Part shown: positions 1 through 64,000 of the stretch, piece by piece
Position numbering within the stretch: the first letter of the stretch is position 1
Layout: each line of letters begins with the position of its first letter
Assembly: GCA_016714645.1 (NCBI GenBank)
Contig: JADKCI010000001.1
Location: 35,581 to 99,580, forward strand
Origin: Chromatiaceae bacterium
Lineage (GTDB): Bacteria; Pseudomonadota; Gammaproteobacteria; Chromatiales; Chromatiaceae
DNA: 64,000 nucleotides
Direction of reading: 5' to 3'
Notes under the pieces: generated by a model
Told to the model about the DNA's origin: nothing
Databases searched by the model: none
The model's input: only the letters and a program-made list of their open reading frames with translations
Made by a program: the position numbers and the translations under genes

Positions 1-431
1 AGCTTTAGCCCTCTGATGAAGACGAGGTACGTGATCACGACCATCACGATTGACAGGATGATCGCATCCTTCCAGCGGAACTCGTGGCTCGCGAAGCTGG
101 AGATCACGATCAGCGCGAGCATGGACACCAGCAGGCCTGCCCAGCGCAGTATTGCTGCATAGATGACCACCGCACCGAGCACCCATGCCAGCTCGGCGAA
201 ATGGAACCTCTCGAGCTTACCGCCTTCTCCCGCGCGCCCGAGTCCGGCCAAGGCCACCAGCACGCCGACAAGCGCGAGCAGCCCGCCCAGAACGGTCGGG
301 AAATACGCCGGCCCCATGACCCTTGCGGTACCAAAGTCATAGCGGGTCGCGAACGCCCCGAAAAACAGCCCGAACGCGATGAACATCACGCCTGACCAGA
401 AGTCGGTTTCGTTTCTGATTTTCACTTTCAT
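1..431 (-). CDS. TctB-family small membrane subunit of a tripartite tricarboxylate transporter (3' end runs off the window)
   Basis: Absent from the ORF track because it has no in-window stop. The reverse complement from the ATG (cat at 429-431, GGAG-like box just upstream) reads MKVKIRNETDFWSGVMFIAFGLFFGAFATRYDFGTARVMGPAYFPTVLGGLLALVGVLVAL..., a multi-TM hydrophobic protein. A LysR gene and a Bug/TctC gene are adjacent. Confidence 0.6.
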   Translation of the reverse strand, partial: MKVKIRNETDFWSGVMFIAFGLFFGAFATRYDFGTARVMGPAYFPTVLGGLLALVGVLVALAGLGRAGEGGKLERFHFAELAWVLGAVVIYAAILRWAGLLVSMLALIVISSFASHEFRWKDAIILSIVMVVITYLVFIRGLK

Positions 432-486
432 CTCCTCGCGGTTGCTGCGCGTTTGGCAAGCCTGTTGGGACGTCTTCGTGGTCAGT

Positions 487-1425
487 CTATGGTTCGGACG
501 GCCTGGAAATGGGGAACACTTCGCGCGCGTACTCCGCCAGCATATCGCAAAAGGCCGTTGCGTAGGACGGCAGGGAGCGCCGCTTGTCCCAGAAGACGGC
601 CAAGTACTCGCGCAACGGTTTGCCCCCGTAGGTGACCCGGACGATGCGCAAGGGATACCGATCGATGCGTACTGCAGAAGGAACGATGGCTATACCGTGC
701 CCTCTCTCAGCCATTGCCAGCAGCGTATGCGGTGTTCGGCTCTCGAAAACGATATTAGCCTCGATGCCTGCCAGACGGCAGGTGGCGTCGAAGGTGCGGC
801 GGGTTACGAAGCTGGTATCCAGAACAAGGAGCGGCTGGGCGGCGAGGTGGGCGATCTCGATCGCTCCGCTCTTTCCGAGCATCAACGGTGCATGCGAAGC
901 GGCAAGCAGGTCTACCGCCTCTAGCGGGTGGCTCGCAAAGCGCGGATCGTCGGGCTGAACCACGCGAAGCAGATTCTGGCCAAGGTGAATCTCGCCGCGC
1001 TCGAGCATTCCGAGGGTGTCGGACCACGCAATTGCCTCGATCACCTTGACCTGCACGTTGGGGTAACGCTGCGTGAATCGGTCCAGGAACCCGGAAAGGG
1101 TGCCTTCGATGAACTGAGGGGAGGCCGCTACCTTCAGTATGCCCGCGTCGCCGCGCCGAAGCTGTTGCGCGCGCTCGCCGATCGAGCTGGCGCAGTTCAA
1201 CAAACCACGACAGTCGCCAAGCAACTGCTCGCCCTCGCCAGTCAGCACGAGACGGCGTCCTAAACGATCGAAGAGTTTGAGACCGAGCTCCTGCTCAAGA
1301 TCGCTGATCTGCCGGGACAGGGCAGGCTGGGCAATGTGCAGACGTACCGCCGCCTTGGAGACGGTGCCCAGATCTGCAACGGTGACGAAGGTTCGCGCGT
1401 GTCGAAGGTCCATACCAGTGATCAT
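487..1425 (-). CDS. LysR-family transcriptional regulator
   Basis: 312-aa ORF. N-terminal HTH DLRHARTFVTVADLGTVSKAAVRLHIAQPALSRQISDLEQELGLKLFDR is the LysR signature, followed by a LysR substrate-binding-type C-terminus. Confidence 0.85.
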   Translation of the reverse strand: MITGMDLRHARTFVTVADLGTVSKAAVRLHIAQPALSRQISDLEQELGLKLFDRLGRRLVLTGEGEQLLGDCRGLLNCASSIGERAQQLRRGDAGILKVAASPQFIEGTLSGFLDRFTQRYPNVQVKVIEAIAWSDTLGMLERGEIHLGQNLLRVVQPDDPRFASHPLEAVDLLAASHAPLMLGKSGAIEIAHLAAQPLLVLDTSFVTRRTFDATCRLAGIEANIVFESRTPHTLLAMAERGHGIAIVPSAVRIDRYPLRIVRVTYGGKPLREYLAVFWDKRRSLPSYATAFCDMLAEYAREVFPISRPSEP

Positions 1426-1527
1426 GCCTGATCGGCATAAGTAACGAGAGGAATTCTATATTGGACTGCTAAACAGCAGGGTGCCATAGTTGATGTGCAA
1501 ATTGCGTTTCTTTATAAGGAGAAAGCC

Positions 1528-2496
1528 GTGAAATCGATGCTCTTGATGCGCATACTTACACTCGGCCTGACCGTCGCGACATTCACCGCCGAAGCACAGA
1601 CCTGGCCCTCGAAACCGCTGAGGGCGATCGTGCCGATCGCGCCCGGCAGCATGGCCGACATTGCCGCGCGTGTCGTGTTCGAACAGGTGTCGACGCAACT
1701 CGGGCAGCCCGTCATCGTCGAGAACCGTCCCGGCGCAGGGCAAACGATCGGTGCAAGCGTCGTTGCCAAGTCGGAACCCGATGGCTACACCCTGCTGGTC
1801 AACTCGTCCGCACACGCCATAGCGCCGTCGCTTTATCTGAACCTGAACTACCACCCGGCGCGGGACTTCGCTGCAGTCATCCCACTCGGCATCCTGCCCA
1901 ATGTCCTGGTCGTCCCGCCAGCCAAAGGGTGGAAGACAGTGGGCGACCTCATCGCCGCAGCCAAGGCGACGCCTGGCGCGATGAATTACGCCTCAGCCGG
2001 TGTCGGGACTGCGACTCATCTCAGCGCGGAACGTTTCCGGTCGAGCGCGGGAATCGAGGCCGTGCATATTCCACTCAAGGGCGGGTCGGAAGTCCTCACC
2101 GAGGTGATGACCGGACGGGTCGACTTCTTCTTCGGGCCCGTCGGCGTCGTGGCGCCTCGGGTGCGGGAGGGCAAGCTCACTGCGCTCGTGGTGAATGGCG
2201 CCCAACGCTCTTCCTTGCTGCCGGACGTGCCGACTACACTGGAGGCTGGCTTCGCCAATGCCGAGTATCCGCTCTGGTTGGGCGTGTTTCTGCCGGCGAA
2301 GACGCCGCGCGATATCGTCGAGAAGCTTCACCGCGAGACGCTCAAAGCGCTGCAAGAGCCCAAGGTGAAGAACAAGCTGGCGACACTAGGCATCGATCCG
2401 ATGGTCATGACCCCGACCGAGTTCGACGCGCATGTCGAGAAGGAGATTGCCGTCAACGCAGCGCTTGTCAATGCGATTGGCTTGAAGCCGCAGTGA
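1528..2496 (+). CDS. Bug-family / TctC-like periplasmic tripartite tricarboxylate transporter substrate-binding protein
   Basis: ORF 1495-2496. AAGGAG at 1517-1522 favours GTG 1528 (alternative ATG 1537). Signal peptide MLLMRILTLGLTVATFTAEAQ, then WPSKPLRAIVPIAPGS...NYASAGVGTATHL, typical of the Bug family. Divergent from the LysR gene. Confidence 0.85.
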   Translation: MKSMLLMRILTLGLTVATFTAEAQTWPSKPLRAIVPIAPGSMADIAARVVFEQVSTQLGQPVIVENRPGAGQTIGASVVAKSEPDGYTLLVNSSAHAIAPSLYLNLNYHPARDFAAVIPLGILPNVLVVPPAKGWKTVGDLIAAAKATPGAMNYASAGVGTATHLSAERFRSSAGIEAVHIPLKGGSEVLTEVMTGRVDFFFGPVGVVAPRVREGKLTALVVNGAQRSSLLPDVPTTLEAGFANAEYPLWLGVFLPAKTPRDIVEKLHRETLKALQEPKVKNKLATLGIDPMVMTPTEFDAHVEKEIAVNAALVNAIGLKPQ

Positions 2497-2580
2497 CAGA
2501 CGACCAAGCCTGAGGCCGACCGCTCGGTTAGCGGCCAAACCCGATGGGAGCTGTCGCCCGATGCATATAACGAAGAACAC

Positions 2581-3387
2581 ATGGCGATTTCATCAACATT
2601 CGTTGCCTCGGACGGAGACGGTTACGAGGTACAGATGGGCCGATGGAGCCGTCGTCTCGCGCCCCTGTTCATTGACTTCGCGGGGATTGCGGCAGCGGAG
2701 CGCGTCCTGGATGTCGGGTGCGGCACGGGCAATCTGAGTTTCAGCATTGCCCAGAACCCAGCCATCGGCAGCGTGCGTGGCATTGATTTTTCGGCCGCTT
2801 ACGTCGAGCACGCCAAGCGACGGAATCGCGATGCGCGCGTCGACTTCGAAGTGGGAGACGCTTGTACTCTGCCATTTCCGGACGCCTCGTTTGACCACAC
2901 CCTCTCGCTGCTGGTCCTGCAATTCATTCCGCAGGCCGATCTCGCAGTGCGCGAGATGCGGCGTGTCACGCGTCCGGGCGGAACTGTCGCCGCCGCGACG
3001 TGGGACACACGCGGAGGGCTCGTCTGCGTTCGTCTGATCTTCGATGCGGCAGCCATGCTCGATGGGCACGGAAATGAGTGCAGAGCGAGAGCGTACACCA
3101 AGCCCATGAGTCGCCCCGGAGACTTGGCGCGCGCGTGGCGTGAGGCCGGTCTGGTTGATGTCGTGGACGGCATGCTGACGATCCGCATGGATTTCGCATC
3201 TTTTGCCGACTTCTGGGCACCCACAGAAGGCAAGGATGGACCGATCGCGGACTACGTCGGCACCCTTGGCATGCAAGCGCGGGAAAAGCTTCGAGACATG
3301 GTCAAGCTGGCGTATCTAGATGGAGAGGTCGATGGTCCACGGTCCTACGCCGCAACGGCCTGGGTCGTGAAAGGCAAAGTGCCATAG
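2581..3387 (+). CDS. class I SAM-dependent methyltransferase
   Basis: 268-aa ORF with motif I VLDVGCGTGNLS and the acidic post-I/II pattern (IDFS...EVGDA...PFPDASFD). Confidence 0.8.
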   Translation: MAISSTFVASDGDGYEVQMGRWSRRLAPLFIDFAGIAAAERVLDVGCGTGNLSFSIAQNPAIGSVRGIDFSAAYVEHAKRRNRDARVDFEVGDACTLPFPDASFDHTLSLLVLQFIPQADLAVREMRRVTRPGGTVAAATWDTRGGLVCVRLIFDAAAMLDGHGNECRARAYTKPMSRPGDLARAWREAGLVDVVDGMLTIRMDFASFADFWAPTEGKDGPIADYVGTLGMQAREKLRDMVKLAYLDGEVDGPRSYAATAWVVKGKVP

Positions 3388-3699
3388 TTGCTGGAACCCC
3401 TGTGGCTTGGGCCGGCACCGAACCTGTTCGGCGTCAGATCCCCATCGTAGTGTTGGCAGGGCCGACCTGCCGCCGACCTCGGAGAAGCCCCTGGGATAAG
3501 GGGCCAGGCTCAAGTTTTTCGATCTGTCGGGCGGCCGCTTAACGTCCCTTCGCCGCCGCGATCAGAACCATGCTCGGCGACGGCTCCTGGCCGGTCAGCG
3601 ACCATCGACTGGACGCTCGGCCCAAGGAGTGCACGAAGGGGCGGTCAGCGGCCCCGAACGAACGCTGGCCCTGTGAACCAAGACGGCGGCAATCCAACC

Positions 3700-4110
3700 G
3701 ATAGAGGACGGTCTGCGCATCGTCGCCTTCAGCACCGAGACCGCCCCCCGTGCGGCGGATCCTCTCCCACGTCGGCGAGCCCGCCGAGCTGCCCCGGACT
3801 GCCCGCGCGCGCGGGCCCACCGCCTGGGACGACCCGCCGGTCCCTGCCGTACCGGACTGCGAGGCCTTGGCGCGACCGTCACCCGAGTATGTCTTCGACC
3901 AGAAAGTGCAGTGGTGGTCGCCTTCCGTCCTCTTCCGTCGCCGGCACCCGCCGCTGGCCCGCCGCCCCCTTGTCGCGGCCGATCTGAAACGGGTCTAATT
4001 CTGCCGGGGTGAACCTGGCTCTTCTTACCCGTCTTCTTCCTCGTGTGAACGATGCTGTCCTGGAGTTTTCTTCCCTCTAAGGTGTTCTTCGGTGTTCTTC
4101 GGTGTTCTTC
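3700..4110 (+). mobile_element. IS91-family-like element, 3' terminal relic (copy A)
   Basis: A frameshifted C-terminal transposase remnant reads LRIVAFSTETAP / RRILSHVGEPAELPRTARARGPTAWDDPPVPAVPDCEALARPSPEYVFDQKVQW. This is collinear with the IS91-type C-terminus at 38162-38587. About 170 nt of tail follows, ending in 3 x GGTGTTCTTC. Confidence 0.5.
4081..4110. repeat. perfect tandem repeat 3 x GGTGTTCTTC
   Basis: Read directly from the sequence. Each unit contains GTTC. It lies at the distal end of IS91-like relic A. Confidence 0.95.
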
Positions 4111-4156
4111 CTGCCGTGTCTTATAGCCAGATTGGCCATCTGGCGGGGGACGCGAC

Positions 4157-4429
4157 ATGGGACACGAACAACGGCGGACCTGTGTGAACTGCGGCGAGCG
4201 CTTCGTCCCTGACCCTCGCAATGCCCATCATCAGCGCTACTGCACCCAGCCCGCCTGTCGGGCGGCGAGTAAGCGCACCAGCCAGGCCAAATGGTTGGCT
4301 AAGGTGGAGAATCGCGACTACCACCGGGGAGCGGCGGCAGTGGCACGCGTACAGGCCTGGCGGCAGGCGCATCCCGGCTACATCCGCGGTACCCATCGCC
4401 GCCCTCGCCGTGCTCCCCGTTTCCCCTGA
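4157..4429 (+). CDS. hypothetical small Cys-rich (zinc-ribbon-like) protein, possibly the 5' part of a frameshifted gene
   Basis: 90-aa ORF MGHEQRRTCVNCGERFVPDPRNAHHQRYCTQPACRAASKRTSQ (CxxC...C...C). A different frame downstream (about 4501-4689) reads RYRTLAQRLRITPERLAQARRDLLARDLIADDPPLYQVLSLP (wHTH-like). It ends in a TGA that overlaps the istA-remnant ATG. Confidence 0.35.
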   Translation: MGHEQRRTCVNCGERFVPDPRNAHHQRYCTQPACRAASKRTSQAKWLAKVENRDYHRGAAAVARVQAWRQAHPGYIRGTHRRPRRAPRFP

Positions 4430-4685
4430 TCCGCTCCCGGCGGACCTGCCAACGACCGCTTCGGCCCCGCCGGGGTCGTTACCGGCACGCGCGAGAGCAC
4501 CGTTATCGCACCCTCGCGCAACGCCTGCGCATCACACCCGAGCGGCTGGCGCAGGCACGCCGCGACCTGCTCGCGCGGGATCTGATCGCTGATGACCCAC
4601 CGCTCTATCAGGTGCTGAGCCTGCCAGGCGCAGTGCCGGGTGCAGTCCAGCTACAGCGGCTGCGCTCGGCCCTGGAGAGACGGCC

Positions 4686-5036
4686 ATGATCGACTACGCC
4701 ACCTGGCGTGCCATCCGCGACGGCTTCGCCCAACACCTCGGCGCGCGCCAAAGCGACGGGGCAATGCCCTCGCGCACGTGCGCAAGATCCTCGCCCTGGC
4801 CGATATCCACGGGGCCGAGGCGGTCAACCGGGCAATGGCGGATGCCCTGGCTTTCGAGGCGCAACAGCCACGAGTACATCGCCCACCTGATCCGGGCCCG
4901 CGCCCGGCAATGGCCGCAACCCAGTGCGCTGGTCTTGATGCCCTATCAGGATGTGCTGGAGCGGGAGTTGCTACCGGCGGATTGGTCGCCTTACGCGATC
5001 CCCGAGGCGGAGGGCGACGACTATGACCGCGGCTGA
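4686..5036 (+). pseudogene. istA: IS21-family transposase IstA remnant (N-terminus joined to C-terminus, internal deletion/frameshift)
   Basis: The 116-aa ORF starts MIDYATWRAIRDG (IstA-like N-terminus) and ends overlapping the istB ATG. A neighbouring frame carries ILALADIHGAEAVNRAMADALAFEA (IstA C-terminal type). It is far too short for a roughly 400-500 aa IstA. Confidence 0.6.
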
Positions 5037-5769
5037 GCAGGTGCTGGTGCAAGAGCTGCGACGGTTGCAGTTGCATTGGATCCTCGAACACTATCCCGCC
5101 CTGGCGGAACAGGCTGCTCGCGAGGCCTGGACCGCTGTGCGCTTTCTCGAAGCGCTGATCGCTGGGAAGGTGGCACGCCGCGACGAGGCGCTGGTGCGCC
5201 GGCGGGTGAAGGCGGCCCGCTTGCCCAGTCTCAAGACCCTGGACGACTTCGACTGGAGCTGGCCGAAGAAAATCAACCGTGCCCAAGTCCAGCAACTGTT
5301 CCGCTTGGACTTCCTCCCCCAGCACGGCAACGTCGTCCTGCTCGGTGATGTCGGCGTGGCCAAGACCCATCTGGCCATCGCCCTGGCGCACACCGCCCGC
5401 CTCCACGGTCAGATGGCGCTCTTTACCAGCGCCGTTGATATTGTCAATACGCTCGCTGCCGCCCAGGCCACCGGCGGGCTCAAGCGCGAACTGGCGCGGC
5501 TGCTCAAGCCCGCCTTGCTCGTCGTCGACGAGCTCGGCTATCTGCCGATCGACAAATTCCGCGCCGACGCCCTGTTCCAGGTGATCAGCCAACGCTACGA
5601 GCGCGGCTCCACGGTCATCACCACCCATCGCGCCTTCAAACAGTGGCCGGAGATTTTCAACAACGACAGCACCCTGACTTCCGCCTTGCTCGACCGCTTG
5701 CTCCACCATGCTGAGTCAGTGGTCATCAAGGGGCGCAGCTATCGTATGCGCGACCACAGCGGAAGCTGA
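5023..5769 (+). CDS. istB: IS21-family helper ATPase IstB
   Basis: From ATG 5023: MTAAEQVLVQELRRLQL... Walker A is LLGDVGVAKTHLAIAL and Walker B is LLVVDELGYLP. The ending SALLDRLLHHAESVVIKGRSYRMRD is classical IstB. Confidence 0.9.
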   Translation: MTAAEQVLVQELRRLQLHWILEHYPALAEQAAREAWTAVRFLEALIAGKVARRDEALVRRRVKAARLPSLKTLDDFDWSWPKKINRAQVQQLFRLDFLPQHGNVVLLGDVGVAKTHLAIALAHTARLHGQMALFTSAVDIVNTLAAAQATGGLKRELARLLKPALLVVDELGYLPIDKFRADALFQVISQRYERGSTVITTHRAFKQWPEIFNNDSTLTSALLDRLLHHAESVVIKGRSYRMRDHSGS

Positions 5770-5861
5770 GGTGCAACCGAGCCCGCCCTCACCCTGAAGC
5801 AATGCCCGTCCCCTAGGTGAGCGAAGGTGCCCATCTCAGTCTTTGCCCACAAACACTGACA

Positions 5862-6238
5862 CCCACAAGCTATCCCGCGGTCCTCTTTTCTCTCGGCTGT
5901 ATTGCGCCACTTTCGCGGCGGCGCCGACAGGCGATGCCAAGGCCACGCCCATCGTGCCCAACAATAAGGCCTTTGCGGAGAACGTGGTGGCCGAGGGCGG
6001 CGCCGCCGACGGCAACCCGAAACTCTACCGGGTCAGCACTGGCCACGGCGGCCTCTTCTGCGAGGCCTGCCATGGCACCAACCTGACGGGCACCGTGCTG
6101 TCGCGCACCGCCGATGACCGTACCGTGCGCTGCAAGACTACCCAAGGCAGTCTGCCCGAGTGCAAGGCGGGTCAGACGACGGCGGTCATCCCGAAGGGTA
6201 CCCCCGTAGGTTGCGGCATGTATCACCGTCAGAAATGA
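5862..6238 (+). pseudogene. C-terminal fragment of a c-type cytochrome, 5'-truncated by the IS21 relic
   Basis: The reading frame continues from the IS end without a credible start. It contains one heme-binding CxxCH (GGLFCEACHG) and is followed by a strong terminator. Confidence 0.4.
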
Positions 6239-6293
6239 GCGTCTAAGCCACGCAACAAGCTGCCCGGGACGGCAGCCGATGGACCAACCTTTA

Positions 6294-6318
6294 GGCGGCA
6301 CCTGTGCCGCCTTTTTTT
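6294..6318 (+). terminator. rho-independent terminator
   Basis: Stem GGCGGCA, loop cctg, stem TGCCGCC, followed by TTTTTTT. Confidence 0.65.
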
Positions 6319-6463
6319 CGTCTGCGTCAGCTCTCCCTATGGCCCGAACAGGTACTGGAGGCTGGTCATGGATCGGTTAAATCGGACCTGGAAATACTCC
6401 GGACTTCCGACTGAGCACCTAATAGCTCAGAATCAGCCCTTCGCCATTGCAGAAAGGGCAACA

Positions 6464-7354
6464 ATGAACCGTCTCGACGCCATGACCACCTTTGTGCGAG
6501 TCGCGGAATTGGGCAGTTTCGCGGCCGCCGCCAGCCGGCTGGGGGTGGCGCGTTCCGTGATCACGCGCCAGATCGCCGCCCTGGAGGAGCATCTGGGCAT
6601 CAAGCTGATGGTGCGCACGACGCGGCGCCTGACCCTGACGGCGGGCGGGGCCGCCTACCTGGAGAAGTGCCGGGAGATCCTCGACCTGGTCGAATCGGCC
6701 GAGGCGGACGTGATGGCGGACAGCCTGACCCCGCGCGGCCACTTGCACATCGGCGTGCCCCTGAGCTTTGGGCTGAAGAAGCTGGTGCCGTTACTGCTGG
6801 AGTTTTCCCAGACCTATCCGGCCATTACCCTGGCGACGGATTTCACCGACAGCCAACAGAATCTGGTGGAGGAAGGCAAGGACCTGCTGGTGCGCATCAC
6901 CGCCCGTCTGGAGCCGGGAGACATCGCCCGCAAGCTGGGGGCTTCCCGGCTCCAGGTCATCGCTACCCCGGCCTATCTGGCCCGCCATGGCCAGCCACGG
7001 CATCCCGCCGAACTCGCTGGCCATGCCCTGATCGGCTACACCCACCGCGGGGTCGTGCAGCCCTGGCCCTTCCGGGTCGAGGGCGAGGTGGAAACCTTCT
7101 ACCTGCCGTTCAAGCTCCAGGCTAACAACGGCGAGGCCCTGGCCGAGGCGGCGGTGCGGGACCTGGGGATCACCATGGTCCCGGACTTCGTCGCGGAGGA
7201 CTATCTCCGGGACCGCGGCATGGTGACCCTGCTCGAAGACTTCGCGCCGCCCGATCTGGGCATCTATGCCCTGCTCCCGAGCAATCGCTACATGCCCCAC
7301 CGGGTGCGGGCCTTGATCGAGTTTCTTGCGGGGCGGATGAAGTGTCCTGGCTAA
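6464..7354 (+). CDS. LysR-family transcriptional regulator
   Basis: ORF 6368-7354; the likely start is ATG 6464 (MNRLDAMTTFVRVAELGSFAAAASRLGVARSVITRQIAALEEHLGIKLMVRTTRRL). Confidence 0.85.
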   Translation: MNRLDAMTTFVRVAELGSFAAAASRLGVARSVITRQIAALEEHLGIKLMVRTTRRLTLTAGGAAYLEKCREILDLVESAEADVMADSLTPRGHLHIGVPLSFGLKKLVPLLLEFSQTYPAITLATDFTDSQQNLVEEGKDLLVRITARLEPGDIARKLGASRLQVIATPAYLARHGQPRHPAELAGHALIGYTHRGVVQPWPFRVEGEVETFYLPFKLQANNGEALAEAAVRDLGITMVPDFVAEDYLRDRGMVTLLEDFAPPDLGIYALLPSNRYMPHRVRALIEFLAGRMKCPG

Positions 7355-7382
7355 TGCGGCGCGGTGGCTGTCAGTCGAGCGC

Positions 7383-7418
7383 AAAAAAATGCCCGCCGGC
7401 TTGGCGGGCAATTATTTT
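7383..7418. terminator. bidirectional rho-independent terminator between convergent genes
   Basis: AAAAAAA, then stem TGCCCGCC, loop ggctt, stem GGCGGGCA, then ATTATTTT. There is a T-run after the hairpin on both strands. Confidence 0.6.
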
Positions 7419-7592
7419 CCTGACAATTGACAGGTCGGAATGGCAAACGCCGCCATAAAGGATCTCGATTTGACATCGTCTGGACCCGGTTGCCGACGCT
7501 CAATCTCCAGGGGAGCCATGGGAACGTCAGCGTTTTACGCACCAAATGCTTTAACAGTATTCATATAAGGAAAACGCCATAAAGTTAAATGC

Positions 7593-8207
7593 TTAATTCT
7601 CTTTAGGCCAGGATGGAATCTTCCAGTCCATTGCCAGCGCCAAGAGCCTTAATCCGGTCGAGGTTCCCGCGCCTGCCAGGAGGGAGAACCAGGATGCCGC
7701 GCCGGCGGAATCCAGACCCACCAGTACCCAGCAACCGAGGAAAGCGCAGAGAGCATAAGGCCGGTGATCGTGAAAGACCACTGGGATTTCGTTACACAGA
7801 ACATCGCGCAGCACGCCGCCAAACACCCCCGTCACCACGCCCAACAACACCACAACAATAATAGGCATCTCGGCGGCCAGGGCAAATGCCGCGCCCGAGG
7901 CGGCAAAGAGACCGAGTCCTATAGCATCCGTAGCCTGCATGAGGCGGTCGGCCCAACGATGACGCATTAAACCAAGTAAGGGCGGCCCGGCCAGGGTCAG
8001 TCCCAAGACCAGCCAGACATATTCCTGATGCTGCACCCAGGAGAGGGGGCGGCGATCCAGCAACAGATCCCGCAGGGTCCCGCCGCCGAAGGCAGTCACG
8101 AAGGCTACCGTGAAGACCCCGACAACATCCATCCGCTTGCGAACAGCCTCGATCAAGCCGGAGACGGCAAAGGCACAGATGGCGGCAATTTCGATGATGG
8201 CTAGCAC
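7593..8207 (-). CDS. UPF0126 / trimeric intracellular cation channel (TRIC)-family membrane protein
   Basis: 204 aa with two internal repeats each carrying the glycine motif (FGGGTLRDLLL and FGGVLRDVL). It is multi-TM. Confidence 0.8.
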   Translation of the reverse strand: MLAIIEIAAICAFAVSGLIEAVRKRMDVVGVFTVAFVTAFGGGTLRDLLLDRRPLSWVQHQEYVWLVLGLTLAGPPLLGLMRHRWADRLMQATDAIGLGLFAASGAAFALAAEMPIIVVVLLGVVTGVFGGVLRDVLCNEIPVVFHDHRPYALCAFLGCWVLVGLDSAGAASWFSLLAGAGTSTGLRLLALAMDWKIPSWPKEN

Positions 8208-8452
8208 GGTTTTAAGCCTAGGTGATTGGGTAAGATATAATTGTTTAAGGCGTCCAACCCCGCTTGCCGTGGTCGTGCAGTTGCAGATGGCCCCAGCAAT
8301 AGTAGCGTGACGCCAGGCTGTTGACGTCGGAACAAAACTGACTATCTTTTAGGGATAATTCTGGGAAACTTCAGTCGCATGGCAACGTATCATCCGTGAC
8401 TATGCCCTTGTGTTTCACAACATCCCATCAACCGCTTCAGCGAGGAGATTTC

Positions 8453-9001
8453 ATGGCTTCCATAAAACTACTCGGCATTGCTGGCAGCCTGCGTCAGGCA
8501 TCGACCAACCGGGGTCTGCTGCGTGCGGCACAGGCGAATCTGCCGGCCGAGGCCATCCTGGAAATTGCCGACCTGACCGATATTCCTTTTTATAACCAGG
8601 ACATCGCCGCAAAACCCGCGGCCGTCGGCCATGTGCTGGCCCAGATCGGATCAGCCGATGCTTTGGTGCTGGCTAGCACCGAATACAACTACTCACTGGC
8701 ACCTGCTTTGAAGAATATCCTGGACTGGGCCTCGCGCGAACCCGGCAACGCCCTTCTGGCCGGCAAGCCGGTGGCTATCATGGGCGCCGGTGGCGGCATG
8801 GGCACCTCGCGGGCTCAATACCACCTGCGTCAGGTCTGCGTCTTTCTTGACCTGCGTCCCCTGAACAAGCCGGAAATTTTCGCCAACGCCTTTGCGGGTG
8901 GGTTTGATGCCGATGGCAACTTGATCGACGAAAAACTCACCAAGCTGATCGGTGAGCAGATGCAGATGCTGGTCGCCGAGGTCGTCGCGGCGCGGCGCTG
9001 A
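8453..9001 (+). CDS. NADPH-dependent FMN reductase family protein
   Basis: ATG 8453 follows GAGGAG. MASIKLLGIAGSLRQASTNRGLL...STEYNYSLAPALKNILDW is typical of the flavodoxin-like FMN_red family. Confidence 0.8.
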   Translation: MASIKLLGIAGSLRQASTNRGLLRAAQANLPAEAILEIADLTDIPFYNQDIAAKPAAVGHVLAQIGSADALVLASTEYNYSLAPALKNILDWASREPGNALLAGKPVAIMGAGGGMGTSRAQYHLRQVCVFLDLRPLNKPEIFANAFAGGFDADGNLIDEKLTKLIGEQMQMLVAEVVAARR

Positions 9002-9098
9002 TCGGGATGGGCGGAGGTAGGTCAGGCTCGGCCGCGCTGGAGCCTGATCTCGATCGGTGCATCCGTCGTCGGATGAACATGAGGTTCCGCGAAGGGAA

Positions 9099-9275
9099 TC
9101 AAACACCTTCGCCTCGGTCAGCGCATCCCTCGACGACGAAGGGGACCACCGTCTCGACACCCTCGACGTCCACGACCTCGACCTCTGGCTCCCCGTTCTC
9201 TCCGTAGGCGACTGCCCAGGACACCGCTTCGGGCTGGAAGCTCACTTCCAGACCGAGAAACTCCTCGCAGGTCAT
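9099..9275 (-). CDS. HdeA/HdeB-family acid-stress chaperone-like domain ORF (N-terminus and signal peptide unclear, possibly decayed)
   Basis: MTCEEFLGLEVSFQPEAVSWAVAYGENGEPEVEVVDVEGVETVVPFVVEGC aligns by eye with E. coli HdeA WTCEDFLAVDESFQPTAVGFAEAL...DVQGIATVTPAIVQAC, including both Cys. The longer ORF (to 9479) has no credible signal peptide. Confidence 0.4.
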   Translation of the reverse strand: MTCEEFLGLEVSFQPEAVSWAVAYGENGEPEVEVVDVEGVETVVPFVVEGCADRGEGV

Positions 9276-9740
9276 TTTGGCGTTCAGCTTGTGGGACGAC
9301 GGATGCTGGCTCGCGGCCTTGTCCGCGGCGCCCGCCGCATGCCTATAGTGTATCGCGATGATCCAGCGGGCCAGCAGCTTCCCGGTCGGTTGGCTCCGAT
9401 GTAACTCCAGCAACAGTGCTTCTGCGGCCGGCGGCCCATAACACCAACATCGCCGCCAGTGGAAGCAACAAGGGCGCAAGCACCGGCTCGGCTTGGACGA
9501 GGTGGTGATGGGGTGGGTGGGGCGTCGACGCGGTCCCGAGGCAGCGTTTTTTGCTCGGGCTTATGGTGAAATCGGCAGTGATCGGGTCTTGATGTCAGCA
9601 CATGCAACGAAAAAGCCGTACTGCAAGTACCCGCGAATCAGGGATCTCCGCAGAATTCGGAGAAAATCAGTGCTCGCCGCCAATCGCTGTAACCCTGCAG
9701 CCTCCCCGGACGGTGGGCGGGAATCGGGGCTGCCCGGCGA

Positions 9741-9968
9741 CTATAAGCCGATCATTTCCGCATGGAGTCCGCGCCCTCGGAACGAGTCAACGATCGTACT
9801 CGGTTTGATGGCCGTCGCATCGAAGTCCACGACCATGAGGTGGCGCGTCCGTTCGTGTACGCAGGCGCTCAAAATCCCGTCGATGCCTGCAAGTTCGCGC
9901 TCCAAATAGTGGATGTTGTGGTCGTCCAGATCTTCATCGATATGGATCACGATGTCGCCGTTATACAT
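9741..9968 (-). CDS. hypothetical small acidic protein (75 aa)
   Basis: The ORF MYNGDIVIHIDEDLDDHNIHYLERELAGIDGILSACVHERTRHLMVVDFDATAIKPSTIVDSFRGRGLHAEMIGL has an alternating pattern compatible with a beta-alpha-beta-beta-alpha-beta (HMA-like) fold. It lacks a CxxC motif, and I recognise no family. Confidence 0.45.
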   Translation of the reverse strand: MYNGDIVIHIDEDLDDHNIHYLERELAGIDGILSACVHERTRHLMVVDFDATAIKPSTIVDSFRGRGLHAEMIGL

Positions 9969-10140
9969 GGTTGTCTGCTCCTCTGGCTGTGATGGACTGA
10001 ACTAGCGTAGCGGACGGCCGACTGCGTTATCTCTGCCCAAGGCACCAGGATGCTCCATTTTCCGGGGCCGCTATTTATGTTGACGACAGATGCTTGCATT
10101 ACATTGTCCAGCAACGACCAACCGCTCACTTTCTATATAG

Positions 10141-10520
10141 TCCAAGGTATAGGAACTTCAAGGGATAGGAACTTCAACCGCACGACGGTCGGATGGGTGG
10201 GTGGGTGGGTGGGTGGGTGGGTGGGTGGGTGGGTGGGTAGCTTTACCAACGACGGGAGGCGCAGGCAAGCGGCTCGAGACCAGCCACCCGGTGGACCGGC
10301 CGGGAGGAAACAGCTGTCCCCGCGTTCGAGGGGCGGGGAGTGGCGTGCGGCGGGCATGGGACCGCGGGTCGCGGGCGCGGGTGCGCACGGGGGGTGGATC
10401 CCCGGGATGAACCGGGTGACGGGGGTTACCACGGTACGCGCTGGTCACGGACGTACTCGGGTGGCGGTTCCGCCAGGGCGTCCCCGTCGGGTACGGCAGC
10501 GAACGGCGCAATAGACGACC
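10141..10520 (-). mobile_element. IS91-family-like element, 3' terminal relic (copy B)
   Basis: The minus strand at about 10425-10515 encodes only the last residues, ...AVPDGDALAEPPPEYVRDQRVPW*. These are collinear with the C-termini of copies A and C. The tail ends with the box GATAGGAACTTCAACCGCAC (10164-10183), which is shared with copy C. Confidence 0.5.
10195..10238. repeat. (GGGT)11 microsatellite, G-quadruplex-capable
   Basis: Eleven perfect GGGT units counted directly. It lies inside the tail of IS91-like relic B. Confidence 0.95.
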
Positions 10521-10717
10521 TGCTCAAGCTTCCGGAACGCCTGCCCGTCACGCTCCGCGGCCAACAGGAAGGTCTCCGCCAAGGTCCGCTCCGCCGCCAT
10601 AAACGACCCTCCCCTCGTGCAGGGCCCAGAACAGGGCGCTGCCGGGCTTGATGAATAAGTCGCGGCCCGAGGCGTCAATCCACCCCCCCGAACGCCAGGT
10701 TGCGCTAAAATGCCCCC

Positions 10718-11548
10718 ATGTTGACTTATCCTGATATCGACCCCGTCGCCCTGGCCCTAGGCCCCCTCAAGATCCACTGGTACGGCCTCATGTACCTGAT
10801 CGGCTTTGGCGCCTTTTGGGCCCTGGGCCGGTACCGAGCCCGGCGGCCGAATTCGGGCTGGACCGCGCCGATGGTGGACGACCTGCTCTTTTATGGCGTG
10901 ATCGGCGTCATCGTCGGTGGCCGCCTGGGCTACATGCTCTTTTATGGCTTCGACCAGATCCTCGCCAATCCCCTCAATCTGTTGAAGGTCTGGCAGGGCG
11001 GCATGTCCTTTCATGGCGGTCTCATCGGCGTCCTGATCGCCATGACGCTCTTCGGCAACCGGCGCCGACTCGGCTTCTTTCAGGTCACGGACTTCATCGC
11101 CCCCCTGGTGCCCCTGGGCCTGCTGGCCGGGCGCATCGGCAACTTCATCAATGGCGAACTCTGGGGCAGAGCCACGGAGGCCGCCTGGGGTCTGCGCCTG
11201 CCCTGCTCCCGCTTTCCGGAGCAGTGCCGCGACCTGCCCCTCGGGACCGAATGGAGTCTGGCCCTGCACCCCTCCCAACTCTACGAGGCGGCCCTGGAGG
11301 GTCTGGTACTCTTCCTCATCCTATGGATCTATTCCAGCCGCCCCCGTCCGACCATGGCCGTGTCGGGCCTTTTTCTCCTCGGCTACGGCCTTTTCCGGGG
11401 CTTGGTGGAGCTGGTGCGGGTGCCGGACAACCACATTGGCTATCTGGCCTTCGACTGGCTCACCATGGGCCAGCTCCTGAGTCTGCCCATGATCCTGGCG
11501 GGTATCCTCCTGCTCGTCCTGGCCTATCGGCGCCAGGCTCTGGCTTGA
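10718..11548 (+). CDS. lgt: prolipoprotein diacylglyceryl transferase
   Basis: 276 aa. [30 protein letters not shown]...[10 protein letters not shown]...MSFHGGLIG...[14 protein letters not shown] are Lgt signatures. Confidence 0.92.
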
Positions 11549-11681
11549 CTCGCCCTGGCACCGCCTATTGGTCTCTGTCGTGAACGGGGGAGGTAGCGAG
11601 AAAGCTCCAACCTCTTGACGCCGGAGACCGCTCGTCGTTTACTTTAAATATTGTGATGAACTGACTGAGTCGAGAAGCGGC

Positions 11682-12254
11682 ATGACCCATAATCCCTTGT
11701 TTAGCCTACCATCCTCCGCAAGAGGATTCGCCCGGGCGGGCGCCCTGGTCGGCGCGGCCCTATGCCTGACGACCTGGCTGGCGGGCTGTTCCACAACCAA
11801 GGATACCGAGCCGGCCAAGTTGACGACCGCCGACGAGGTAGTGGTGGACAAGTCGGATCGCCGCTTGAAGTTGATGAAAGGCGGACAGGTGATGAAGGAA
11901 TACCGCGTCGCCTTGGGCAAGGACCCGGTGGGCCCCAAATTCCGCGAGGGTGACCAGCGCACACCGGAAGGGGAGTATGTCCTCGACTGGCGCAACCATA
12001 GAAGCAACTACTACAAGGCCCTGCACGTCTCCTACCCGAACTTCGATGATCGTCTGCGCGCCGAGGAGGCCGGTTACAAGCCGGGGGGCATGATCATGAT
12101 CCACGGCAAGCCCAACTACATTCACTCCTCGACGGTGCTCGCCGAATATGACCGTCTCGACTGGACCAATGGCTGCATCGCCGTCAATAACAAGGAGATG
12201 GACGAGATCTGGCATGCCGTCCGGGACGGTACCAGGATCCGCATCGTCCCCTAG
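11682..12254 (+). CDS. L,D-transpeptidase (YkuD-domain) lipoprotein
   Basis: Lipobox LAGCS. The catalytic region is MIMIHGKPN...WTNGCIAV (the His...Cys YkuD motif). Confidence 0.85.
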   Translation: MTHNPLFSLPSSARGFARAGALVGAALCLTTWLAGCSTTKDTEPAKLTTADEVVVDKSDRRLKLMKGGQVMKEYRVALGKDPVGPKFREGDQRTPEGEYVLDWRNHRSNYYKALHVSYPNFDDRLRAEEAGYKPGGMIMIHGKPNYIHSSTVLAEYDRLDWTNGCIAVNNKEMDEIWHAVRDGTRIRIVP

Positions 12255-12286
12255 GACCCCTGGCCGGGGCCACCCGGCCGACCCCC

Positions 12287-13621
12287 TTACAAGGCCAGAT
12301 CGATGCCGCTGACCAGGATACCCGGTAGCAGGGCGCTCGCCGAGGAGCGGCCCTCGTAGGTCTCGGGGGAGACCAGGAGTTCCCGCTCGCGTGTCAGGCC
12401 CGCGAGGCGATCACCCAGCAGATGATAGAGGGAGTCGTCGAAACGCATCGCCGGGACGGGGGCGACGGCTTCGCCGTTTTCCACCCAGAAGGTCGCAAAG
12501 CGGGTCATGCCCGTGATGCGGCAGTCGTTGCGATCGGCGTAGTTGAGGTACCAGAGGTTACCGATCGCCAACCCGGTGTCCAGGCGACGGGATATTTCGG
12601 CGGTGGGGATATCGCCTGGGTCCAGGGCCAGGGACTCCGGGCCCTCCCCGGCGGCATTGACGGCCTGGCCATATTCCTTGGCGCTGCGGCTGTCCACCAG
12701 GCAATCCTGGTAGCGACCGCCGGCGATGAGGGTGACGGCCTCGGGCTTGACGAAACCTTCACCGGTGAAGCGCGGGGCCAGCCCCCGGGCATGTTCCTCG
12801 CGCAGGGTGACGCGGGGGTCCAGGTGGCGTTCGCCCCGGGCCAGGCGGAGCAGCGGCGTCTGGGCGGTCTTGTGGTCCTTGATGCCAAAACCACCCCAGG
12901 CCAGGAGGTCTAACAGCTCCGCCACCGCCGCCGGGGCCAGATAGGCGCGATAGCGACCCGGCGGGATGGCGCGGGCCGGGCGGGCCAGGATCTCCAGGTC
13001 GCGGCGCACCCCCGCCAGTTTGGCGGCCAGGGCCTGGGGGTCCCAGACGACACCGCTCAGATTGGCCTTGACCGCCTTATCGCCCTCCAGGTAACAGCTA
13101 AAGTCCAGATTGAAGCTGCGGCTGGCGTGCCAATGACGGTGGCCCAGGGAACTGGTAAAGCCCGCGCTCAGCTCCCCGCTGGCCCAGATGCCGACCAGGT
13201 CCAGCCCCTCCGCGGCAGAGTGCAGATCGGCGATGGCCCCGGCGGCCCCATCCCCATCCCCAGCGGCGCCGCCCCCGTTCAGGACCTGGTGGCTCGTGGA
13301 GGGCTCGATCGCGTAATTGAGATAGGGATCTTCGGGAACATGGGGCAGGCGTTCCCGCAGGCGCTCCATCAGGCCCCGGGCCCGGGCCAGGTCCTCCTCC
13401 GGATCGCCGCTCAGATCGCAGCTTGCCTGGGCCTGGCGCCGACCCTCGATCAGATCCAGGCTCAAACGCCAGGCGCGCAGGCCGCCGGCCTGACGCACCC
13501 GGTTGCCGTTGAGGCGCACGAAGTCGGAATCCTCGCCGTCCAGGTTGCACAGCAAGACCTCGTCGCCCCGCAAGGATTGAGTCAGGCGGTGGGTGAGCTC
13601 GAAAAAGGCCGTGTCCCTCAT
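12287..13621 (-). CDS. TldE/PmbA-like protein, second (non-canonical) paralogue
   Basis: A 444-aa TldD/PmbA-fold ORF lacking an HExxxH motif. It is ATGA-coupled (13618-13621) to the upstream TldD-like gene. Confidence 0.8.
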   Translation of the reverse strand: MRDTAFFELTHRLTQSLRGDEVLLCNLDGEDSDFVRLNGNRVRQAGGLRAWRLSLDLIEGRRQAQASCDLSGDPEEDLARARGLMERLRERLPHVPEDPYLNYAIEPSTSHQVLNGGGAAGDGDGAAGAIADLHSAAEGLDLVGIWASGELSAGFTSSLGHRHWHASRSFNLDFSCYLEGDKAVKANLSGVVWDPQALAAKLAGVRRDLEILARPARAIPPGRYRAYLAPAAVAELLDLLAWGGFGIKDHKTAQTPLLRLARGERHLDPRVTLREEHARGLAPRFTGEGFVKPEAVTLIAGGRYQDCLVDSRSAKEYGQAVNAAGEGPESLALDPGDIPTAEISRRLDTGLAIGNLWYLNYADRNDCRITGMTRFATFWVENGEAVAPVPAMRFDDSLYHLLGDRLAGLTRERELLVSPETYEGRSSASALLPGILVSGIDLAL

Positions 13622-15060
13622 TCCCCGCCTCCGAAGACCGCGACATCCCGAAAGAGGGCGGGCGGCGAGGCGTGGCCTACCTGGACCGCCTGGTTGGGCT
13701 CGCCCTTGCCGCAGGTATAGACGCCCCGGACCTCCCGGCTGGCGGCAGCACCGACGCCGGCCAGGGAGCGCCAGAAGCTGGCGGAGATACCGCGATAACC
13801 CGGATTCCGCACCAGGCCGCCGAGCTCCCCGTCCTCGATCAGACGCCCCAACTCGCAGCCAAACTGGAACTTGTTGCGGCTGTCGTCGATGGACCAGGAG
13901 CGGTTGGTATCCATGAGGACGCCCCTTTCGACCTTGCCAATGAGGCTGGCCAGACTGTCCTGGCCGGGCTCCAGGTTGAGATTGGCCATGCGATCGATGG
14001 GAGGCCGGTCCCAGGCGCTGGCGCGGGCGTTGGCGACGCCGGGCAGGCCGGAGCGGGCCTGGGACAGGCGGCTACCCAGCGGCCGTTCCAGGATACCGGC
14101 GCGGATTAGAACCTGGCGCTCCGCCAGGGTGCCCTCGTCATCGGCGACGGCGCTGGCGAGTTCGCCGGGAACGCTGGGATCGAAGGTGATATTGAGCAGC
14201 GCCGAGCCGTAGCGGTAGGACCCGAACATGTCCAGGGTGACAAAACTGGTGCCGGCGTAATTGCGCTCGTCGCCCAGGATGCGGTCCAACTCCAGGGGGT
14301 GGCCGATGCTCTCGTGGATCTGCAGGACCATCTGGTTCGGCATCAGGATGAGGTCGCGGACGCCTAGGGGGCACTCCGGGGCCGCCAGCAGGGCGATGGC
14401 CTCCTCGGCGACCCGCTGGGCACCCGCGCGGAAACCTACCCGGGCCAGGCGTTCGAGTCCGCCCTGACCGCCCCAGTCGGCACCACCGCCGTGACGGCTC
14501 TGGGTCTGGCTCCCCGCGTTGGCCACCGCCACCAGGCCGGAGGAGACTTGGTCGAAGACCTGGCGAATCTCGCCGCCGGCGCTGGTAACCAGCAACTGCT
14601 GGACCCGCCGCCGGCCGAGCCAGGCGGTGCTATCGACGATGCGAGGGTCGATCTCCAGGGCCGCGCAGGCCTCCCGCAACAGATCGAGCTTGTCCGCCAG
14701 GCTCATGGACTCCCAGGGCTCGGCAACGGGGCTGGCGTACTCCGCCCGCAGGCTGGAACGGGGGTAGAGCCCGCCATCAAAGAGCCCCAGTCGGGCGTGC
14801 AGCTCCGCCGAGCCGGCCGCCCGTTCCCAGGCGGCGGCCAGGCCGGCGGCGCTGAGATCGGAGGTGGCGCCATAGCCGATACCAGCCCCCCGCGCCAGGG
14901 TCAGGAAGACGCCGAGGCTGGAGCCCAGGACGCTGGGCTCGGTGACCCCCTGGCGCACCGCCAGTTCGTCCGTTTCCTCGCTCACCAGCCGCGCGGACCA
15001 GTAGTCCGCGGCCGGAGCGGAGCGGCGGCAACGGTCGGCGAGGACGATCAGGTGCTCCAT
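13618..15060 (-). CDS. TldD-like metalloprotease, second (non-canonical) paralogue
   Basis: 480 aa. It carries the TldD-type metal motif HESIGHPLELD, and the C-terminal GG...CGKG pattern is conserved. Confidence 0.8.
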   Translation of the reverse strand: MEHLIVLADRCRRSAPAADYWSARLVSEETDELAVRQGVTEPSVLGSSLGVFLTLARGAGIGYGATSDLSAAGLAAAWERAAGSAELHARLGLFDGGLYPRSSLRAEYASPVAEPWESMSLADKLDLLREACAALEIDPRIVDSTAWLGRRRVQQLLVTSAGGEIRQVFDQVSSGLVAVANAGSQTQSRHGGGADWGGQGGLERLARVGFRAGAQRVAEEAIALLAAPECPLGVRDLILMPNQMVLQIHESIGHPLELDRILGDERNYAGTSFVTLDMFGSYRYGSALLNITFDPSVPGELASAVADDEGTLAERQVLIRAGILERPLGSRLSQARSGLPGVANARASAWDRPPIDRMANLNLEPGQDSLASLIGKVERGVLMDTNRSWSIDDSRNKFQFGCELGRLIEDGELGGLVRNPGYRGISASFWRSLAGVGAAASREVRGVYTCGKGEPNQAVQVGHASPPALFRDVAVFGGGE

Positions 15061-15064
15061 GCCC

Positions 15065-16432
15065 CTAGTCCCCCGCCAGGGTCATCTCGCGGATCAGCCA
15101 GGAACCGGTGCGGGTGCTGCCGGGAAAGTCGCAGTCGTTACCCACCGCCACCAGGCCCAGGAACATCTCCTTGAGGTTGCCTGCGATGGTGATCTCCTCC
15201 ACCGGGAACTGGATCTCGCCGCCCTCGACCCAGAAGCCGGCGGCCCCCCGGGAATAGTCGCCGGTGACGGGATTGGTGCCATGGCCCAGGAGTTCCGTGA
15301 CAAAGAGACCGGTACCCATCTCTCGCAGCAGGCCAGCGCGATCCAGGGGGCCGGGCTCGATGTGGAGATTGTGGACGCCCCCGGCATTGGCGGTGGTGGC
15401 CAGGCCCAGGCGCCGGGCCGAGTAGGCGTCGAGCAGATAGGTGCGCAGGATGCCTTCGCTGACCAGATCCTTGGCGCGGGTCGCGACCCCATCGCCATCG
15501 AAGGGGGCGCTGCCGAGGCCCCGGCGCAGGTGGGGCAGCTCGTGGATGCGCACGAAGTCCGGGAAGATGCGGGTGTCGATACGATCGAGGAGGAAGCTGG
15601 ACCGGCGGTAGAGGCTGGAGCCGCTGATGGCCCCGGTGAGGGACCTCAGCAGGCCAGCGGCGGTCAGGGGGCTGAAGAGGACCGGCACCTTGCGGGTGGC
15701 AATCTGGCGCGCCCCAAGGCGGGCCAGGGTGCGCTCGCCGGCCCGGCGACCGACCGCCTGGGGCGATTCCAGATCGGCGGCGGCGCGGGCCGTGGTCCAC
15801 CAGTAGTCCCGCTGCATGCTCTCCCCCTCCTGGGCCACCACGGCACAGCTTAGGCCGTGGCGGGTGCTGGGATAGCCGGCGACGAAGCCATGGCTGTTGC
15901 CATAGACATGGAGACCGGCCTGGGTGGAGACGCTGGCGCCCTCGGAGTTGACGATGCGGGGGTCGCAGCCGCGGGCAGCGTCCTCGCAGGCGACGGCGAG
16001 CTGGATGGCCACGTCCGGTTCCAGCTGCCAGGGGTGATAGAGGTCCAGCTCCGGCAGGTCGCGGGCCATGAGGTCGGCGGCGGCGAGGCCGGCGTAGGCA
16101 TCCTCCTGAGTCCGGCTGGCGATGGCGCAGGCCGCGCTGACAGCATCACGCACGGCCTCGGGGCTGAGGTCGGAGGTACTGGAGGAGCCCTTGCGCTGGC
16201 CGAAATAGACGGTTATGCCGAGACCGTTGTCACGGGTATGCTCCACCGTCTCCACCTCGCCCAGGCGGACGCTGATCTCCAGGCCGGCCTCGGAACTGGC
16301 GGCGGCCTCGGCGGCGCTGGCGCCCTGGCGGGTGGCCTCCGCCAGCAGGTCGCGCACGATGCGCTCCAGCCGGTCGAGGCGGTCGGCGGTGTCGTTGGGG
16401 TCGGTCTGGGTCATGTCGGGAATTTCCATCAT
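15065..16432 (-). CDS. pmbA: metalloprotease PmbA (TldE)
   Basis: 455-aa ORF (the start could be the MTQTD Met at 16414). It is PmbA-like throughout (GLEISVRLGEVETVEHTRDNGLGITVYFGQRKGSSSTSDLS) and lies directly downstream of tldD. Confidence 0.85.
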   Translation of the reverse strand: MMEIPDMTQTDPNDTADRLDRLERIVRDLLAEATRQGASAAEAAASSEAGLEISVRLGEVETVEHTRDNGLGITVYFGQRKGSSSTSDLSPEAVRDAVSAACAIASRTQEDAYAGLAAADLMARDLPELDLYHPWQLEPDVAIQLAVACEDAARGCDPRIVNSEGASVSTQAGLHVYGNSHGFVAGYPSTRHGLSCAVVAQEGESMQRDYWWTTARAAADLESPQAVGRRAGERTLARLGARQIATRKVPVLFSPLTAAGLLRSLTGAISGSSLYRRSSFLLDRIDTRIFPDFVRIHELPHLRRGLGSAPFDGDGVATRAKDLVSEGILRTYLLDAYSARRLGLATTANAGGVHNLHIEPGPLDRAGLLREMGTGLFVTELLGHGTNPVTGDYSRGAAGFWVEGGEIQFPVEEITIAGNLKEMFLGLVAVGNDCDFPGSTRTGSWLIREMTLAGD

Positions 16433-16433
16433 A

Positions 16434-17876
16434 TCAACCGTTAGTTCCGCCCACGGTCAGGCCATCGACGCGCAGGGTGGGCTGGCCAACGCCCACGGGG
16501 ACGGACTGGCCCTCCTTGCCGCAGGTGCCGACGCCCTGGTCCAGGGCCAGGTCGTTGCCGATCATGCTGACGCGGGTGAGGACGTCCGGGCCGTTACCGA
16601 TGAGGGTGGCGCCCTTGACGGGGCGGCCGACGCGACCCTTTTCGATCAGATAGGCCTCGCTGGCGGAGAAGACGAACTTGCCGGAGGTGATATCGACCTG
16701 GCCGCCACCGAAGTTGACGGCGTAGAGGCCCTTGTCCACCGAGGCGATGATCTCCGCCGGGTCGCGATCCCCCGCCAGCATGTAGGTGTTGGTCATGCGC
16801 GGCATGGGCAGGTGGGCGTAGGACTCGCGGCGGCCGTTGCCCGTGCTGGCGACGCCCATGAGGCGGGCGTTGAGCCGGTCATGGAGATAGCCGCGCAGGA
16901 TGCCGTCCTCGATCAGGACCGTGTTCTGGGTCGGGGTGCCCTCGTCGTCGAGGTTGAGGGAGCCGCGCCGGCCAGCCAGGGTGCCGTCATCGACCACGGT
17001 GACGCCTGGGGCGGCAACGCGCTCGCCGATGCGGCCGGCGAAGGCGGAGGTGCCCTTGCGGTTGAAGTCACCCTCCAGGCCATGCCCAATGGCCTCGTGG
17101 AGAAGGACCCCGGGCCAGCCCGGGCCCAGGACCACGGTCATGTTGCCGGCGGGGGCGGCATCGGCGTCCAGATTGATCAGGGCCTGGTGGACGGCCTCCC
17201 GGGCATAGCCCAGGGCCCGGTCCTCGGCCAGGAAGTAGCCCAGATCAGCCCGGGCGCCACCGCCGCTGGCCCCTTGCTCGCGGCGATCGCCGTCCTCGAC
17301 GATGACGCTGACGTTGAGCCGCACCAGGGGCCGGACGTCGGCGCTCAGGCGGCCATCGTCGCTGGCGATCAGGACCAGGTCGCGCACCGCCACCAGGCTG
17401 GCGATAACCTGGCGCACCCGGGGGTCCAGGCGCCGCGCCTCTTCATCGACCCGGTGCAGCAAGGCCACCTTGTCCTCGTCCGAGAGGCTGCCGAGGGGAT
17501 CGATGGGCTCGTAGAGGCGCCGGCCTGCCCCCATGCCCTCCAGCTTGACCCGCCCCTCGCCGCCGCTACGGGCGATGGCGCGCGCCGCCTTGGCGGCTTG
17601 CAGCAGGGTCTCGAACTGGACCTCGTCGGCATAGGCGAAGCCGGTCTTCTCGCCGCTCTGGGCGCGCAGACCGGCGCCCCGCTCGATATTGAAGTTGCCA
17701 TCCTTGATGATGCCGTCCTCCAGCATCCAGGATTGCAGCCGGCTGTACTGGAAATAGATGTCGGCGGCGTCGATGGCGGTGGTCTTGAGCTGGCCGAGGA
17801 GCTGCTCGATGTGTCCCGTATCGAGGCCCGCCGGACTCAGGATCTGGTCGCGGGCAATGGCGATGGCGTCGGTCAT
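16434..17876 (-). CDS. tldD: metalloprotease TldD
   Basis: 480 aa. [34 protein letters not shown] and [20 protein letters not shown] are canonical TldD sequences. Confidence 0.9.
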
Positions 17877-17984
17877 AGGTTTAGTGTGAGGACCTGGGCA
17901 AGGCCGCCCGGGGGCGGCTGATCGTGAAGGGGGCCGGGTGTCGTCCGAGACCGGACTTGGAGGGAGGGGCGGCGAAATTCAAGC

Positions 17985-18818
17985 CTAGACGCGGCAGGTC
18001 AGGCGGCGATGCTGGATGGCGGGGAAGTTGCGCCGCACCGAGCCCAGAAATTCCACGTCAAGGGGGCAGCAGACATGGCCGGAACCCCGTGGCACCTGGG
18101 CCAGGACATTTCCCCAGGGGTCCACCACCATGCTGTGGCCGTGGGTCTCGCGCCCATTCCGGTGATAGCCGCCCTGGGCCGCCGCGACCACATGGCAGAG
18201 ATTCTCGATGGCCCGCGCCCGCACCAGCACCTCCCAATGGGCCTTGCCGGTGATGGCGGTGAAGCAGGCCGGCAGGGCCATGATCTCCATGCCCGCGTCG
18301 AGCATCTCCCGGTACAGCTCGGGAAACCGCAGGTCGTAGCAGACCGACAGCCCGAGCCGGCCGAAGGGCGTATCCAGGACCACCGGGGTGTTGCCGGGCT
18401 CGATGGTGGCGGATTCCTCGTAGTGCTCCCCCGTTTCCGGCAGCTTGACGTCGAAGAGGTGGATCTTATCGTAACGGGCCACCCGCTCGCCCCGGTCGTT
18501 AAACACCAGGCAAGCGGCGCGCACCCGGTCCGGCTGGGTAGCGGTCAGCGGCAGGGTTCCGCCGACGAGCCAGATGCGGTACCGGACCGCCATCTCGGCG
18601 AGAAAATCCTGCAGGGGCCCCCGGCCCTCGGTCTCGCACAAATCCAGCAGGTCACGATCCTGTTCCCCCATGAAGGCAAAGTTCTCCGGCAGGACCACCA
18701 GGTTGGCACCGGACTCATCCACGGCCTCCTGAATCAGACGCCGCGCCTCCAGGAGATTGGCGCTCACATGCGGACTGCTGGCCATCTGAATGGCCGCTAC
18801 TCGGGGTTTTCTCGACAT
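17985..18818 (-). CDS. carbon-nitrogen hydrolase (nitrilase-superfamily) protein
   Basis: 277 aa. The Glu-Lys-Cys triad contexts are present (VVLPENF, YDKIHLF, LGLSVCYDLRFPE). It holds the same position between yhdP and tldD as in other gammaproteobacteria. Confidence 0.85.
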   Translation of the reverse strand: MSRKPRVAAIQMASSPHVSANLLEARRLIQEAVDESGANLVVLPENFAFMGEQDRDLLDLCETEGRGPLQDFLAEMAVRYRIWLVGGTLPLTATQPDRVRAACLVFNDRGERVARYDKIHLFDVKLPETGEHYEESATIEPGNTPVVLDTPFGRLGLSVCYDLRFPELYREMLDAGMEIMALPACFTAITGKAHWEVLVRARAIENLCHVVAAAQGGYHRNGRETHGHSMVVDPWGNVLAQVPRGSGHVCCPLDVEFLGSVRRNFPAIQHRRLTCRV

Positions 18819-19079
18819 GGCAGGCGGTAGGTCTCCAACTCAAGCGGTCGGGCCGCGTTCGGGTTCAGGAAAGATACCATCTTGGGGGCCCGACACCAAA
18901 AGGCTGGCGGGGCCCGTCGGCCCTGACCTGCGTCGGCGATGGGACTCGCACCCTTGGCCAAGAGTCCCGGAAAAGGCCAGCACCTCTGCCCACTGCCGAC
19001 GGATCCAAGCGACCCGTAGGAGCCCGGCCCCCCCGGGCGCCCCCAGCCGGGCCGGAGTCATGGATTGCTGAGTCGCCCC

Positions 19080-22000
19080 TCAGGGTTGGTGGAGAAAGGC
19101 GTTCTCCTCCGGCTCCGGGCGGGTGGCCTGGGGGGGCGGGCCATCGCTGGCCCTGGGCCTCGGGGGCGCATCCGGGGCGCCGACCGCGCCCTTGAGGGCC
19201 TCGTCCCCGGGGGCTGGTTCCTGCCGGGCCCGGGGTTCGATGTCGGGGTTGGCCCAGGGACCCCGGATGTCATAGCTATGCCGACCGATCACATCGAGGG
19301 CGCCCCCACTGGCCTTGTCGGCCAGCAGGACGGCAGCGCCGACCAGGGGACCGGCGACGATGGCGCTGGCCAGGGCCACCCCCCCACCCAGGCTCGGGGT
19401 GACGGTGGCCACCTGATCCAGGGTCTCGTCGATGAGATTGGCGCGCCCCGTGATCCGGACCTCCGCTGCCGTCCCCTCGATGACCAGGGGCTCGCGTAAC
19501 TCCACCCCGCCGGCGCGGATACCCAACTTACCGGTGATACCCTCAAAGACAAAGCCACGGTCAAACAGGTCGGTGAAATCCAGGGTGAGGCGGCGCCCCA
19601 AGGCCCCCAGATTGAGGACCCCAAGCACCCGGCCCACCCCGGGGTCCACCTCCAGCAGGCTGCCCTTGCCGATCTGCACTTCGACCTCGCCCTCCAGGGC
19701 GGCCAGGTTCAGGTCGGCGGGACCGCCGGGCCAGGACAGCCGGGCCAGAACCCCGCCGGGGGCCTGTTCCAGGTAGCTGGCGTAATCCAGGTGCCGCAGC
19801 AGTTCCCCGAGATCTGCGGAGCTGGCATCCAGGTCCAGGCGCGTCCTCGGCTCGGCGTCCTCCTGGGACCAGGTGCCCGTCCCCGTCAGCTTGATACGGG
19901 AGGAGCCGGTCAGGCGTAGCTCCTCGATGGCGAGCCCCCGCGGCGTCGCGGCGGCCCGCAGGGTGAGGCGGCCCAGATCGTTGTCCGCCCAGTGAAGCCG
20001 ATCAACCGCCAGGTCCAGGGCCGAGGCCTGGCGCGGATCGGCCCACCGGGGCGGCTCCTTGGATTCAGCCGGCCTGGCCGGAGTCTTGGGCGGGTCCGCG
20101 CCCAGCAGGGGCCTGAGGTCCAGCCGCTCCAGTTCGACGCGCAGGGGCTGGGCTCGGGCCTTGTGGGGGATGGAGAAGCGGCCCGCCAGTTCCTGGGCCT
20201 TGACGCGAACATCCCAGGCCTGAGCGCCCTGTTCCAGGTCGAGGCGCACCTCCTGGAGTCGCACGGGGCCGACTTGCAGCCGGTCGATGCCCAGATCGGC
20301 GACCGTCCAGCGGAGGTTACCCAGCCCCGCCCCGCCACCCGTATTGCCCGTCAGGCCCGCCACCCAGTCCCGCCAGGCGTTCAGATCCAGTTCCGGCAGC
20401 TGGCCGGTCACGCGCAGACCATCGCCGCCGGGCAGCTCCACCTGCTCCTCCCCCAAGGCGAAGGCGCCGCGTTTGAGCCCCGCCCCACCCTTGCCATCGC
20501 GCGCGAAAAGCAGATTCAGGGCCAGATCGCCGTAGCGACCGCGCACCTGGGTATCCCGACCCGCCTGGGATTGCCAGTTCAGGCTCAAGGGCCGCGCCTC
20601 CGCCCGCGCCTTACCTGATGGCTGGGGCAGCTTGACCGCAAGACCCTGAAGATCAGAGATCAGGGTGAAATCGGCCTGGAGGGCGCGAATACCCGCGGGC
20701 GATCGCGGATCGGGAATCCTGATATTCAGGTCCCAAGGGATCTCGCCCTCCAGATGGCGCCAGAGGGGATGAGGCAGCCGCTCCGCCAGGGCCTTGGCGG
20801 CCGTCGCGCCCGTCAGCTGCAACTCGGTCAGCTTGGCCGGGGACTTGTCAGCCCGGATACGGTCCAGGGTCACGCTCAGGGGCGCGCCCAGGGCTTGGGC
20901 CTCGAGGCGGGAGGACGTCACCCCATCCTGGTTGAAACCCAGGACACCCCGCACATCCGCCAAGACCAGGTCCACCCCCGCGAGGGTCAGGCTGGCCGCG
21001 CCCGGCCAGGACAGGGCCCCCGTCAGGCCCAATCGCTCCTCGGGGTGATCATGCCCGAGGGGAATGTCCATCTTCAGTTCGATAGCCACCAGACCATCGG
21101 CGGTGAAGAGATCCGAAATGCCGCCCAGGGAGGCCCGCAGCGGCGTCGCCTCGGGAAAGGCCAGGGCCTGATTAAAATCGCCGCGCGCGGAACCCCGCAC
21201 CCTGACCCGCTGGGCATCCGCCAGATCCAGAATTTCCGCCTGGGCATCGACGAGCGGAAAGCCCAGGATCTCGCCGCCGGTGGTGGCGATGCTCATGTCC
21301 TGGTTGTGAAAATGGACCAGGCCCGCCAGCCCCTCCAGGGGCGGCCAGTCGGGGTGGAAATCCAGCGCCATCTCCTCGACCCAGAGCAGGACATGGCAAT
21401 AGCCCTGATCCTGGCGGAAGGGGAAATCGGCGGGCCGGCCCCGGAAGAGGACCTGCCCCCGGGGTACCCGGCCGGCGGGGAAGGCCCGCTCCAGCCAGGC
21501 GCGCGCCCGGGGCTTGAGCTTGGCGTCCGGCAGATAGTCGCGGATGACCTCGGCCTGGGCGTCGCGGATCTCGGCCTGAAGGTCCAGCACCGGACCCCCG
21601 GGGGCGGCTGTCCCCAGATCCTGGAGGGTAAAACGCAGCTTCAGGCCCAGGTCCGGGTTGAGGGCCTCCAGGCCGTCGCTGGCCAGTCGCAGCCCGCCAT
21701 CGGCGGCGGGCACCCAGGTCAGGGGACCGACCAGGCGATCCAGCCGGAGCGGTGGCCGGTCGCCAAAGACCCCTGGCAGGCTCAGGTACAGACCCTCCCC
21801 GGCGACCTGGAGCCGCCCGCCCGCCAGGTCCGTCGTCAGGTCCAGGTCCAGCCGCGCCGCCTGAAACCCCAGGGCCCCCTGGCCGGGAACCTGGCCCTGG
21901 AGCGACAGGCCCTCCAGGCGCAGCCGCGCCTGGCCCGCCGCCAGGCGCGAGCCCTGGACCCGATAATGGCCCTCCAGGGCGAGCCGCTCCTCGGCCACCT

Positions 22001-22760
22001 GGATGCCCTGGGGCAGGAGCCCCGCCGTTGGCGGCCCCGGGTCTTCGCCGGCGTCCAGGGTGAAATCCAGCACCCCGGACCAGTCATCGAACTGGCCCGC
22101 ATCGCCCTGGAGATCCGCCGTCACTCGCAGCCCGGCGCTGGGGGCGGCGGCCAGGCGCGCCTCCAGATCAAGACGGTGGGCGGAGCCCCGATTATCGAGG
22201 TCGAGATGGATGTCCGACAGGAGGAGGACGGGGGCGTCGGCGTCCCGATCCAGCCACTCGATCTCGCCATCCGTCAGCCGCAACCGGCCTTGGGCCAGAA
22301 AGGCCGCCAGGGCCTCCGGCTTGCCGACCTCCCAGCCCCCGCCCGCCCCTGGCCCAGCGGGGGCGATCTGGCCATCCCCTCCCCGCGCCAGGCGCAGCCG
22401 CGGTCCTTCGAGGGTGATATCCGTCACCCGGGGGCTCAGGGTGCCCAGACTGGCCAGGGGGTCCAGGTCCATGTGCAGGCGGCGCAGCTGGAGTCGGGGA
22501 AGGGGGTCGCCAGGGGCCAGCAGGTCCACCTCCTCCAGGGTAACCCGAGGCACCAGGCCGGCCAACCCCAGATGGAGGCGGCTCAGGCGCGTCTCCAGCC
22601 CCAGCCGCTCGGTCAAGGCCGCCGCCAGGGGTGCCCGCAGCCAGTCCTCCACAACCGGCAGGGCCAGGCTGACCGCGGCCAGGGGCAGACCCACGACCAG
22701 GCTGAATATCACCAGGAAACGCCAGAGGCGCGAGGCCAGGGACCTCGGGACGGGGGGCAT
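19080..22760 (-). CDS. yhdP: YhdP-family AsmA-like envelope protein
   Basis: 1226 aa with an N-terminal TM anchor and a long repetitive beta-rich body. It occupies the rng-yhdP-tldD syntenic position. Confidence 0.8.
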   Translation of the reverse strand: MPPVPRSLASRLWRFLVIFSLVVGLPLAAVSLALPVVEDWLRAPLAAALTERLGLETRLSRLHLGLAGLVPRVTLEEVDLLAPGDPLPRLQLRRLHMDLDPLASLGTLSPRVTDITLEGPRLRLARGGDGQIAPAGPGAGGGWEVGKPEALAAFLAQGRLRLTDGEIEWLDRDADAPVLLLSDIHLDLDNRGSAHRLDLEARLAAAPSAGLRVTADLQGDAGQFDDWSGVLDFTLDAGEDPGPPTAGLLPQGIQVAEERLALEGHYRVQGSRLAAGQARLRLEGLSLQGQVPGQGALGFQAARLDLDLTTDLAGGRLQVAGEGLYLSLPGVFGDRPPLRLDRLVGPLTWVPAADGGLRLASDGLEALNPDLGLKLRFTLQDLGTAAPGGPVLDLQAEIRDAQAEVIRDYLPDAKLKPRARAWLERAFPAGRVPRGQVLFRGRPADFPFRQDQGYCHVLLWVEEMALDFHPDWPPLEGLAGLVHFHNQDMSIATTGGEILGFPLVDAQAEILDLADAQRVRVRGSARGDFNQALAFPEATPLRASLGGISDLFTADGLVAIELKMDIPLGHDHPEERLGLTGALSWPGAASLTLAGVDLVLADVRGVLGFNQDGVTSSRLEAQALGAPLSVTLDRIRADKSPAKLTELQLTGATAAKALAERLPHPLWRHLEGEIPWDLNIRIPDPRSPAGIRALQADFTLISDLQGLAVKLPQPSGKARAEARPLSLNWQSQAGRDTQVRGRYGDLALNLLFARDGKGGAGLKRGAFALGEEQVELPGGDGLRVTGQLPELDLNAWRDWVAGLTGNTGGGAGLGNLRWTVADLGIDRLQVGPVRLQEVRLDLEQGAQAWDVRVKAQELAGRFSIPHKARAQPLRVELERLDLRPLLGADPPKTPARPAESKEPPRWADPRQASALDLAVDRLHWADNDLGRLTLRAAATPRGLAIEELRLTGSSRIKLTGTGTWSQEDAEPRTRLDLDASSADLGELLRHLDYASYLEQAPGGVLARLSWPGGPADLNLAALEGEVEVQIGKGSLLEVDPGVGRVLGVLNLGALGRRLTLDFTDLFDRGFVFEGITGKLGIRAGGVELREPLVIEGTAAEVRITGRANLIDETLDQVATVTPSLGGGVALASAIVAGPLVGAAVLLADKASGGALDVIGRHSYDIRGPWANPDIEPRARQEPAPGDEALKGAVGAPDAPPRPRASDGPPPQATRPEPEENAFLHQP

Positions 22761-22788
22761 GAAGCGGGAAATCGCGACCGGGGAAGGA

Positions 22789-24243
22789 CTAGATCAGCAC
22801 GACGTCGTACTGTTCCTGGGGATAGAGGGCCTCGGCCTGCAGCCGGATCGGCTTGCCGATGAATTCCTCCAGCTCCGCCAGATGCCCCGATTCCTCGTCC
22901 AACAAGCGATCGATGACATCCTGGGAGGCCAGCACCAGCAGGGTCTCGACCTCGAACTGGCGGGCCTCGCGCATGATCTCGCGGAAGATCTCGTTGCAGG
23001 TGGTCTCCGCCGTCTTGACGGTGCCGCGGCCCCCGCAACAGGGACAGGGCTCGCAGAGGACATGCTCCAGGGATTCGCGGGTGCGCTTGCGGGTCATCTC
23101 TACCAGCCCGAGGGAGGAGACCTCGCTGATGTGGGTCTTGGCGTGATCCCGGGACAGGCACTTTTCCAGGGCGCGGAGCACCTGGCGCTTGTGGTCCTCG
23201 TCCATCATGTCGATGAAGTCGATAATGATGATGCCGCCCAGGTTACGCAGGCGCAGATGGCGGCAGATGGCCTGGGCCGCCTCCAGGTTGGTCTTGAAGA
23301 TGGTCTCCTCGAGGTTGCGGTGGCCGACGAAGGCCCCGGTGTTGACATCGATGGTGGTCATGGCCTCGGTCTGGTCGATGACCAGGTGGCCGCCGGACTT
23401 GAGCTGCACCTTGCGCTGCAGGGCCTTCTGGATCTCCTCCTCCACGCCGTAAAGGTCGAAGAGAGGCCGTTCGCCCTGGTAATACTCCAGCCGTTCACGG
23501 ATATCGGGGATGTACTGGTCGGCGAAGGCGATGGCCTTGTCCATGGTCATGCGGGAGTCGAAGCGAACCCGCTCCACCTCGGGGCCCACCAGGTCGCGGA
23601 GGGCGCGCAGGGCCAGGGGCAGATCCTCGTGGATCAGACCTATCTCGCGCGCGGTACGACAGCGTTCCTTGATGTCATGCCAGAGCTTGGCGAGGAAGCT
23701 CATGTCATTGATCAGGGCCTCCTCGGTGATTCCATCCGCCGCGGTGCGGGCGATGAAGCCGCCCTCGCCCTCATGCTCATTGACGAAGCGCTGGAGGATG
23801 TCGCGCAGGCGGCGGCGCTCCTCCTCGTCCTCGATCTTCTGGGACACCCCCGTGTTTTGCAGGGTGGGCATGAAGACCAGGTAGCGCGACGGGATGGAGA
23901 TATTGGTGGTGAGGCGGGCGCCCTTGGTGCCCAGGGGGTCCTTGACCACCTGCACCACCAAGGTATCGCCCTCGCTCACCAGATCGTGGATCTGATCGCC
24001 TCGGGGCTCGCCCTCGACGCCGACGATATCGGAGGTGTGCAGGAAGGCGGCCCGCTCCAGGCCGATCTCGACGAAGGCCGCCTGCATCCCTGGCAGCACC
24101 CGGCAGATGCGGCCCTTATAGATGTTGCCCACCAGGCCACAGCGTTCCAGCCGCTCGATGATGATCTCCTGCACCACGCCATTTTCGACCACGGCGACGC
24201 GGGTCTCCGGCGGCGTGACATTGACCAGGATTTCCTCACTCAT
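22789..24243 (-). CDS. rng: ribonuclease G
   Basis: 484 aa. The S1-domain N-terminus is GNIYKGRICRVLPGMQAAFVEIG, followed by an RNase E/G catalytic core (IIIDFIDM). Confidence 0.9.
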   Translation of the reverse strand: MSEEILVNVTPPETRVAVVENGVVQEIIIERLERCGLVGNIYKGRICRVLPGMQAAFVEIGLERAAFLHTSDIVGVEGEPRGDQIHDLVSEGDTLVVQVVKDPLGTKGARLTTNISIPSRYLVFMPTLQNTGVSQKIEDEEERRRLRDILQRFVNEHEGEGGFIARTAADGITEEALINDMSFLAKLWHDIKERCRTAREIGLIHEDLPLALRALRDLVGPEVERVRFDSRMTMDKAIAFADQYIPDIRERLEYYQGERPLFDLYGVEEEIQKALQRKVQLKSGGHLVIDQTEAMTTIDVNTGAFVGHRNLEETIFKTNLEAAQAICRHLRLRNLGGIIIIDFIDMMDEDHKRQVLRALEKCLSRDHAKTHISEVSSLGLVEMTRKRTRESLEHVLCEPCPCCGGRGTVKTAETTCNEIFREIMREARQFEVETLLVLASQDVIDRLLDEESGHLAELEEFIGKPIRLQAEALYPQEQYDVVLI

Positions 24244-24377
24244 GGCGGCCCTTGGGATTCAGTAGCGGTTTATGAAGTGGAAAGTGGGGACGAACATCCG
24301 GTTAGGCCATCGCCCAGCAAAAGAATTCCCTCCTCGGCGAGCAAGAGCGCCGTCGCGCGGAGCGGCAGGCCCAACCG

Positions 24378-24848
24378 CTAGGCCCGGTGGTAAGGATGAC
24401 CCCCGAGGAGGCTCCATGCCCGGTAAAGCTGCTCGGCCAGAATGACCCGGACCAGGGGGTGCGGGAAGGTCAGGGGCGACAGGGACCAGATACGGTCGGC
24501 ACGGGCGCGGCAGGCCTCGTCCAGGCCCTCGGGACCCCCGACCAGCAGGGCCAGGTCCCGGCCCTCCCCCAGCCAACCCGCCAGTTCCCGCGCCAGTTGC
24601 GCCGTGCTCCAGGCGGTGCCCCGCTCATCCAGGGCCACGAGTTGCGCGCCTTTGGGCAGGGCAGCCAGTAGCCGCACCCCCTCTTCCCGCCGGGCCACCT
24701 CGGCGCTGGCCCCCTTGCCCCGGTGTCCCGGCTCGATCTCGACCAAGCGCAGGGCGCACTCGGGGGGCAGGCGTTTGGCGTATTCCCGGTAACCCGCATC
24801 CACCCAGACCGGCATGCGCCGGCCGACGCTCAACAGATGGATGCGCAC
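24378..24848 (-). CDS. rlmH: 23S rRNA (pseudouridine1915-N3)-methyltransferase RlmH
   Basis: 156-aa SPOUT protein reading MRIHLLSVGRRMP...GGPEGL...LSLSPLTFPHPLVRVILAEQLYRA. Confidence 0.9.
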   Translation of the reverse strand: MRIHLLSVGRRMPVWVDAGYREYAKRLPPECALRLVEIEPGHRGKGASAEVARREEGVRLLAALPKGAQLVALDERGTAWSTAQLARELAGWLGEGRDLALLVGGPEGLDEACRARADRIWSLSPLTFPHPLVRVILAEQLYRAWSLLGGHPYHRA

Positions 24849-24856
24849 CGCCCCCT

Positions 24857-25081
24857 TCAGTCCAGGGCGGGGCCGAGCAGGAAGGGCACCTGCCCGAAGC
24901 CCTTATCCTCCAGGGTGTCCATCACGGCTTCCAGCCAGCTCTCCTCGTCCTCGCGGGGTACTTCGCTCACAAGACCGGTAATATAGCGGTAAGCCTCGTG
25001 GGGGGAGATGTCCGTGGGGATAGTCACCAGCCGGACCCGCCCGGGGTCCTTGCTCGGCAGGATCATGAGTCGATCGGTCAT
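24857..25081 (-). CDS. hypothetical small protein (74 aa)
   Basis: The most plausible start is ATG 25081, preceded by GAGGT. The product reads MTDRLMILPSKDPGRVRLVTIPTDISPHEAYRYITGLVSEVPREDEESWLEAVMDTLEDKGFGQVPFLLGPALD. I recognise no family. Confidence 0.45.
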   Translation of the reverse strand: MTDRLMILPSKDPGRVRLVTIPTDISPHEAYRYITGLVSEVPREDEESWLEAVMDTLEDKGFGQVPFLLGPALD

Positions 25082-25274
25082 ATTCGGATACCTCATTGGG
25101 GATGGGGCCCATCCGGGCCCACTTCGGGACATGATATAGGTATAGCGTCGCCTTTTCCCCCCTTTGGTCATCATTTGGCCTGGCCGGATTTGGCCGTGGG
25201 GCTTCGGTATATAATTCAGATCTAAAGTCCCCGGGTCCCCAAACTCGGCGCCACCACCTGAGCAGGTTCTCCCC

Positions 25275-28979
<3,705 letters not shown>

Positions 28980-29068
28980 GGCCCCGGCCCGCGGCAAGCC
29001 CGCATGGGGCGGGGTAACGCCCTGTCCCAGGCCTCCGCCACTACCCTTGCCCGTCAGGAGCCTTTGAG

Positions 29069-29662
29069 ATGCCGGACCCCGTCCCACCCGGACCAGTCGC
29101 CGAGGCGGTCGCACAGGCCATGGCCCCCGTTGTGCCGCCCCAGGTCGTCGAGCACCTTGACAGCCTCGCGGTCAACTACGACCTCCTGGACTTTTTATTC
29201 GGCGGCGCGGGCCTCATGGCCGTCCTTTTCTTTCATGGCCTCTGCATCGCGTTCGTCTACCCCTGGTTCATGCAGCGCAGCCGTGACATGCTGCACCGGC
29301 GGACCTATTGGCGGGTGGAAATGCTGTTTCTTTTCAGCATGTTTTTACTCATGATGACCCACCTGGGCGAAATCACCCTCTGGGCCATCCTCGTCTTCCA
29401 ACTGGGCCTGGTGGACACCCTCCGTGAAGCCATCACCTTCTGCGGCAGTACCTATACCACCGTCGGCTACAACAGCGATCTGATGCCAGAAGGTTGGAAA
29501 GTGATGACCATGATCATCGCCCTGTCCGGCATGTTCTCCTTTGCCTGGACCACGGGCATCATGATGCTGATGCTCAAGCCCTTCCATGCCGCCCAATACG
29601 CCCGCATCACCGGCCGGGACCCGCAAAACGCCCCCTTCTCGGCGGACCAACCCAAGAACTAG
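29069..29662 (+). CDS. potassium-channel-like pore protein (Ion_trans_2 type)
   Basis: 197 aa. Hydrophobic helices flank a pore loop with selectivity-filter sequence TYTTVGYN. Confidence 0.7.
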   Translation: MPDPVPPGPVAEAVAQAMAPVVPPQVVEHLDSLAVNYDLLDFLFGGAGLMAVLFFHGLCIAFVYPWFMQRSRDMLHRRTYWRVEMLFLFSMFLLMMTHLGEITLWAILVFQLGLVDTLREAITFCGSTYTTVGYNSDLMPEGWKVMTMIIALSGMFSFAWTTGIMMLMLKPFHAAQYARITGRDPQNAPFSADQPKN

Positions 29663-29664
29663 CT

Positions 29665-30716
29665 TTCAAGCCCCGTATGATTATATACCGACACGAAGTG
29701 ATCCGTTATTAGGGCAACGACTGACCGGAGACCGGCGAACCATGAATCTGAACCTGCATAAAAATGCGCGGACCACGCCCGCGATTCGCCAGGAACTGCG
29801 CGAATCCACCAAGTCAGAGCGCGAACTGGCCCGCGAGTACCACCTGAATCGCGCCACGGTGCGTAAATGGCGGCAGCGCGAAACCGGCGAAGATGCCTCA
29901 CATCGTCCCCATCGCCTCCATGCGACCCTGACGCCGGCCCAAGAGCGGGTTGTCGTCGCGTTACGCACCACCTTGTTCCTCTCCTTGGATGACTTGCTGG
30001 CGGTGACCCGCGAGTTCCTCAATCCCGCCGTCTCGCGTTCAGGCATGGATCGCTGCCTGCGGCGGCATGGCGTCTCCAATCTCCAAGCCCTGATTCCCCA
30101 GCCGGAAGACGAGGAGCAACCAAAAGAAAACCTTTAAGGATGATGTGCCTGGATTCATTCACGCCGATATCAAGGCTCTTCCGCCCCTGCCAGACGAGAC
30201 CGCGCATCGGTACCTGTGCGTGGCCATTGATCGCGCCTCCCGCTGGATTTACGTGGAAATCTGGGGCGAAAAGACGGCGAACAATGCCGCCGAATTTCTC
30301 CAGCGGCTCGCCGCCACAGCGCCCTTCAAGGTCCAAAAGGTGTTGACCGATAACGACAACGCGTTTACCGATCGCTGTTGCGCCGCCGGCGAACGCGATC
30401 CCACCGGGCGTCATCGCTTTGATCGCACCTGCGATACCCACGGCATCGACCACCGGTTGATCAAGCCCCGTCATCCCCAGGCTAACGGCATGGTCGAACG
30501 CTTCAATGGCCGCATCAGCGAGGTGCTGGCCACCACGCACTACGATGCGGCCGCCACCCTAGAAGAGACCCTGACACGCTATGTGCGATTGTATAATCAC
30601 CAGATCCCGCAGAAAGCGTTAGGACACCTCTCGCCCGCGCAAGCGCTGAGGGGATTGGCAGGAGAAACGCCCAGAATTGTTCAAGAATTAAGGTATAGAA
30701 TCTCACGGTTCTTGAC
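29665..30716 (+). mobile_element. IS481-family insertion sequence, decayed copy 1
   Basis: Collinear with the intact copy at 42320-43368. The ends are (T)TCAAGCCCCGTATGATTATATACC and GGTATAGAATCTCACGGTTCTTGAC (imperfect inverted repeats). It begins 3 nt after the channel gene stop. Confidence 0.8.
29742..30690 (+). pseudogene. IS481-family transposase, inactivated by two single-base insertions
   Basis: Relative to copy 2 there is an extra A in CCAAAAGAAAACC (about 30121-30126), giving a stop at 30135-30137. There is also an extra G in GAGGGGATT near 30650. The track ORF 30145-31227 is a read-through artefact. Confidence 0.8.
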
Positions 30717-31024
30717 AAACCTTGGATCCCGCCGTTCCTGGCTCCCGGCGAGGAAAAGGGACAGTGGCTGGAATATCTGCGCTTTTGCGCCACCCACCTT
30801 GGAATTAATCGTTTTGAAGGCCGAATCACTGGACGGGATGGCCGACCCCGCGCCGCCGCGCTCGCGAAGCGCATGTAACCCCATCGTTCGCCACTGCGGG
30901 TCTACGCGGCCTGCCTGCGGCTCTGCGAGCCGTCGGCCCCGCTTGCCCCACGCGGCACATGCCCCCCTTGGCGTCCACCGGAAGGATGGATGCAACGGGA
31001 TACAGCACGTTGCCCGCAGCAGGA

Positions 31025-31101
31025 CGGGATTTGTAATCCCGCCCGCACCGTTACAGCGAGATCAGTTGAAGCTAATCGTTGCGGGTCGGGTTACAAACCC
31101 C
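31025..31101. repeat. compound inverted repeat / predicted three-hairpin structure
   Basis: CGGGATTTGTAATCCCGCCCGCACCG (31025-31050) is nearly the reverse complement of CGTTGCGGGTCGGGTTACAAACCCC (31077-31101). Each arm also contains its own small palindrome (GGATT-tgt-AATCC and GGGTT-aca-AACCC). Confidence 0.7.
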
Positions 31102-31128
31102 AGCCTGTTGATCGCTGCCGCCGTTCGG

Positions 31129-31314
31129 CTGAGAGGTTGTGAAAAAATCGCCGACCTACTGCGGACGCCCCTGAGCACCCGTGGCGGCGTTGCGCTACGC
31201 GAACAGGACGGTCATTTAGCCCGCTAAACTCCCGCCCTGTTCGCGTAGCGCGCCTTGCCACAGGCGCTCAGGGTCGCCCTCGCTACGGTCGTCGATATTT
31301 TCACAACCTCTGAG
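31129..31314. repeat. long imperfect foldback (about 93-nt arms)
   Basis: The left arm CTGAGAGGTTGTGAAAAAATCGCCGACC...CCCTGAGCACCCGTGGC...GCGCTACGCGAACAGG mirrors the right arm CCTGTTCGCGTAGCGC...GCCACAGGCGCTCAGGG...GGTCGTCGATATTTTCACAACCTCTGAG. The centre lies at TTTAGCccgCTAAA, about 31221. Confidence 0.8.
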
Positions 31315-31512
31315 ATACCAGGAAAACTCATACCAGAGTGCGCAGGATTTCCGTTCGCCTTCAAGGCGCGCCACCCTGTGCATATCCAGCTATCGCAGAC
31401 CCGTTATGTGTGTAACTACACTACCATCAGGCGCAGGACGCGTTGGGCAAGACGGGGCACGCCAGCATTCCCCCGGGACGCAGTAAGTCACCCACAATAA
31501 GTCTTTAGCACT

Positions 31513-32973
31513 GTCAACCCAAAGTAGAAATGTCCCCTTCTGTCCAAAATAGAGATGTCCCCTGTTAGCGGCTCGGCTCGGCTAGGGAGGGGGTAGAACC
31601 GGGGGGTACGCCGGCTGGGCGGGCCAGACGGCAGGAGCCCGGAGGGCGACGGGCGTCTGGCCCGCCCAGCCGGCGGCGTGTGGTCGTGCGGGGTCAGGGG
31701 GCGGCGGATGAGGTGGCGGTGCGGGCGGCTGCCCTCGCCACGGCCTGGCGCCACGGGTGATCGAGGGCCGGCTTGGCACGCTGCCGTTGTTGCTTGTCAA
31801 GAGCGCCATCGACCCGCTCGTTGAGGGTCTTCTCGTCCGCGACCGGCGGCGGTTGCTCCCCCTTGCGGTAGGTGGTGTAAGGCCGCTCGCGGCCCTCCCG
31901 AGCAGCACGACCTCCCCCGTCGGCTAGGGCGCAGACAGTCACCTTAGCCCCGCGTAGGCGGTATCCCGGTCCAGGGTGTTGCAGCTGATAGGCGACGTTG
32001 CGGTACTGCGCGGTGAGGTTCTTGGACAGGGTCCGCTCCTCCTGCTCCGAGAGCAGCAGGTCCAGTTCCCGCGGGCGATGCACGAGGGGACGATGGGCGT
32101 CCTCTCCTGAACTGGGGGCTACTGCGAAGCGCCGGTTGAAGTCGGCCATGAACTCCGGCAGGTAGACGTTGGCGCTCTCCAGATCGTTAATGCCGCGCAG
32201 ACGCAACTCCTTGACCAGCCGGTCTTGGAGGGTCTGGTTGGCCCGCTCTACGCGCCCCTTGGCCTGCGGGGTGCGGGCGTGGATCGCTTCGATCTCAAGT
32301 CCGGTGAGGGCGCGTCCGAACTGGGTGGTGGTGGCGCCGTTGGCGGGCTCCACCTGGGTGATGCGGAAGAGGCTATGGCGGTCGGAGTAGAACGCTGCCG
32401 GCCGCCCGTACTGCTCCAGATGCCACCGTAGCACTTGCATGTAGACTGCGGTGGTTTCGCTGGGGGCAAACCACAACTGCACCAGGCGCCCGCTGGCGTC
32501 GTCGATGAAAACGATCAGGGTACAGCGCGGGCCGCGCCCCTCAAACCCGTCGTGGGGTGAGCCGTCGATCTGGATCAGCTCGCCGAAGCGCCCTCGCCGC
32601 TCGCGTAGCTGATGTGCCCGCGCGGCCTTGCGCCGCTTGGGTCGCCACCGCCCCCCGCAGGGCGCGAATCGCCTCGCGTAGCGGCTCCTTGAGCCGTCGG
32701 TTCGACGGCTCCCCGATGCGCCGGGAGACCAGTCCCGCGGCCCCCTGCGCCCGGTAGGCCGCCACCAGACGCTTCACTTGCCGCGTCGTGAGTCCCATTT
32801 GCCGCCCGGCCTCCGCCTGTGTCAGCCGCCGGTCCGTGACCGCCTCGACGACCTTCAGGCGGTGTAGCGCTCGCTTCGTCAACTCGATCATCTCCTCTGG
32901 CATCGCCCCCCCCGTTAACCAAAAGGGGACATTTCTAAACTGCACAAAGGGGACATTACTACTTTGGGCTAAC
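31513..32973 (-). mobile_element. IS1202/ISNCY-like insertion sequence, decayed, with 17-bp flanking direct repeats
   Basis: The terminal inverted repeats are GTCAACCCAAAGTAGAAATGTCCCC (31513-31537) and GGGGACATTACTACTTTGGGCTAAC (32949-32973), with a second subterminal AATGTCCCC box at each end. The flanking direct repeat AATAAGTCTTTAGCACT occurs at 31496-31512 and 32975-32991. Confidence 0.7.
31694..32903 (-). pseudogene. rve-domain (DDE) transposase of the IS1202/ISNCY type, frameshifted and internally deleted
   Basis: The N-terminal HTH part MPEEMIELTKRALHRLKVVEAVTDRRLTQAEAGRQMGLTTRQVKRLVAAYRAQGAAGLVSRRIGEPSNRRL starts from ATG 32903. The frame is lost near the C-run at about 32650. The catalytic part (ELIQIDGSPHDGFEGRG...FYSDRHSLF...TPQAKGRVERANQTLQDRL) lies in another frame down to 31694. 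The linker is much shorter than expected. Confidence 0.75.
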
Positions 32974-33120
32974 AAATAAGTCTTTAGCACTTGCCAGGCC
33001 ATAAGCATTACCAGATCATGGGTCTAAGGTACTGAAGACTTTCTGTGACTGACTTAAGCACCAATGGAAGACTGCGACACGACTTCGGACTTTTCTGCAA
33101 CCCAAAGGCGGATCAAGACC

Positions 33121-35955
33121 ATGCCCAAGCCATTTCACCAAATCACCCTCGACCAGTTCGCCGAGCTGCTCGAAAAATTCCCATTCACTCGCGCCATCGA
33201 GTCCGTGCACATGCACCACACCTGGCGGCCCAATCGCAGTCAGTACCGGGGCCTGTCCACGATCGAGGGCATGTGGACCTTTCATACCCAGACCAACGGT
33301 TGGTCGGATATCGCGCAGCACATTTCCATCGCGCCGGACGGGAGCATCTGGACCGGACGCAATTGGAACCAGCCGCCTGCCAGCGCCTCGGGCTTTAATG
33401 GCAACCGCACCGCCGGGCCGTTTATGTTCGAGATCATCGGGGATTTCGATGTCGGCAAGGATCCCTTCGACGGCCCGCAGAAACACACGGTCCTGTCCGT
33501 CATCGCCCTCGTGCAAAGGCACTTCAAGCTGAAGCCGGACACGCTCCGCTTCCACAACCGCATGTCCAGCAAGACCTGCCCCGGCAGTGGCGTGGATTAC
33601 GAGACGATACTCAAGGAGGTCGCCGAGATCCGCGCCGAGATCGACGCCCAGGCGGCGCCGCGCGCCGCCCCCCGGAACTTCCCGTTCAACGACAGCGCCC
33701 GCGCGATCTTTCGGGTCATCGATACGTTGCGTACCACCGTCGCGACGAACGATGTCGATGCCGAGGGTTGCCTCCACGACTCGACGAGCGAGGCGGCGTT
33801 TTCCCGCAGCACCGTCCCCGCTCCGGCGGGTCATGGCGCGCGGGGTGGCGGCGAGTTGCTCACACCCGAGGCGCTCCACCAGCTACAGCCTCACGTCATC
33901 AATCTGAACCTCGGACGCTTGTCGTCGGAGGGACTCTTCAAGACGCGCGAGGCGGATGTGGACGCGATCTTCGAGGAGCATCTGCCGACGTGGGCGGCGC
34001 AGCGGGGTGGGAAGATTCCGATCGTCTTTTACGCGCACGGCGGGCTGACCTCGGAGGAAAGCGGGCTACTCACCGCGGTCGAGCAGGTCGAGTGGTGGAA
34101 GGCAAACGGCGCCTACCCGATTCACTTCGTTTGGGAGACGGGCTTGCTCGAAACGCTCGGCCAGCTCATCGCGCCCGGGCGCCGACGCGACATCGATTTC
34201 GCCGCGCCCAGTGATTTCCTGATCGAGACGGCCGCCCGCACCCTCGGGGGCGTGAAGATCTGGTCCGGGATGAAGGTCAGCGCCGAGCGGGCGTCGGACG
34301 CAAACGGCGGCGCGCGCTACGCCGCGCGCAAGCTCAAGGCATTCTGTGACGCATACAAAGATCGCGTCGAGCTGCACGCGGTTGGTCATAGCGCAGGCTC
34401 GATCTTTCACGCCTACTTTGTCCCCGCTGCGCTCGATGAGGGCGCCCCGAATTTCCGTAGCTTGCACTTCCTCGCACCGGCCGTCCGGGTCGATACCTTC
34501 GAGCAGCAATTGCTGAAGAGGATCGGCAAAGACAAGGGCGTCGATCACCTCAGCGTCTTCACCATGGCACGCGCCTTCGAAGAGGATGACAACTGCTTCT
34601 CGGTCTACCGCAAGTCGCTCCTCTATCTCATTTACTACGGGCTGGAGCCGGACCGCAAGACCCCGATCCTCGGCCTCGAAGAATCCATCCGCGACAACGC
34701 CAGGCTGAAGCGGCTCTTCGACCTCGACCGCAAGGGCAACGCGGCCGGGGAAGTCATCTGGTCCGTGTCGAAAGACACCACGGGACGCTCGGCGACGACC
34801 TCGCGCACCCACGGCGGCTTCAACAATGACGCGCCGACCATGCAAAGCGTCGCGCAGCGCATCCTGGACAAGGAGGTCACGCCCTTTACGGGTACGGAAG
34901 AGCGCGGGCTCGGCCTGATCGACTCGCTCAGCCATCTCGACCCCGCGCTGGCCGAATACGTTCGGCCGTCCACGACCTCCCCGCAAGCGCCAACGTCCCT
35001 CACGCCGACCGCCGCCCCCTCCGCGGGCGGCGGCGGCCGGCGCGCCCTGTGCGTCGGGATCGATCGCTATCCCACGGCCCCGCTCGAGGGCTGCGCGAAC
35101 GATGCCCGCGCCTGGCGCGAGACCTTCCGCGCGCTCGGCTTCGACACCCCGATCCTCCTTATCGACGAACAGGCCACCCGCAGCGCGATCATGCGCGAAC
35201 TCAGCGACCTGATCCGTTCGAGCCGGGCGGGTGATGTCCTCGCCTTCCAGTTCGCCGGCCACGGCACCCAGCTTCCCGATCTCAACGGCGACGAAGCGGG
35301 GGGCGACTCGCCGGGGCTGGACGAGGCGCTCTGCCCGGTGGACTTCGACCGCGGGCGCTTCGTAATCGACGACGACCTCGCCGCCCTCTTCAACACGATC
35401 CCGGACGGCGTCGGCGTCACCGTCTTCACGGACTGCTGCCACTCCGGGACGATCACGCGGTTCGCCATCGGCACGCCATCGGCCACGACGACTGGCGGCG
35501 CCGTAAAGAAACGCTTCGTCACGGCCACGCCGGAAATGAAGGCGGCGCACGCGGCCTTCCGCGCAACGCTCGACGGCAGCCGGGCCTCGACCTCGCGCGG
35601 GGTCTACGATCAGGCGCGCGAAGTGCTCTTTTGCGCCTGCCGCTCGCAGGAGGTGGCGCTCGAAAGCAACGGTCACGGCCACTTCACCGTACAGGCCACG
35701 CGCGTTCTCGCCACCGGAATCGACGGCCTGACCAATGCCGATTTCCAGACCCGCGTGATCAGCGCCTTTGGGCCGAATCCCAGCCAGAACCCGGAACTCC
35801 ACTGCACCCCCCACTTGCGAGGCCGCTTGCTCCTCGCACCCGTCTCCTCCCCCGCGGGCGGACGCGCCATCGCCAGCCAGCCGGGCAGCCCCGGCGACTC
35901 CCGCGAGGATGTCGCACGCCTCCTCGAAGACACAGCTCGCCTCGTGCGCGGTTAG
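33121..35955 (+). CDS. three-domain cytosolic hydrolase fusion: PGRP/AmpD-type amidase_2 + GxSxG alpha/beta hydrolase + caspase-like (peptidase C14-type) protease
   Basis: ORF 33064-35955; the preferred start is ATG 33121 (MPKPFHQ). The amidase_2 motifs are HMHHTW, NGWSDIAQHISIAPDGSIWTGRNW and FHNRMSSKTCPG. The hydrolase has IPIVFYAHGG and a nucleophile elbow VGHSAGS (Ser codon 34390-34392). The caspase region reads RRALCVGIDRYP...GCANDA, with His in FQFAGHGTQ (35260-35262) and Cys in FTDCCHSGT (35437-35439). There is no signal peptide or TM segment. Confidence 0.85.
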   Translation: MPKPFHQITLDQFAELLEKFPFTRAIESVHMHHTWRPNRSQYRGLSTIEGMWTFHTQTNGWSDIAQHISIAPDGSIWTGRNWNQPPASASGFNGNRTAGPFMFEIIGDFDVGKDPFDGPQKHTVLSVIALVQRHFKLKPDTLRFHNRMSSKTCPGSGVDYETILKEVAEIRAEIDAQAAPRAAPRNFPFNDSARAIFRVIDTLRTTVATNDVDAEGCLHDSTSEAAFSRSTVPAPAGHGARGGGELLTPEALHQLQPHVINLNLGRLSSEGLFKTREADVDAIFEEHLPTWAAQRGGKIPIVFYAHGGLTSEESGLLTAVEQVEWWKANGAYPIHFVWETGLLETLGQLIAPGRRRDIDFAAPSDFLIETAARTLGGVKIWSGMKVSAERASDANGGARYAARKLKAFCDAYKDRVELHAVGHSAGSIFHAYFVPAALDEGAPNFRSLHFLAPAVRVDTFEQQLLKRIGKDKGVDHLSVFTMARAFEEDDNCFSVYRKSLLYLIYYGLEPDRKTPILGLEESIRDNARLKRLFDLDRKGNAAGEVIWSVSKDTTGRSATTSRTHGGFNNDAPTMQSVAQRILDKEVTPFTGTEERGLGLIDSLSHLDPALAEYVRPSTTSPQAPTSLTPTAAPSAGGGGRRALCVGIDRYPTAPLEGCANDARAWRETFRALGFDTPILLIDEQATRSAIMRELSDLIRSSRAGDVLAFQFAGHGTQLPDLNGDEAGGDSPGLDEALCPVDFDRGRFVIDDDLAALFNTIPDGVGVTVFTDCCHSGTITRFAIGTPSATTTGGAVKKRFVTATPEMKAAHAAFRATLDGSRASTSRGVYDQAREVLFCACRSQEVALESNGHGHFTVQATRVLATGIDGLTNADFQTRVISAFGPNPSQNPELHCTPHLRGRLLLAPVSSPAGGRAIASQPGSPGDSREDVARLLEDTARLVRG

Positions 35956-35959
35956 GGCC

Positions 35960-37810
35960 ATGAAAGCGGAGAATCCAGGCGCGGCGGAAGGGCGCGACTT
36001 CACCATCGACGAGGGCGTCCAACGCGCCGCGCAAGGCCGGCCCTACGAGCGCAAGCCGGACGATCCGATGCATCGTCCACTGCGGATCTTCAGCCTGGAC
36101 CCCGCCGTCTCCCAACGGGACGGCGCGGTTGCCGAGGTCAAGGCGCCCTACGAACCGCTCCAGCCTGGACCCATCGGCGCGGTTTTCGCAGTGGACGATG
36201 TGGACGCGGCCCAAGGGACCCACTGGGGTCGTGCCGACCTCGACGACCGCACCGTCCTGCTCCGCAACGGCCACACCCCATCGACGACGAACCCGCTGTT
36301 CCACCAGCAGATGGTCTATGTCGTTTGCGCGACGGTCTACCAAACCTTCCGCAAGGCGCTCGGACGCCATGTGAGTTGGGATTTCGATGCGCGCCCGGGG
36401 GAAGAGGGACAACCGACGCGGTTACGCATCCTGCCGCATGCCTTTGTCGGTCAGAACGCGTTCTACGACCGCACGACCGGGGAACTGCTCTTTGGTTACT
36501 TCTCCGCCACCGACAAACCCCACGGCCGCACTCCGCCGGGCGGCGTCGTCTACACCTGCCTCTCGCACGACATCATTGCGCACGAGGTCACGCATGCCCT
36601 GCTCGACGGTCTGCGGGCGCACTTCTGCCAGCCGACCGGTCCCGACGTCCTCGGCTTCCACGAAGGCTTTGCCGATCTCGTCGCGGTCTTTCAGCATTTC
36701 AGTCACCGCGAGGTGGTGCAAGCGGCCATCCGCCGGTCGGAGGGTCACCTCGAAGACGCGACCCTGCTGACCGGGATCGCTCATCAATTTTCGCAGAGCC
36801 GCGGCTCGATCCAGCCCTTGCGCACGGCTTTCAAGCACATGGCCGATGCAAAGCATGAACCGAAACGATACGATCCGACGCAGGGGGCGCATGAAATCGG
36901 TGAGGTGTTGGTCCAGGCGGTCTTCGAGGCGTGGATGTCGATCTTCAACCGCAAGGTCGAGCGTTATGTCCGCCTCGCAACCGCCGGCGCCGGCCGTCTT
37001 CCTCCGAGCCAGGCGCCGGCCGATCTACGAGACATCTTCGCAGAGGAGGCCAGCAAGCTGGCGGAGCAATTCCTCGGCATCTGCATCCGCGCGATTGACT
37101 ACTGCCCGCCGGTGGACATCGCCCTCGGCGAGTATCTCCGGGCGCTGATCACCGCGGATCACGACCTCGTGCCCGACGACCCGTGGGGTTATCGCGAGGC
37201 GCTCATCGACGCCTTTCGCGTACGCGGCATCTACCCGCCGCAGTTGAGCAGCCTTTCGGAGGAGAGCCTGCGCTGGCAGGCGCCGGCGCTTTCCGTCGCG
37301 AGCATCCCGGAGTTGAGCTTCGCGCGGCTACAGTTTGCAGGCGATCCCGCGGCCCCGGCCAGTCCGGAGGAGTTACTCCGCCAGGCGCGCGCCCTCGGCG
37401 CGGTGGTCGGTCGCCCTGAGCACCTCGCACACTTCGGTCTGGCGCGCAGCAACGACCCCGAGCTCGGGGAAGACACCGTCGACCTGCCGCGGGTGCAATC
37501 GATCCGCAGTTCCCGTCGCGTCGGCCCGGATGGCCAGATCGTCTTCGACCTCGTGGCCGAAGTCACGCAACGCCGCACCGTCCGCGATCCGCGCGGCGCC
37601 TTCGACACCTTCGGCGGCGCAACCGTGATCATCGGCCCCAAGGGCGAATTCCGTTACGTCATCGCGAAAAACGTCCTCAACGAGGATCGGCTCACCAGCC
37701 AGCGGGAATTCATCCACGGCGCGGGAAGGCCGTTTTGCGAGCTGCGAGGGGGCGCGCTAGCGCCGATCAGCAACGCATTTAAGCTTCTCCACGAGCCTAA
37801 AACGCCATGA
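35960..37810 (+). CDS. cytosolic thermolysin-like (gluzincin, HExxH...ExxxD) zinc metalloprotease with an uncharacterised roughly 250-aa C-terminal region
   Basis: ATG 35960 lies 4 nt after the upstream stop and in frame with track ORF 35768-37810. HEVTH is at 36581-36595. The third ligand is in GFHEGFAD (Glu 36662-36664), 23 residues after the second His (20 in thermolysin). There is no signal peptide. Confidence 0.8.
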   Translation: MKAENPGAAEGRDFTIDEGVQRAAQGRPYERKPDDPMHRPLRIFSLDPAVSQRDGAVAEVKAPYEPLQPGPIGAVFAVDDVDAAQGTHWGRADLDDRTVLLRNGHTPSTTNPLFHQQMVYVVCATVYQTFRKALGRHVSWDFDARPGEEGQPTRLRILPHAFVGQNAFYDRTTGELLFGYFSATDKPHGRTPPGGVVYTCLSHDIIAHEVTHALLDGLRAHFCQPTGPDVLGFHEGFADLVAVFQHFSHREVVQAAIRRSEGHLEDATLLTGIAHQFSQSRGSIQPLRTAFKHMADAKHEPKRYDPTQGAHEIGEVLVQAVFEAWMSIFNRKVERYVRLATAGAGRLPPSQAPADLRDIFAEEASKLAEQFLGICIRAIDYCPPVDIALGEYLRALITADHDLVPDDPWGYREALIDAFRVRGIYPPQLSSLSEESLRWQAPALSVASIPELSFARLQFAGDPAAPASPEELLRQARALGAVVGRPEHLAHFGLARSNDPELGEDTVDLPRVQSIRSSRRVGPDGQIVFDLVAEVTQRRTVRDPRGAFDTFGGATVIIGPKGEFRYVIAKNVLNEDRLTSQREFIHGAGRPFCELRGGALAPISNAFKLLHEPKTP

Positions 37811-37923
37811 GCGCCGCCACCGAGCTTATCGTGCCGGCGAGAGAACGCTGGTCTCACACCGGGTTCGCAATCGAGCAGGGCGCAGGTTGGACGAAGCCGC
37901 TACCGCGGCAGATGAGGACTGCC
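37807..37923 (+). pseudogene. 5' remnant of a third operon gene, truncated by the IS91-like end
   Basis: ATG 37807 overlaps the TGA of the protease gene (ATGA). The product reads MSAATELIVPARERWSHTGFAIEQGAGWTKPLPRQMRTA, then runs into the GGGATA repeats and terminal box of IS91-like relic C and stops at 37971. At 54 codons it falls below the ORF-track cutoff. Confidence 0.4.
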
Positions 37924-38775
37924 TATAGGGATAGGGATAGGGATAGGAAGTTCAACCGCACCGGCGGCTGAAGCAGCGCTAACGTAGCATCGCCGGGAGG
38001 GGCGTGGCAAGGCCCGGCAAGCCCCGCGAGGGAGCTGACTGGCAGGAACGGGGGCGAGGTAGCCCTCTCGGAGGGGGCCGAGTGGGCGTGAGGGGTGGTC
38101 TGCCGGCGGCCTGGGTGCAGGCAGCGGCGCGTCGCTGGCCGGTGGCGAGGACGGAAGGAGGCTACCACTGCACTTCCTGGTTGAAGACGTACTCGGGTGA
38201 GGGTTGCGCCAGGGCGTCCCAGTCGGGTACGGCCTCGACCGGTGGGTCGTCCCAGGCCGGCGGTCCGCGGGCCGGGCTGATGCGTGGCGGCTCGGGGGGT
38301 TCGCCGATGTGGTTGAGTATCCGCCGCAGCGGGGCCGCTTCGGTAACGAAGGCGATGATGCGCATGTCGGCACCGCAGTTGGGGCAGGCCAAGGGCAGCG
38401 ACGCGAACAGGCGTGCGAGCAGCATGGCCCACAGGTAGTGCGCCGGGGAGCGGTGACTGGGTGGCGCGGCAGCGGGCGGTGAAGGTGGCGGCGCAGCCGC
38501 CACAGGCGGTGGGTGAGTCAGGTCGGGGTCCGCATCGCGCCCGTAGGCGGTGGCGGCCAGGCGCAGTGGCGCATTGGGTGCGAGCACCCCATGGTAGCGA
38601 TGGCGGTGCAGCCGCGGCGGGGGGATCAGGGCCGCGAGGTGGTCGATGAACTCCAGCGGGATGAGGGACAGCGCGGTGCGCCCGTCGCGCTGGGGCCTCG
38701 GCAGGCGATAGACGATCCGCTCATCGTTGACCTGCTCGAGGCGCTCAAGGGCGAAGGGCGGACGGGCACAGCATG
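37924..38775 (-). mobile_element. IS91-family-like element, 3' half relic (copy C)
   Basis: The terminal box GATAGGAAGTTCAACCGCAC (37942-37961) is preceded by (AGGGAT)3. About 200 nt of tail follows, then the C-terminal half of the transposase. The 5' half is missing. Confidence 0.65.
38162..38770 (-). pseudogene. IS91-family (Y2 HUH) transposase, C-terminal roughly 200 aa only
   Basis: The open frame reads PPFALERLEQVNDERIVYRLPRPQRDGRTALSLIPLEFIDHLAALIPPPRLHRHRYHGVLAPNAPLR...CPNCGADMRIIAFVTEAAPLRRILNHIGEPPEPPRISPARGPPAWDD...PEYVFNQEVQW*. An upstream in-frame stop lies at about 38778. Confidence 0.7.
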
Positions 38776-38975
38776 CTTAGCGAGGGACGTTCCACGCACC
38801 CTTTGTGACCGGGAATCATCAAGCGTTGGTGGTTTCAACATTCGTGGGGGTAGCGCTCGCTGTCGGCGTGGCGCTAGACAGATCGGTCTCGCCGCACTTG
38901 CCGCATCCGACGTCCTGGAAATTTCCGCCATGCCCTGCTAATTTGCACATAACCAGTGTAAGCGGGGCCTGTGAT

Positions 38976-39197
38976 ATGAGTATCACCCTTTCCATCGATG
39001 AGAAGACGCTGTCGGCAGCGCGCAAGGTCGCGGCTGCTCGCGGGCAGAGCCTCAATCAACTGATTCGCGACGAGCTTGCACGGCTGACGGGCGTGGAGCA
39101 CCACCGCGCGGATTGGCAGGAGCTCGAATCGCTGAGCGGGACAGGTCATTCCCGAGGCTGGCACTTCGACCGCGACGAGCTGCATGAAAGAACGTAG
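38976..39197 (+). CDS. vapB: type II antitoxin (VapB-like)
   Basis: 73 aa from ATG 38976 (MSITLSIDEKTLSAARKVAAARGQSLNQLIRDELARLTG). It overlaps the PIN toxin gene by 14 nt. Confidence 0.65.
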   Translation: MSITLSIDEKTLSAARKVAAARGQSLNQLIRDELARLTGVEHHRADWQELESLSGTGHSRGWHFDRDELHERT

Positions 39198-39609
39198 CTT
39201 CCTGGACACCAACGTTCTGGTTTACACCGACGACGCCGACGCACCGGCCAAGCAGGCAACCAGCTTGTCGCTGTTGCGCGCGGGATGGGCAACTGGAAAC
39301 GGCGTGCTGTCCACGCAGGTGTTGCAGGAGTACTTCGCCGCGGTCACCCGCAAGCTGGGCGTCGATGCGGCCGTCGCGCGCCGCAAGGTCGAGCTCTTTG
39401 GCCGCTTGGAGATGCTGAGCATTGGCCACGACGACATCCTGCGCGCCATTGATCTCCACCGCCTGCACGGCTTTTCGATTTGGGATGCCTTGATCGTCAC
39501 CATGGCGCTCAAGGCCCAATGGCGGGTGCTGTATTCCGAAGACATGCAGGACGGACGCGTCATCGACGGTCTGCGAATTGCCAATCCATTCAAGCCCGAG
39601 AGCCGGTAG
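39184..39609 (+). CDS. vapC: PIN-domain toxin VapC
   Basis: 141 aa. The acidic PIN residues appear in FLDTNVLVY, LQEYF, IWDALIV and YSEDMQDG. Confidence 0.85.
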   Translation: MKERSFLDTNVLVYTDDADAPAKQATSLSLLRAGWATGNGVLSTQVLQEYFAAVTRKLGVDAAVARRKVELFGRLEMLSIGHDDILRAIDLHRLHGFSIWDALIVTMALKAQWRVLYSEDMQDGRVIDGLRIANPFKPESR

Positions 39610-39682
39610 GTGGGTCAGTTTAGGTGGCCAGTAACACGCCGACTTTCAGCGGCCATCTCACTTTCGCTTTTAAGCACGAGGG

Positions 39683-39969
39683 CCTCTGGGCCATCCTCGT
39701 CTTTCAACTGGACTTGGTGGACACCCTTCGTCAAGCCATCACCTTCTGCGGCAGTACCTATACCACCGTCGGCTACAACAGCGATCTGATGCCCGAAGGC
39801 TGGAAAGTGATGACCATGATCATCGCCCTGTCCGGCATGTTCTCCTTCGCCTGGACCACGGGCATCATGATGATGATGCTCAGGCCCTTCCATGCCGCCC
39901 AATACGCCCGCATCACCGGCCGGGACCCACAAAACGCCCCCTTCTCGGCGGACCAACCCAAGAATTAGC
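39683..39969 (+). pseudogene. 5'-truncated, diverged duplicate of the K+-channel-like gene 3' end
   Basis: Collinear with 29377-29663, including the TTVGY filter and the stop codon. I count about 12 mismatches by eye. Upstream of 39683 the sequence is unrelated to the intact gene. Confidence 0.8.
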
Positions 39970-40047
39970 CACCCGCCCCAGGCCGATCCCAAACACGGCG
40001 GGATAGATGGGTCGGTGGCACTCCTCGCTGGGCTGGAAAAGGGTTAG

Positions 40048-42141
40048 CCTATCTTTGTCACCCCAACCCATAGCATCTTTTACATACAATTGGTTACGAT
40101 GATCATCCGGCGGCGTTGGTCACTACATGTGGGATCGGCGGGGCGTTCGGGTCAATGAGAGTCTTCTCCGTCTTGCCCGGCAGGTGGGGCAGACCGAGGG
40201 CGTTGTAGAGGTCCTGCTGGTGGGGTTCGGGGCGGGTGGCTTTGCGGATGTGGTAGATCTGACCGTCGTCGCGATGGAGGATGACGGTCACCCGCTGTTG
40301 GCCGTCGAGTTGGTTGCGCAGGCTCTCCCAGCTCAGGTGAATGCCCTGAGCCTTGAGTTGCAGACGCACGCTGTGGACCAGGTGGTAGGCCAATACCGAG
40401 AGGAACAGATGGCCGTCGACCCGTGCGCTCTGGTGGTGATAGACCGGGCGCAGGCCCAGCTCCGACTTCAACGAGCGGAACACCGCCTCCAGATCGGTGA
40501 GCATGGTGTAGGTATCCCACAGGGTGCGCTCATCCCAGTCGGCCTGGTTGGTACGCAGGCAATAGACCCCGGGGAGGGTGTCCTCGGTCGGTATGATGCG
40601 CGTCCACACCAGGGCCTTGGCATTGCCGCTGGCTGTGTCTTTCTCCAGGTGGATGTCGTAGAAGCGGATCACCCTGGAGTAACGCTGGCGCAGCCGCCCG
40701 ATGCGGATCTGGACCTGGTCGTAGCCCTTGACGCGACGGGGTATATTGAGCCCCTCGGCCAGGTATTTTAGGTCCGCCTCCAGGCGGTTGGAGAAGCGTT
40801 GTTCGATGCCCCGCTCCTTGGCCTCGCGGCCGGTGGAATGACAGTACAGGCGTACCTCCCCGCTGGCCTCGTCAACCACGCGCTGGGCGCGAATGCGGGT
40901 CGCTCCCGCCTCGCGAATCAGGATCGCCTGCTCGGGATCGAACTCCTGGTGGCGCTCGCGGCTGACGACCAAATAGCGGTAGCCCTGGTCCTTGAGCCAG
41001 GTGAGGTTGGCTGCGGTGGCGATGCCGGCATCGAGCACCACCGTCGGGGCCACCGCAGCGGGGGCGAGCGCCAGGCGCTCGAGCATCTGCTCCAGGGTCT
41101 TGGGCTCGCTGATGTTGCCTGCAAAGACCTTGCTGCGCTTGGGGAAGCCGCTGCCATCGAGCACCAGGGCCAGGGTCGCCAAGGGGCCATCGGAGCGCTG
41201 CTCCTTGGAGTGACCGTGCTTGGCCTTGGCATGGCCGCGCGCCGTGCCCTCGAAGAAGGTATTGGTCAGATCGTACAGGGTGATGGTCTCGGCCAGCGCG
41301 AACAGGTCGCGCTCCTGCTGGTAGAGAAAGCCCTCCAGCGTGGCGCGGTGCGCCAACAACCGGTCGCTCACCCGATACAACTGATTCAGGTCCAGGGCGG
41401 CGAAGTCGTAGTCCAGCAATTCCCCCAGACCGCTGCGCAGTTGCAGCCACTGGTGGGTTGCCAACTCGCTGCCCGGGCGCACCATGCGCCCGATGATGGC
41501 CCCGATGGCGGCGCCCAACTGGTGACGATTGAAGCCCAATTGCGCCAGCTTGACGTCCAACCCCAGCCGCCGCAACGCCTCCAGCGCCACCTGCTCGGCC
41601 CCGACACTGCGCGGGCGAACGACCTCCAGGCGCTCCAGGTCCACCCGCTGATAGTCGCACTGCGCGGCGGCCGCCTTCGCCGCCACCGTCGTGCCCCGGC
41701 GGCTGACCAGGCGGGCCGCACAGTCCCGCGCCAGCGCCTCCCACTGCGGATCCAACCCGTCGGCGATCAGATCCAATTGCCCCTGCACCAGGGCCTCGAT
41801 GCGCCCGGCCAATGGGCCCCACTGCGGGCGCGGCACCTCGAACTGGCGCCCGAGATTGAGCAGCGTGACCTGGCGCACCGACGTCGAAGTGCGCACCGAC
41901 TCTACCAGGCGGTAGGTGTAATAGGGCTCGCCGGTCTCGCGGCTCTTGATGGTGGTGCGACGAATATACATGGGCGCAGCTTAGCCCCTGCGCCGGACCC
42001 TGGCAAGGGTTATTAACAATATTATGGCACTACGCGGCGACGCGAATCGCTAAGCCATTGACCCGGTTTGGGCCACCCGCCTCGCCGCGGCGGAAAGGCG
42101 GGGGTGTTGGGCGGATGAGGGGGGTGGAATGACAAAGATGG
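40048..42141 (-). mobile_element. IS1634-family insertion sequence with target-site duplication
   Basis: The inverted ends are CCTATCTTTGTCACCCC (40048-) and GGGGTGGAATGACAAAGATGG (-42141). The direct repeat GGTTAG abuts both ends (40042-40047 and 42142-42147, within about 1 nt). Confidence 0.8.
40103..41971 (-). CDS. IS1634-family (IS4-superfamily DDE) transposase
   Basis: 622 aa. The N-terminus MYIRRTTIKSRETGEPYYTYRLVESVRTSTSVRQVTLLNLG is characteristic of IS1634-type transposases. The ORF is intact. Confidence 0.9.
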   Translation of the reverse strand: MYIRRTTIKSRETGEPYYTYRLVESVRTSTSVRQVTLLNLGRQFEVPRPQWGPLAGRIEALVQGQLDLIADGLDPQWEALARDCAARLVSRRGTTVAAKAAAAQCDYQRVDLERLEVVRPRSVGAEQVALEALRRLGLDVKLAQLGFNRHQLGAAIGAIIGRMVRPGSELATHQWLQLRSGLGELLDYDFAALDLNQLYRVSDRLLAHRATLEGFLYQQERDLFALAETITLYDLTNTFFEGTARGHAKAKHGHSKEQRSDGPLATLALVLDGSGFPKRSKVFAGNISEPKTLEQMLERLALAPAAVAPTVVLDAGIATAANLTWLKDQGYRYLVVSRERHQEFDPEQAILIREAGATRIRAQRVVDEASGEVRLYCHSTGREAKERGIEQRFSNRLEADLKYLAEGLNIPRRVKGYDQVQIRIGRLRQRYSRVIRFYDIHLEKDTASGNAKALVWTRIIPTEDTLPGVYCLRTNQADWDERTLWDTYTMLTDLEAVFRSLKSELGLRPVYHHQSARVDGHLFLSVLAYHLVHSVRLQLKAQGIHLSWESLRNQLDGQQRVTVILHRDDGQIYHIRKATRPEPHQQDLYNALGLPHLPGKTEKTLIDPNAPPIPHVVTNAAG

Positions 42142-42168
42142 GTTAGGACCAGGGCGGGCCTCACCCCT

Positions 42169-42252
42169 ATCGCGCCAATAGGAATGGCGCGAATCTTGAC
42201 TGATCGCGCCAATAAAGCTAGTTTTTGGCGCGTTAGGCGGTAATCGCGCCAA
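42169..42252. promoter_or_regulatory. operator-like array: five copies of TCGCGCCAA / TTGGCGCGA in alternating orientation
   Basis: Direct copies lie at 42169-78, 42203-12 and 42243-52; inverted copies lie at 42185-92 and 42225-32. They form TCGCGCCA-N7-TGGCGCGA and CGCGCCAA-N12-TTGGCGCG palindromes. The array sits just upstream of GGAG + ATG 42267 of an ORF (MPKKLPEDLTERIETESQ) that is cut by IS481 copy 2. Confidence 0.4.
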
Positions 42253-42319
42253 ACAGCCTTGGAGCCATGCCCAAAAAACTCCCCGAAGACCTAACCGAAC
42301 GAATCGAAACCGAATCGCA

Positions 42320-43368
42320 GTCAAGCCCCGTATGGTTATATACCGACACGAAGTTATCCGTTATTAGGGCAACGACTGACCGGAGACCGGCGAACCATGA
42401 ATCTGAACCTGCATAAAAATGCGCGGACCACGCCCGCGATTCGCCAGGAACTGCGCGAATCCACCAAGTCAGAGCGCGAACTGGCCCGCGAGTACCACCT
42501 GAATCGCGCCACGGTGCGTAAATGGCGGCAGCGCGAAACCGGCGAAGATGCCTCACATCGTCCCCATCACCTGCATGCGACCCTGACGCCGGCCCAAGAG
42601 CGGGTTGTCGTCGAGTTACGCACCACCTTGTTCCTCTCCTTGGATGACTTGCTGGCGGTGACCCGCGAGTTCCTCAATCCCGCCGTCTCGCGTTCAGGCA
42701 TGGATCGCTGCCTGCGGCGGCATGGCGTCTCCAATCTCCAAGCCCTGATTCCCCAGCCGGAAGACGAGGAGCAACCAAAGAAAACCTTTAAGGATGATGT
42801 GCCTGGATTCATTCACGCCGATATCAAGGCTCTTCCGCCCCTGCCAGACGAGACCGCGCATCGGTACCTGTGCGTGGCCATTGATCGCGCCTCCCGCTGG
42901 ATTTACGTGGAAATCTGGGGCGAAAAGACGGCGAACAATGCCGCCGAATTTCTCCAGCGGCTCGCCGCCACAGCGCCCTTCAAGGTCCAAAAGGTGTTGA
43001 CCGATAACGACAACGCGTTTACCGATCGCTGTTGCGCCGCCGGCGAACGCGATCCCACCGGGCGTCATCGCTTTGATCGCACCTGCGATACCCACGGCAT
43101 CGACCACCGGTTGATCAAGCCCCGTCATCCCCAGGCTAACGGCATGGTCGAACGCTTCAATGGCCGCATCAGCGAGGTGCTGGCGACCACGCACTTCGAT
43201 GCGGCCGCCAACCTGGAAGAGGCCCTGACCCGCTATGTGCGATTTTATAATTATCAGATCCAGCAGAAAGCGTTAGGACACCTCTCGCCAGTGCAAGCGC
43301 TGAAGGATTGGCAAGAGAAACGCCCAGAATTATTCAAGAAATAAGGTATAGAATCTCACGGGGTTGAC
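42320..43368 (+). mobile_element. IS481-family insertion sequence, intact copy 2
   Basis: The inverted ends are GTCAAGCCCCGTATGGTTATATACC and GGTATAGAATCTCACGGGGTTGAC. It contains a single intact transposase ORF. I found no flanking direct repeat. Confidence 0.85.
42397..43344 (+). CDS. IS481-family DDE transposase
   Basis: 315 aa. The product reads MNLNLHKNARTTPAIRQELRESTKSERELAREYHLNRATVRKWRQRE..., with an rve core (HADIKAL...VAIDRASRW...TDNDNAFT...PRHPQANGMVERFNG). Confidence 0.9.
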   Translation: MNLNLHKNARTTPAIRQELRESTKSERELAREYHLNRATVRKWRQRETGEDASHRPHHLHATLTPAQERVVVELRTTLFLSLDDLLAVTREFLNPAVSRSGMDRCLRRHGVSNLQALIPQPEDEEQPKKTFKDDVPGFIHADIKALPPLPDETAHRYLCVAIDRASRWIYVEIWGEKTANNAAEFLQRLAATAPFKVQKVLTDNDNAFTDRCCAAGERDPTGRHRFDRTCDTHGIDHRLIKPRHPQANGMVERFNGRISEVLATTHFDAAANLEEALTRYVRFYNYQIQQKALGHLSPVQALKDWQEKRPELFKK

Positions 43369-43386
43369 ACATATATCCTTGATTGC

Positions 43387-43545
43387 CTAGCCTTGTTTAC
43401 CGGCCTGGCCGAGTTTTCCGCGGCCTTTGGTTTGTCCCAAGCAGGTCCAGTTGGCGGCCTTGTAGCAGGTGCCGCAGAAGCGTGGTGTCTCGACAAAGGT
43501 CTCCAGCAGCAGCGGGCGGTAGCCCGCGCCAAGTCCCTCGATAAC
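43387..43545 (-). pseudogene. C-terminal fragment of a DUF4338-like protein
   Basis: The minus strand reads GLGAGYRPLLLETFVETPRFCGTCYKAANWTCLGQTKGRGKLGQAGKQG*. The F-x-G-T-C-Y-[KR]-A-A-N-W...G-x-T-x-G-R-G pattern is what I recall for DUF4338 proteins. Confidence 0.4.
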
Positions 43546-43560
43546 AAGGATGCCCCATCC

Positions 43561-44040
43561 TCACAAAAAAATCTCTGACGGGGAGGTGACCTCTATCCTG
43601 ACACTGGGGGCCTGCACCTCGATCACCGTGCTTTCCTCGTCCAGCGCCGGCGTGCGCCGATAAGGCAAACCGCAGTGGGGACACGCGCTCTGCCCATCGG
43701 CCGGATCGTGCTGTTCGGCGACCACGGGCAGCGTCGGGCGCGCGGTCCGGCCATACCCCGCACCGCCTGGCTGCTGGCCGCGCGTGCGCTTGGGCGCGTC
43801 GTGGCCTTCGCCCCGGTTCTTCTCCGAGGGCAGCGGACCGTACTTTTCGCTCTTCTTGCCGAAAAACCGCTGCCGAAGGTCTTTGATGGTGGCGTCCTTG
43901 AGCGCGAGCTCCCGCTTCAGCTCCTCGAGCTAGATCTTTGCGTGGGCATGCTGCGCTTCCCAGGAGCTGGCTCGCGCCCGCAGGTCAATGTGCTCCTGTT
44001 TGCTGATCGTTACCCATTCCCGAGCTAAACGCCACCCCTT
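43561..44040 (-). pseudogene. IS66-family transposase N-terminal fragment with an in-frame stop
   Basis: The minus strand reads WVTISKQEHIDLRARASSWEAQHAHAKI*LEELKRELALKDATIKDLRQRFFGKKSEKYGPLPSE...RGQQPGGAGYGRTARPTLPVV...CPHCGLPY. This shows the coiled-coil, FGKKSEK and CxxCG pattern of IS66 TnpC. It is truncated after about 150 aa. Confidence 0.5.
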
Positions 44041-44236
44041 GCCGTCAGCCGTGCCGAGGCCTGGATACGGTCGCTCCCAGATGGATCGAGACGTGTCGTG
44101 CCTTCCATGGCGCACGTTTTACGTCATTTCTGCGTCTGTGTTCCTTACTTTCTCTGCGTCCCGAAAGGCGTGACCGAATGCTTACTTTTGGCTCTCGTTC
44201 TGCCCATCATGCGAGTTGGTTCGTTCCGCGTTCAGG

Positions 44237-46024
44237 TTAAAAGGACCACACCAGGGGAACCACCAGGACAGTGACCAGCCCGACGACCAGGGTCAAGGGC
44301 ACGCCGACCCGCACGAAGTCCCCGAAGCGATAGCCGCCGACATTAAACACCATCAGATTGGTTTGATAACCGATCGGGGTGGCGAAGCTCGCGGATGCCG
44401 CGACCATCAGGGTCAGGATGAAGGGTGTGGGCGACACCCCCATGCTCTCGGCCGCCTGCAGGGCGATCGGAAAGATCAGGACCGCTGCCACGTTGTTGGT
44501 TGCCAGCGAGGTGAGGATCGCCGTTGCAACAAAGACCAACGAGAGCGTGATCAGGGGATCGCCGTTCGCAAGCCCGATCAAACCGCCTGCCAAGAGCGAT
44601 GCCGCGCCCGTCTTCTCCAGGGCAGCGCCGATGCCGAAGGAGGTCGCGATCACCACCAGAACCTGCCAGTTCGGTGAGCGCCGGGCGGTGCGGCTATTGG
44701 TGCAGCCGGTGAGGATCAGGAGCCCGGCGGCCAGGAGTGCGGCCTCCAGCATACTGAACCAGCCGATGGTCACGACGGCGACCATCGCGACCACGATGGC
44801 GATAGCGAGGGGCGCCCGCTCATGCTCGATCGGGTGCGAGTCGCCGATCTGGCTCACCAGCAGAAAGTCGCGCGAGTTCCTCTGCTGCTCGACAAAATCC
44901 GGACGCGTCTCCAGCAGAAGCGTGTCGCCGGGTGCGAGTTCGATGTCGCCGATCTTGCAGGCCACCCGCTCGCCGTTGCGGGCCAGCGCGATGATCACGG
45001 CGTTGTAATGGTTGCGGAAACGGCCTTCCCGCACGCTCTTGCCGACCAGCGGTGATTTGTCGGACAACACCGCCTCAACGAAGCAGCGTCCGGGGCGCGG
45101 GACGTTGAGCTTGAAGACCTGATTGGTCGCCGGGATCAGGCCGCGCGTCTTCTGCAGATCCATCACCGAATCGAGGATGCCGGCGAAGACGAGGCGGTCG
45201 TTGGCCTGGAGCAGCTCTTCGGAGGAGACCGCCGCCATCACCTGATCACCACGCTCGATCTCGATCAGGAACAGCCCCGGAAGCTGCCGCAAGCCCGCGT
45301 CCTCGATGCTCTTGCCGATCAGCGGACTGTCCGGCTGTACCAGCATCTCGGCGATGTACTGACGCACATCCTCATAACTCTCGGCTGCCGGGACGCGGCG
45401 GGGAAGCAGCCAGTTGCCGGCGGTGAGCATGAACACCAGCACGGCAACGGTGACCGGGAGCCCGACCCAGATGGGCTCGAACAAGCCAAAGCCGTCGCCC
45501 CCGACGCGCTCGATATAGAGTCCGTTGACGACCAGGTTGGTGCTGGTCCCGATCAGGGTGCAGAGTCCGCCTGCGATGCTCGCGTAAGAGAGCGGGATCA
45601 GCAGGCGCGACAGCTCAAGGCGGTGGCGTTTGGCCCAGTCCTGAACGGCCGGGATGAAGATGGCGACCACCGGGGTGTTGTTCAGGAAGGCGCTGACCGC
45701 CGCAACCGGCAGCATCAGGCGCAGACGAGCGTCGGTCGGTCCGCGCGGACGCCCGAGTAGACTGGGGCCGATCCAGCCGACGGCGCCGGTCTGGGTCAAA
45801 CCCGTGACCACCACATAGAGCACGCCGACGGTCAGCATGCCGGGGTTGGAGAAGCCGCTCAGCGCCTCGGCGGGGGTGAGGATGCCGAACAGCAACAGCA
45901 GGGTCAGTGCGCCTGCCGTCACCACGTCCGGCGCGGCACGGCTAAAGGCGAACAGCCCGAAGCAGAGGATCACGATGCCGAGGCTGAACCAGCCTTCCCA
46001 GCTTAGCTCAAGGAGGAGGCTCAT
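44237..46024 (-). CDS. SLC13/DASS-family anion permease with two central TrkA-C domains
   Basis: ORF to 46060; the likely start is ATG 46024 (MSLLLELSWEGW). Multi-TM halves flank a soluble region (LIGKSIEDAGLRQLPGLFLIEIERG... / LVGKSVREGRFRNHYNAVIIALARNG). Confidence 0.85.
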   Translation of the reverse strand: MSLLLELSWEGWFSLGIVILCFGLFAFSRAAPDVVTAGALTLLLLFGILTPAEALSGFSNPGMLTVGVLYVVVTGLTQTGAVGWIGPSLLGRPRGPTDARLRLMLPVAAVSAFLNNTPVVAIFIPAVQDWAKRHRLELSRLLIPLSYASIAGGLCTLIGTSTNLVVNGLYIERVGGDGFGLFEPIWVGLPVTVAVLVFMLTAGNWLLPRRVPAAESYEDVRQYIAEMLVQPDSPLIGKSIEDAGLRQLPGLFLIEIERGDQVMAAVSSEELLQANDRLVFAGILDSVMDLQKTRGLIPATNQVFKLNVPRPGRCFVEAVLSDKSPLVGKSVREGRFRNHYNAVIIALARNGERVACKIGDIELAPGDTLLLETRPDFVEQQRNSRDFLLVSQIGDSHPIEHERAPLAIAIVVAMVAVVTIGWFSMLEAALLAAGLLILTGCTNSRTARRSPNWQVLVVIATSFGIGAALEKTGAASLLAGGLIGLANGDPLITLSLVFVATAILTSLATNNVAAVLIFPIALQAAESMGVSPTPFILTLMVAASASFATPIGYQTNLMVFNVGGYRFGDFVRVGVPLTLVVGLVTVLVVPLVWSF

Positions 46025-46227
46025 GGCGCCGACAAACCCAGGCACTGGGCCGACGGGCAATCGCGCGGACGAGTCACACAGACCACGATGATCGTGTCGG
46101 TGCCGTCGGGGCAGCGCAGGGACAGTGGGGTGGTCATATTCAAGAAATTGACCATGTCATCTGAAGGTTAGGAACGGTTCAAAAATAAGTTAAACAACTC
46201 GACGAGTGAACACCTTTACCACGATCC

Positions 46228-46284
46228 TCGTTGTCGTTGTCGTTGTCGTTGTCGTGGTCGTGGTCGTGGTCGTTGTCGTAATCG
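46228..46284. repeat. hexanucleotide microsatellite (TCGTTG)n/(TCGTGG)n, about 9-10 units
   Basis: Read directly: tcgttg x4, tcgtgg x3, tcgttg, tcgtaa. It produces the poly-Val (+) and DNDNDHDHD (-) artefact ORFs. Confidence 0.9.
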
Positions 46285-46329
46285 ACAACGAGCCATTGAT
46301 CGTTATCCCGGCCGGTAGCCAAGAAAAAA

Positions 46330-46735
46330 GCTGTTGCTGTTGCGCCGCCTTCACCCGCGCGATGCACGTCAGCGGGCGTACGGTAGCCCAAGGATGGGTG
46401 CGGGCGCTCGCCGCTGTAGAAAGCGAAGTGCTCGGGCAAGCTGGCATAGCCCTTGATGTCCACGTCTTCGTACTTCACGGTGCGCCACAGGCGTTCGACG
46501 AAGCGGCTGTCCAGCGCCGCCCAACGCCCATCCATGCTGATGGCGATGCCGGCGTCCAGGAGGACCCGCGTGAACGCCGCGTGCTGGTGAACTGCGACCC
46601 CTGGTCGGTGTTAAACACCGCGGGCCGACCATGGACCCGCAGGGCCTCTTCCAGACAGTCCACGCAGAAACCCGCCTCCAGGGTGTTGGACAACCGCCAG
46701 GCCAGCACCCGGCGCGGCCAGACCTTGGTCAGACA
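46330..46735 (-). pseudogene. IS3-family transposase OrfB (rve) C-terminal fragment, frameshifted
   Basis: Two minus-strand frames read RRVLAWRLSNTLEAGFCVDCLEEALRVHGRPAVFNTDQGSQFTS and ISMDGRWAALDSRFVERLWRTVKYEDVDIKGYASLPE...FYSGERPHPSLGYRTPADVH. Confidence 0.6.
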
Positions 46736-47310
46736 GCGGAGAACCCGGCGGTCTTGGGGTCGCGCGGTGGCAGGAAGTGCTCCAGGCGCTCCCTGAAGGC
46801 ATCCCAATCGACGGCATCCAGGGTGTTTTTGACCAGCAGACCCAGGTCGGTCTCGCCTTCCATGCGCAGGCGGCGGCTGAAGAAGAGGGTGTCGGCGTCC
46901 TCCTCGCGCAGGGCCAGGGCCAGATAGTCGCGGGTGCGGGCGGAGAGGGTCAGATCCGGCTTGCCGCCGATGGCGTGCCCCCGGGGCCGGCCCGGCCGAA
47001 AGCCCTGCTCGCCCAAGTGGAAGTCGAGAGTCAGTCCGGCATCGGTGACGATCATGCGCAACCAGCGCCCGGTCAGGGGTTCGAGGGTGTCGCGGGGCAG
47101 GATGCGGTCGAGCGCCAGATTGAGGGCCAGGGTCAGCGCCAGGGCGGGCGGTTGCGCGGGTAGCAGGGCCAGGAACCGGGCCAGGGCGGGCGGCAGGTTG
47201 AAGTCCGGGATACGGGGGTTTTCCAGCCGGGCCTCGATGCGCTCGCGAAGCCGGTCGAGCCGGGCGGCGATGAGGCGGGGCGGACGGGGCAAACGGGGCG
47301 GGAAGCTCAT
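46729..47310 (-). CDS. ubiT: SCP2-domain ubiquinone-biosynthesis accessory factor UbiT (3' end abuts the IS3 fragment)
   Basis: 193 aa. WLRMIVTDAGLTLDFHLGEQGF...PDLTLSARTRDYLALALREEDADTLFFSRRLRMEGETDLGLLVKNTLD is YhbT/UbiT-like. It lies downstream of ubiU-ubiV. Confidence 0.75.
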   Translation of the reverse strand: MSFPPRLPRPPRLIAARLDRLRERIEARLENPRIPDFNLPPALARFLALLPAQPPALALTLALNLALDRILPRDTLEPLTGRWLRMIVTDAGLTLDFHLGEQGFRPGRPRGHAIGGKPDLTLSARTRDYLALALREEDADTLFFSRRLRMEGETDLGLLVKNTLDAVDWDAFRERLEHFLPPRDPKTAGFSAV

Positions 47311-47337
47311 GGTCAGGGCTCCAGGACGAAAAAGGGG

Positions 47338-48237
47338 TTACTCAGCGGCAACGTATTGCTCGACCCCGGGGCGGCCATGCCAGAAGCCGTTGCAGGGCGA
47401 CTCGGGCATATAGTCGCGGCTGGCGTCGAGGGCGGCAGCCGGGGTCAGTCGCCCCTCCAAGGCGGCGCGAAAGAGCCTGACGATCTCCAGGGTATGGGCA
47501 CCCTGAGGGCTGATGCGCAGTAACTCGGCACGGCCAGCCAGCCCCGGCAGGTCGGCCAGCAGGTTGTGGACCCGCGCCGACTGGGTCTGGACGCCATTGA
47601 GGGTGAGGAAGGGTTCGCCCTCGCGGGTGAGCAGTGGCAGGCCGTCCATGATGGAGAGGCAGCGGAATTCGCAGGCATCCTTTTGCAGGTTGAAATGGCG
47701 GGCGGTGAAGCAGCGCGCCGAGAAGGCCAGCGGCAGGCGGCCGTAGGCATAAACCTCGGTCTCGATGGGTGGGACCAGGCCGGCGCGGATCGCGGCCAGT
47801 TCGGCCCCGGGAATTTCGGGGGCGACCACCCAGCGGCCAGCGCCGCTCGCCATCAGCAGTTCCAGGGTCCGGGGGTTGAAGATATTGAGGGTCGGCCCGG
47901 CGACCCAGTTCGTCACCCCGGCCTCCGCCAGCAGGCGCACGGCGCCCATGTCGTTGGCCTCGACCCGAAATTCATCCTGGCCGACGATCTGGCGCAGGGT
48001 CTTGAGATCGGACTCGGACTCGATCAGGCTCTGGGAGGCCAGCATCACCTCCTTGCCCGCCGCCGCGAGTTGACGGCCAACCTCGAGCCAGTCGTCCAGG
48101 CGCAGTTCATGGCGGCGGGAGCAGACGGTCTCGCCCAGATAGACAACGTCCAACGGGCTGGCGGCGATCCCGGCATAAAAATCCAGGACCTCATGGCGGG
48201 GCCAGTAGTAAAGCAACGGACCGAGGGCAAGTTTCAT
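47338..48237 (-). CDS. ubiV: U32-family protein UbiV (O2-independent ubiquinone hydroxylation)
   Basis: [45 protein letters not shown] parallels the E. coli YhbV N-terminus. An alternative upstream start exists at 48273. Confidence 0.8.
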
Positions 48238-48263
48238 CGGGCGAGGCTCCGGGGGAGGCGGGG

Positions 48264-49277
48264 TCATTTCCATGGCCTATGGTAGGCGCCGAGGGTATGG
48301 CTCTGGCCCTCGGAGACCTTGTTGAGTTCGGCCATCCAGGCCGGGGCCACCTGGAAGCGCTCCGGGGCGGCCATGACGGCGTCGATGGCCGCTCGCCACA
48401 CCCGGGTGACCTGGGCCACATAGGCCGGGCTGCGCTGGCGACCCTCGATCTTGATGGCGCGAATACCCACGCGCGCTAATTCGGGCAGCAATTCCAGGGT
48501 GTTGAGGCTGGCGGGTTCCTCGATGGCGTAATAGGTCTCGCCCTCCACCTCGAAACGCCCCTTGCAGAGGGTCGGGTAGCCGGTGCGTTCCCCCTCGGCG
48601 AAGCGGTCGATGAGGATACCGTTGAGGCGGGTCTCCATGCCCTGGGGCGTCTCCTCCCAGCGCACCCAGCGGCCCGGGGAGCAGGCGCCCTGGCAGTTGG
48701 GCGACTCGCCGGTGGCGTAGGCGGAGAGGGCACAGCGCCCCTCCACCATAACGCAGAGGCCGCCGAAGCCGAAGACCTCGATCTCCACCGGGGTGCGGGC
48801 GATGACGCTCTCCACCTGCGCCAGCGACAGGACCCGCGGCAAGACGGCGCGCTGGATGCCGAAGCGCTCGTGATAATAGTTGATCGCCTCGTAGCTGGTC
48901 GCCGAGCCCTGGACCGAGAGGTGTAGCCGCAACCCCGGATGCCGTTTGGCCGCGTAGTCCATGAGGCCGGGATCGGCGAGGATGACGGCATCGACCCCAA
49001 ACTCCACCGCACGATCCACCGCCGCCGTCCAGCTCGGCCAGTTGCCGGCCTGGGGATAGGTGTTGAGGGCCAGCAGCACCCTGCGACCCCGGGCATGGGC
49101 GTAGCTAATGCCTTCCCGCAGGCGCGGGGGATCGAAATTCAGGCCGGTGAAGTTGCGGGCATTGGTGGCGTCCTTGAAACCGAGATAAACGGTATCGGCG
49201 CCATGGTCGATAGCGGTTTTCAGCGCCGGCAGGCTACCGGCGGGGCAGACGAGTTCGAGCTGGGGGGATGCGGACAT
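48264..49277 (-). CDS. ubiU: U32-family protein UbiU
   Basis: From ATG 49277: [48 protein letters not shown] parallels the E. coli YhbU N-terminus. The Cys cluster for the Fe-S centre is present ([21 protein letters not shown]). Confidence 0.8.
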
Positions 49278-49499
49278 GGGTGAAGCGACCGGGAGAGAGA
49301 ATCGGTTAATTATATCTGCCCCGCGCCATCGGGTCATGACAGGCTTCAAGCCCGAGTGAGACCCCAGGCCTTTGGCTTGGCCTATGCCCTGCTAACTCAA
49401 CCGCCAGCCCTTGGCAGACCCGCCAGGATGAGCGCGCCTGGCCTGGTTGCGCCCGACAAAATCCTGGATCATGCTTGAGGAAGGATTGGGAGAGTATCC

Positions 49500-50075
49500 A
49501 TGCCGCAACGCCACCTTGTTTTCGCCAGCCTCCTGGCCAGTGCCCTGGCGGGCGGCGGCTGCGCCCATCAAGAAGAGGCCCTGGAGACCCTCCCGGGCGA
49601 GGGCACCGCCGAGGCAGGTCGCTTTCGTCCCCCGGAAGACCCGCGCCAAGCCATCCCCCCGGCCCGGCAGCGGGCCATCACCATCTTTCTCGACTCCCAG
49701 ACCTACGAATATCGCGAGGATGACCGGATTTTCGCCAGCGGCGCCATCTCCTCCGGCTCGCCCGAGCACCCGACCCCCGCGGGGGACTTTCGTGTCCTGT
49801 CCAAGGACGAGGACAAGCGCTCCGGCAAGTACACCAATTACTTCGACCAGAACACCCCCATGCCCTATTCCCTGCAATTTCATGGCCCCTACTTCATCCA
49901 TGAGGGCTGGCTGCCGGGCCACGCCGACTCCCACGGCTGCGTACGGCTGAAATACGAGGACGCCAAACTCCTCTTCAGCCGCGTCCAGGTCGGTGATCCG
50001 GTCCTCATCAAACACGAGGGACGGGCACGGTCGGCAAACCCCTTTGGCGACGCCTTTCCCTTCCCGCTGTTTTGA
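49500..50075 (+). CDS. L,D-transpeptidase (YkuD-domain) lipoprotein
   Basis: The lipobox is ALAGGGC. The catalytic region is YFIHEGWLPGHADSHGCVRL. Confidence 0.8.
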   Translation: MPQRHLVFASLLASALAGGGCAHQEEALETLPGEGTAEAGRFRPPEDPRQAIPPARQRAITIFLDSQTYEYREDDRIFASGAISSGSPEHPTPAGDFRVLSKDEDKRSGKYTNYFDQNTPMPYSLQFHGPYFIHEGWLPGHADSHGCVRLKYEDAKLLFSRVQVGDPVLIKHEGRARSANPFGDAFPFPLF

Positions 50076-50184
50076 AGGCCCATCTATCTGCTGATTTCCG
50101 GACGACAAGAAAAAAGGGGGGGTCGCGCGAGACTCGCTTGACCAAAGCCGCGATCAAGGCGGCCTGCGCAATCAGTAAGCCAGC

Positions 50185-51252
50185 TCAGACCTCGCCAAAC
50201 AAGTCCCCCGGGGGACCGGCCTGGATCTCGGCGGGGCGCGGCGGGCGGATACCCAGATGCAGGTAGGCGGTTTGGGTCGCCATGCGGCCGCGTGGGGTGC
50301 GCATAAGATAGCCCTGCTGGATGAGGAAGGGTTCCAGGACATCCTCGATGGTGCCGCGTTCCTCGCCGATGGCGGCGGCCAGGCTCTCGACGCCGACGGG
50401 GCCGCCGTCAAATTTCTCGATGACGGCCGCCAGCAGGCGGCGGTCCATGTGATCAAAACCCAGGACATCCACCTTGAGCATGGAGAGGGCGCCATCCGCC
50501 ACCGCGGCGGTGATGCGACCGTCGGCCTTGACCTGGGCGAAGTCCCGCACCCGCCGCAGCAGGCGATTGGCGATACGCGGCGTGCCCCGGGAGCGGCGGG
50601 CGATCTCGGCGGCGCCGGCCTCCTCGGTCTCGATGCCGAGGATGAGGGCGGAGCGGGCAACGATGTGGGCCAGGTCCTCCGCCGAATAAAACTCCAGACG
50701 CTGGACAATGCCAAACCGATCCCGCAGGGGCGAGGTCAGGAGGCCGGCGCGCGTCGTGGCGCCCACCAGGGTGAAGGGCGGCAGGTCGAGCTTGATGGAG
50801 CGCGCCGCTGGGCCATCGCCGATCATGATGTCGAGTTGGTAGTCCTCCATCGCCGGGTAGAGGACCTCCTCCATGACCGGGCTCAGGCGGTGGATCTCGT
50901 CCACGAAGAGGACATCCCCCGGCTCCAGATTGGTGAGGAGGGCGGCCAGGTCACCGGGCTTCTCCAGCACCGGGCCCGAGGTCTGGCGCAGGCCCACCGC
51001 CATTTCATGGGCGATGATGTGGGCCAGGGTGGTCTTGCCCAGGCCGGGGGGGCCGAAGATGAGGACGTGATCCAGGGTCTCGCGGCGCTGGCGGGCGGCG
51101 CCGATGAAAATCTCCATCTGCTCGCGCACCGCCGGCTGGCCAACGTAATCCACCAGCTTGCGCGGGCGGATGGCCCGGTCCAGCGCCTTGTCTTCCGGGG
51201 CCGAGTCAGGGCTGATGAGGCGATCGGGGGCAGGCGGGGAGGCGGACATCAA
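50185..51252 (-). CDS. ruvB: Holliday junction branch migration helicase RuvB
   Basis: 355 aa. [12 protein letters not shown], Walker [12 protein letters not shown], Walker [10 protein letters not shown] and [18 protein letters not shown] are all present. Confidence 0.95.
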
Positions 51253-51341
51253 GGCTCGGGGACTGGGGTCAGGCGGCTGAGGCAGAGCGGGTCAGGCGCC
51301 GCGGATGAGATCAGTTTGACACGGCGGGCCCGCGATTGCAC

Positions 51342-53435
51342 TCAGGGCCCGGGCTCCAGGAAGACCCGGACCCGGCTGGAACGGCCCTCGGCATCGACGA
51401 CGGCGAGGCTGACGAAGCCAGGACCGGCGGGGCGCCAGTGGGTGGCGCGGGCGTAGGGCTCCCGGGCAATGGGGGCGCCGTCGGCAAACCAGGTGAAGGG
51501 CGGCTGACCGTCGCGGACCTTGAGGGTCAGCTCGGCCTCCCCGCCGGGGGCCAGGGCGAGACGAGCGCCGGCGGGGGGAAAGGCAATGCGCGGGCCGGCG
51601 GTCGCGGCCGAGCCCCCGACCTGGCGTAGCGGTGGGGGCAACTTGGCGGTGGTCGTGTGCAAGACTCCCGGCGGTGCCGGGGGCAGGGGCTGACGCGGTC
51701 CCAGGCGAGCGAAGGCATCGATCAGCAAGGGCGCGGCGGCGGTGATGCCGGTGAGCCCGGGCACGGGGGCACCATCCGGCCGGCCGGCCCAGACGCCGAT
51801 CACATGCCGGCCGTCGAAACCCAGGGCCCAGGCATCGCGGTAGCCGTAGGAGGTGCCCGTCTTGAAGGCCAGACCGGCGGCGCTGGCGGCCTCGGGGGCC
51901 GGCACACCGGCCAGAATGTTGGCGACCTGCCAGGCGGCGCCAGCCTCCAACACCCGTTGCTGGCCAGGTGAGTCCTGGGTGGCCGGGGTCGCGGACAGGT
52001 TCTCCACCAACTGCAGGGCCCGCCCGCCCCGGGCGATGGCCCCATAAACCGCCACCAGGTCCGTCAGGCGCAGCCCCACCCCGCCCAGGCCGATGGCGAG
52101 ACCGGGTGGCGACAGGTCTGGGAGTTCCGGTCGGGCCCCGGCCCGCTTCAGCCGCGCCACCAGGCGCGCCGGACCCACCGCCTCCAGCAGCTTGACGGCA
52201 GGGATGTTGAGGGAGAGCTGAAGGGCGCGGCGCAGGGTCACCGTGCCCTGGTAGTCGCGGTCGAAATTGGCGGGGACATAGCGACCAAAGCCCGCGGGGC
52301 GGTCTTCGATCAAGCTTTCCGGGTGGCCGATACCGGCCTCGAAGGCCAATCCGTAGATCAGCGGCTTGAGGGTCGATCCCGGCGAGCGCACCGCTCGGGT
52401 CATGTCGATGAAGCCCTCGCGATCCCCCGCCAGCAGGCCGGCGGAACCTACGGCGGCCAGGATCTCGCCGGTGCCGTGATCCGCCACCAGCAGGGCCACC
52501 GACAGGCGCTCGCCCAGGGCCAGGGCGCGCTCGGCGGCGAGCGTTTCCAGCCGAGCCTGGAGGTCCGCATCCAGGGTTAGCCGTTGCACCGCCAGGTCTG
52601 GATGCGCTACCCGCGCCCGCTGGGTGGCGTGCGGGGCCAACAAGGGGAAGGGGCGGCGCTGGCGGGGCACGGGCTCGCGCCGCGCGGCCTCGGCCTCATC
52701 CTGGTCGAGGATGCCCGCGGCGACCGCCCGCGCCAGGACCCGATCGCGCGCGCGTTCGGCCGCCGCCGGGTCCCGGTCCGGACGACGCGCCTCGGGGGCT
52801 TGGGGTAAGGCCACCAGCAGGGCCGCCTGGGCCGGGGTCAGGTGCCCGGGCTCCTTGCCAAACCAGGCCAGGGTGGCGGCGCGAAGGCCCTCAAGATTGC
52901 CGCCATAGGGGGCGAGGAGCAGATAGCGTTCGAGGATGGCCACCTTGTCCAGCCGCCGCTCCAGGGCCAGGGCCGCGACCATTTGCCGGGTCTTGCCCGC
53001 CAGGCCCCGGGTCGGCTGGCCCTCCTGCAGGCGCGCCACCTGCATGGTCAGGGTCGAGGCCCCGGAGACGATGCGCCCATTCGCGGCCCACTGCCCCGCC
53101 GCCCGGGCCAGGGCGAGGACATCGACGCCGCCATGGTCGTGGAAGCGCCGGTCCTCGCAGGCCAGGAGGATGCGGATGAAGAGGGGGTCCACCTCCGCCA
53201 GGGTTACCGGCAGGCGCCAGCGACCATCGGCGACGGTAAAGGCCCGCAACAGGCGGCCATGACGATCCAGGACCAGGGGCGAGGTCGGCACGGCGCCCAG
53301 GCGGGGCTCCAGGGCGTTGACCAGGAAGGGGAGACTTGCCAAGGCGGCGAGCCCAGCCAGGAACCCGATCCCGAGGGCGATCAAGAGCCAGCGGCCGGGA
53401 CCGCGACGAGGACCAGCCGGCCCTTTCAACCTCAT
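51342..53435 (-). CDS. pbpC: penicillin-binding protein 1C
   Basis: 697 aa. The GT51 motifs are EDRRFHDHGGVD and RQMV...LER, and the transpeptidase SxxK is SPGSTLKP. A C-terminal PBP1C-type beta domain follows. Confidence 0.85.
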   Translation of the reverse strand: MRLKGPAGPRRGPGRWLLIALGIGFLAGLAALASLPFLVNALEPRLGAVPTSPLVLDRHGRLLRAFTVADGRWRLPVTLAEVDPLFIRILLACEDRRFHDHGGVDVLALARAAGQWAANGRIVSGASTLTMQVARLQEGQPTRGLAGKTRQMVAALALERRLDKVAILERYLLLAPYGGNLEGLRAATLAWFGKEPGHLTPAQAALLVALPQAPEARRPDRDPAAAERARDRVLARAVAAGILDQDEAEAARREPVPRQRRPFPLLAPHATQRARVAHPDLAVQRLTLDADLQARLETLAAERALALGERLSVALLVADHGTGEILAAVGSAGLLAGDREGFIDMTRAVRSPGSTLKPLIYGLAFEAGIGHPESLIEDRPAGFGRYVPANFDRDYQGTVTLRRALQLSLNIPAVKLLEAVGPARLVARLKRAGARPELPDLSPPGLAIGLGGVGLRLTDLVAVYGAIARGGRALQLVENLSATPATQDSPGQQRVLEAGAAWQVANILAGVPAPEAASAAGLAFKTGTSYGYRDAWALGFDGRHVIGVWAGRPDGAPVPGLTGITAAAPLLIDAFARLGPRQPLPPAPPGVLHTTTAKLPPPLRQVGGSAATAGPRIAFPPAGARLALAPGGEAELTLKVRDGQPPFTWFADGAPIAREPYARATHWRPAGPGFVSLAVVDAEGRSSRVRVFLEPGP

Positions 53436-53489
53436 GATGGCAAGCGCTTTCTCATAGCCGGATTGCAGCGAAGGCCCAGCCCGCGCCGG

Positions 53490-54029
53490 TCAGATCTTGA
53501 GGCCCAGCAGGATGCCGGCGGTGAAGGAGGCGGCGTTGGAGAGGTTTTTCGACATGAAGTCCCGGAGCCCGCCCGCGTAGGCCCCGAACCAGGCGGCAAA
53601 ACTGTCGTAGCCGGCCTCCATGCCGGACCAGTTGATGCCGATGAAGCCGGCGTGCTGCAGGGCAAAGAGGGCGATCAGGAGGAGACCGCCCCCCACCAGC
53701 GCGATCTTGAAGGCGATCTTGAAGGCAAAGCCCACCGCCAGCCCGACGATAAAGGAAAATCCCAGGTTCAGCAGATGCTCGGGGGAAAACAGGGCCGGAT
53801 CGGCGCCCGGGCCCCTGGCCATACCAGCGGGCGGGAAGGGCAAGGCCGACTCCGGCGCGGGCGGCGCCAGGGTGTCCGCCCTCACGTCCGCCGGAAAGCT
53901 CTCGGTCGGGGGCCGCCCATGTGCCGGGGTGGCCAGGGCCGGGGCCTCGGACTGACGGGCCAGATGGGAACTCGCCGCCACGGCGCCCGCCAGGCCCAGC
54001 GCGCTCCCCACCAGGGTCAGGGGCCGCAT
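53490..54029 (-). CDS. FUN14-domain membrane protein
   Basis: 179 aa. The C-terminal half LNLGFSFIVGLAVGFAFKIAFKIALVGGGLLLIALFALQHAGFIGINW is FUN14-like. Confidence 0.65.
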   Translation of the reverse strand: MRPLTLVGSALGLAGAVAASSHLARQSEAPALATPAHGRPPTESFPADVRADTLAPPAPESALPFPPAGMARGPGADPALFSPEHLLNLGFSFIVGLAVGFAFKIAFKIALVGGGLLLIALFALQHAGFIGINWSGMEAGYDSFAAWFGAYAGGLRDFMSKNLSNAASFTAGILLGLKI

Positions 54030-54089
54030 CGCTCGCCCCGCCCCCTGGCCCCCGGCGCCCCATTCAAGACCCCGTCCCGCCGGTTCCGC

Positions 54090-55757
54090 CTAGCGCCGAC
54101 GGGGTGGCGGCAGGTCGGTGATGGAGCCATGGGCCACCTCCGCCGCCAGGCCGATGGTCTCGTTCAGCGTCGGATGGGGGTGGATGGTCAGGCCGATATC
54201 CTCGTAGTCCGCGCCCATCTCCAGGGCCAGGACGGTCTCGCCAATGAGTTCACCCGCATTGGGACCCACGATACCGGCGCCCAGGATGCGCTTGGTGGTG
54301 GGGTCGAAGAGAAGCTTGGTCAGGCCCTCGTCCCGGCCGATGCCCAGGGCGCGACCGCTGGCGGCCCAGGGGAAGACCCCCTTTTCATAGGCGATGCCCT
54401 TGGCCTTGGCCTCGTTCTCCGTCAGGCCCATCCAGGCCACCTCCGGGTCCGTGTAGGCCACCGAAGGGATGGTGAGAGGATCGAACAGGGCCGGCAAGCC
54501 GGCGATGACCTCGGCGGCGACCTTGGCCTCGTGGGTGGCCTTATGCGCCAGCATGGGGTTGCCCACCACGTCGCCGATGGCGAAGATGTTGGGGACATTG
54601 GTGCGCATGTGTTGATCCACCGGGATGAAGCCCCGCTCGTCCACCGTCACGCCCGCCGCCTCGGCGGCGATGAGTTTGCCATTGGGCCGGCGGCCCACCG
54701 CCACCAGGACCCGGTCGTAGGTATCCTCGGCCGGCGCGTCCGGGCCCTCGAAGCCGACCTTGATGCCCTCGGCGGTGGCGCTCATGGCGGTGACCCGGGT
54801 GCCAAGCAGGATGCGGTCGTAACGCTTGTTGATGACCTTCTCCAGAGGCTTGACCAGGTCCTTGTCGCAACCCGGGATAAGCTGGTCCTGGAGTTCCACG
54901 ATGTCGATGCGCGAACCCAGGGCCTGATAGACGGTGGCCATCTCCAGGCCGATGATGCCGCCGCCGACGACCAGCAGCCGCCCGGGGATGTCCGGCAGGG
55001 TCAGGGCATCGGTGGAATCCATGACCCGCGGGTCCTCGTGGGGGAAGCCGGGGATCTTCACCGGCGTCGAGCCGACGGCGATGATGGCCTGGTCGAAGCT
55101 GATCCGGACGCGCCCCTCGCGGGTCTCGACGGCCAGCCGGTTCGGCGCCTCGAAGCGCCCGGTGCCCTGGATGACCCGGACGTTACGCGCCTTGGCCAGA
55201 CCCGCCAGACCGCCCGTCAGCTTTTGCACCACCTTATCCTTACCTGCCCGCAGCGTGTCCAGATCGATGTCCGGCTCGCCGAAACGCACGCCCAGGTGCG
55301 CCATCTCCGCCGCCTCGTTGATGATCTGGGCGGCATGGAGCAGGGCCTTGGAGGGGATGCAACCGACATTGAGGCAAACGCCCCCCAGACTTGGGTAGCG
55401 TTCGATCAGGACCACCTGTTTCCCCAGGTCGGCGGCACGGAAGGCCGCCGTGTAGCCGCCGGGGCCCGCGCCCAGCACGACCACCTCGGTGGCGATCTCG
55501 GTAACGGCGGTCTCCCCCGCCGCCTCGGCGTTCAGGACCAGGAGGAGATCGCCCTCCGCCACCCCGTCGCCCGCCTTGACCTGGATCCGGGCCAGGGTAC
55601 CCGAGGCCGGTGCCGCAACCCCAACGGCCCCCTTGTCGCCTTGCAGCGTGACCAGGGCTTGATCCTTCAGCACCCGGTCTCCGGGGGCGACCAACACCTC
55701 GACGACCGCCACCCGTCCGCCGATCGCGGGCACGCGAACCTCAATGTTGTTGTTCAT
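54090..55757 (-). CDS. lpdA: dihydrolipoyl dehydrogenase with an N-terminal lipoyl-attachment domain
   Basis: From ATG 55757 there is a lipoyl domain (VTLQGDKGAVGVAAPASGTL), then the FAD motif VVVLGAGPGGYTAAFRAA, the redox CLNVGCIPSK and the C-terminal HAHPTL-type interface (IHPHPTLNE). Confidence 0.9.
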   Translation of the reverse strand: MNNNIEVRVPAIGGRVAVVEVLVAPGDRVLKDQALVTLQGDKGAVGVAAPASGTLARIQVKAGDGVAEGDLLLVLNAEAAGETAVTEIATEVVVLGAGPGGYTAAFRAADLGKQVVLIERYPSLGGVCLNVGCIPSKALLHAAQIINEAAEMAHLGVRFGEPDIDLDTLRAGKDKVVQKLTGGLAGLAKARNVRVIQGTGRFEAPNRLAVETREGRVRISFDQAIIAVGSTPVKIPGFPHEDPRVMDSTDALTLPDIPGRLLVVGGGIIGLEMATVYQALGSRIDIVELQDQLIPGCDKDLVKPLEKVINKRYDRILLGTRVTAMSATAEGIKVGFEGPDAPAEDTYDRVLVAVGRRPNGKLIAAEAAGVTVDERGFIPVDQHMRTNVPNIFAIGDVVGNPMLAHKATHEAKVAAEVIAGLPALFDPLTIPSVAYTDPEVAWMGLTENEAKAKGIAYEKGVFPWAASGRALGIGRDEGLTKLLFDPTTKRILGAGIVGPNAGELIGETVLALEMGADYEDIGLTIHPHPTLNETIGLAAEVAHGSITDLPPPRRR

Positions 55758-56041
55758 CTTGTTTATTATCCTCATAACTTTGGTGGTGGGCAGACCGCAT
55801 CCAGCCAGGCCCGGCCTCATGATACTAGGTCGGGGCCCCGAGCGGGCAGGACCCGGATATGGAGCCGCGCGACCAAAAGGCGTGCATTCGCTTGCCAAAG
55901 ACGCGAAACAGGGGTCAGAATGACGCCCCCAGGGGCAAACCCGCGACAAGTGCTCGCACTTACGCTTGGCATTGTGCTATAAATGAACTAGCCCCCTTGG
56001 GCGAAACCCCTATTTTCAAACAACTCTTGGAGAGTTAATTC

Positions 56042-56227
56042 ATGACTAAGATCATTTCCCTGTCCGCCGCCGCCCTCCTTGGCCTGGGTCTCCTGTCTGG
56101 CTGTACCGATCAGCAGGCTCGTGATACCGCCGCCGACGCCCTGAAGAAGGCCGAAGCCGCTCAGGCTTGCTGCGACGCCACCACTCAGCGCGTTGACCGC
56201 ATGTATCAAAAGATCATGTCCAAGTAA
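56042..56227 (+). CDS. lpp: Braun-type murein lipoprotein (Lpp-like)
   Basis: 61 aa. It has the signal and lipobox LGLLSGC, a short helical Ala/Gln/Asp-rich body and a C-terminal Lys (…YQKIMSK). A good GGAG box precedes the ATG. Confidence 0.65.
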   Translation: MTKIISLSAAALLGLGLLSGCTDQQARDTAADALKKAEAAQACCDATTQRVDRMYQKIMSK

Positions 56228-57168
56228 AGCCGGTTCGCCGTGCTTTGCCGGCCTCCCACGCGCTGTGGGATGCCGGCGTTCCCTTCCACCGCCCGCTTCA
56301 CCGCATTCCAATCCAAATTTACGTCCGGGGACTGTGCCAGTCGCGCCGGAACCACATCGTGAAATGATGCCGCGGTCCCCTCGGGATCACGATGCACCTC
56401 CAGATATAACTCATTCCCGCGCCAGCCAAATTTATAGGGCTGATCGACAATGGTGATGGGTTCGTTGACCGATACCATCGGGAAGAGTTGTGCCACCCCC
56501 TCGGGATACATGCGGATACAACCGCGACTCACCTCCATGCCGAGGCCCCAGGGTTTGTTGGTGCCATGAATCAGAATGCTCGGCGCGCTTGTGCGCAGGG
56601 CGAACTCGCCCAGGGGGTTGTCGGGGCCGGCCGGCACCACCGCCGGCAAGGGTTCGCGTCCCTCCTTGGCGCGATCGGCGTGGTGGGCCGCCGTGGGCGT
56701 CCAGGTCGGGTCCTTCACCTTGGACGTCACCTTGAAACGCCCGAGCGGCGTGTTGAGACCATCACGGCCGACGCTGATGGCGAAAGTCGCCACCTCCTTG
56801 CCGTTGCTGGGAAAAAAATAGAGGCGCTTCTCCGCCAGATTGAGCACGATGCCCTGATGCGGCGCATCCGGCAGCACGAAGCTCTCCGGCACCAGGACGT
56901 CATCCCCCGCCTTGGGCACCCAGATATCCACCTTCTGATTGGCCATGCGCATATCGTCATAGCCCATGTTGTTCTGACGGCCGATGTCGAGAAGGGTGTC
57001 TTCCTTGCGGCTCTTTACATAGAATGCCCGACCTACGACCTCCTGGTTGGGGTCGGTCAGTTTGAAGACGGCGGCGTCGGCGGACAGGGTCCAGCCAGAC
57101 GCCATCAGGGCCAGGCTCATGCCGGCCGCCAGGGGGGACAGCGCCCGCCCCTTATTCAATCTCAACAT
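56206..57168 (-). CDS. LysM + YkuD L,D-transpeptidase (ErfK/YbiS/YcfS type)
   Basis: The signal peptide is LAAGMSLALMASGWTLSADA and the LysM domain reads EDTLLDIGRQNNMGYDDMRMANQ. The catalytic region is ILIHGTNKPWGLGMEVSRGCIRM. The 3' end overlaps lpp convergently by 22 nt. Confidence 0.85.
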   Translation of the reverse strand: MLRLNKGRALSPLAAGMSLALMASGWTLSADAAVFKLTDPNQEVVGRAFYVKSRKEDTLLDIGRQNNMGYDDMRMANQKVDIWVPKAGDDVLVPESFVLPDAPHQGIVLNLAEKRLYFFPSNGKEVATFAISVGRDGLNTPLGRFKVTSKVKDPTWTPTAAHHADRAKEGREPLPAVVPAGPDNPLGEFALRTSAPSILIHGTNKPWGLGMEVSRGCIRMYPEGVAQLFPMVSVNEPITIVDQPYKFGWRGNELYLEVHRDPEGTAASFHDVVPARLAQSPDVNLDWNAVKRAVEGNAGIPQRVGGRQSTANRLYLDMIF

Positions 57169-57205
57169 TTGTCTTTTCACGAATTTCACAGCCTCATGGA
57201 TTTCG

Positions 57206-59272
57206 ATGTCTAAGCCCTCGCCGCTCTCGCACGTTCGCAACATTGGTATCGCCGCTCACGTGGACGCCGGCAAGACGACCTTGACGGAAAGGATACTGTT
57301 TTATACCGGCGCTTCCCACAAAATTGGCGAGGTCCATGACGGCGCCGCCCACATGGACTACATGGCCGAGGAGCAGCGGCACGGCATCACCATCACCTCC
57401 GCCGTCACCAAGGCCCCCTGGCAAGGCCACCTGCTCCAGATCGTCGATACCCCCGGCCATGTGGACTTTACCGTCGAGGTGGAGCGCTCCATGCGCGTCC
57501 TCGACGGCGCCATCCTGGTGATCGACGGGGTGCGCGGCGTCGAGCCCCAGACCGAAACGGTCTGGCGCCAGCGCTGCCGTTTCAACCTCCCCGTCCTTTT
57601 CTTCGTCAATAAGATGGACCGCCCGGGTGCCGATTATCGCCACAGCCTGGAGAGCCTGCGCCAGCGGCTGGGGGCCGAGCCGGTGCCCGTGACCATTCCC
57701 CTGCCGGAAGGTACCCTGGATCGCCCCTCCGTGGTGCATTTGATCGAGCGGCGCCTCATCGGTTTCACCGGCGACCAGGGTACCGAGCTGATCGATGAAG
57801 CCTGCCCCGATGATATCTGGGAGCAATTCGCGGACGAACGCGAGGCCCTGCTCATGGCCTGCGCCGAGCAGGACGAGGAGCTGGCCGACCGGGTCCTCTC
57901 CGGCGAGGACCCGGAGCCGGAGGAGCTGTGGACCGCCCTGCGCCAGGGCACCCTGGCGGGGACCCACTTCCCCTGCTTTGGCGGCAGCGCCCTGCGCAAT
58001 CTGGGCGTCCAACCCCTCCTCGATGGCGTCATCAAGCTCCTTCCCGCCCCCCTCGACCGCCCGCCATCCCTGGCCCTGAGACCGGATGGCAGCGAGGAAT
58101 CCGTGGCCCTGGACGCCAAGGGGTCCCTGGTCGCCCTGGCCTTCAAGGTGCAGATGTGGGAGGGTCGGCGCCACGTCTTCGCCCGCCTCTACCGCAGCCA
58201 GCTCAAGCCCGGCGACAAGGTCCAGTTCCTGACCGCCGACGGGCGCGTCCCGACCGAGATGGTGTCGCGCATCTTTGATGTGGATGCCGGGCGCAAGACC
58301 GGCCTGGACCTGGCCAAGGCTGGGGATATCGTCCTCCTCGCCGGCCTGCGCCACGCCACCACCGGCGACACCCTCTGCACCCCCGGCCACTTGCTGCGCC
58401 TGGAGCGCATCGAGGCCCGCGAGCCGGTGCTGGGCCTGGCCATCGAACCCACCGCCGGCACGGACGAAGACAAGCTTCTGGAGGCCCTGCAAAAGGTCCT
58501 GGAGGAGGACCCCACCCTGCGCCTGGAAGAGGACCCGGAGACCGGCCAGCGCCTGCTGCGCGGCATGGGCGAACTGCACCTGGCCATCGTCATTGAGCGC
58601 CTGGACCGCGAATTCCGCGTCGGGGTGCGCAGTGGCCGGCCGGCGGTGGCGGTCCGCGAGACCATCCTGGGCTCGGGCACTGCCGACATGATCCATGCCA
58701 CGCCGCCCATCATTGAGCAGCGGATTCCGGAACGACGGGCGCGGGTGGTGGTGGCGGTCGAGGCCCGGGATCGGGGTACCGGGACCCAGATCTCCGACGA
58801 CATCCCCGAGGTCCTGCCCGCGGGGGCGACCCTCAACCTGGAGCAGGCGGCGGCGGTCCGCGCCGGCCTGCATGCCGCCCTGGAGTCCGGTCCCCTGCTG
58901 GGGACGCCCGTCGAGGACGTGGCCGCGCGCATCCTGCGGGTCGAAGTCTTTGGCGCCGCCTCCACCCCCGACGCCCTGCGGGCCGCCGCCGCCCGCGCCA
59001 TCCACAAGGCCCTGGAGGAGGCCAGTCCCGCCGCCCTCAAGCCCCTCATGACCCTGGAAGTGGTGGCCCCCGAGGAAAATCTCGGCGCCGTGCTCGGCGA
59101 CCTCCAGTCCCGGCATGCCCTCATCCGTGCCACGCGCGCCGAGGGCGACCGCATCACCATCGACTGCGAGGTCGCCCTGGAAAAGGTACTCGGCTACACC
59201 ACGGACCTGCGCAGCCAGACCCAGGGGCGCGGCCAGTTCAGCATGGAATTCGAGCGCTTCGATCTGGTGTAG
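57206..59272 (+). CDS. elongation factor G-like translational GTPase (paralogue, outside the str operon)
   Basis: From ATG 57206: G1 is AHVDAGKTT, G3 is DTPGH and G4 is NKMD. EF-G domains II-V are recognisable. Total 688 aa. Confidence 0.85.
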   Translation: MSKPSPLSHVRNIGIAAHVDAGKTTLTERILFYTGASHKIGEVHDGAAHMDYMAEEQRHGITITSAVTKAPWQGHLLQIVDTPGHVDFTVEVERSMRVLDGAILVIDGVRGVEPQTETVWRQRCRFNLPVLFFVNKMDRPGADYRHSLESLRQRLGAEPVPVTIPLPEGTLDRPSVVHLIERRLIGFTGDQGTELIDEACPDDIWEQFADEREALLMACAEQDEELADRVLSGEDPEPEELWTALRQGTLAGTHFPCFGGSALRNLGVQPLLDGVIKLLPAPLDRPPSLALRPDGSEESVALDAKGSLVALAFKVQMWEGRRHVFARLYRSQLKPGDKVQFLTADGRVPTEMVSRIFDVDAGRKTGLDLAKAGDIVLLAGLRHATTGDTLCTPGHLLRLERIEAREPVLGLAIEPTAGTDEDKLLEALQKVLEEDPTLRLEEDPETGQRLLRGMGELHLAIVIERLDREFRVGVRSGRPAVAVRETILGSGTADMIHATPPIIEQRIPERRARVVVAVEARDRGTGTQISDDIPEVLPAGATLNLEQAAAVRAGLHAALESGPLLGTPVEDVAARILRVEVFGAASTPDALRAAAARAIHKALEEASPAALKPLMTLEVVAPEENLGAVLGDLQSRHALIRATRAEGDRITIDCEVALEKVLGYTTDLRSQTQGRGQFSMEFERFDLV

Positions 59273-59282
59273 GGGACCCGAC

Positions 59283-59317
59283 GCCTGCCCGGGCATTTAG
59301 CCCCGGCAGGCTTCCTT
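59283..59317 (+). terminator. putative terminator hairpin after the EF-G-like gene
   Basis: Stem GCCTGCCCGGGC, loop attta, stem GCCCCGGCAGGC (one mismatch), followed by a weak T-rich run. A second hairpin, GCGCCGCGATC-aggctg-GATCGCGGCGC, lies at 59328-59355. Confidence 0.4.
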
Positions 59318-59355
59318 CGGCGGACTGGGCGCCGCGATCAGGCTGGATCGCGGCG

Positions 59356-60150
59356 CTATTTAAGCTTGATCATCATGGGCGAGAAGCCCTTGCCCGCCAA
59401 CTGTGACTTGGCCTTGCTGGCGGCTTCCTTGCCCTTCATGGGGCCGGTGCGGATCCGATAATGGGTTTTGCCATCGACGCTGGCCTGCTGGATGCTCACA
59501 GAAATACCCTGCTGCGCGAGCTTGGCCTTGAAACGCTCGGCCTCTTCCGGCGACCCCAGTGAGGCGACCTGGAGGATGTAGGTCTCGTTATCACCCCCCG
59601 TGGGGGCGGCTTCCGGCGGTTTCGTGGTCTGTTCGGCGGGCTTCGCCGGGGGTTTCTCGGGCGTCTTGGCCGTCTTGGCGGGATCCTTAACGGGCTCCTT
59701 AGCTGGGGTCTTGGCCGCCTCCTTGCCGGTGGCCTTGGCGGGATCCTTCGGGGGCTCCTTGGCCGCCGGCTTGGCGGGTTCCTTGGCCCCGGCCTTGGCG
59801 GCGGCGGCCTCCTTGGCGGCCTCCGCCTTGGCGAGTGCCTTGAGTTCCTCCGGCGAGGGCGGCGGCGGGGGCAGGGCCGGCGGGCGATCCGAGGTGTCCT
59901 CGTCGGGGACCACCACCTCCAGTTCCGGCAGGATGGTCGGGTACTGGTAACGGAGCTTGGGCTGGGTTTGGGCGTAGCGCGGGGTGCCCGCCGCGACCGG
60001 GCCGGCGGCATCACCGCGCTCGTCCATCATCCAGACGATGGCCACTGCCAGGGCGCCGAGCAGGCCGCCAGTGAGGAACCAGAAAAAGCAGGAGCCATTA
60101 CGACGATGGCGGGGCCTTGGTGGCGGGTTGGGGCTGTTTTCCCGCGTCAT
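59356..60150 (-). CDS. SPOR-domain cell-division protein (FtsN-like)
   Basis: It has an N-terminal TM segment (FFWFLTGGLLGALAVAIVWMM) and a Pro/Ala/Lys/Glu-rich linker with PAKEP-type repeats. The C-terminal SPOR domain reads YILQVASLGSPEEAERFKAKLAQQGISVSIQQ...YRIRTGPM. It lies immediately downstream of argS. Confidence 0.8.
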   Translation of the reverse strand: MTRENSPNPPPRPRHRRNGSCFFWFLTGGLLGALAVAIVWMMDERGDAAGPVAAGTPRYAQTQPKLRYQYPTILPELEVVVPDEDTSDRPPALPPPPPSPEELKALAKAEAAKEAAAAKAGAKEPAKPAAKEPPKDPAKATGKEAAKTPAKEPVKDPAKTAKTPEKPPAKPAEQTTKPPEAAPTGGDNETYILQVASLGSPEEAERFKAKLAQQGISVSIQQASVDGKTHYRIRTGPMKGKEAASKAKSQLAGKGFSPMMIKLK

Positions 60151-60151
60151 C

Positions 60152-61912
60152 TCACATTGTCTCCGGCGCCGAGACGCCGATCAGGTTGAGGCCGTTGCGC
60201 AGCACCTGGCGTACCGCCAGGATGAGCTTGAGTCGGGCATCGCGCAGGGCCGCGTCCTCGACCAGGAACTGGTGGGCGTTGTAGTAGGTGTGAAAGTCGT
60301 TGGCCAGCTCGCGCAGGTAATGGGTGAGTTGGTGGGGCTCCTCGTTGAGGGCCGCCTCCTCCACCAACTCCGGGTAGCGGGCAAGGGTCTTGAGCAGATC
60401 CTGCTCATGGGTCTCCGTCAAGTGTTCCAGATGCGTCACCCCCGGGCTGGGCTCCGCCGCCAGGCCCTTGTCCGCCGCCTGGCGCAGGACGCTGCAGACG
60501 CGGGCATGGGCGTACTGGACGTAATAGACGGGATTATCGCTGGACTGGGACTTGGCCAGATCGAGATCGAAATCCAGGTGTTGCTCGCAGCGACGCATGA
60601 TGTAGAAGAAGCGGGCGGCATCGCGTCCCACCTCCTGTCGCAACTCGCGCAGGGTCACGAACTCCCCGGAGCGGGTGGACATCTGCATCCGCTCGCCGCC
60701 CCGGTAGAGGATGGCGAACTGCACCAGCAGGACATCGAGCCTGGCCGGGTCGTCGCCCAAGGCCTGGAGGGCGCCCTTGATGCGCGGCACATAGCCGTGA
60801 TGATCCGCCCCCCAGATGTCGATGACCCGGTCGAAGCCGCGCTCCATCTTGTCCATGTGGTAGGCGATGTCGGAGGCGAAGTAGGTGGTTTGGCCGTTGT
60901 CACGGACCACCACCCGGTCCTTCTCATCGCCGAAAGCGGTGGCGCGAAACCAGAGGGCCCCATCCTTATCGTAGAGATGGCCAGCGGCGCGCAGCCGCTC
61001 CAGGGCGCGGTTGACGGCGCCCTTCTCGGTCAGGGAGCGCTCCGAGAACCACTCGTCGTAGGTCACCCCAAAGAGGGCCAGGTCGTCGCGGATATCATCG
61101 AGGATGGTGTTGAGGCCCAGCTCGAAGACGTAGCGGTAGCGGTTGTCGCCCAACAAAGCCTTGGCCCGCGCCACCAGGCCATCGATATGCAACTCCTTGT
61201 CGCCCCCCGCCAGCTCGTCCGCCGGGATGTCGGCAAAGACCTCCTCGGCGCCATGACGGTAGGCGTCGCCATGCTCCCGGTGCAGGGTCGCGGCCATGTC
61301 CCAGACATAGTCGCCCTTGTAGCCATTGCTAGGGAAGGGGATGTCCTCCCCGGCCAGTTCCAGGTAGCGCAGCCAGAGGGAGGTGCCGAGGATGTCCATC
61401 TGCCGGCCGGCGTCGTTGACGTAATACTCGCGATGGACCGCAAAGCCGACCGCCGCCAGCAGGTCCGCCACCACGGCGCCATAGGCGGCGCCCCGGCCAT
61501 GGCCGACGTGCAGGGGGCCGGTGGGATTGGCGGAGACGAACTCGACCTGGACCCGCTTGCCCGCGCCCAACTTGCTGCGGCCATAGTCGGGCCCGGCGGC
61601 GAGGATGGTCGGGATCAGGCCCAGATGCGCGCCCGGGGCCAGGAAGAAGTTGATGAAGCCGGGCCCGGCGATCTCGGTCCGCGCGATCAGCGCCGATGCC
61701 GGCAGGGCCGCGACCAGTCGCGCCGCCAGGTCACGGGGCTTGCCGCCGACCACCTTGGCCATGACCAGGGCCAGATTGGTGGCGAAATCGCCATGCGCGG
61801 GGTCGCGGGTGCGGTCCACCTGAGGATCCGGGAGGTCAGCGCCAGCGACCTGACCGGTCGCGGCCAGATGCCGCCATGCGGCTGAGAGGAGTTCCTTGAC
61901 CTGTTGCTTCAT
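60152..61912 (-). CDS. argS: arginine--tRNA ligase
   Basis: 586 aa. The class I HIGH variant is [13 protein letters not shown], the sequence is ArgRS-like throughout, and the C-terminal anticodon-binding DALR domain is present. Confidence 0.95.
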
Positions 61913-62023
61913 CGGCTTGGCTATGGCGAACGGCTGGGCGTGGATGGATGGGGAGGGCCAGGTCCCGGGGGGACCGGCGAAAGGCAGGGTATTAAGGATA
62001 GCAGGAATCGCACTGATGATGCT

Positions 62024-64000
62024 TCAGTACATCTCCTGAGGGTCCACGTCCAGGGACCAGCGCGCGGCGCCCTGCCCCTTGATACCGTAGAGTTGGGGCA
62101 CCCAGACGGCGAGGAAGGCCTGTAACTCGGCCCGCTCCCGGGCCTGGACGAGGAGCTGGGCCCGATAACGGCCGGCGCGCCGCTCCATGGGGGCCGGCAC
62201 GGGGCCAAAGAGGCTGATGCGCGGGCCGCCCAGGTGGCACGCGGCCTCCCGGGCCAGGCGCAGCCAGCCCAGGGAGGCCTCCCGGGCGTTCGCTTCGACC
62301 CGCAGCAGGGCCTGATGGGTGAAGGGGGGCAGACCGGCCTCCCGGCGTTCCCGCAACGCGGCGGCGGCAAAGGCTGGGTAGCCTTGCCGGCGCAGGGTCT
62401 GGAGGAGCGGGTGATCCGGATGATGGGTCTGGAGCACCACCCGCCCGGGCCGCTCCGCCCGTCCGGCGCGGCCGGCGACCTGAATCACCAGTTGGGCCAT
62501 GCGCTCCGCGGCGCGGAAGTCGGAGCCATAGAGGCCGTTGTCCGCATCCAGGATGCCGACCAGGGTGACGCGGGGAAAATGGTGGCCCTTGGCCAGCATC
62601 TGGGTGCCCACCAGGAGGGGATAGTCGCCCGCGAGGGCCGCCGCCAACAGCCGGTCCAGCTCGCCCTTGCGACGGGTGCTGTCGCGATCCACCCGGGCGA
62701 CCCGGATATCGGGAAACAGGGCCTGCAACTCCCCCGCGAGACGCTCGGTACCCTGGCCCAGGGCCCGGATATCGAGCCCCCCGCATTGGGGGCAGGCGAC
62801 GGGGATGGGCCGGGTCAGGCCGCAATGGTGACACCAGAGCCGGTTGTCCGCGAGGTGGAGGGTCAGCCGGGCATCGCAGTGGGGGCAGTCGCCCACCCAG
62901 CCACAGGCGTGGCAGGTCAGCACCGGCGAGAAACCGCGCCGGTTAAGGAAGAGGAGCACCTGATTACCGGCATCGAACTGCTCGCGCATCAGCCGGATCA
63001 GCACCGCCGAGAGGCCGCCGCGCAGGGGCTGGGCGCGGATGTCCAAGAGGCCAATGGCCGGCGGCGCGGCGGCGCCGGCCCGTTCGGGCAACTCCAGGCG
63101 CTGATAGCGACCGATCGCAGCATTGCGCAGGCTCTCCAGGGAGGGCGTCGCCGAGCCCAGCACCAGGGGACAGCCGGCGCGCTTGGCGCGCCGCACCGCC
63201 AGGTCCCGGGCCGAGTAGCGGAAACCGTCCTGCTGCTTGAAGGAGAGGTCGTGTTCCTCGTCCACCAGGATGAGTCGCAGGCGCGGCAGGGGCACGAAGA
63301 CCGCCGAGCGGGTGCCCAGCACCAGATCCGCCGCGCCACTGGCCGCCGCTTGCCAGGCCCGTTCCCGCTCCGTGGCGTTGAGGGCCGAATGCAGGATGGC
63401 CAGGCGTCCCGGAAAGCGGCGCGCCAGGCGGCGCCGGAGCTGGGGGGTGAGGCCGATCTCCGGCACCAGCAGCAGGGCCTGACCGCCCGCCTCCAGCACC
63501 CTGAGCAGGAGGCGGATATAGACCTCGGTCTTGCCGCTGCCGGTAACCCCCTCCAGCAGAAAGGGCTGGAAGCGATCCAGGGCTGCGCTCACCGCCGCGA
63601 TCGCCTCGGTCTGGCGCGGGTTGAGTTCCGGCCCCGACTCCGGCGCCTTGACCGGCTCGTCACCCACCAGATGGCAAGGCTCGATCCAGCCCCGCTCGGC
63701 CAGGGCGCGCAAGGGGGTCTTGACCTCCCCCAGCCGGGACCGCAACCCGGCCTCCCCCAGTCCCTCCGGGTGATCGCCGAGCAGGCGCTGGATCTCGGCC
63801 TGACGGGGGGCGCGCGTCCCCGACGCCTGGTCGCGGCCCGCGGCCGTCAGGCGCCAGCCCGGCTGACCGGGAGGGACCGGCTCCAGGGGGGGCTCGGCCC
63901 GGCGCAACCGGGCCGGCAGGGCGGAGAAGAGGGCCTCGCCCGGGGGCTGGCGATAATAGTCGGCGGCCCAGAGAATGAGTTCCAGGTCATCGGCGCCGAG
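62024..64000 (-). CDS. priA: primosomal replication-restart helicase PriA (5' end beyond the window)
   Basis: The frame is open to the window edge (…LGADDLELILWAADYYRQPPGEALFSALP). Walker A is GVTGSGKTEVY and the DEEH box is LILVDEEHD. The Cys-rich insertion reads CHACGWVGDCPHCDARLTLH...CHHCG...CPQCG. Confidence 0.9.
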   Translation of the reverse strand, partial: LGADDLELILWAADYYRQPPGEALFSALPARLRRAEPPLEPVPPGQPGWRLTAAGRDQASGTRAPRQAEIQRLLGDHPEGLGEAGLRSRLGEVKTPLRALAERGWIEPCHLVGDEPVKAPESGPELNPRQTEAIAAVSAALDRFQPFLLEGVTGSGKTEVYIRLLLRVLEAGGQALLLVPEIGLTPQLRRRLARRFPGRLAILHSALNATERERAWQAAASGAADLVLGTRSAVFVPLPRLRLILVDEEHDLSFKQQDGFRYSARDLAVRRAKRAGCPLVLGSATPSLESLRNAAIGRYQRLELPERAGAAAPPAIGLLDIRAQPLRGGLSAVLIRLMREQFDAGNQVLLFLNRRGFSPVLTCHACGWVGDCPHCDARLTLHLADNRLWCHHCGLTRPIPVACPQCGGLDIRALGQGTERLAGELQALFPDIRVARVDRDSTRRKGELDRLLAAALAGDYPLLVGTQMLAKGHHFPRVTLVGILDADNGLYGSDFRAAERMAQLVIQVAGRAGRAERPGRVVLQTHHPDHPLLQTLRRQGYPAFAAAALRERREAGLPPFTHQALLRVEANAREASLGWLRLAREAACHLGGPRISLFGPVPAPMERRAGRYRAQLLVQARERAELQAFLAVWVPQLYGIKGQGAARWSLDVDPQEMY

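Follow-up and report, generated by a model that had tools for sequence, protein, structure and literature searches.

A two-gene cassette in an IS-bracketed segment of a Chromatiaceae genome couples a three-domain hydrolase to a thermolysin-fold zincin and is a candidate proteolytic suicide module

The 64,000-nt stretch of Chromatiaceae DNA analysed here (the window) carries an intact, unnamed and widely distributed two-gene cassette, followed by what remains of an optional lectin gene (Table 1). We read the cassette as self-contained and horizontally mobile. Our tentative prediction, held with slightly less than even confidence, is that it specifies a cytosolic suicide module, of conflict or abortive-infection type, that works through a proteolytic cascade, a kind of module that has no name in the resources searched.

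Table 1. Features of the cassette and its surroundings, in window coordinates.
Feature	Position	Strand	Basis or remark
IS481-like element, copy 1	29377..30708	+	left edge of composite arrangement
rve-type IS (HTH and integrase-core ORFs)	31694..33008	-	Pfam; adjoins 5' side of gene 1
Sigma-70-like promoter match	32991..33019	+	consensus match only; at IS junction, ~100 nt upstream of gene 1
Gene 1: 944-aa predicted-cytosolic protein (amidase, serine-hydrolase-like domain and metacaspase, disordered linkers between)	33121..35955	+	ORF closed by stop codon
Amidase_2/PGRP domain, residues 24-155	33190..33585	+	Pfam E 2.8e-8, exceeding cut-off
Serine-hydrolase (alpha/beta-hydrolase-like) domain, residues 245-595	33853..34905	+	motifs and predicted topology
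Metacaspase/orthocaspase domain, residues 640-910	35038..35850	+	Pfam Peptidase_C14, residues 640-895, E 1.6e-24
Gene 2: 616-aa predicted-cytosolic thermolysin-fold gluzincin	35960..37810	+	
Third ORF: 5' stub of PA-IL/LecA-like lectin gene	37807..37971	+	homology; ATGA overlap with gene 2 stop
vapBC-like pair (DUF6364 antitoxin-like gene and PIN toxin)	38970..39609	+	in same IS-bracketed segment
IS481-like element, copy 2, direct orientation, interrupted	39683..43361 (39683-39969 plus 42321-43361)	+	

The three same-strand ORFs form a tight array (33121-37971), and the coordinates and junctions given in a preliminary description of this DNA were exact: the stop codon of gene 1 (35953-35955) is followed after 4 nt by the ATG of gene 2 at 35960, and an ATGA at 37807-37810 leads into the third ORF. 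For gene 1 the start at 33121 is preferred over an upstream ATG at 33064, because homologues begin MPKPF and the latter codon is unconserved in L004, a relative that is 89% identical. The intact third gene of L004 encodes 132 amino acids, and the homology of the window to it ends near 37889-37908, so that homology covers no more than the first 27-34 codons and the gene is truncated, as had been supposed. The lectin gene is sporadic, occurring in few relatives, some of which fuse lectin to zincin; it is an accessory and not a core component of the cassette.

The segment had been described as bounded by insertion sequences, and the boundaries can now be drawn more sharply, for a single IS481-like element is present as two direct copies that enclose gene 1 and gene 2, the second of them interrupted by a 2351-bp insertion (39970-42320) with a DDE_Tnp_1 transposase gene. 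The nearby vapBC-like pair was likewise recovered, and the putative IS91-like relic gave no Pfam match. Only one sigma-70-like promoter match was found within 32700-38300, that at the IS junction, and upstream homology to relatives starts only ~65-80 nt before the gene 1 ATG. The native upstream region has thus been shortened to this length by the IS, and expression of the window copy is therefore uncertain. PADLOC 2.0 identified no named system at the locus, in keeping with the earlier remark that no signature gene of a named anti-phage system was seen, its sole match being to the generic 'caspase' model (2.8e-19).

The AF2 model of the gene 1 product has three folded regions (residues 1-178, 245-595 and 640-910) and two disordered ones (180-243 and 596-637), and the disordered linkers hold short conserved motifs. 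The N-terminal amidase matches PGRPs and T7 lysozyme in the PDB and is of the catalytic type (His-His-Cys), with conserved Zn ligands H32, H145 and C153 and a conserved Lys151; Gln66 occupies the position of the catalytic Tyr. It belongs to the 'SDIAQH' subfamily, common to Bacillus plasmid peptidoglycan hydrolases that adjoin SLT and M23 enzymes. At the C-terminus lies the metacaspase, with a His714/Cys773 dyad (DCCHSG) and an invariant Arg798 beside a disordered p20-p10 loop; it matches PDB metacaspases at 1.7e-20, with Foldseek matches to 9n3e, 6w8s and 3bij, and from its metacaspase-type motifs we infer a specificity for Arg or Lys. The central domain has no sequence match in Pfam or the PDB. 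Its invariant HGG (306-308), GHSAG (422-426, with Ser424) and His564, together with a predicted strand-elbow-helix topology, make an alpha/beta-hydrolase-like assignment plausible, and its homologues are found fused to C1 papain-like peptidases. Of the four hydrolytic chemistries proposed in the preliminary description, three are therefore firm, profile and structure searches having recovered Amidase_2, Peptidase_C14 and the thermolysin fold, but the serine hydrolase is recognised by motif and topology only.

The fourth enzyme, encoded by gene 2, contains an HEVTH motif at residues 208-212 (nt 36581-36595), followed by the third ligand, Glu235, and by Asp239, and this signature (HExxH...HExxxD) is invariant among relatives. 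The AF2 model (pLDDT 87.6), which includes an extra C-terminal beta domain at ~511-602, matches a single PDB fold significantly, that of thermolysin (E 3.7e-6, target-normalised TM 0.57), at a sequence identity of ~15%. On this model, gene 2 encodes a thermolysin-fold zinc protease with its catalytic residues intact. The family to which it belongs has no Pfam model and comprises ~4,900 clusters at 50% identity, some of whose members NCBI names 'peptidase M4'. No catalytic motif of either gene varies in 54 sequences that reach down to ~50% identity. Both long proteins lack signal peptides and TM helices (top KD(19) hydropathy 1.31), which supports the earlier view that both products are cytosolic.

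Gene 1 and gene 2 form a real unit, co-inherited and co-evolving. Their homologues adjoin each other, with a gap of 4-10 nt or an overlap, amid unrelated flanks. The co-occurrence on which the preliminary description had staked its proposal was found: among metagenome loci with enough DNA downstream, the zincin follows the gene 1 homologue in 50 of 59, and zincins at least ~50% identical to that of the window have an ABH-caspase protein upstream in nearly all genome loci with upstream DNA. Distance matrices of the zincin and the caspase domain correlate with a rho of 0.69, a value reached by none of 500 permutations; the benchmark for two domains of one polypeptide was 0.59, and the coupling of zincin to caspase is thus as tight as that of domains within a single chain. 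The distribution is patchy and crosses phyla, the window zincin being 67-69% identical to those of Chthoniobacterales or Chromatiales MAGs.

The N-terminal position of gene 1 varies among zincin-paired relatives, being occupied by an active amidase, a degenerate amidase without Zn ligands (L007 and L056), a second lipase-like hydrolase or an unrelated 744-aa region, or being absent altogether. An exchangeable effector fits this variability and an obligatory sensor does not. The preliminary description had favoured a sensor, in which the cytosolic PGRP-type domain binds muropeptides or peptidoglycan precursors and so controls the lipase and metacaspase, much as PGRPs signal to caspases in animals. 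The PGRP homology is genuine, the protein is predicted to be cytosolic, and retention of a degenerate domain in some lineages is expected for a non-catalytic role. However, the main family keeps its Zn ligands and catalytic Lys without exception, the subfamily motif is that of the plasmid peptidoglycan hydrolases, and the domain is swapped or missing despite zincin pairing, so that sensing of this kind now appears quite unlikely.

Zincins of this family serve as the constant partner, or hub, of differing cytosolic hydrolases. Partners in other lineages include an MBL-fold protein, either by itself or together with a fused S8 protease, a patatin gene or an ABC-type ATPase, and astacin-like or M43-like proteases. 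At distant loci an MBL gene lies immediately downstream of the zincin (30 of 32), and the N-terminus of this partner matches the PADLOC MBL effectors LmuA, RTasMBL and Avs1a. Rhizobial plasmids carry patatin-zincin-MBL operons flanked by CBASS, Hachiman, DarTG or a Septu-like pair; one island reads CBASS, patatin-zincin-MBL, ATPase+HNH, and another reads DarT/macro, CBASS, patatin-zincin-MBL, DUF1837+helicase (Hachiman). An ATPase-zincin-MBL operon at another locus is flanked by an integrase, and distant zincin modules also occur on conjugative plasmids. The zincins of these defence islands are only ~40% identical to that of the window, and the pair of the window type shows no defence-island signal: the 82 neighbouring genes from 22 genomes are a mixed set, largely of housekeeping type, in which PADLOC matches are few, and flanking genes in complete genomes are ordinary. 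For window-type pairs, then, the defence context comes from distant zincins only. The death or defence reading first offered remains plausible on these terms, and the neighbourhood survey that had been called for upheld the pairing but neither a recurrent lectin gene nor a defence setting for window-type pairs.

The same neighbourhoods bear on two other readings. One, which we regard as somewhat unlikely, is a regulated autolysis or envelope-stress programme using the same enzymes and proteolytic activation for developmental lysis, fratricide, release of biofilm matrix or eDNA, or a response to wall damage. It would account for window-type pairs amid ordinary chromosomal genes and for a Desulfopila variant whose linked domains, CHASE2 and PASTA, are envelope sensors, and Amidase_2-metacaspase fusions have been linked to autolysis and programmed cell death in earlier literature (PMC3501461). 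The patchy cross-phylum distribution at high identity, the IS-bracketed window copy, and the association of distant modules with defence islands and conjugative plasmids argue against it, and no developmental regulators recur near window-type pairs. The other, highly improbable, is a secreted multi-effector or polymorphic toxin with clan-CD autoprocessing, as in MARTX toxins, and a co-secreted zincin. Several destructive enzymes on one chain with flexible linkers, and amidase and lipase activities suited to attacking other bacteria, speak for such a toxin, which the preliminary description had raised as its alternative. Nevertheless, a signal peptide or TM helix, an N-terminal trafficking domain and a small immunity gene are lacking, the C-terminal architecture is conserved, not polymorphic, and no secretion-system family recurs among the 82 neighbours of the 22 loci (best 25 of 100 families). 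Partner metzincins also lack an evident signal peptide: no N-terminal hydrophobic stretch was seen by eye in the astacin-like and M43-like partners, the protein start in L033 being a deduced one.

In the suicide module that we tentatively favour, the zincin would be a trigger-responsive initiator protease that cuts the gene 1 product in its disordered linkers, in the p20-p10 loop near Arg798, or in both; alternatively, it might release metacaspase autoprocessing at that loop. The freed amidase would then attack peptidoglycan or its precursors, the lipase/esterase membrane lipids and the metacaspase proteins, with cell death as the outcome. The modelled architecture of gene 1, with its disordered linkers, conserved short motifs and Arg798 by the loop, suggests a protein ready for processing. 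No sensor or NTPase is evident in the two-gene cassette; candidate triggers are a phage component or envelope damage, and the lectin, where present, may contribute ligand sensing. In Desulfopila-type loci the three-domain protein is preceded by genes for CHAT-CHASE2, FecR-PASTA and a small caspase and has no zincin, and the CHAT/caspase proteases in its place are probably interchangeable initiators.

The direction of the cascade fits three ways: the zincin cuts the gene 1 product, the reverse, or the zincin is a negative regulator. The last corresponds to an antitoxin- or guard-type zincin that continuously degrades or clips a toxic gene 1 product, so that inhibition or titration of the zincin, by a phage protein for instance, would kill the cell. 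Strict 1:1 pairing, translational coupling across the 4-nt gap, co-evolution and the absence of a separate sensor gene are consistent with a guard. It is nonetheless very unlikely, as the protease of the nearest experimental analogue activates rather than restrains its effector (10.1101/2025.09.03.673762), and replacement of the zincin by sensor-linked CHAT/caspase proteases in some lineages better fits initiators.

That analogue is the trypsin-MBL module of Hachiman, AVAST, short Argonaute and other systems, in which protease cleavage activates an autoinhibited MBL DNase (10.1101/2025.09.03.673762). Both arrangements couple a protease gene to a cytosolic hydrolase effector, their protease-effector co-evolution is similar (Spearman 0.68 there, 0.69 here), and the MBL partners of distant zincins match the same PADLOC models. 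Activation by proteolysis was shown for the trypsin-MBL modules and is a prediction for the cassette, whose protease is a thermolysin-fold zincin unfused to a known sensor and whose partner in the window is the three-domain protein, not an MBL protein. The multi-peptidase conflict systems of Kaur et al. 2020 (VMAP ternary, GAP1, NucA-trypsin and EACC1-caspase) resemble it in combining caspases with alpha/beta-hydrolases and several coupled effectors whose proteolytic release was proposed (PMC7159879). The cassette differs in having no MoxR, vWA, VMAP, GTPase, EAD or EACC1 component (NCBIfam caspase_w_EACC1 scores 32.9 bits against a cut-off of 140), in fusing hydrolase to caspase, and in a constant zincin partner that a term search of that paper did not find described (PMC7159879). 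Four Amidase_2-metacaspase proteins, from Polaromonas, Nitrosococcus, Chitinophaga and Desulfobacterium, appear in Asplund-Samuelsson et al. 2012, with a comment on joint lipase, amidase and protease activity (PMC3501461), and these probably belong to the gene 1 family; that paper gives a Pfam domain list and no mechanism, and its passages found by term search name neither the central hydrolase nor the zincin nor the operon (PMC3501461). Type IV Thoeris, bacterial gasdermin systems and Craspase likewise use a clan-CD His-Cys protease as a plausible executor of cell death, but the operon has other domain partners and no TIR, gasdermin or CRISPR component. Gene 2 has the gluzincin signature of thermolysin and MEROPS M4, HExxH with a downstream Glu (ExxxD), and no Pfam match to M4, to FTP/PepSY-type domains or to an N-terminal domain; unlike those enzymes, it lacks a signal peptide, is only ~15% identical, has extra N- and C-terminal regions, and is cytosolic and operon-coupled to effectors. 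Finally, the gene 1 amidase shares its fold and His-His-Cys Zn site with PGRPs, T7 lysozyme and AmpD, the spacing of its catalytic Lys (H-x5-K-x-C) with T7 lysozyme and its cytosolic location with AmpD, and is set apart from all three by the Gln at the catalytic-Tyr position, a subfamily trait also seen in the Bacillus plasmid enzymes, and by its fusion to two further hydrolases.

The cassette consists of two long genes and a short third one, all on the same strand (see the table), and the close packing reported for them in the preliminary description, including the ATGA overlap into the third gene, was reproduced to the nucleotide. For the first gene, ORF1, the start codon at 33121 is favoured, because the homologues all begin MPKPF and an in-frame upstream ATG is not kept in the closest relative. 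By Kyte-Doolittle hydropathy, neither ORF1 nor ORF2 has a hydrophobic N-terminus or a segment of transmembrane grade, the highest 19-residue mean being 1.31, in agreement with the earlier view that both long proteins lack signal peptides and transmembrane helices. It is very improbable that the cassette encodes a secreted toxin: a search for polymorphic or MARTX-like traits found no N-terminal trafficking domain or signal and no immunity gene, and no secretion linkage appeared in the best 25 of 100 neighbour families.

Coordinates of the cassette, its surroundings in the window, and selected loci from other replicons
Feature	Locus	Position	Strand	Remarks
IS481-like copy 1	window	29377-30708		
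ORF1	window	33121-35955	+	944 aa
ORF2 (zincin)	window	35960-37810	+	616 aa; begins four bases after ORF1
Third ORF	window	37807-37971	+	54 codons; ATGA overlap with end of ORF2
vapBC-like pair	window	38970-39609		DUF6364-type antitoxin-like ORF overlapping PIN-domain toxin ORF; inside bracketed segment
IS481-like copy 2	window	39683-39969 and 42321-43361		direct repeat of copy 1
Insertion in IS481-like copy 2	window	39970-42320		2,351 bp; DDE_Tnp_1 transposase
Patatin/zincin/MBL operon, Rhizobium plasmid	L192	6825-11540		beside CBASS/Septu-like genes
Patatin/zincin/MBL operon, Rhizobium plasmid	L194	7818-12455		beside DarTG and CBASS/Hachiman genes
C1-peptidase fusion with ORF1-type hydrolase	L196	5966-8020		
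C1-peptidase fusion with ORF1-type hydrolase	L197	6035-7972		
Desulfopila-type locus without zincin	L199	4550-12823		upstream protease set differs, linked to envelope-sensor domains
Desulfopila-type locus without zincin	L097			as for L199

The AlphaFold2 model of ORF1 (54 homologues; mean pLDDT 78) contains three folded blocks (residues 1-178, 245-595 and 640-910) in which the connecting residues, 180-243 and 596-637, are disordered linkers, as is the p20-p10 loop (775-793) disordered; a C-terminal helix is present. Linker sequence matched nothing in Pfam, NCBIfam or PADLOC, even at E<=10. The N-terminal block carries an Amidase_2 match in Pfam (PF01510; residues 24-155, E 2.8e-8, 34.6 bits against a cut-off of 26), and its sequence matches in the PDB are insect PGRPs and T7 lysozyme. 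Across 54 sequences, down to ~50% identity, H32, H145 and C153 never vary, and K151 is retained in at least 90%; given the T7-lysozyme spacing, we take the first three to be zinc ligands and K151 to be the catalytic lysine, with the register set by alignment to PGRP-LB and T7 lysozyme and by known residue numbering. In the alignment, the position of the catalytic tyrosine (T7 Tyr46, PGRP-LB Tyr78) is occupied by Gln66, within the motif GWSDIAQH. The SDIAQH variant is also found in a stand-alone 'peptidoglycan recognition family protein' of a Bacillus plasmid and, within an SLT-domain cell-wall hydrolase encoded beside an M23 peptidase, in the amidase domain; because these apparent peptidoglycan hydrolases share it, Gln66 is better seen as a subfamily trait than as a sign of decay.

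Among ORF1-like proteins the N-terminal module is mostly an active-type amidase, with degenerate versions lacking the zinc ligands in Opitutaceae (L007) and Kaistia (L056). Elsewhere it is exchanged for a second hydrolase that matches a putative lipase (PDB 7x2p, 6.5e-4; L132, L136 and L168) or for an unrelated 744-aa region (L150), or it is missing (L018 and L041). In a Desulfopila lineage the three-domain protein occurs without the zincin, its gene preceded by those for Pepco, CHAT-CHASE2, FecR-PASTA and a small caspase. Two side observations concern neighbouring genes: a GDSL-lipase-like gene lies ~500 nt upstream of the pair in Nitrospira sp. Nam80 (L198, 8326-9495), and in a Chlorobiota MAG (L016, 8857-9858) a gene for a prokaryotic YEATS (pYEATS) protein directly follows the zincin gene with a start-stop overlap. 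In the passages of a 2012 survey that deal with such fusions, a GDSL lipase joined to an Amidase_2-metacaspase protein of Chitinophaga was noted (PMC3501461). The preliminary description had proposed that cytosolic muropeptide sensing by the PGRP-type domain is coupled to protease and lipase effectors, a proposal we consider improbable. An extended form, which seems to us just as hard to credit, would have this domain, active or degenerate, sense peptidoglycan fragments or precursors in the cytosol and license a zincin-to-metacaspase cascade. Bacteria would then have their own version of the PGRP-to-caspase signalling of animals, and the danger signal would be a disturbed cell-wall metabolism, such as phage lysis enzymes might cause.

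The C-terminal block is readily placed. Residues 640-895 match Peptidase_C14 (Pfam, E 1.6e-24), metacaspases such as TbMCA2 (1.7e-20) are its sequence matches in the PDB, and Foldseek with the ORF1 model returned Arabidopsis metacaspases 9 and 4 and Geobacter GSU0716 at probability 1.0. The His-Cys dyad is present, with G713-H714-G715, D771-C772-C773-H774-S775-G776 (DCCHSG), D734, A736 and C738 invariant in 54 sequences, and the metacaspase-type D-E-A-L-C-P-x-D motif beginning at D734 is invariant or nearly so in homologues down to ~50% identity. Cleavage after Arg or Lys is presumably its specificity, as in the family generally. The middle domain matched nothing in Pfam, NCBIfam or PADLOC, even at E<=10, and had no PDB profile match, and the Foldseek list for the whole ORF1 model was occupied by caspase-fold entries only. 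On motifs and topology it is predicted to be an alpha/beta hydrolase: H306-G-G, G422-H-S424-A-G426 and H564 are invariant or nearly so down to ~50% identity, and in the model the GHSAG elbow (422-426) lies between a strand (416-423) and a helix (426-439), HGG follows a strand (299-305), and beta and alpha elements alternate. On replicons of Sinorhizobium, Rhizobium, Eleftheria and Ideonella, homologues of this domain, at 30-33% identity, occur as fusions with papain-like 'C1 family peptidases', so that the serine-hydrolase family goes with cysteine proteases of two different folds.

ORF2 had no sequence match in Pfam, NCBIfam, PADLOC or the PDB, its N- and C-terminal regions matching nothing even at E<=10, and PDB sequence and profile searches with the zincin family returned nothing meaningful. 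Its AlphaFold2 model (pLDDT 87.6, pTM 0.91) matched, at E<0.001 in a Foldseek search of the PDB, thermolysin entries only (E 3.7e-6, probability 1.0, TM 0.57 normalised to thermolysin), and H208-E209-x-x-H212 and H234-E235-x-x-x-D239, where E235 is the third-ligand Glu, are invariant in 54 sequences. Because the fold and invariant motifs come without a Pfam match, ORF2 is best classed as a thermolysin-fold gluzincin (clan MA(E), M4-like) outside M4 as Pfam defines it; unlike M4 proper in MEROPS and Pfam, it lacks a Peptidase_M4 or M4_C match, a signal peptide and a prodomain-type Pfam match. A gasdermin-like role was rejected in view of the thermolysin fold. Of the four hydrolytic chemistries originally proposed for the cassette, the amidase and the caspase dyad thus stand on Pfam and PDB matches and the zincin on its invariant motif and fold, while the alpha/beta hydrolase is recognised by motif and topology, with no sequence match behind it. 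The zincin family is large, with at least 7,300 clusters at 90% identity; a full HMMER scan gave 4,867 clusters at 50% identity with E<=1e-3, and 1,483 with E<=1e-30.

Whether the two long genes form a unit was addressed with a zincin-profile scan of one genome per species, the ORFs of which were then searched with domain HMMs. The nearest named relatives were MAGs of Thiocapsa (76%) and Chromatiales (69%). Essentially all zincins of ~50% identity or more with upstream DNA are preceded by a hydrolase-caspase protein, usually with the amidase present, in otherwise unrelated flanks. In the reverse direction, searching metagenomes with an ORF1 profile found the zincin downstream in 50 of the 59 loci with room for it, directly abutting in 48. 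The homologues thus co-occur, a point that the preliminary description had set as a test. Distance matrices of the zincin and the caspase domain are correlated (Spearman 0.69, 71 loci; none of 500 permutations reached 0.69), as tightly as two domains of ORF1 itself (0.59). The two genes are a co-inherited unit with four conserved hydrolase active sites, cytosolic, and with flexible linkers in the effector chain.

The third gene belongs less closely to this unit. In L004, an 89%-identical relative, a 132-aa gene comes after the zincin gene and overlaps it in ATGA just as here; the window's third ORF resembles that gene over the first 27-34 codons only, and loss of homology beyond that point bears out the suspicion that the third gene is truncated here. 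A short (GGGATA)n tandem (~37925-37950) lies just beyond the loss of homology and is perhaps where an inserted or rearranged element ends. The third-gene family is small (26 clusters); Pfam PA-IL (LecA-like lectin, PF07828) is matched by 7 of 20 members (best E 3.9e-6), the profile finds the PllA lectin in the PDB (5odu, 1.6e-4), and intact relatives have a C-terminal ND...Y.NN.G lectin motif in a region missing from the window's stub. Judged from sequence, the intact proteins are probably PA-IL/LecA-like lectins with putative sugar binding. Chthoniobacterales-type proteins of 786 aa carry the lectin domain on the zincin itself, as a C-terminal fusion (52% identity, E 4e-40). Such PA-IL-like fusions were seen in zincins of 756-786 aa (L011, 2180-4540; P0019, P0021 and P0024), the separate overlapping gene being the arrangement of the window lineage. 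No lectin gene follows the pair in L001, L005, L007 or L198. Since it is absent from most relatives and fused to the zincin in some, the lectin gene is best regarded as a functionally linked accessory, and a core role was rejected.

The insertion-sequence setting outlined in the preliminary description is likewise real. Two direct IS481-like copies (96-98% identity) bracket an 8,974-bp segment in the manner of a composite transposon, which holds an rve-type IS, the cassette with its lectin stub, a PIN/vapBC-like pair and a possible IS91 relic, the last not confirmed by Pfam. Homology to relatives begins only ~65-80 nt upstream of ORF1, and the only sequence resembling a promoter is at the IS junction, so expression of the cassette in this genome is uncertain.

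More distant zincins (~40% identity over the whole length) have other partners. Directly downstream in 30 of 32 loci is a metallo-beta-lactamase-fold (MBL) protein of ~430-570 aa, the N-terminus of which matches the PADLOC MBL effectors LmuA, RTasMBL and Avs1a; zincin and MBL together form this group's invariant core. An N-terminal Peptidase_S8 domain is fused to many zincins, a patatin or small caspase gene lies upstream of others, and a further group is paired with astacin-like or M43-like metzincins with no evident signal peptide. At an Armatimonadota locus (L063), genes for zincin, MBL and an amidase-hydrolase-caspase protein stand in a row; no MBL gene was found in the window or in relatives carrying its gene pair. 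On Rhizobium rhizogenes pColt5.8d, a patatin-zincin-MBL operon has a CBASS cyclase/SAVED operon on one side and a Septu-like AAA-ATPase and HNH pair on the other; on R. leguminosarum pRle248a its neighbours are DarT/macro (DarTG) plus CBASS and, on the opposite side, DUF1837 plus helicase (Hachiman). In their own right these operons appear to make up a candidate defence system without a name. Hymenobacter has an ATPase-zincin-MBL operon flanked by recombinases, and 36 of the 59 plasmids with a match are conjugative. An R. etli plasmid (L191, 3847-12373) bears an S8-zincin fusion and MBL operon preceded by a 'cell wall hydrolase' gene, with an MBL/MoxR set nearby on the opposite strand. The zincin is thus the constant member of modules whose cytosolic hydrolases are exchanged, and some of these modules reside inside defence islands. 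That the window's zincin acts as a guard of ORF1 seems improbable.

Loci with the window's own pair showed no defence enrichment: by Pfam and PADLOC, the 82 neighbours at 22 loci were a mixed set, largely of housekeeping genes, and few matched PADLOC. Three of these matches were of LmuA/MBL type, though not of the zincin-associated kind. Viral sequences gave only partial zincin relatives in IMG/VR (24-33% identity) and, in the GenBank phage collection, one short unannotated contig (40% identity) and one weak match; as these matches are few, partial or weak, the cassette is not evidently phage-borne. A non-immune role in autolysis or stress, with the same mechanics, is a rather unlikely alternative. 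An autolysis device would still give context to the Amidase_2-metacaspase fusions that the relevant passages of the 2012 survey (PMC3501461) list and leave unexplained.

The reading we tentatively prefer, by analogy and parsimony and at somewhat less than even confidence, is protease-triggered cell suicide, with the zincin as a trigger-responsive initiator. The zincin would process ORF1 in its linkers and/or near the invariant R798, or unleash autoprocessing of the metacaspase, and the amidase, lipase/esterase and metacaspase would then kill the cell. The initiator role is suggested by the invariant zincin-MBL core and by two precedents: in trypsin-MBL modules the protease was shown experimentally to cleave and activate an autoinhibited MBL DNase (10.1101/2025.09.03.673762), and Kaur et al. 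(2020; PMC7159879), where they treat conflict-system caspases, report accompanying alpha/beta-hydrolases and propose proteolytic effector release. If protease-triggered suicide is right, a thermolysin-fold family without a Pfam model (~4,900 clusters at 50% identity) would be an unrecognised initiator hub of cell-death and immune modules, and the effectors armed by it would number four kinds or more: patatin lipases, MBL nuclease-like proteins, further proteases, and the metacaspase/lipase/amidase protein. In the window's form, two genes would make up a compact system, without an NTPase or nucleotide signal, in which a metacaspase is combined with enzymes directed at peptidoglycan and lipids. 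This would make it a tractable model for the activation and execution targets of bacterial caspase homologues.

In PADLOC-DB 2.0, ORF1 matched the generic caspase model only and ORF2 and ORF3 nothing, consistent with the initial impression that no signature gene of a named anti-phage system is present; PADLOC 2.0 has no model for the zincin family, its pairing with ORF1 or the zincin-MBL operons, and literature searches on defence operons combining caspases with zincins, thermolysins or metalloproteases turned up no description of any of the three. The EACC1-caspase system was rejected, ORF1 scoring 32.9 bits against a cut-off of 140 for NCBIfam caspase_w_EACC1; that system has a 5' EACC1 single-TM gene, whereas an IS lies upstream in the window and relatives have no conserved upstream gene. 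Type IV Thoeris was ruled out, there being no TIR gene. Unlike trypsin-MBL modules, the window and its same-pair relatives have no protease-adjacent MBL-fold nuclease, such as stands at 30 of the 32 distant zincin loci. As far as sequence comparison indicates, the ORF1-zincin pair is no new category and belongs to a known kind, the protease-armed cell-death and defence modules.

Follow-up and report, generated by a model that had tools for sequence, protein, structure and literature searches.

What is the role of a bacterial protein in which an amidase-type domain, a putative hydrolase and a caspase are joined in one polypeptide? The question is raised by a gene in a 64-kb stretch of Chromatiaceae DNA, here called the window (the whole 64,000 nucleotides that were analysed). 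Together with the gene behind it, it forms a two-gene cassette with the following layout:

33121..35955, + strand: tri-domain gene, 944 aa plus TAG stop (GenBank MBK8636773.1)
33190..33585, + strand: Amidase_2 domain of T7-lysozyme/PGRP type (Pfam PF01510), aa 24-155
33616..33852, + strand: linker 1, aa 166-244, weakly conserved, 48% P/S/T/A/G
33853..34890, + strand: divergent alpha/beta-hydrolase, lipase/esterase-like by model, fold and conservation, aa 245-590
34891..35031, + strand: linker 2, aa 591-637, weakly conserved and rich in Pro/Ser/Thr/Ala
35032..35835, + strand: metacaspase-type Peptidase_C14 (Pfam PF00656), aa 638-905
35960..37810, + strand: partner gene, 616 aa, starting 4 nt past the tri-domain stop (GenBank MBK8636774.1, 'peptidase M4')

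The tri-domain protein is identical to MBK8636773.1, a 'caspase family protein' from a Chromatiaceae MAG. Its open frame spans 33064..35955 on the + strand. The start at 33121, used in a first-pass annotation of this DNA, is the second Met of the frame and agrees with the N-termini of the homologs (M1 is nearly invariant) and with the 944-aa GenBank record. The upstream start at 33064 would yield a 963-aa form that has no counterpart in the sequence collection, homologs beginning at the second Met, and was rejected. All motifs and codons quoted in the annotation were found in place, including that of Ser424 at 34390-34392. We searched the tri-domain protein for a signal peptide, a transmembrane segment and a lipobox and found none (max KD19 1.03); export, which the annotation had considered incompatible with its reading, is therefore not indicated. 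The gene product is a soluble cytoplasmic fusion of three hydrolytic enzyme domains with strictly conserved active-site residues. Among 195 unique relatives the Zn triad (counted wherever the position is covered), Ser424, Glu487, His564, His714 and Cys773 are 100% conserved, and catalytic residues are mostly retained in 150 further, more divergent cluster representatives. This conservation far exceeds chance. Alignments to T7 lysozyme and to the metacaspase MCA2 showed that the catalytic residues proposed in the annotation occupy homologous positions.

The Amidase_2 match in Pfam (aa 24-155) reached 34.6 bits at a cut-off of 26. Alignment places its key residues as follows:

33214-33216, + strand: His32, Zn ligand
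33316-33318, + strand: Gln66, at the position of Tyr46 of T7 lysozyme
33553-33555, + strand: His145, Zn ligand
33571-33573, + strand: Lys151
33577-33579, + strand: Cys153, Zn ligand

Authentic T7 lysozyme (NC_001604 gene 3.5) aligned to the tri-domain family HMM with an E of 5e-14, pairing H32 with His17, Q66 with Tyr46, H145 with His122, K151 with Lys128 and C153 with Cys130. A family profile search matched PGRP-LB at 2e-7 and T7 lysozyme at 1e-6; E. coli AmpD gave no detectable alignment to the family HMM (score 0.0). The HMM alignment thus bears out the H-x5-K-x-C spacing that the annotation had given for T7 lysozyme as well as its reading of the catalytic Tyr as Gln, and the Zn site it had described as kept lies at T7-homologous positions (H32/H145/C153). 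Gln occupies position 66 in 192 of 194 relatives, and Tyr is found there in none of 74 divergent representatives; judged by alignment, Gln66 is a fixed trait across the family.

Mutation of the equivalent Tyr in a validated Amidase_2 enzyme lowered activity about 10-fold, the Tyr is retained in every amidase-active PGRP, and the complete His/His/Cys/Tyr set is confined to amidase-active PGRPs (PMC4573324). With Gln66, the tri-domain family lacks the catalytic Tyr required of such PGRPs. It shares with T7 lysozyme and catalytic PGRPs the Amidase_2 fold family and the Zn-binding His/His/Cys and catalytic Lys at homologous positions, but differs from them in having Gln for Tyr46 throughout, and in being cytoplasmic, fused to two more enzymes and not phage-encoded. 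A standard lytic amidase, which the annotation had already disfavoured, can be set aside because the critical Tyr is replaced and no signal peptide or transmembrane segment is present. On the binding or sensor role that it had offered instead, the evidence leans against a pure sensor: Zn triad and Lys are invariant, unlike in non-catalytic PGRPs.

A related, though in our view unlikely, explanation is that the Gln-variant domain serves as a PGRP-like cytosolic muropeptide receptor, or as a slow 'enzymatic sensor', detecting damage to the cell wall or products of phage lysis, and that it licenses the metacaspase to activate the hydrolase and/or the metallopeptidase encoded downstream. The cytoplasmic location of the protein and the nearness of the domain to PGRPs and T7 lysozyme would suit such a sensor, as would a family-wide Gln where validated enzymes need a Tyr to be fully active. 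The domain also lies N-terminal to the protease-effector core, the usual sensor position in such modules (PMC12642450). The invariance of the Zn triad and Lys151 speaks against it, as does the modularity of the system described below.

The middle domain had no match in Pfam, NCBIfam or PADLOC up to E = 10, and its family profile found none among PDB sequences. The following positions were assigned:

34036-34044, + strand: HGG oxyanion motif starting at H306 (conservation, sequence order)
34174..34206, + strand: disordered cap loop PGRRRDIDFAA, aa 352-362 (hydrolase model)
34186-34188, + strand: Arg356, followed by Asp357, candidate Arg-specific processing site
34390-34392, + strand: Ser424 in the GHSAG elbow (conservation, model)
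34579-34581, + strand: Glu487 (conservation, model)
34588-34590, + strand: Asp490 (conservation, model)
34810-34812, + strand: His564 (conservation, model)

In an AlphaFold2 model of the domain (pLDDT 90, pTM 0.90), GHSAG forms a strand-Ser-helix elbow; Glu487/Asp490 follow the second strand downstream of it, and His564 comes behind the final strand. Foldseek searches against the PDB returned lipases, esterases or cutinases for 49 of the top 50 matches, with probabilities up to 1.0, the matches being weak (E >= 1.4e-3, TM about 0.3). H306-G-G, S424, E487, D490 and H564 are invariant or almost so among relatives. The intact Ser elbow reported in the annotation is therefore found at the modelled elbow, and for its candidate Asp and His the residues Glu487/Asp490 and His564 fit in order, predicted secondary structure and conservation. 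The domain is predicted to be a highly divergent HSL-like alpha/beta-hydrolase, with a putative triad assigned from sequence order and predicted secondary structure.

The hydrolase model has a single internal disordered loop (aa 352-362), which lies within the helical cap. All 343 sequences have an Arg in this loop; its last Arg keeps a fixed register in 84% of them and is followed by D, G or A in 89%. We infer that Arg356 is a candidate site for Arg-specific processing. Alternatively, the cap-loop Arg could be structural and not cleaved.

The C-terminal domain matched Peptidase_C14 (PF00656) over aa 640-895 with an E of 1.6e-24. Alignment to MCA2 identified four residues, the dyad also by conservation:

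35101-35103, + strand: Asp661, S1 pocket
35260-35262, + strand: catalytic His714
35431-35433, + strand: Asp771, S1 pocket
35437-35439, + strand: catalytic Cys773

His714 aligns with the GHGTQ His of T. brucei MCA2 structures and Cys773 with the MCA2 catalytic Cys, which is mutated in those structures (C213A/C213G), in line with the intact caspase dyad claimed earlier. D661 and D771, 100% conserved in relatives, align with MCA2 Asp95 and Asp211, which we take to be S1-pocket residues. Three of the four Ca2+-site Asp positions of MCA2 are presumably retained as well, the fourth being an invariant Arg780. The third domain is a metacaspase whose acidic S1 pocket is of the type predicted, from these residues, to favor Arg/Lys. 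Metacaspases of family C14B are endopeptidases with Arg/Lys specificity and not stem-peptide peptidases. Type I metacaspases and bacterial caspase homologs (T. brucei MCA2, yeast Mca1, Geobacter GSU0716 3bij) likewise have the His-Cys dyad, the two S1 Asp residues and a contiguous p20-p10-like layout; the present domain differs from them in being part of a multi-enzyme fusion and in having no eukaryotic-type N-terminal prodomain.

Directly behind the tri-domain gene lies a conserved metallopeptidase partner, which the first-pass annotation had not included. Its motif residues are:

36581-36595, + strand: HExxH, His208 to His212
36662-36664, + strand: Glu235
36674-36676, + strand: Asp239

His208, Glu209, His212, Glu235 and Asp239 show no variation in 47 sequences. 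Among 78 evaluable genomic loci, 66 carry the partner as the next gene downstream in the same orientation, and it also comes after other variants of the core, hydrolase-C14 and DUF7379-hydrolase-C14. The two genes are co-transcribed. No third conserved gene was seen across 80 loci, where synteny was limited to the genus level, in Polaromonas. Neither a signal peptide nor a transmembrane segment was found in the partner, which had no match in Pfam (M4 models included), NCBIfam or PADLOC up to E = 10; its family profile matched no PDB sequence. Foldseek searches of the whole-chain model against the PDB gave a best E of 0.046 at probabilities below 0.1. These hits, such as lipoxygenase and orange carotenoid protein, were noise, so that the 'M4' label could not be confirmed. 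Motif and predicted topology point to a putative gluzincin-type metallopeptidase (HExxH...ExxxD). Similar to thermolysin-like gluzincins (MEROPS M4 and relatives), the partner has HExxH followed about 22 residues on by an invariant E-x-x-x-D, its model has a beta-rich subdomain ahead of the active-site helix, and some family members are labelled 'peptidase M4' by NCBI. In contrast to them, it is cytoplasmic, without propeptide or signal, lacks any profile or PDB sequence or fold match and carries about 400 extra residues of unknown fold.

The annotation knew of no other single polypeptide combining all three domains. Others do exist: the architecture is shared by more than 100 full-length protein clusters, and 440 relatives occur in species-representative genomes of at least 12 phyla, among about 185,000 species. 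The GenBank entry and a catalogue from 2012 also argue against uniqueness. Common as the architecture is, we found no functional study of it in the literature under several names. In the 2012 survey by Asplund-Samuelsson et al. Amidase_2+metacaspase fusions were listed, one with an added lipase domain (PMC3501461). The same Pfam pair was reported there for Polaromonas, Nitrosococcus, Desulfobacterium and Chitinophaga, and Polaromonas relatives are also among ours. The survey, in which function was untested, picked up neither the hydrolase domain in the middle nor the partner metallopeptidase, and neither the replacement of Tyr by Gln nor the modularity of the N-terminus (PMC3501461). New here are the partner, the core occurring alone or with other N-terminal enzymes and the positionally conserved cap-loop Arg.

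The hydrolase-C14 core was found alone or with Amidase_2, a DUF7379 hydrolase, CHAT or C11 at its N-terminus; a papain-like C1 peptidase is another fusion partner of the hydrolase module. What is conserved as a unit is [hydrolase-caspase] + [metallopeptidase], with Amidase_2 as one of several interchangeable N-terminal enzyme modules. Since partner and core occur without it, Amidase_2 is not required for the system. A sensor role is further weakened by sister architectures that leave the N-terminal slot empty or fill it with degradative enzymes rather than ligand-binding domains; a PASTA-domain neighbour at one partner-less locus fits it. Loci without the partner have neighbours including CHAT, an LCAT/DUF676-type hydrolase, Pepco and C14, a conflict-system context in favor of the module proposed below. 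Gene neighbourhoods of relatives differ between loci.

With amidase, lipase-like and protease activities together, the protein might be viewed as a lytic weapon that is secreted or injected, a toxin for antibacterial or predatory use directed against the wall, membrane and proteins of a target; a 'highly destructive weapon' has been speculated for a related amidase-lipase-metacaspase fusion (PMC3501461). We consider this highly improbable: the protein lacks signal peptide, transmembrane segment and lipobox, neighbourhoods are variable, and the vicinity has no conserved secretion-system or immunity gene, the 616-aa metallopeptidase alone being conserved.

Distribution across phyla is patchy and looks driven by horizontal transfer, with relatives of about 80% identity in Verrucomicrobiota, Gammaproteobacteria and Betaproteobacteria. 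A phage origin was rejected because a scan of viral contigs gave caspase-domain matches only and no full-length relative. Within the window, direct IS copies flank the cassette:

29377..30422: upstream IS copy (rve integrase), repeated downstream of the cassette
39683..43076: downstream IS copy, of which 39683-39969 and 42321-43076 are 96-100% identical to the upstream copy
40103-41971: DDE_Tnp_1 transposase gene splitting the downstream copy

The cassette is mobile. A VapBC-like pair adjoins it in the window. An Rfam scan of the window gave no matches, and promoter and terminator scans stayed at background level.

This pattern also bears on a housekeeping role, in which a cytoplasmic multi-enzyme (AmpD-like amidase, esterase and two peptidases) would serve muropeptide or peptide catabolism for wall recycling or nutrient scavenging. 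AmpD is, by annotation, a precedent for a cytoplasmic Amidase_2, and every active site is conserved. Such a role is nevertheless very unlikely: alignments link the domain to T7 lysozyme and PGRP and not detectably to AmpD, distribution is patchy and HGT-like with IS flanks, CHAT, C11 and Pepco occur in sister architectures and neighbours, and metacaspases have the endopeptidase specificity given above.

We favor, at a probability of roughly 45%, the interpretation of the cassette as a self-contained, protease-gated cell-death or conflict module of the abortive-infection type. Upon a trigger the caspase would cleave at the conserved cap-loop Arg, in the flexible linkers or at both, and the metallopeptidase may join it in a cascade. 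Cleavage would free the lipase-like hydrolase in active form to attack membrane or ester substrates, and would free the amidase to act on cytoplasmic MurNAc-peptides (peptidoglycan precursors or anhydromuropeptides). The infected or stressed cell would die as a result. The protease is indeed genetically linked to a putative latent effector, in a hydrolase-caspase fusion whose core is kept across architectures. Against such a module, a peptidoglycan amidase in the cytoplasm has no obvious lethal target unless precursors are cleaved, the other window genes examined are mostly housekeeping, and PADLOC returned the generic 'caspase' model only. No recognisable sensor domain was found in the cassette proteins, whose N-terminal modules are enzymes.

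The closest parallel is LcCaspase/LcHydrolase of Lysobacter capsici, where LcCaspase cuts a separate alpha/beta-hydrolase zymogen at two sites between R and G near the lid, leading to activation and cell death (Evans et al. 2025, PMC12642450). Both systems show a genetic coupling of a Cys protease of caspase fold with an alpha/beta-hydrolase of lipase-like type, and both are widespread and modular, the hydrolases being compared by description. The known cuts follow Arg near the lid; the cassette has a conserved Arg followed by D/G in the cap loop. The cassette differs in that hydrolase and caspase form one polypeptide, a conserved gluzincin partner gene is added and the N-terminus is Amidase_2 or another enzyme instead of a STAND/WD40-type sensor.

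More speculatively, and improbably in our estimation, the cassette might correspond in bacteria to the PGRP-to-caspase axis of animals: the Zn-bound Gln variant would bind or slowly turn over cytosolic muropeptides set free when the cell wall is damaged or phages attack. The Arg-specific metacaspase would thereby be licensed to cleave the cap loop of the hydrolase and to engage the gluzincin partner, ending in suicide. If true, the cassette would amount to a stand-alone death switch that senses peptidoglycan, and it would point to a deep evolutionary connection of caspase signalling with PGRP sensing.

The Gln fixed family-wide amounts to an experiment of nature on the Tyr that Amidase_2/PGRP enzymes use in catalysis. 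C773, S424, R356, Q66 and E209 of the partner are mutational targets for the coupling of peptidoglycan chemistry to caspase-driven death, and the 440 species-level genomes include tractable Pseudomonas, Polaromonas, Massilia and Azospirillum isolates. The analysis exposes an alpha/beta-hydrolase family and a gluzincin-like family of roughly 620 aa outside all profile libraries. Protease-gated effector modules are an emerging major logic of bacterial immunity, to which the tri-domain family would add a widespread form: a caspase fused to a putative hydrolase effector, paired with an unclassified zinc protease and equipped with swappable extra enzymes.

The longest form of the tri-domain reading frame extends over 33064..35955 (+) in the ORF listing. 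We place the start at the second Met of this ORF (33121), as in the first-pass annotation, because homologs share an N-terminus beginning MPxPF... and because the 944-aa form is the public protein: it is present in public protein collections as GenBank MBK8636773.1 ('caspase family protein', from a Chromatiaceae MAG). The 963-aa version (start 33064) is absent from these collections and was rejected, the homologs starting at the second Met. All codon coordinates assigned earlier were checked and are correct. Pfam detected Amidase_2 (aa 24-155; 34.6 bits against a cut-off of 26) and Peptidase_C14 (aa 640-895; E 1.6e-24), with no match in the ~350 residues separating them; NCBIfam and PADLOC added only weak, generic caspase matches. 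The anatomy of the protein is secure, and it is the function that we infer. A 646-aa antisense ORF overlapping the gene (34066-36006, -) is of a kind common in high-GC DNA (67%), and nothing supports it as a gene.

For the Amidase_2 domain we built an HMM from the family's N-terminal domain, to which authentic T7 lysozyme (gene 3.5, NC_001604) aligned with E 5e-14. H32, Q66, H145, K151 and C153 correspond to T7 His17, Tyr46, His122, Lys128 and Cys130, respectively, so that the H-x5-K-x-C spacing given in the first-pass annotation was right and the catalytic Tyr is replaced by Gln as it had proposed. Among 195 unique relatives H32, H145 and C153 are kept at every covered position and K151 in 188. 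Position 66 is Gln in 192/194 of this set. Because Gln is also found in 66 of 74 more divergent 50%-cluster representatives, and Tyr in none, the substitution is an ancient, fixed trait of the family and not a lesion. The Tyr of Amidase_2 enzymes probably contacts Zn through water, the His/His/Cys/Tyr set is common to all amidase-active PGRPs, and the Y58F mutant of Ts2631 endolysin retains ~10% activity (PMC4573324), which backs the premise that this residue matters for amidase activity. E. coli AmpD is too divergent for alignment with the family domain; judged by its sequence, the domain belongs with T7 lysozyme and the PGRPs.

In a PDB sequence search FQFAGHGTQ of the C14 domain aligned with GHGTQ of T. 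brucei MCA2, and the second Cys of DCCHSG with the position changed in the MCA2 C213A and C213G structures, in agreement with the intact His/Cys dyad read earlier. D661 and D771 are counterparts of the S1-pocket Asp pair in MCA2, and D734, D750 and D751 of three of the four Asp residues at its Ca2+ site; all five are 100% conserved in the 195 relatives. Because of these alignments and their conservation, the domain can be classed as a metacaspase-type protease, presumably specific for Arg/Lys.

The region between these domains (aa ~245-590) had no Pfam or PDB relative when searched either as a single sequence or as a 60-sequence family profile. An AlphaFold2 model computed from the family alignment was confident (pLDDT 90, pTM 0.90), and the top 50 Foldseek matches in the PDB were almost exclusively alpha/beta-hydrolases, including HSL-family esterases, phospholipase A1, PAF-acetylhydrolase and cutinases. 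The scores were weak (best E 1.4e-3, TM ~0.3), with probability up to 1.0. The predicted secondary structure matches the canonical alpha/beta-hydrolase layout: VELHAVGH-S424-AGS forms a strand-Ser-helix elbow, Glu487 and Asp490 come after a later strand, and His564 after the last one. In the model IPIVFYAHGG lies at a strand end as an HGG oxyanion motif. HGG, S424, Glu487, Asp490 and His564 are invariant or almost so in the 195 relatives and the divergent cluster representatives. Prediction and conservation thereby support the Ser elbow and the acid and His candidates named in the first-pass annotation, and the domain represents a very divergent, unnamed alpha/beta-hydrolase family.

The hydrolase model contains a single internal disordered segment (aa 352-362, PGRRRDIDFAA), which is placed within a helical insertion between the fourth and fifth strands, the usual lid position. 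We compared this loop in 343 unique sequences of all architectures. Its length ranges from 13 to 33 residues and Arg is present in all 343, at a frequency of 15% versus 7% in the whole domain. The last loop Arg is located 8±1 residues ahead of the invariant Asp365 in 84% of sequences, and the residue after it is Asp, Gly or Ala in 89%. In the sole characterised caspase/alpha-beta-hydrolase defence module, LcCaspase/LcHydrolase, the hydrolase is activated by two caspase R|G cuts beside the lid (PMC12642450). The conserved Arg in the disordered loop parallels these cuts, a likeness that is suggestive only, and is a candidate processing site.

A conserved partner gene was missed in the first-pass annotation. 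Its ATG at 35960 (+) lies four nt past the TAG stop of the tri-domain gene, and it encodes 616 aa. In 66 of 78 evaluable loci a homolog comes directly after the tri-domain gene on the same strand, and one further locus has it elsewhere; no third conserved gene was found around the homolog loci. The partner has an invariant HExxH (H208, E209, H212) and, 22 residues beyond it, an invariant E235-x-x-x-D239, which together make up the gluzincin signature of thermolysin and ACE. Its AlphaFold model (pLDDT 85) shows a beta-rich subdomain ahead of the active-site helix. The NCBI name 'peptidase M4' was not confirmed by profile libraries or by PDB sequence or fold searches.

An exhaustive search with the middle domain alone returned 2,019 cluster representatives.

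Architectures among the best 150 of the 2,019 cluster representatives
Amidase_2-hydrolase-C14: 65
hydrolase-C14 only: 41
hydrolase-C14 with a different N-terminal region: 16

In Pfam, the alternative N-terminal regions match either DUF7379, a PGAP1/LCAT-like alpha/beta-hydrolase, or CHAT together with Peptidase_C11 or DUF7363. The gluzincin partner also occurs 3' of a hydrolase-C14 gene and of a DUF7379-hydrolase-C14 gene, and on rhizobial megaplasmids the hydrolase module is joined to a papain-like C1 peptidase instead. What stays constant is therefore the hydrolase-Cys protease unit, usually accompanied by the gluzincin, and Amidase_2 is an optional N-terminal module that is swapped for other degradative enzymes. 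The loss of the catalytic Tyr had led the first-pass annotation to favor a binding or sensor role, or altered catalysis, for Amidase_2 over a standard lytic amidase; with the Zn site and Lys invariant or nearly so, and with the N-terminal slot dispensable and elsewhere occupied by enzymes, the sensor role is weakened, and we regard it as rather unlikely.

In the Sinorhizobium and Eleftheria plasmid loci (L143 4164-6122, L144 4035-5972) the proteins are annotated 'C1 family peptidase' and the divergent hydrolase module (30-33% identity) makes up their C-terminal half; the papain-like protease takes the caspase's place and the gluzincin partner is absent. Genes for CHAT proteases, LCAT/DUF676-type hydrolases, Pepco and additional C14 proteins lie close to the tri-domain genes that have no partner. 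Upstream of the partner-less homolog of Desulfopila sp. IMCC35006 (L003/L026, 2317-7929), Pepco, CHAT-CHASE2, FecR-PASTA and a stand-alone C14 form a dense cluster of protease-effector components, including the peptidoglycan-binding PASTA domain. In Azospirillum canadense (L029, 6947-11971) the tri-domain frame runs on stop-free for ~700 more residues with a weak CHAT match and is followed by an LCAT-like alpha/beta-hydrolase gene; the frame may encode a fusion of four enzymes, or a stop or frameshift may have been missed.

The cassette is set between the housekeeping genes metH, yhdP and a CitMHS transporter.

Mobile elements and neighboring ORFs around the cassette
29377-30422: upstream IS copy (rve-type), direct copy relative to the downstream one
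31694-33008 (-): IS fragment inside the bracketed segment, with HTH_28 ORF 32541-33008 and weak rve_3 ORF 31694-32482
38805-39609 (+): VapBC-like RHH/PIN pair inside the IS-bracketed segment
38805-39197 (+): RHH/FitA-like antitoxin ORF, weak match, overlapping the PIN-domain ORF
39184-39609 (+): PIN-domain ORF, E 7.7e-10
39683-39969 and 42321-43076: downstream IS copy, 96-100% identity to the upstream copy
40103-41971: DDE_Tnp_1 transposase gene splitting the downstream IS copy

The layout is like that of a composite transposon, ~9-13 kb long, with the two-gene cassette as cargo. Since the IS fragment directly adjoins the tri-domain gene at its 5' end, the native promoter region may have been replaced; the sole sigma-70-like match is at 32991-33019. 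In the ~1 kb that follows the partner gene (37811-38800) only short ORFs were found on both strands, with no Pfam match. Homologs of ~80% protein identity (L007, L008, L009, L011) occur in Chthoniobacterales (Verrucomicrobiota), Thiocapsa and Lamprocystis (Chromatiaceae) and Accumulibacter (Betaproteobacteria, without the partner gene), which on sequence identity implies recent inter-phylum transfer. Together with the housekeeping surroundings, the IS elements and the VapBC-like pair, these homologs indicate horizontal mobility. No full-length relative was found in viral contigs.

A protein search gave 1,615 hits, the best 120 being nearly all full-length with 48-91% identity and both Pfam domains. 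Scanning one genome per species yielded 440 relatives. The best 80, all full-length, are spread over Verrucomicrobiota, Alpha-, Beta- and Gammaproteobacteria, Desulfobacterota, Acidobacteriota, Nitrospirota, Armatimonadota, Chloroflexota, Bacteroidota, Chlorobiota, Gemmatimonadota, Methylomirabilota and Binatia. Cultured isolates among the relatives include Pseudomonas fluorescens, Polaromonas, Massilia, Nitrosomonas communis, Azospirillum, Hymenobacter and Achromobacter. Four Amidase_2+metacaspase proteins, among them one carrying a GDSL lipase, had been catalogued in a survey of 2012 (PMC3501461). The residue-level observations of the first-pass annotation are confirmed and its interpretation is supported in part, but the suggested uniqueness of the three-domain combination is refuted.

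The same survey speculated on a 'destructive weapon' role (PMC3501461). Neither the tri-domain protein nor the partner has a signal peptide or TM segment, and we consider a secreted weapon very improbable. The best-supported reading, to which we assign a probability of about 0.45, is a self-contained, protease-gated cell-death or conflict module. Metacaspase proteolysis, possibly cascading with the gluzincin, would license the lipase-like hydrolase, and the amidase would be an added effector on cytoplasmic MurNAc-peptide substrates; that the protein is a recycling enzyme seems to us a poor prospect compared with such a module. We found no functional study of the family in the literature. The family is widespread and uncharacterised, a variant of known protease-effector logic, and several of its features merit testing.
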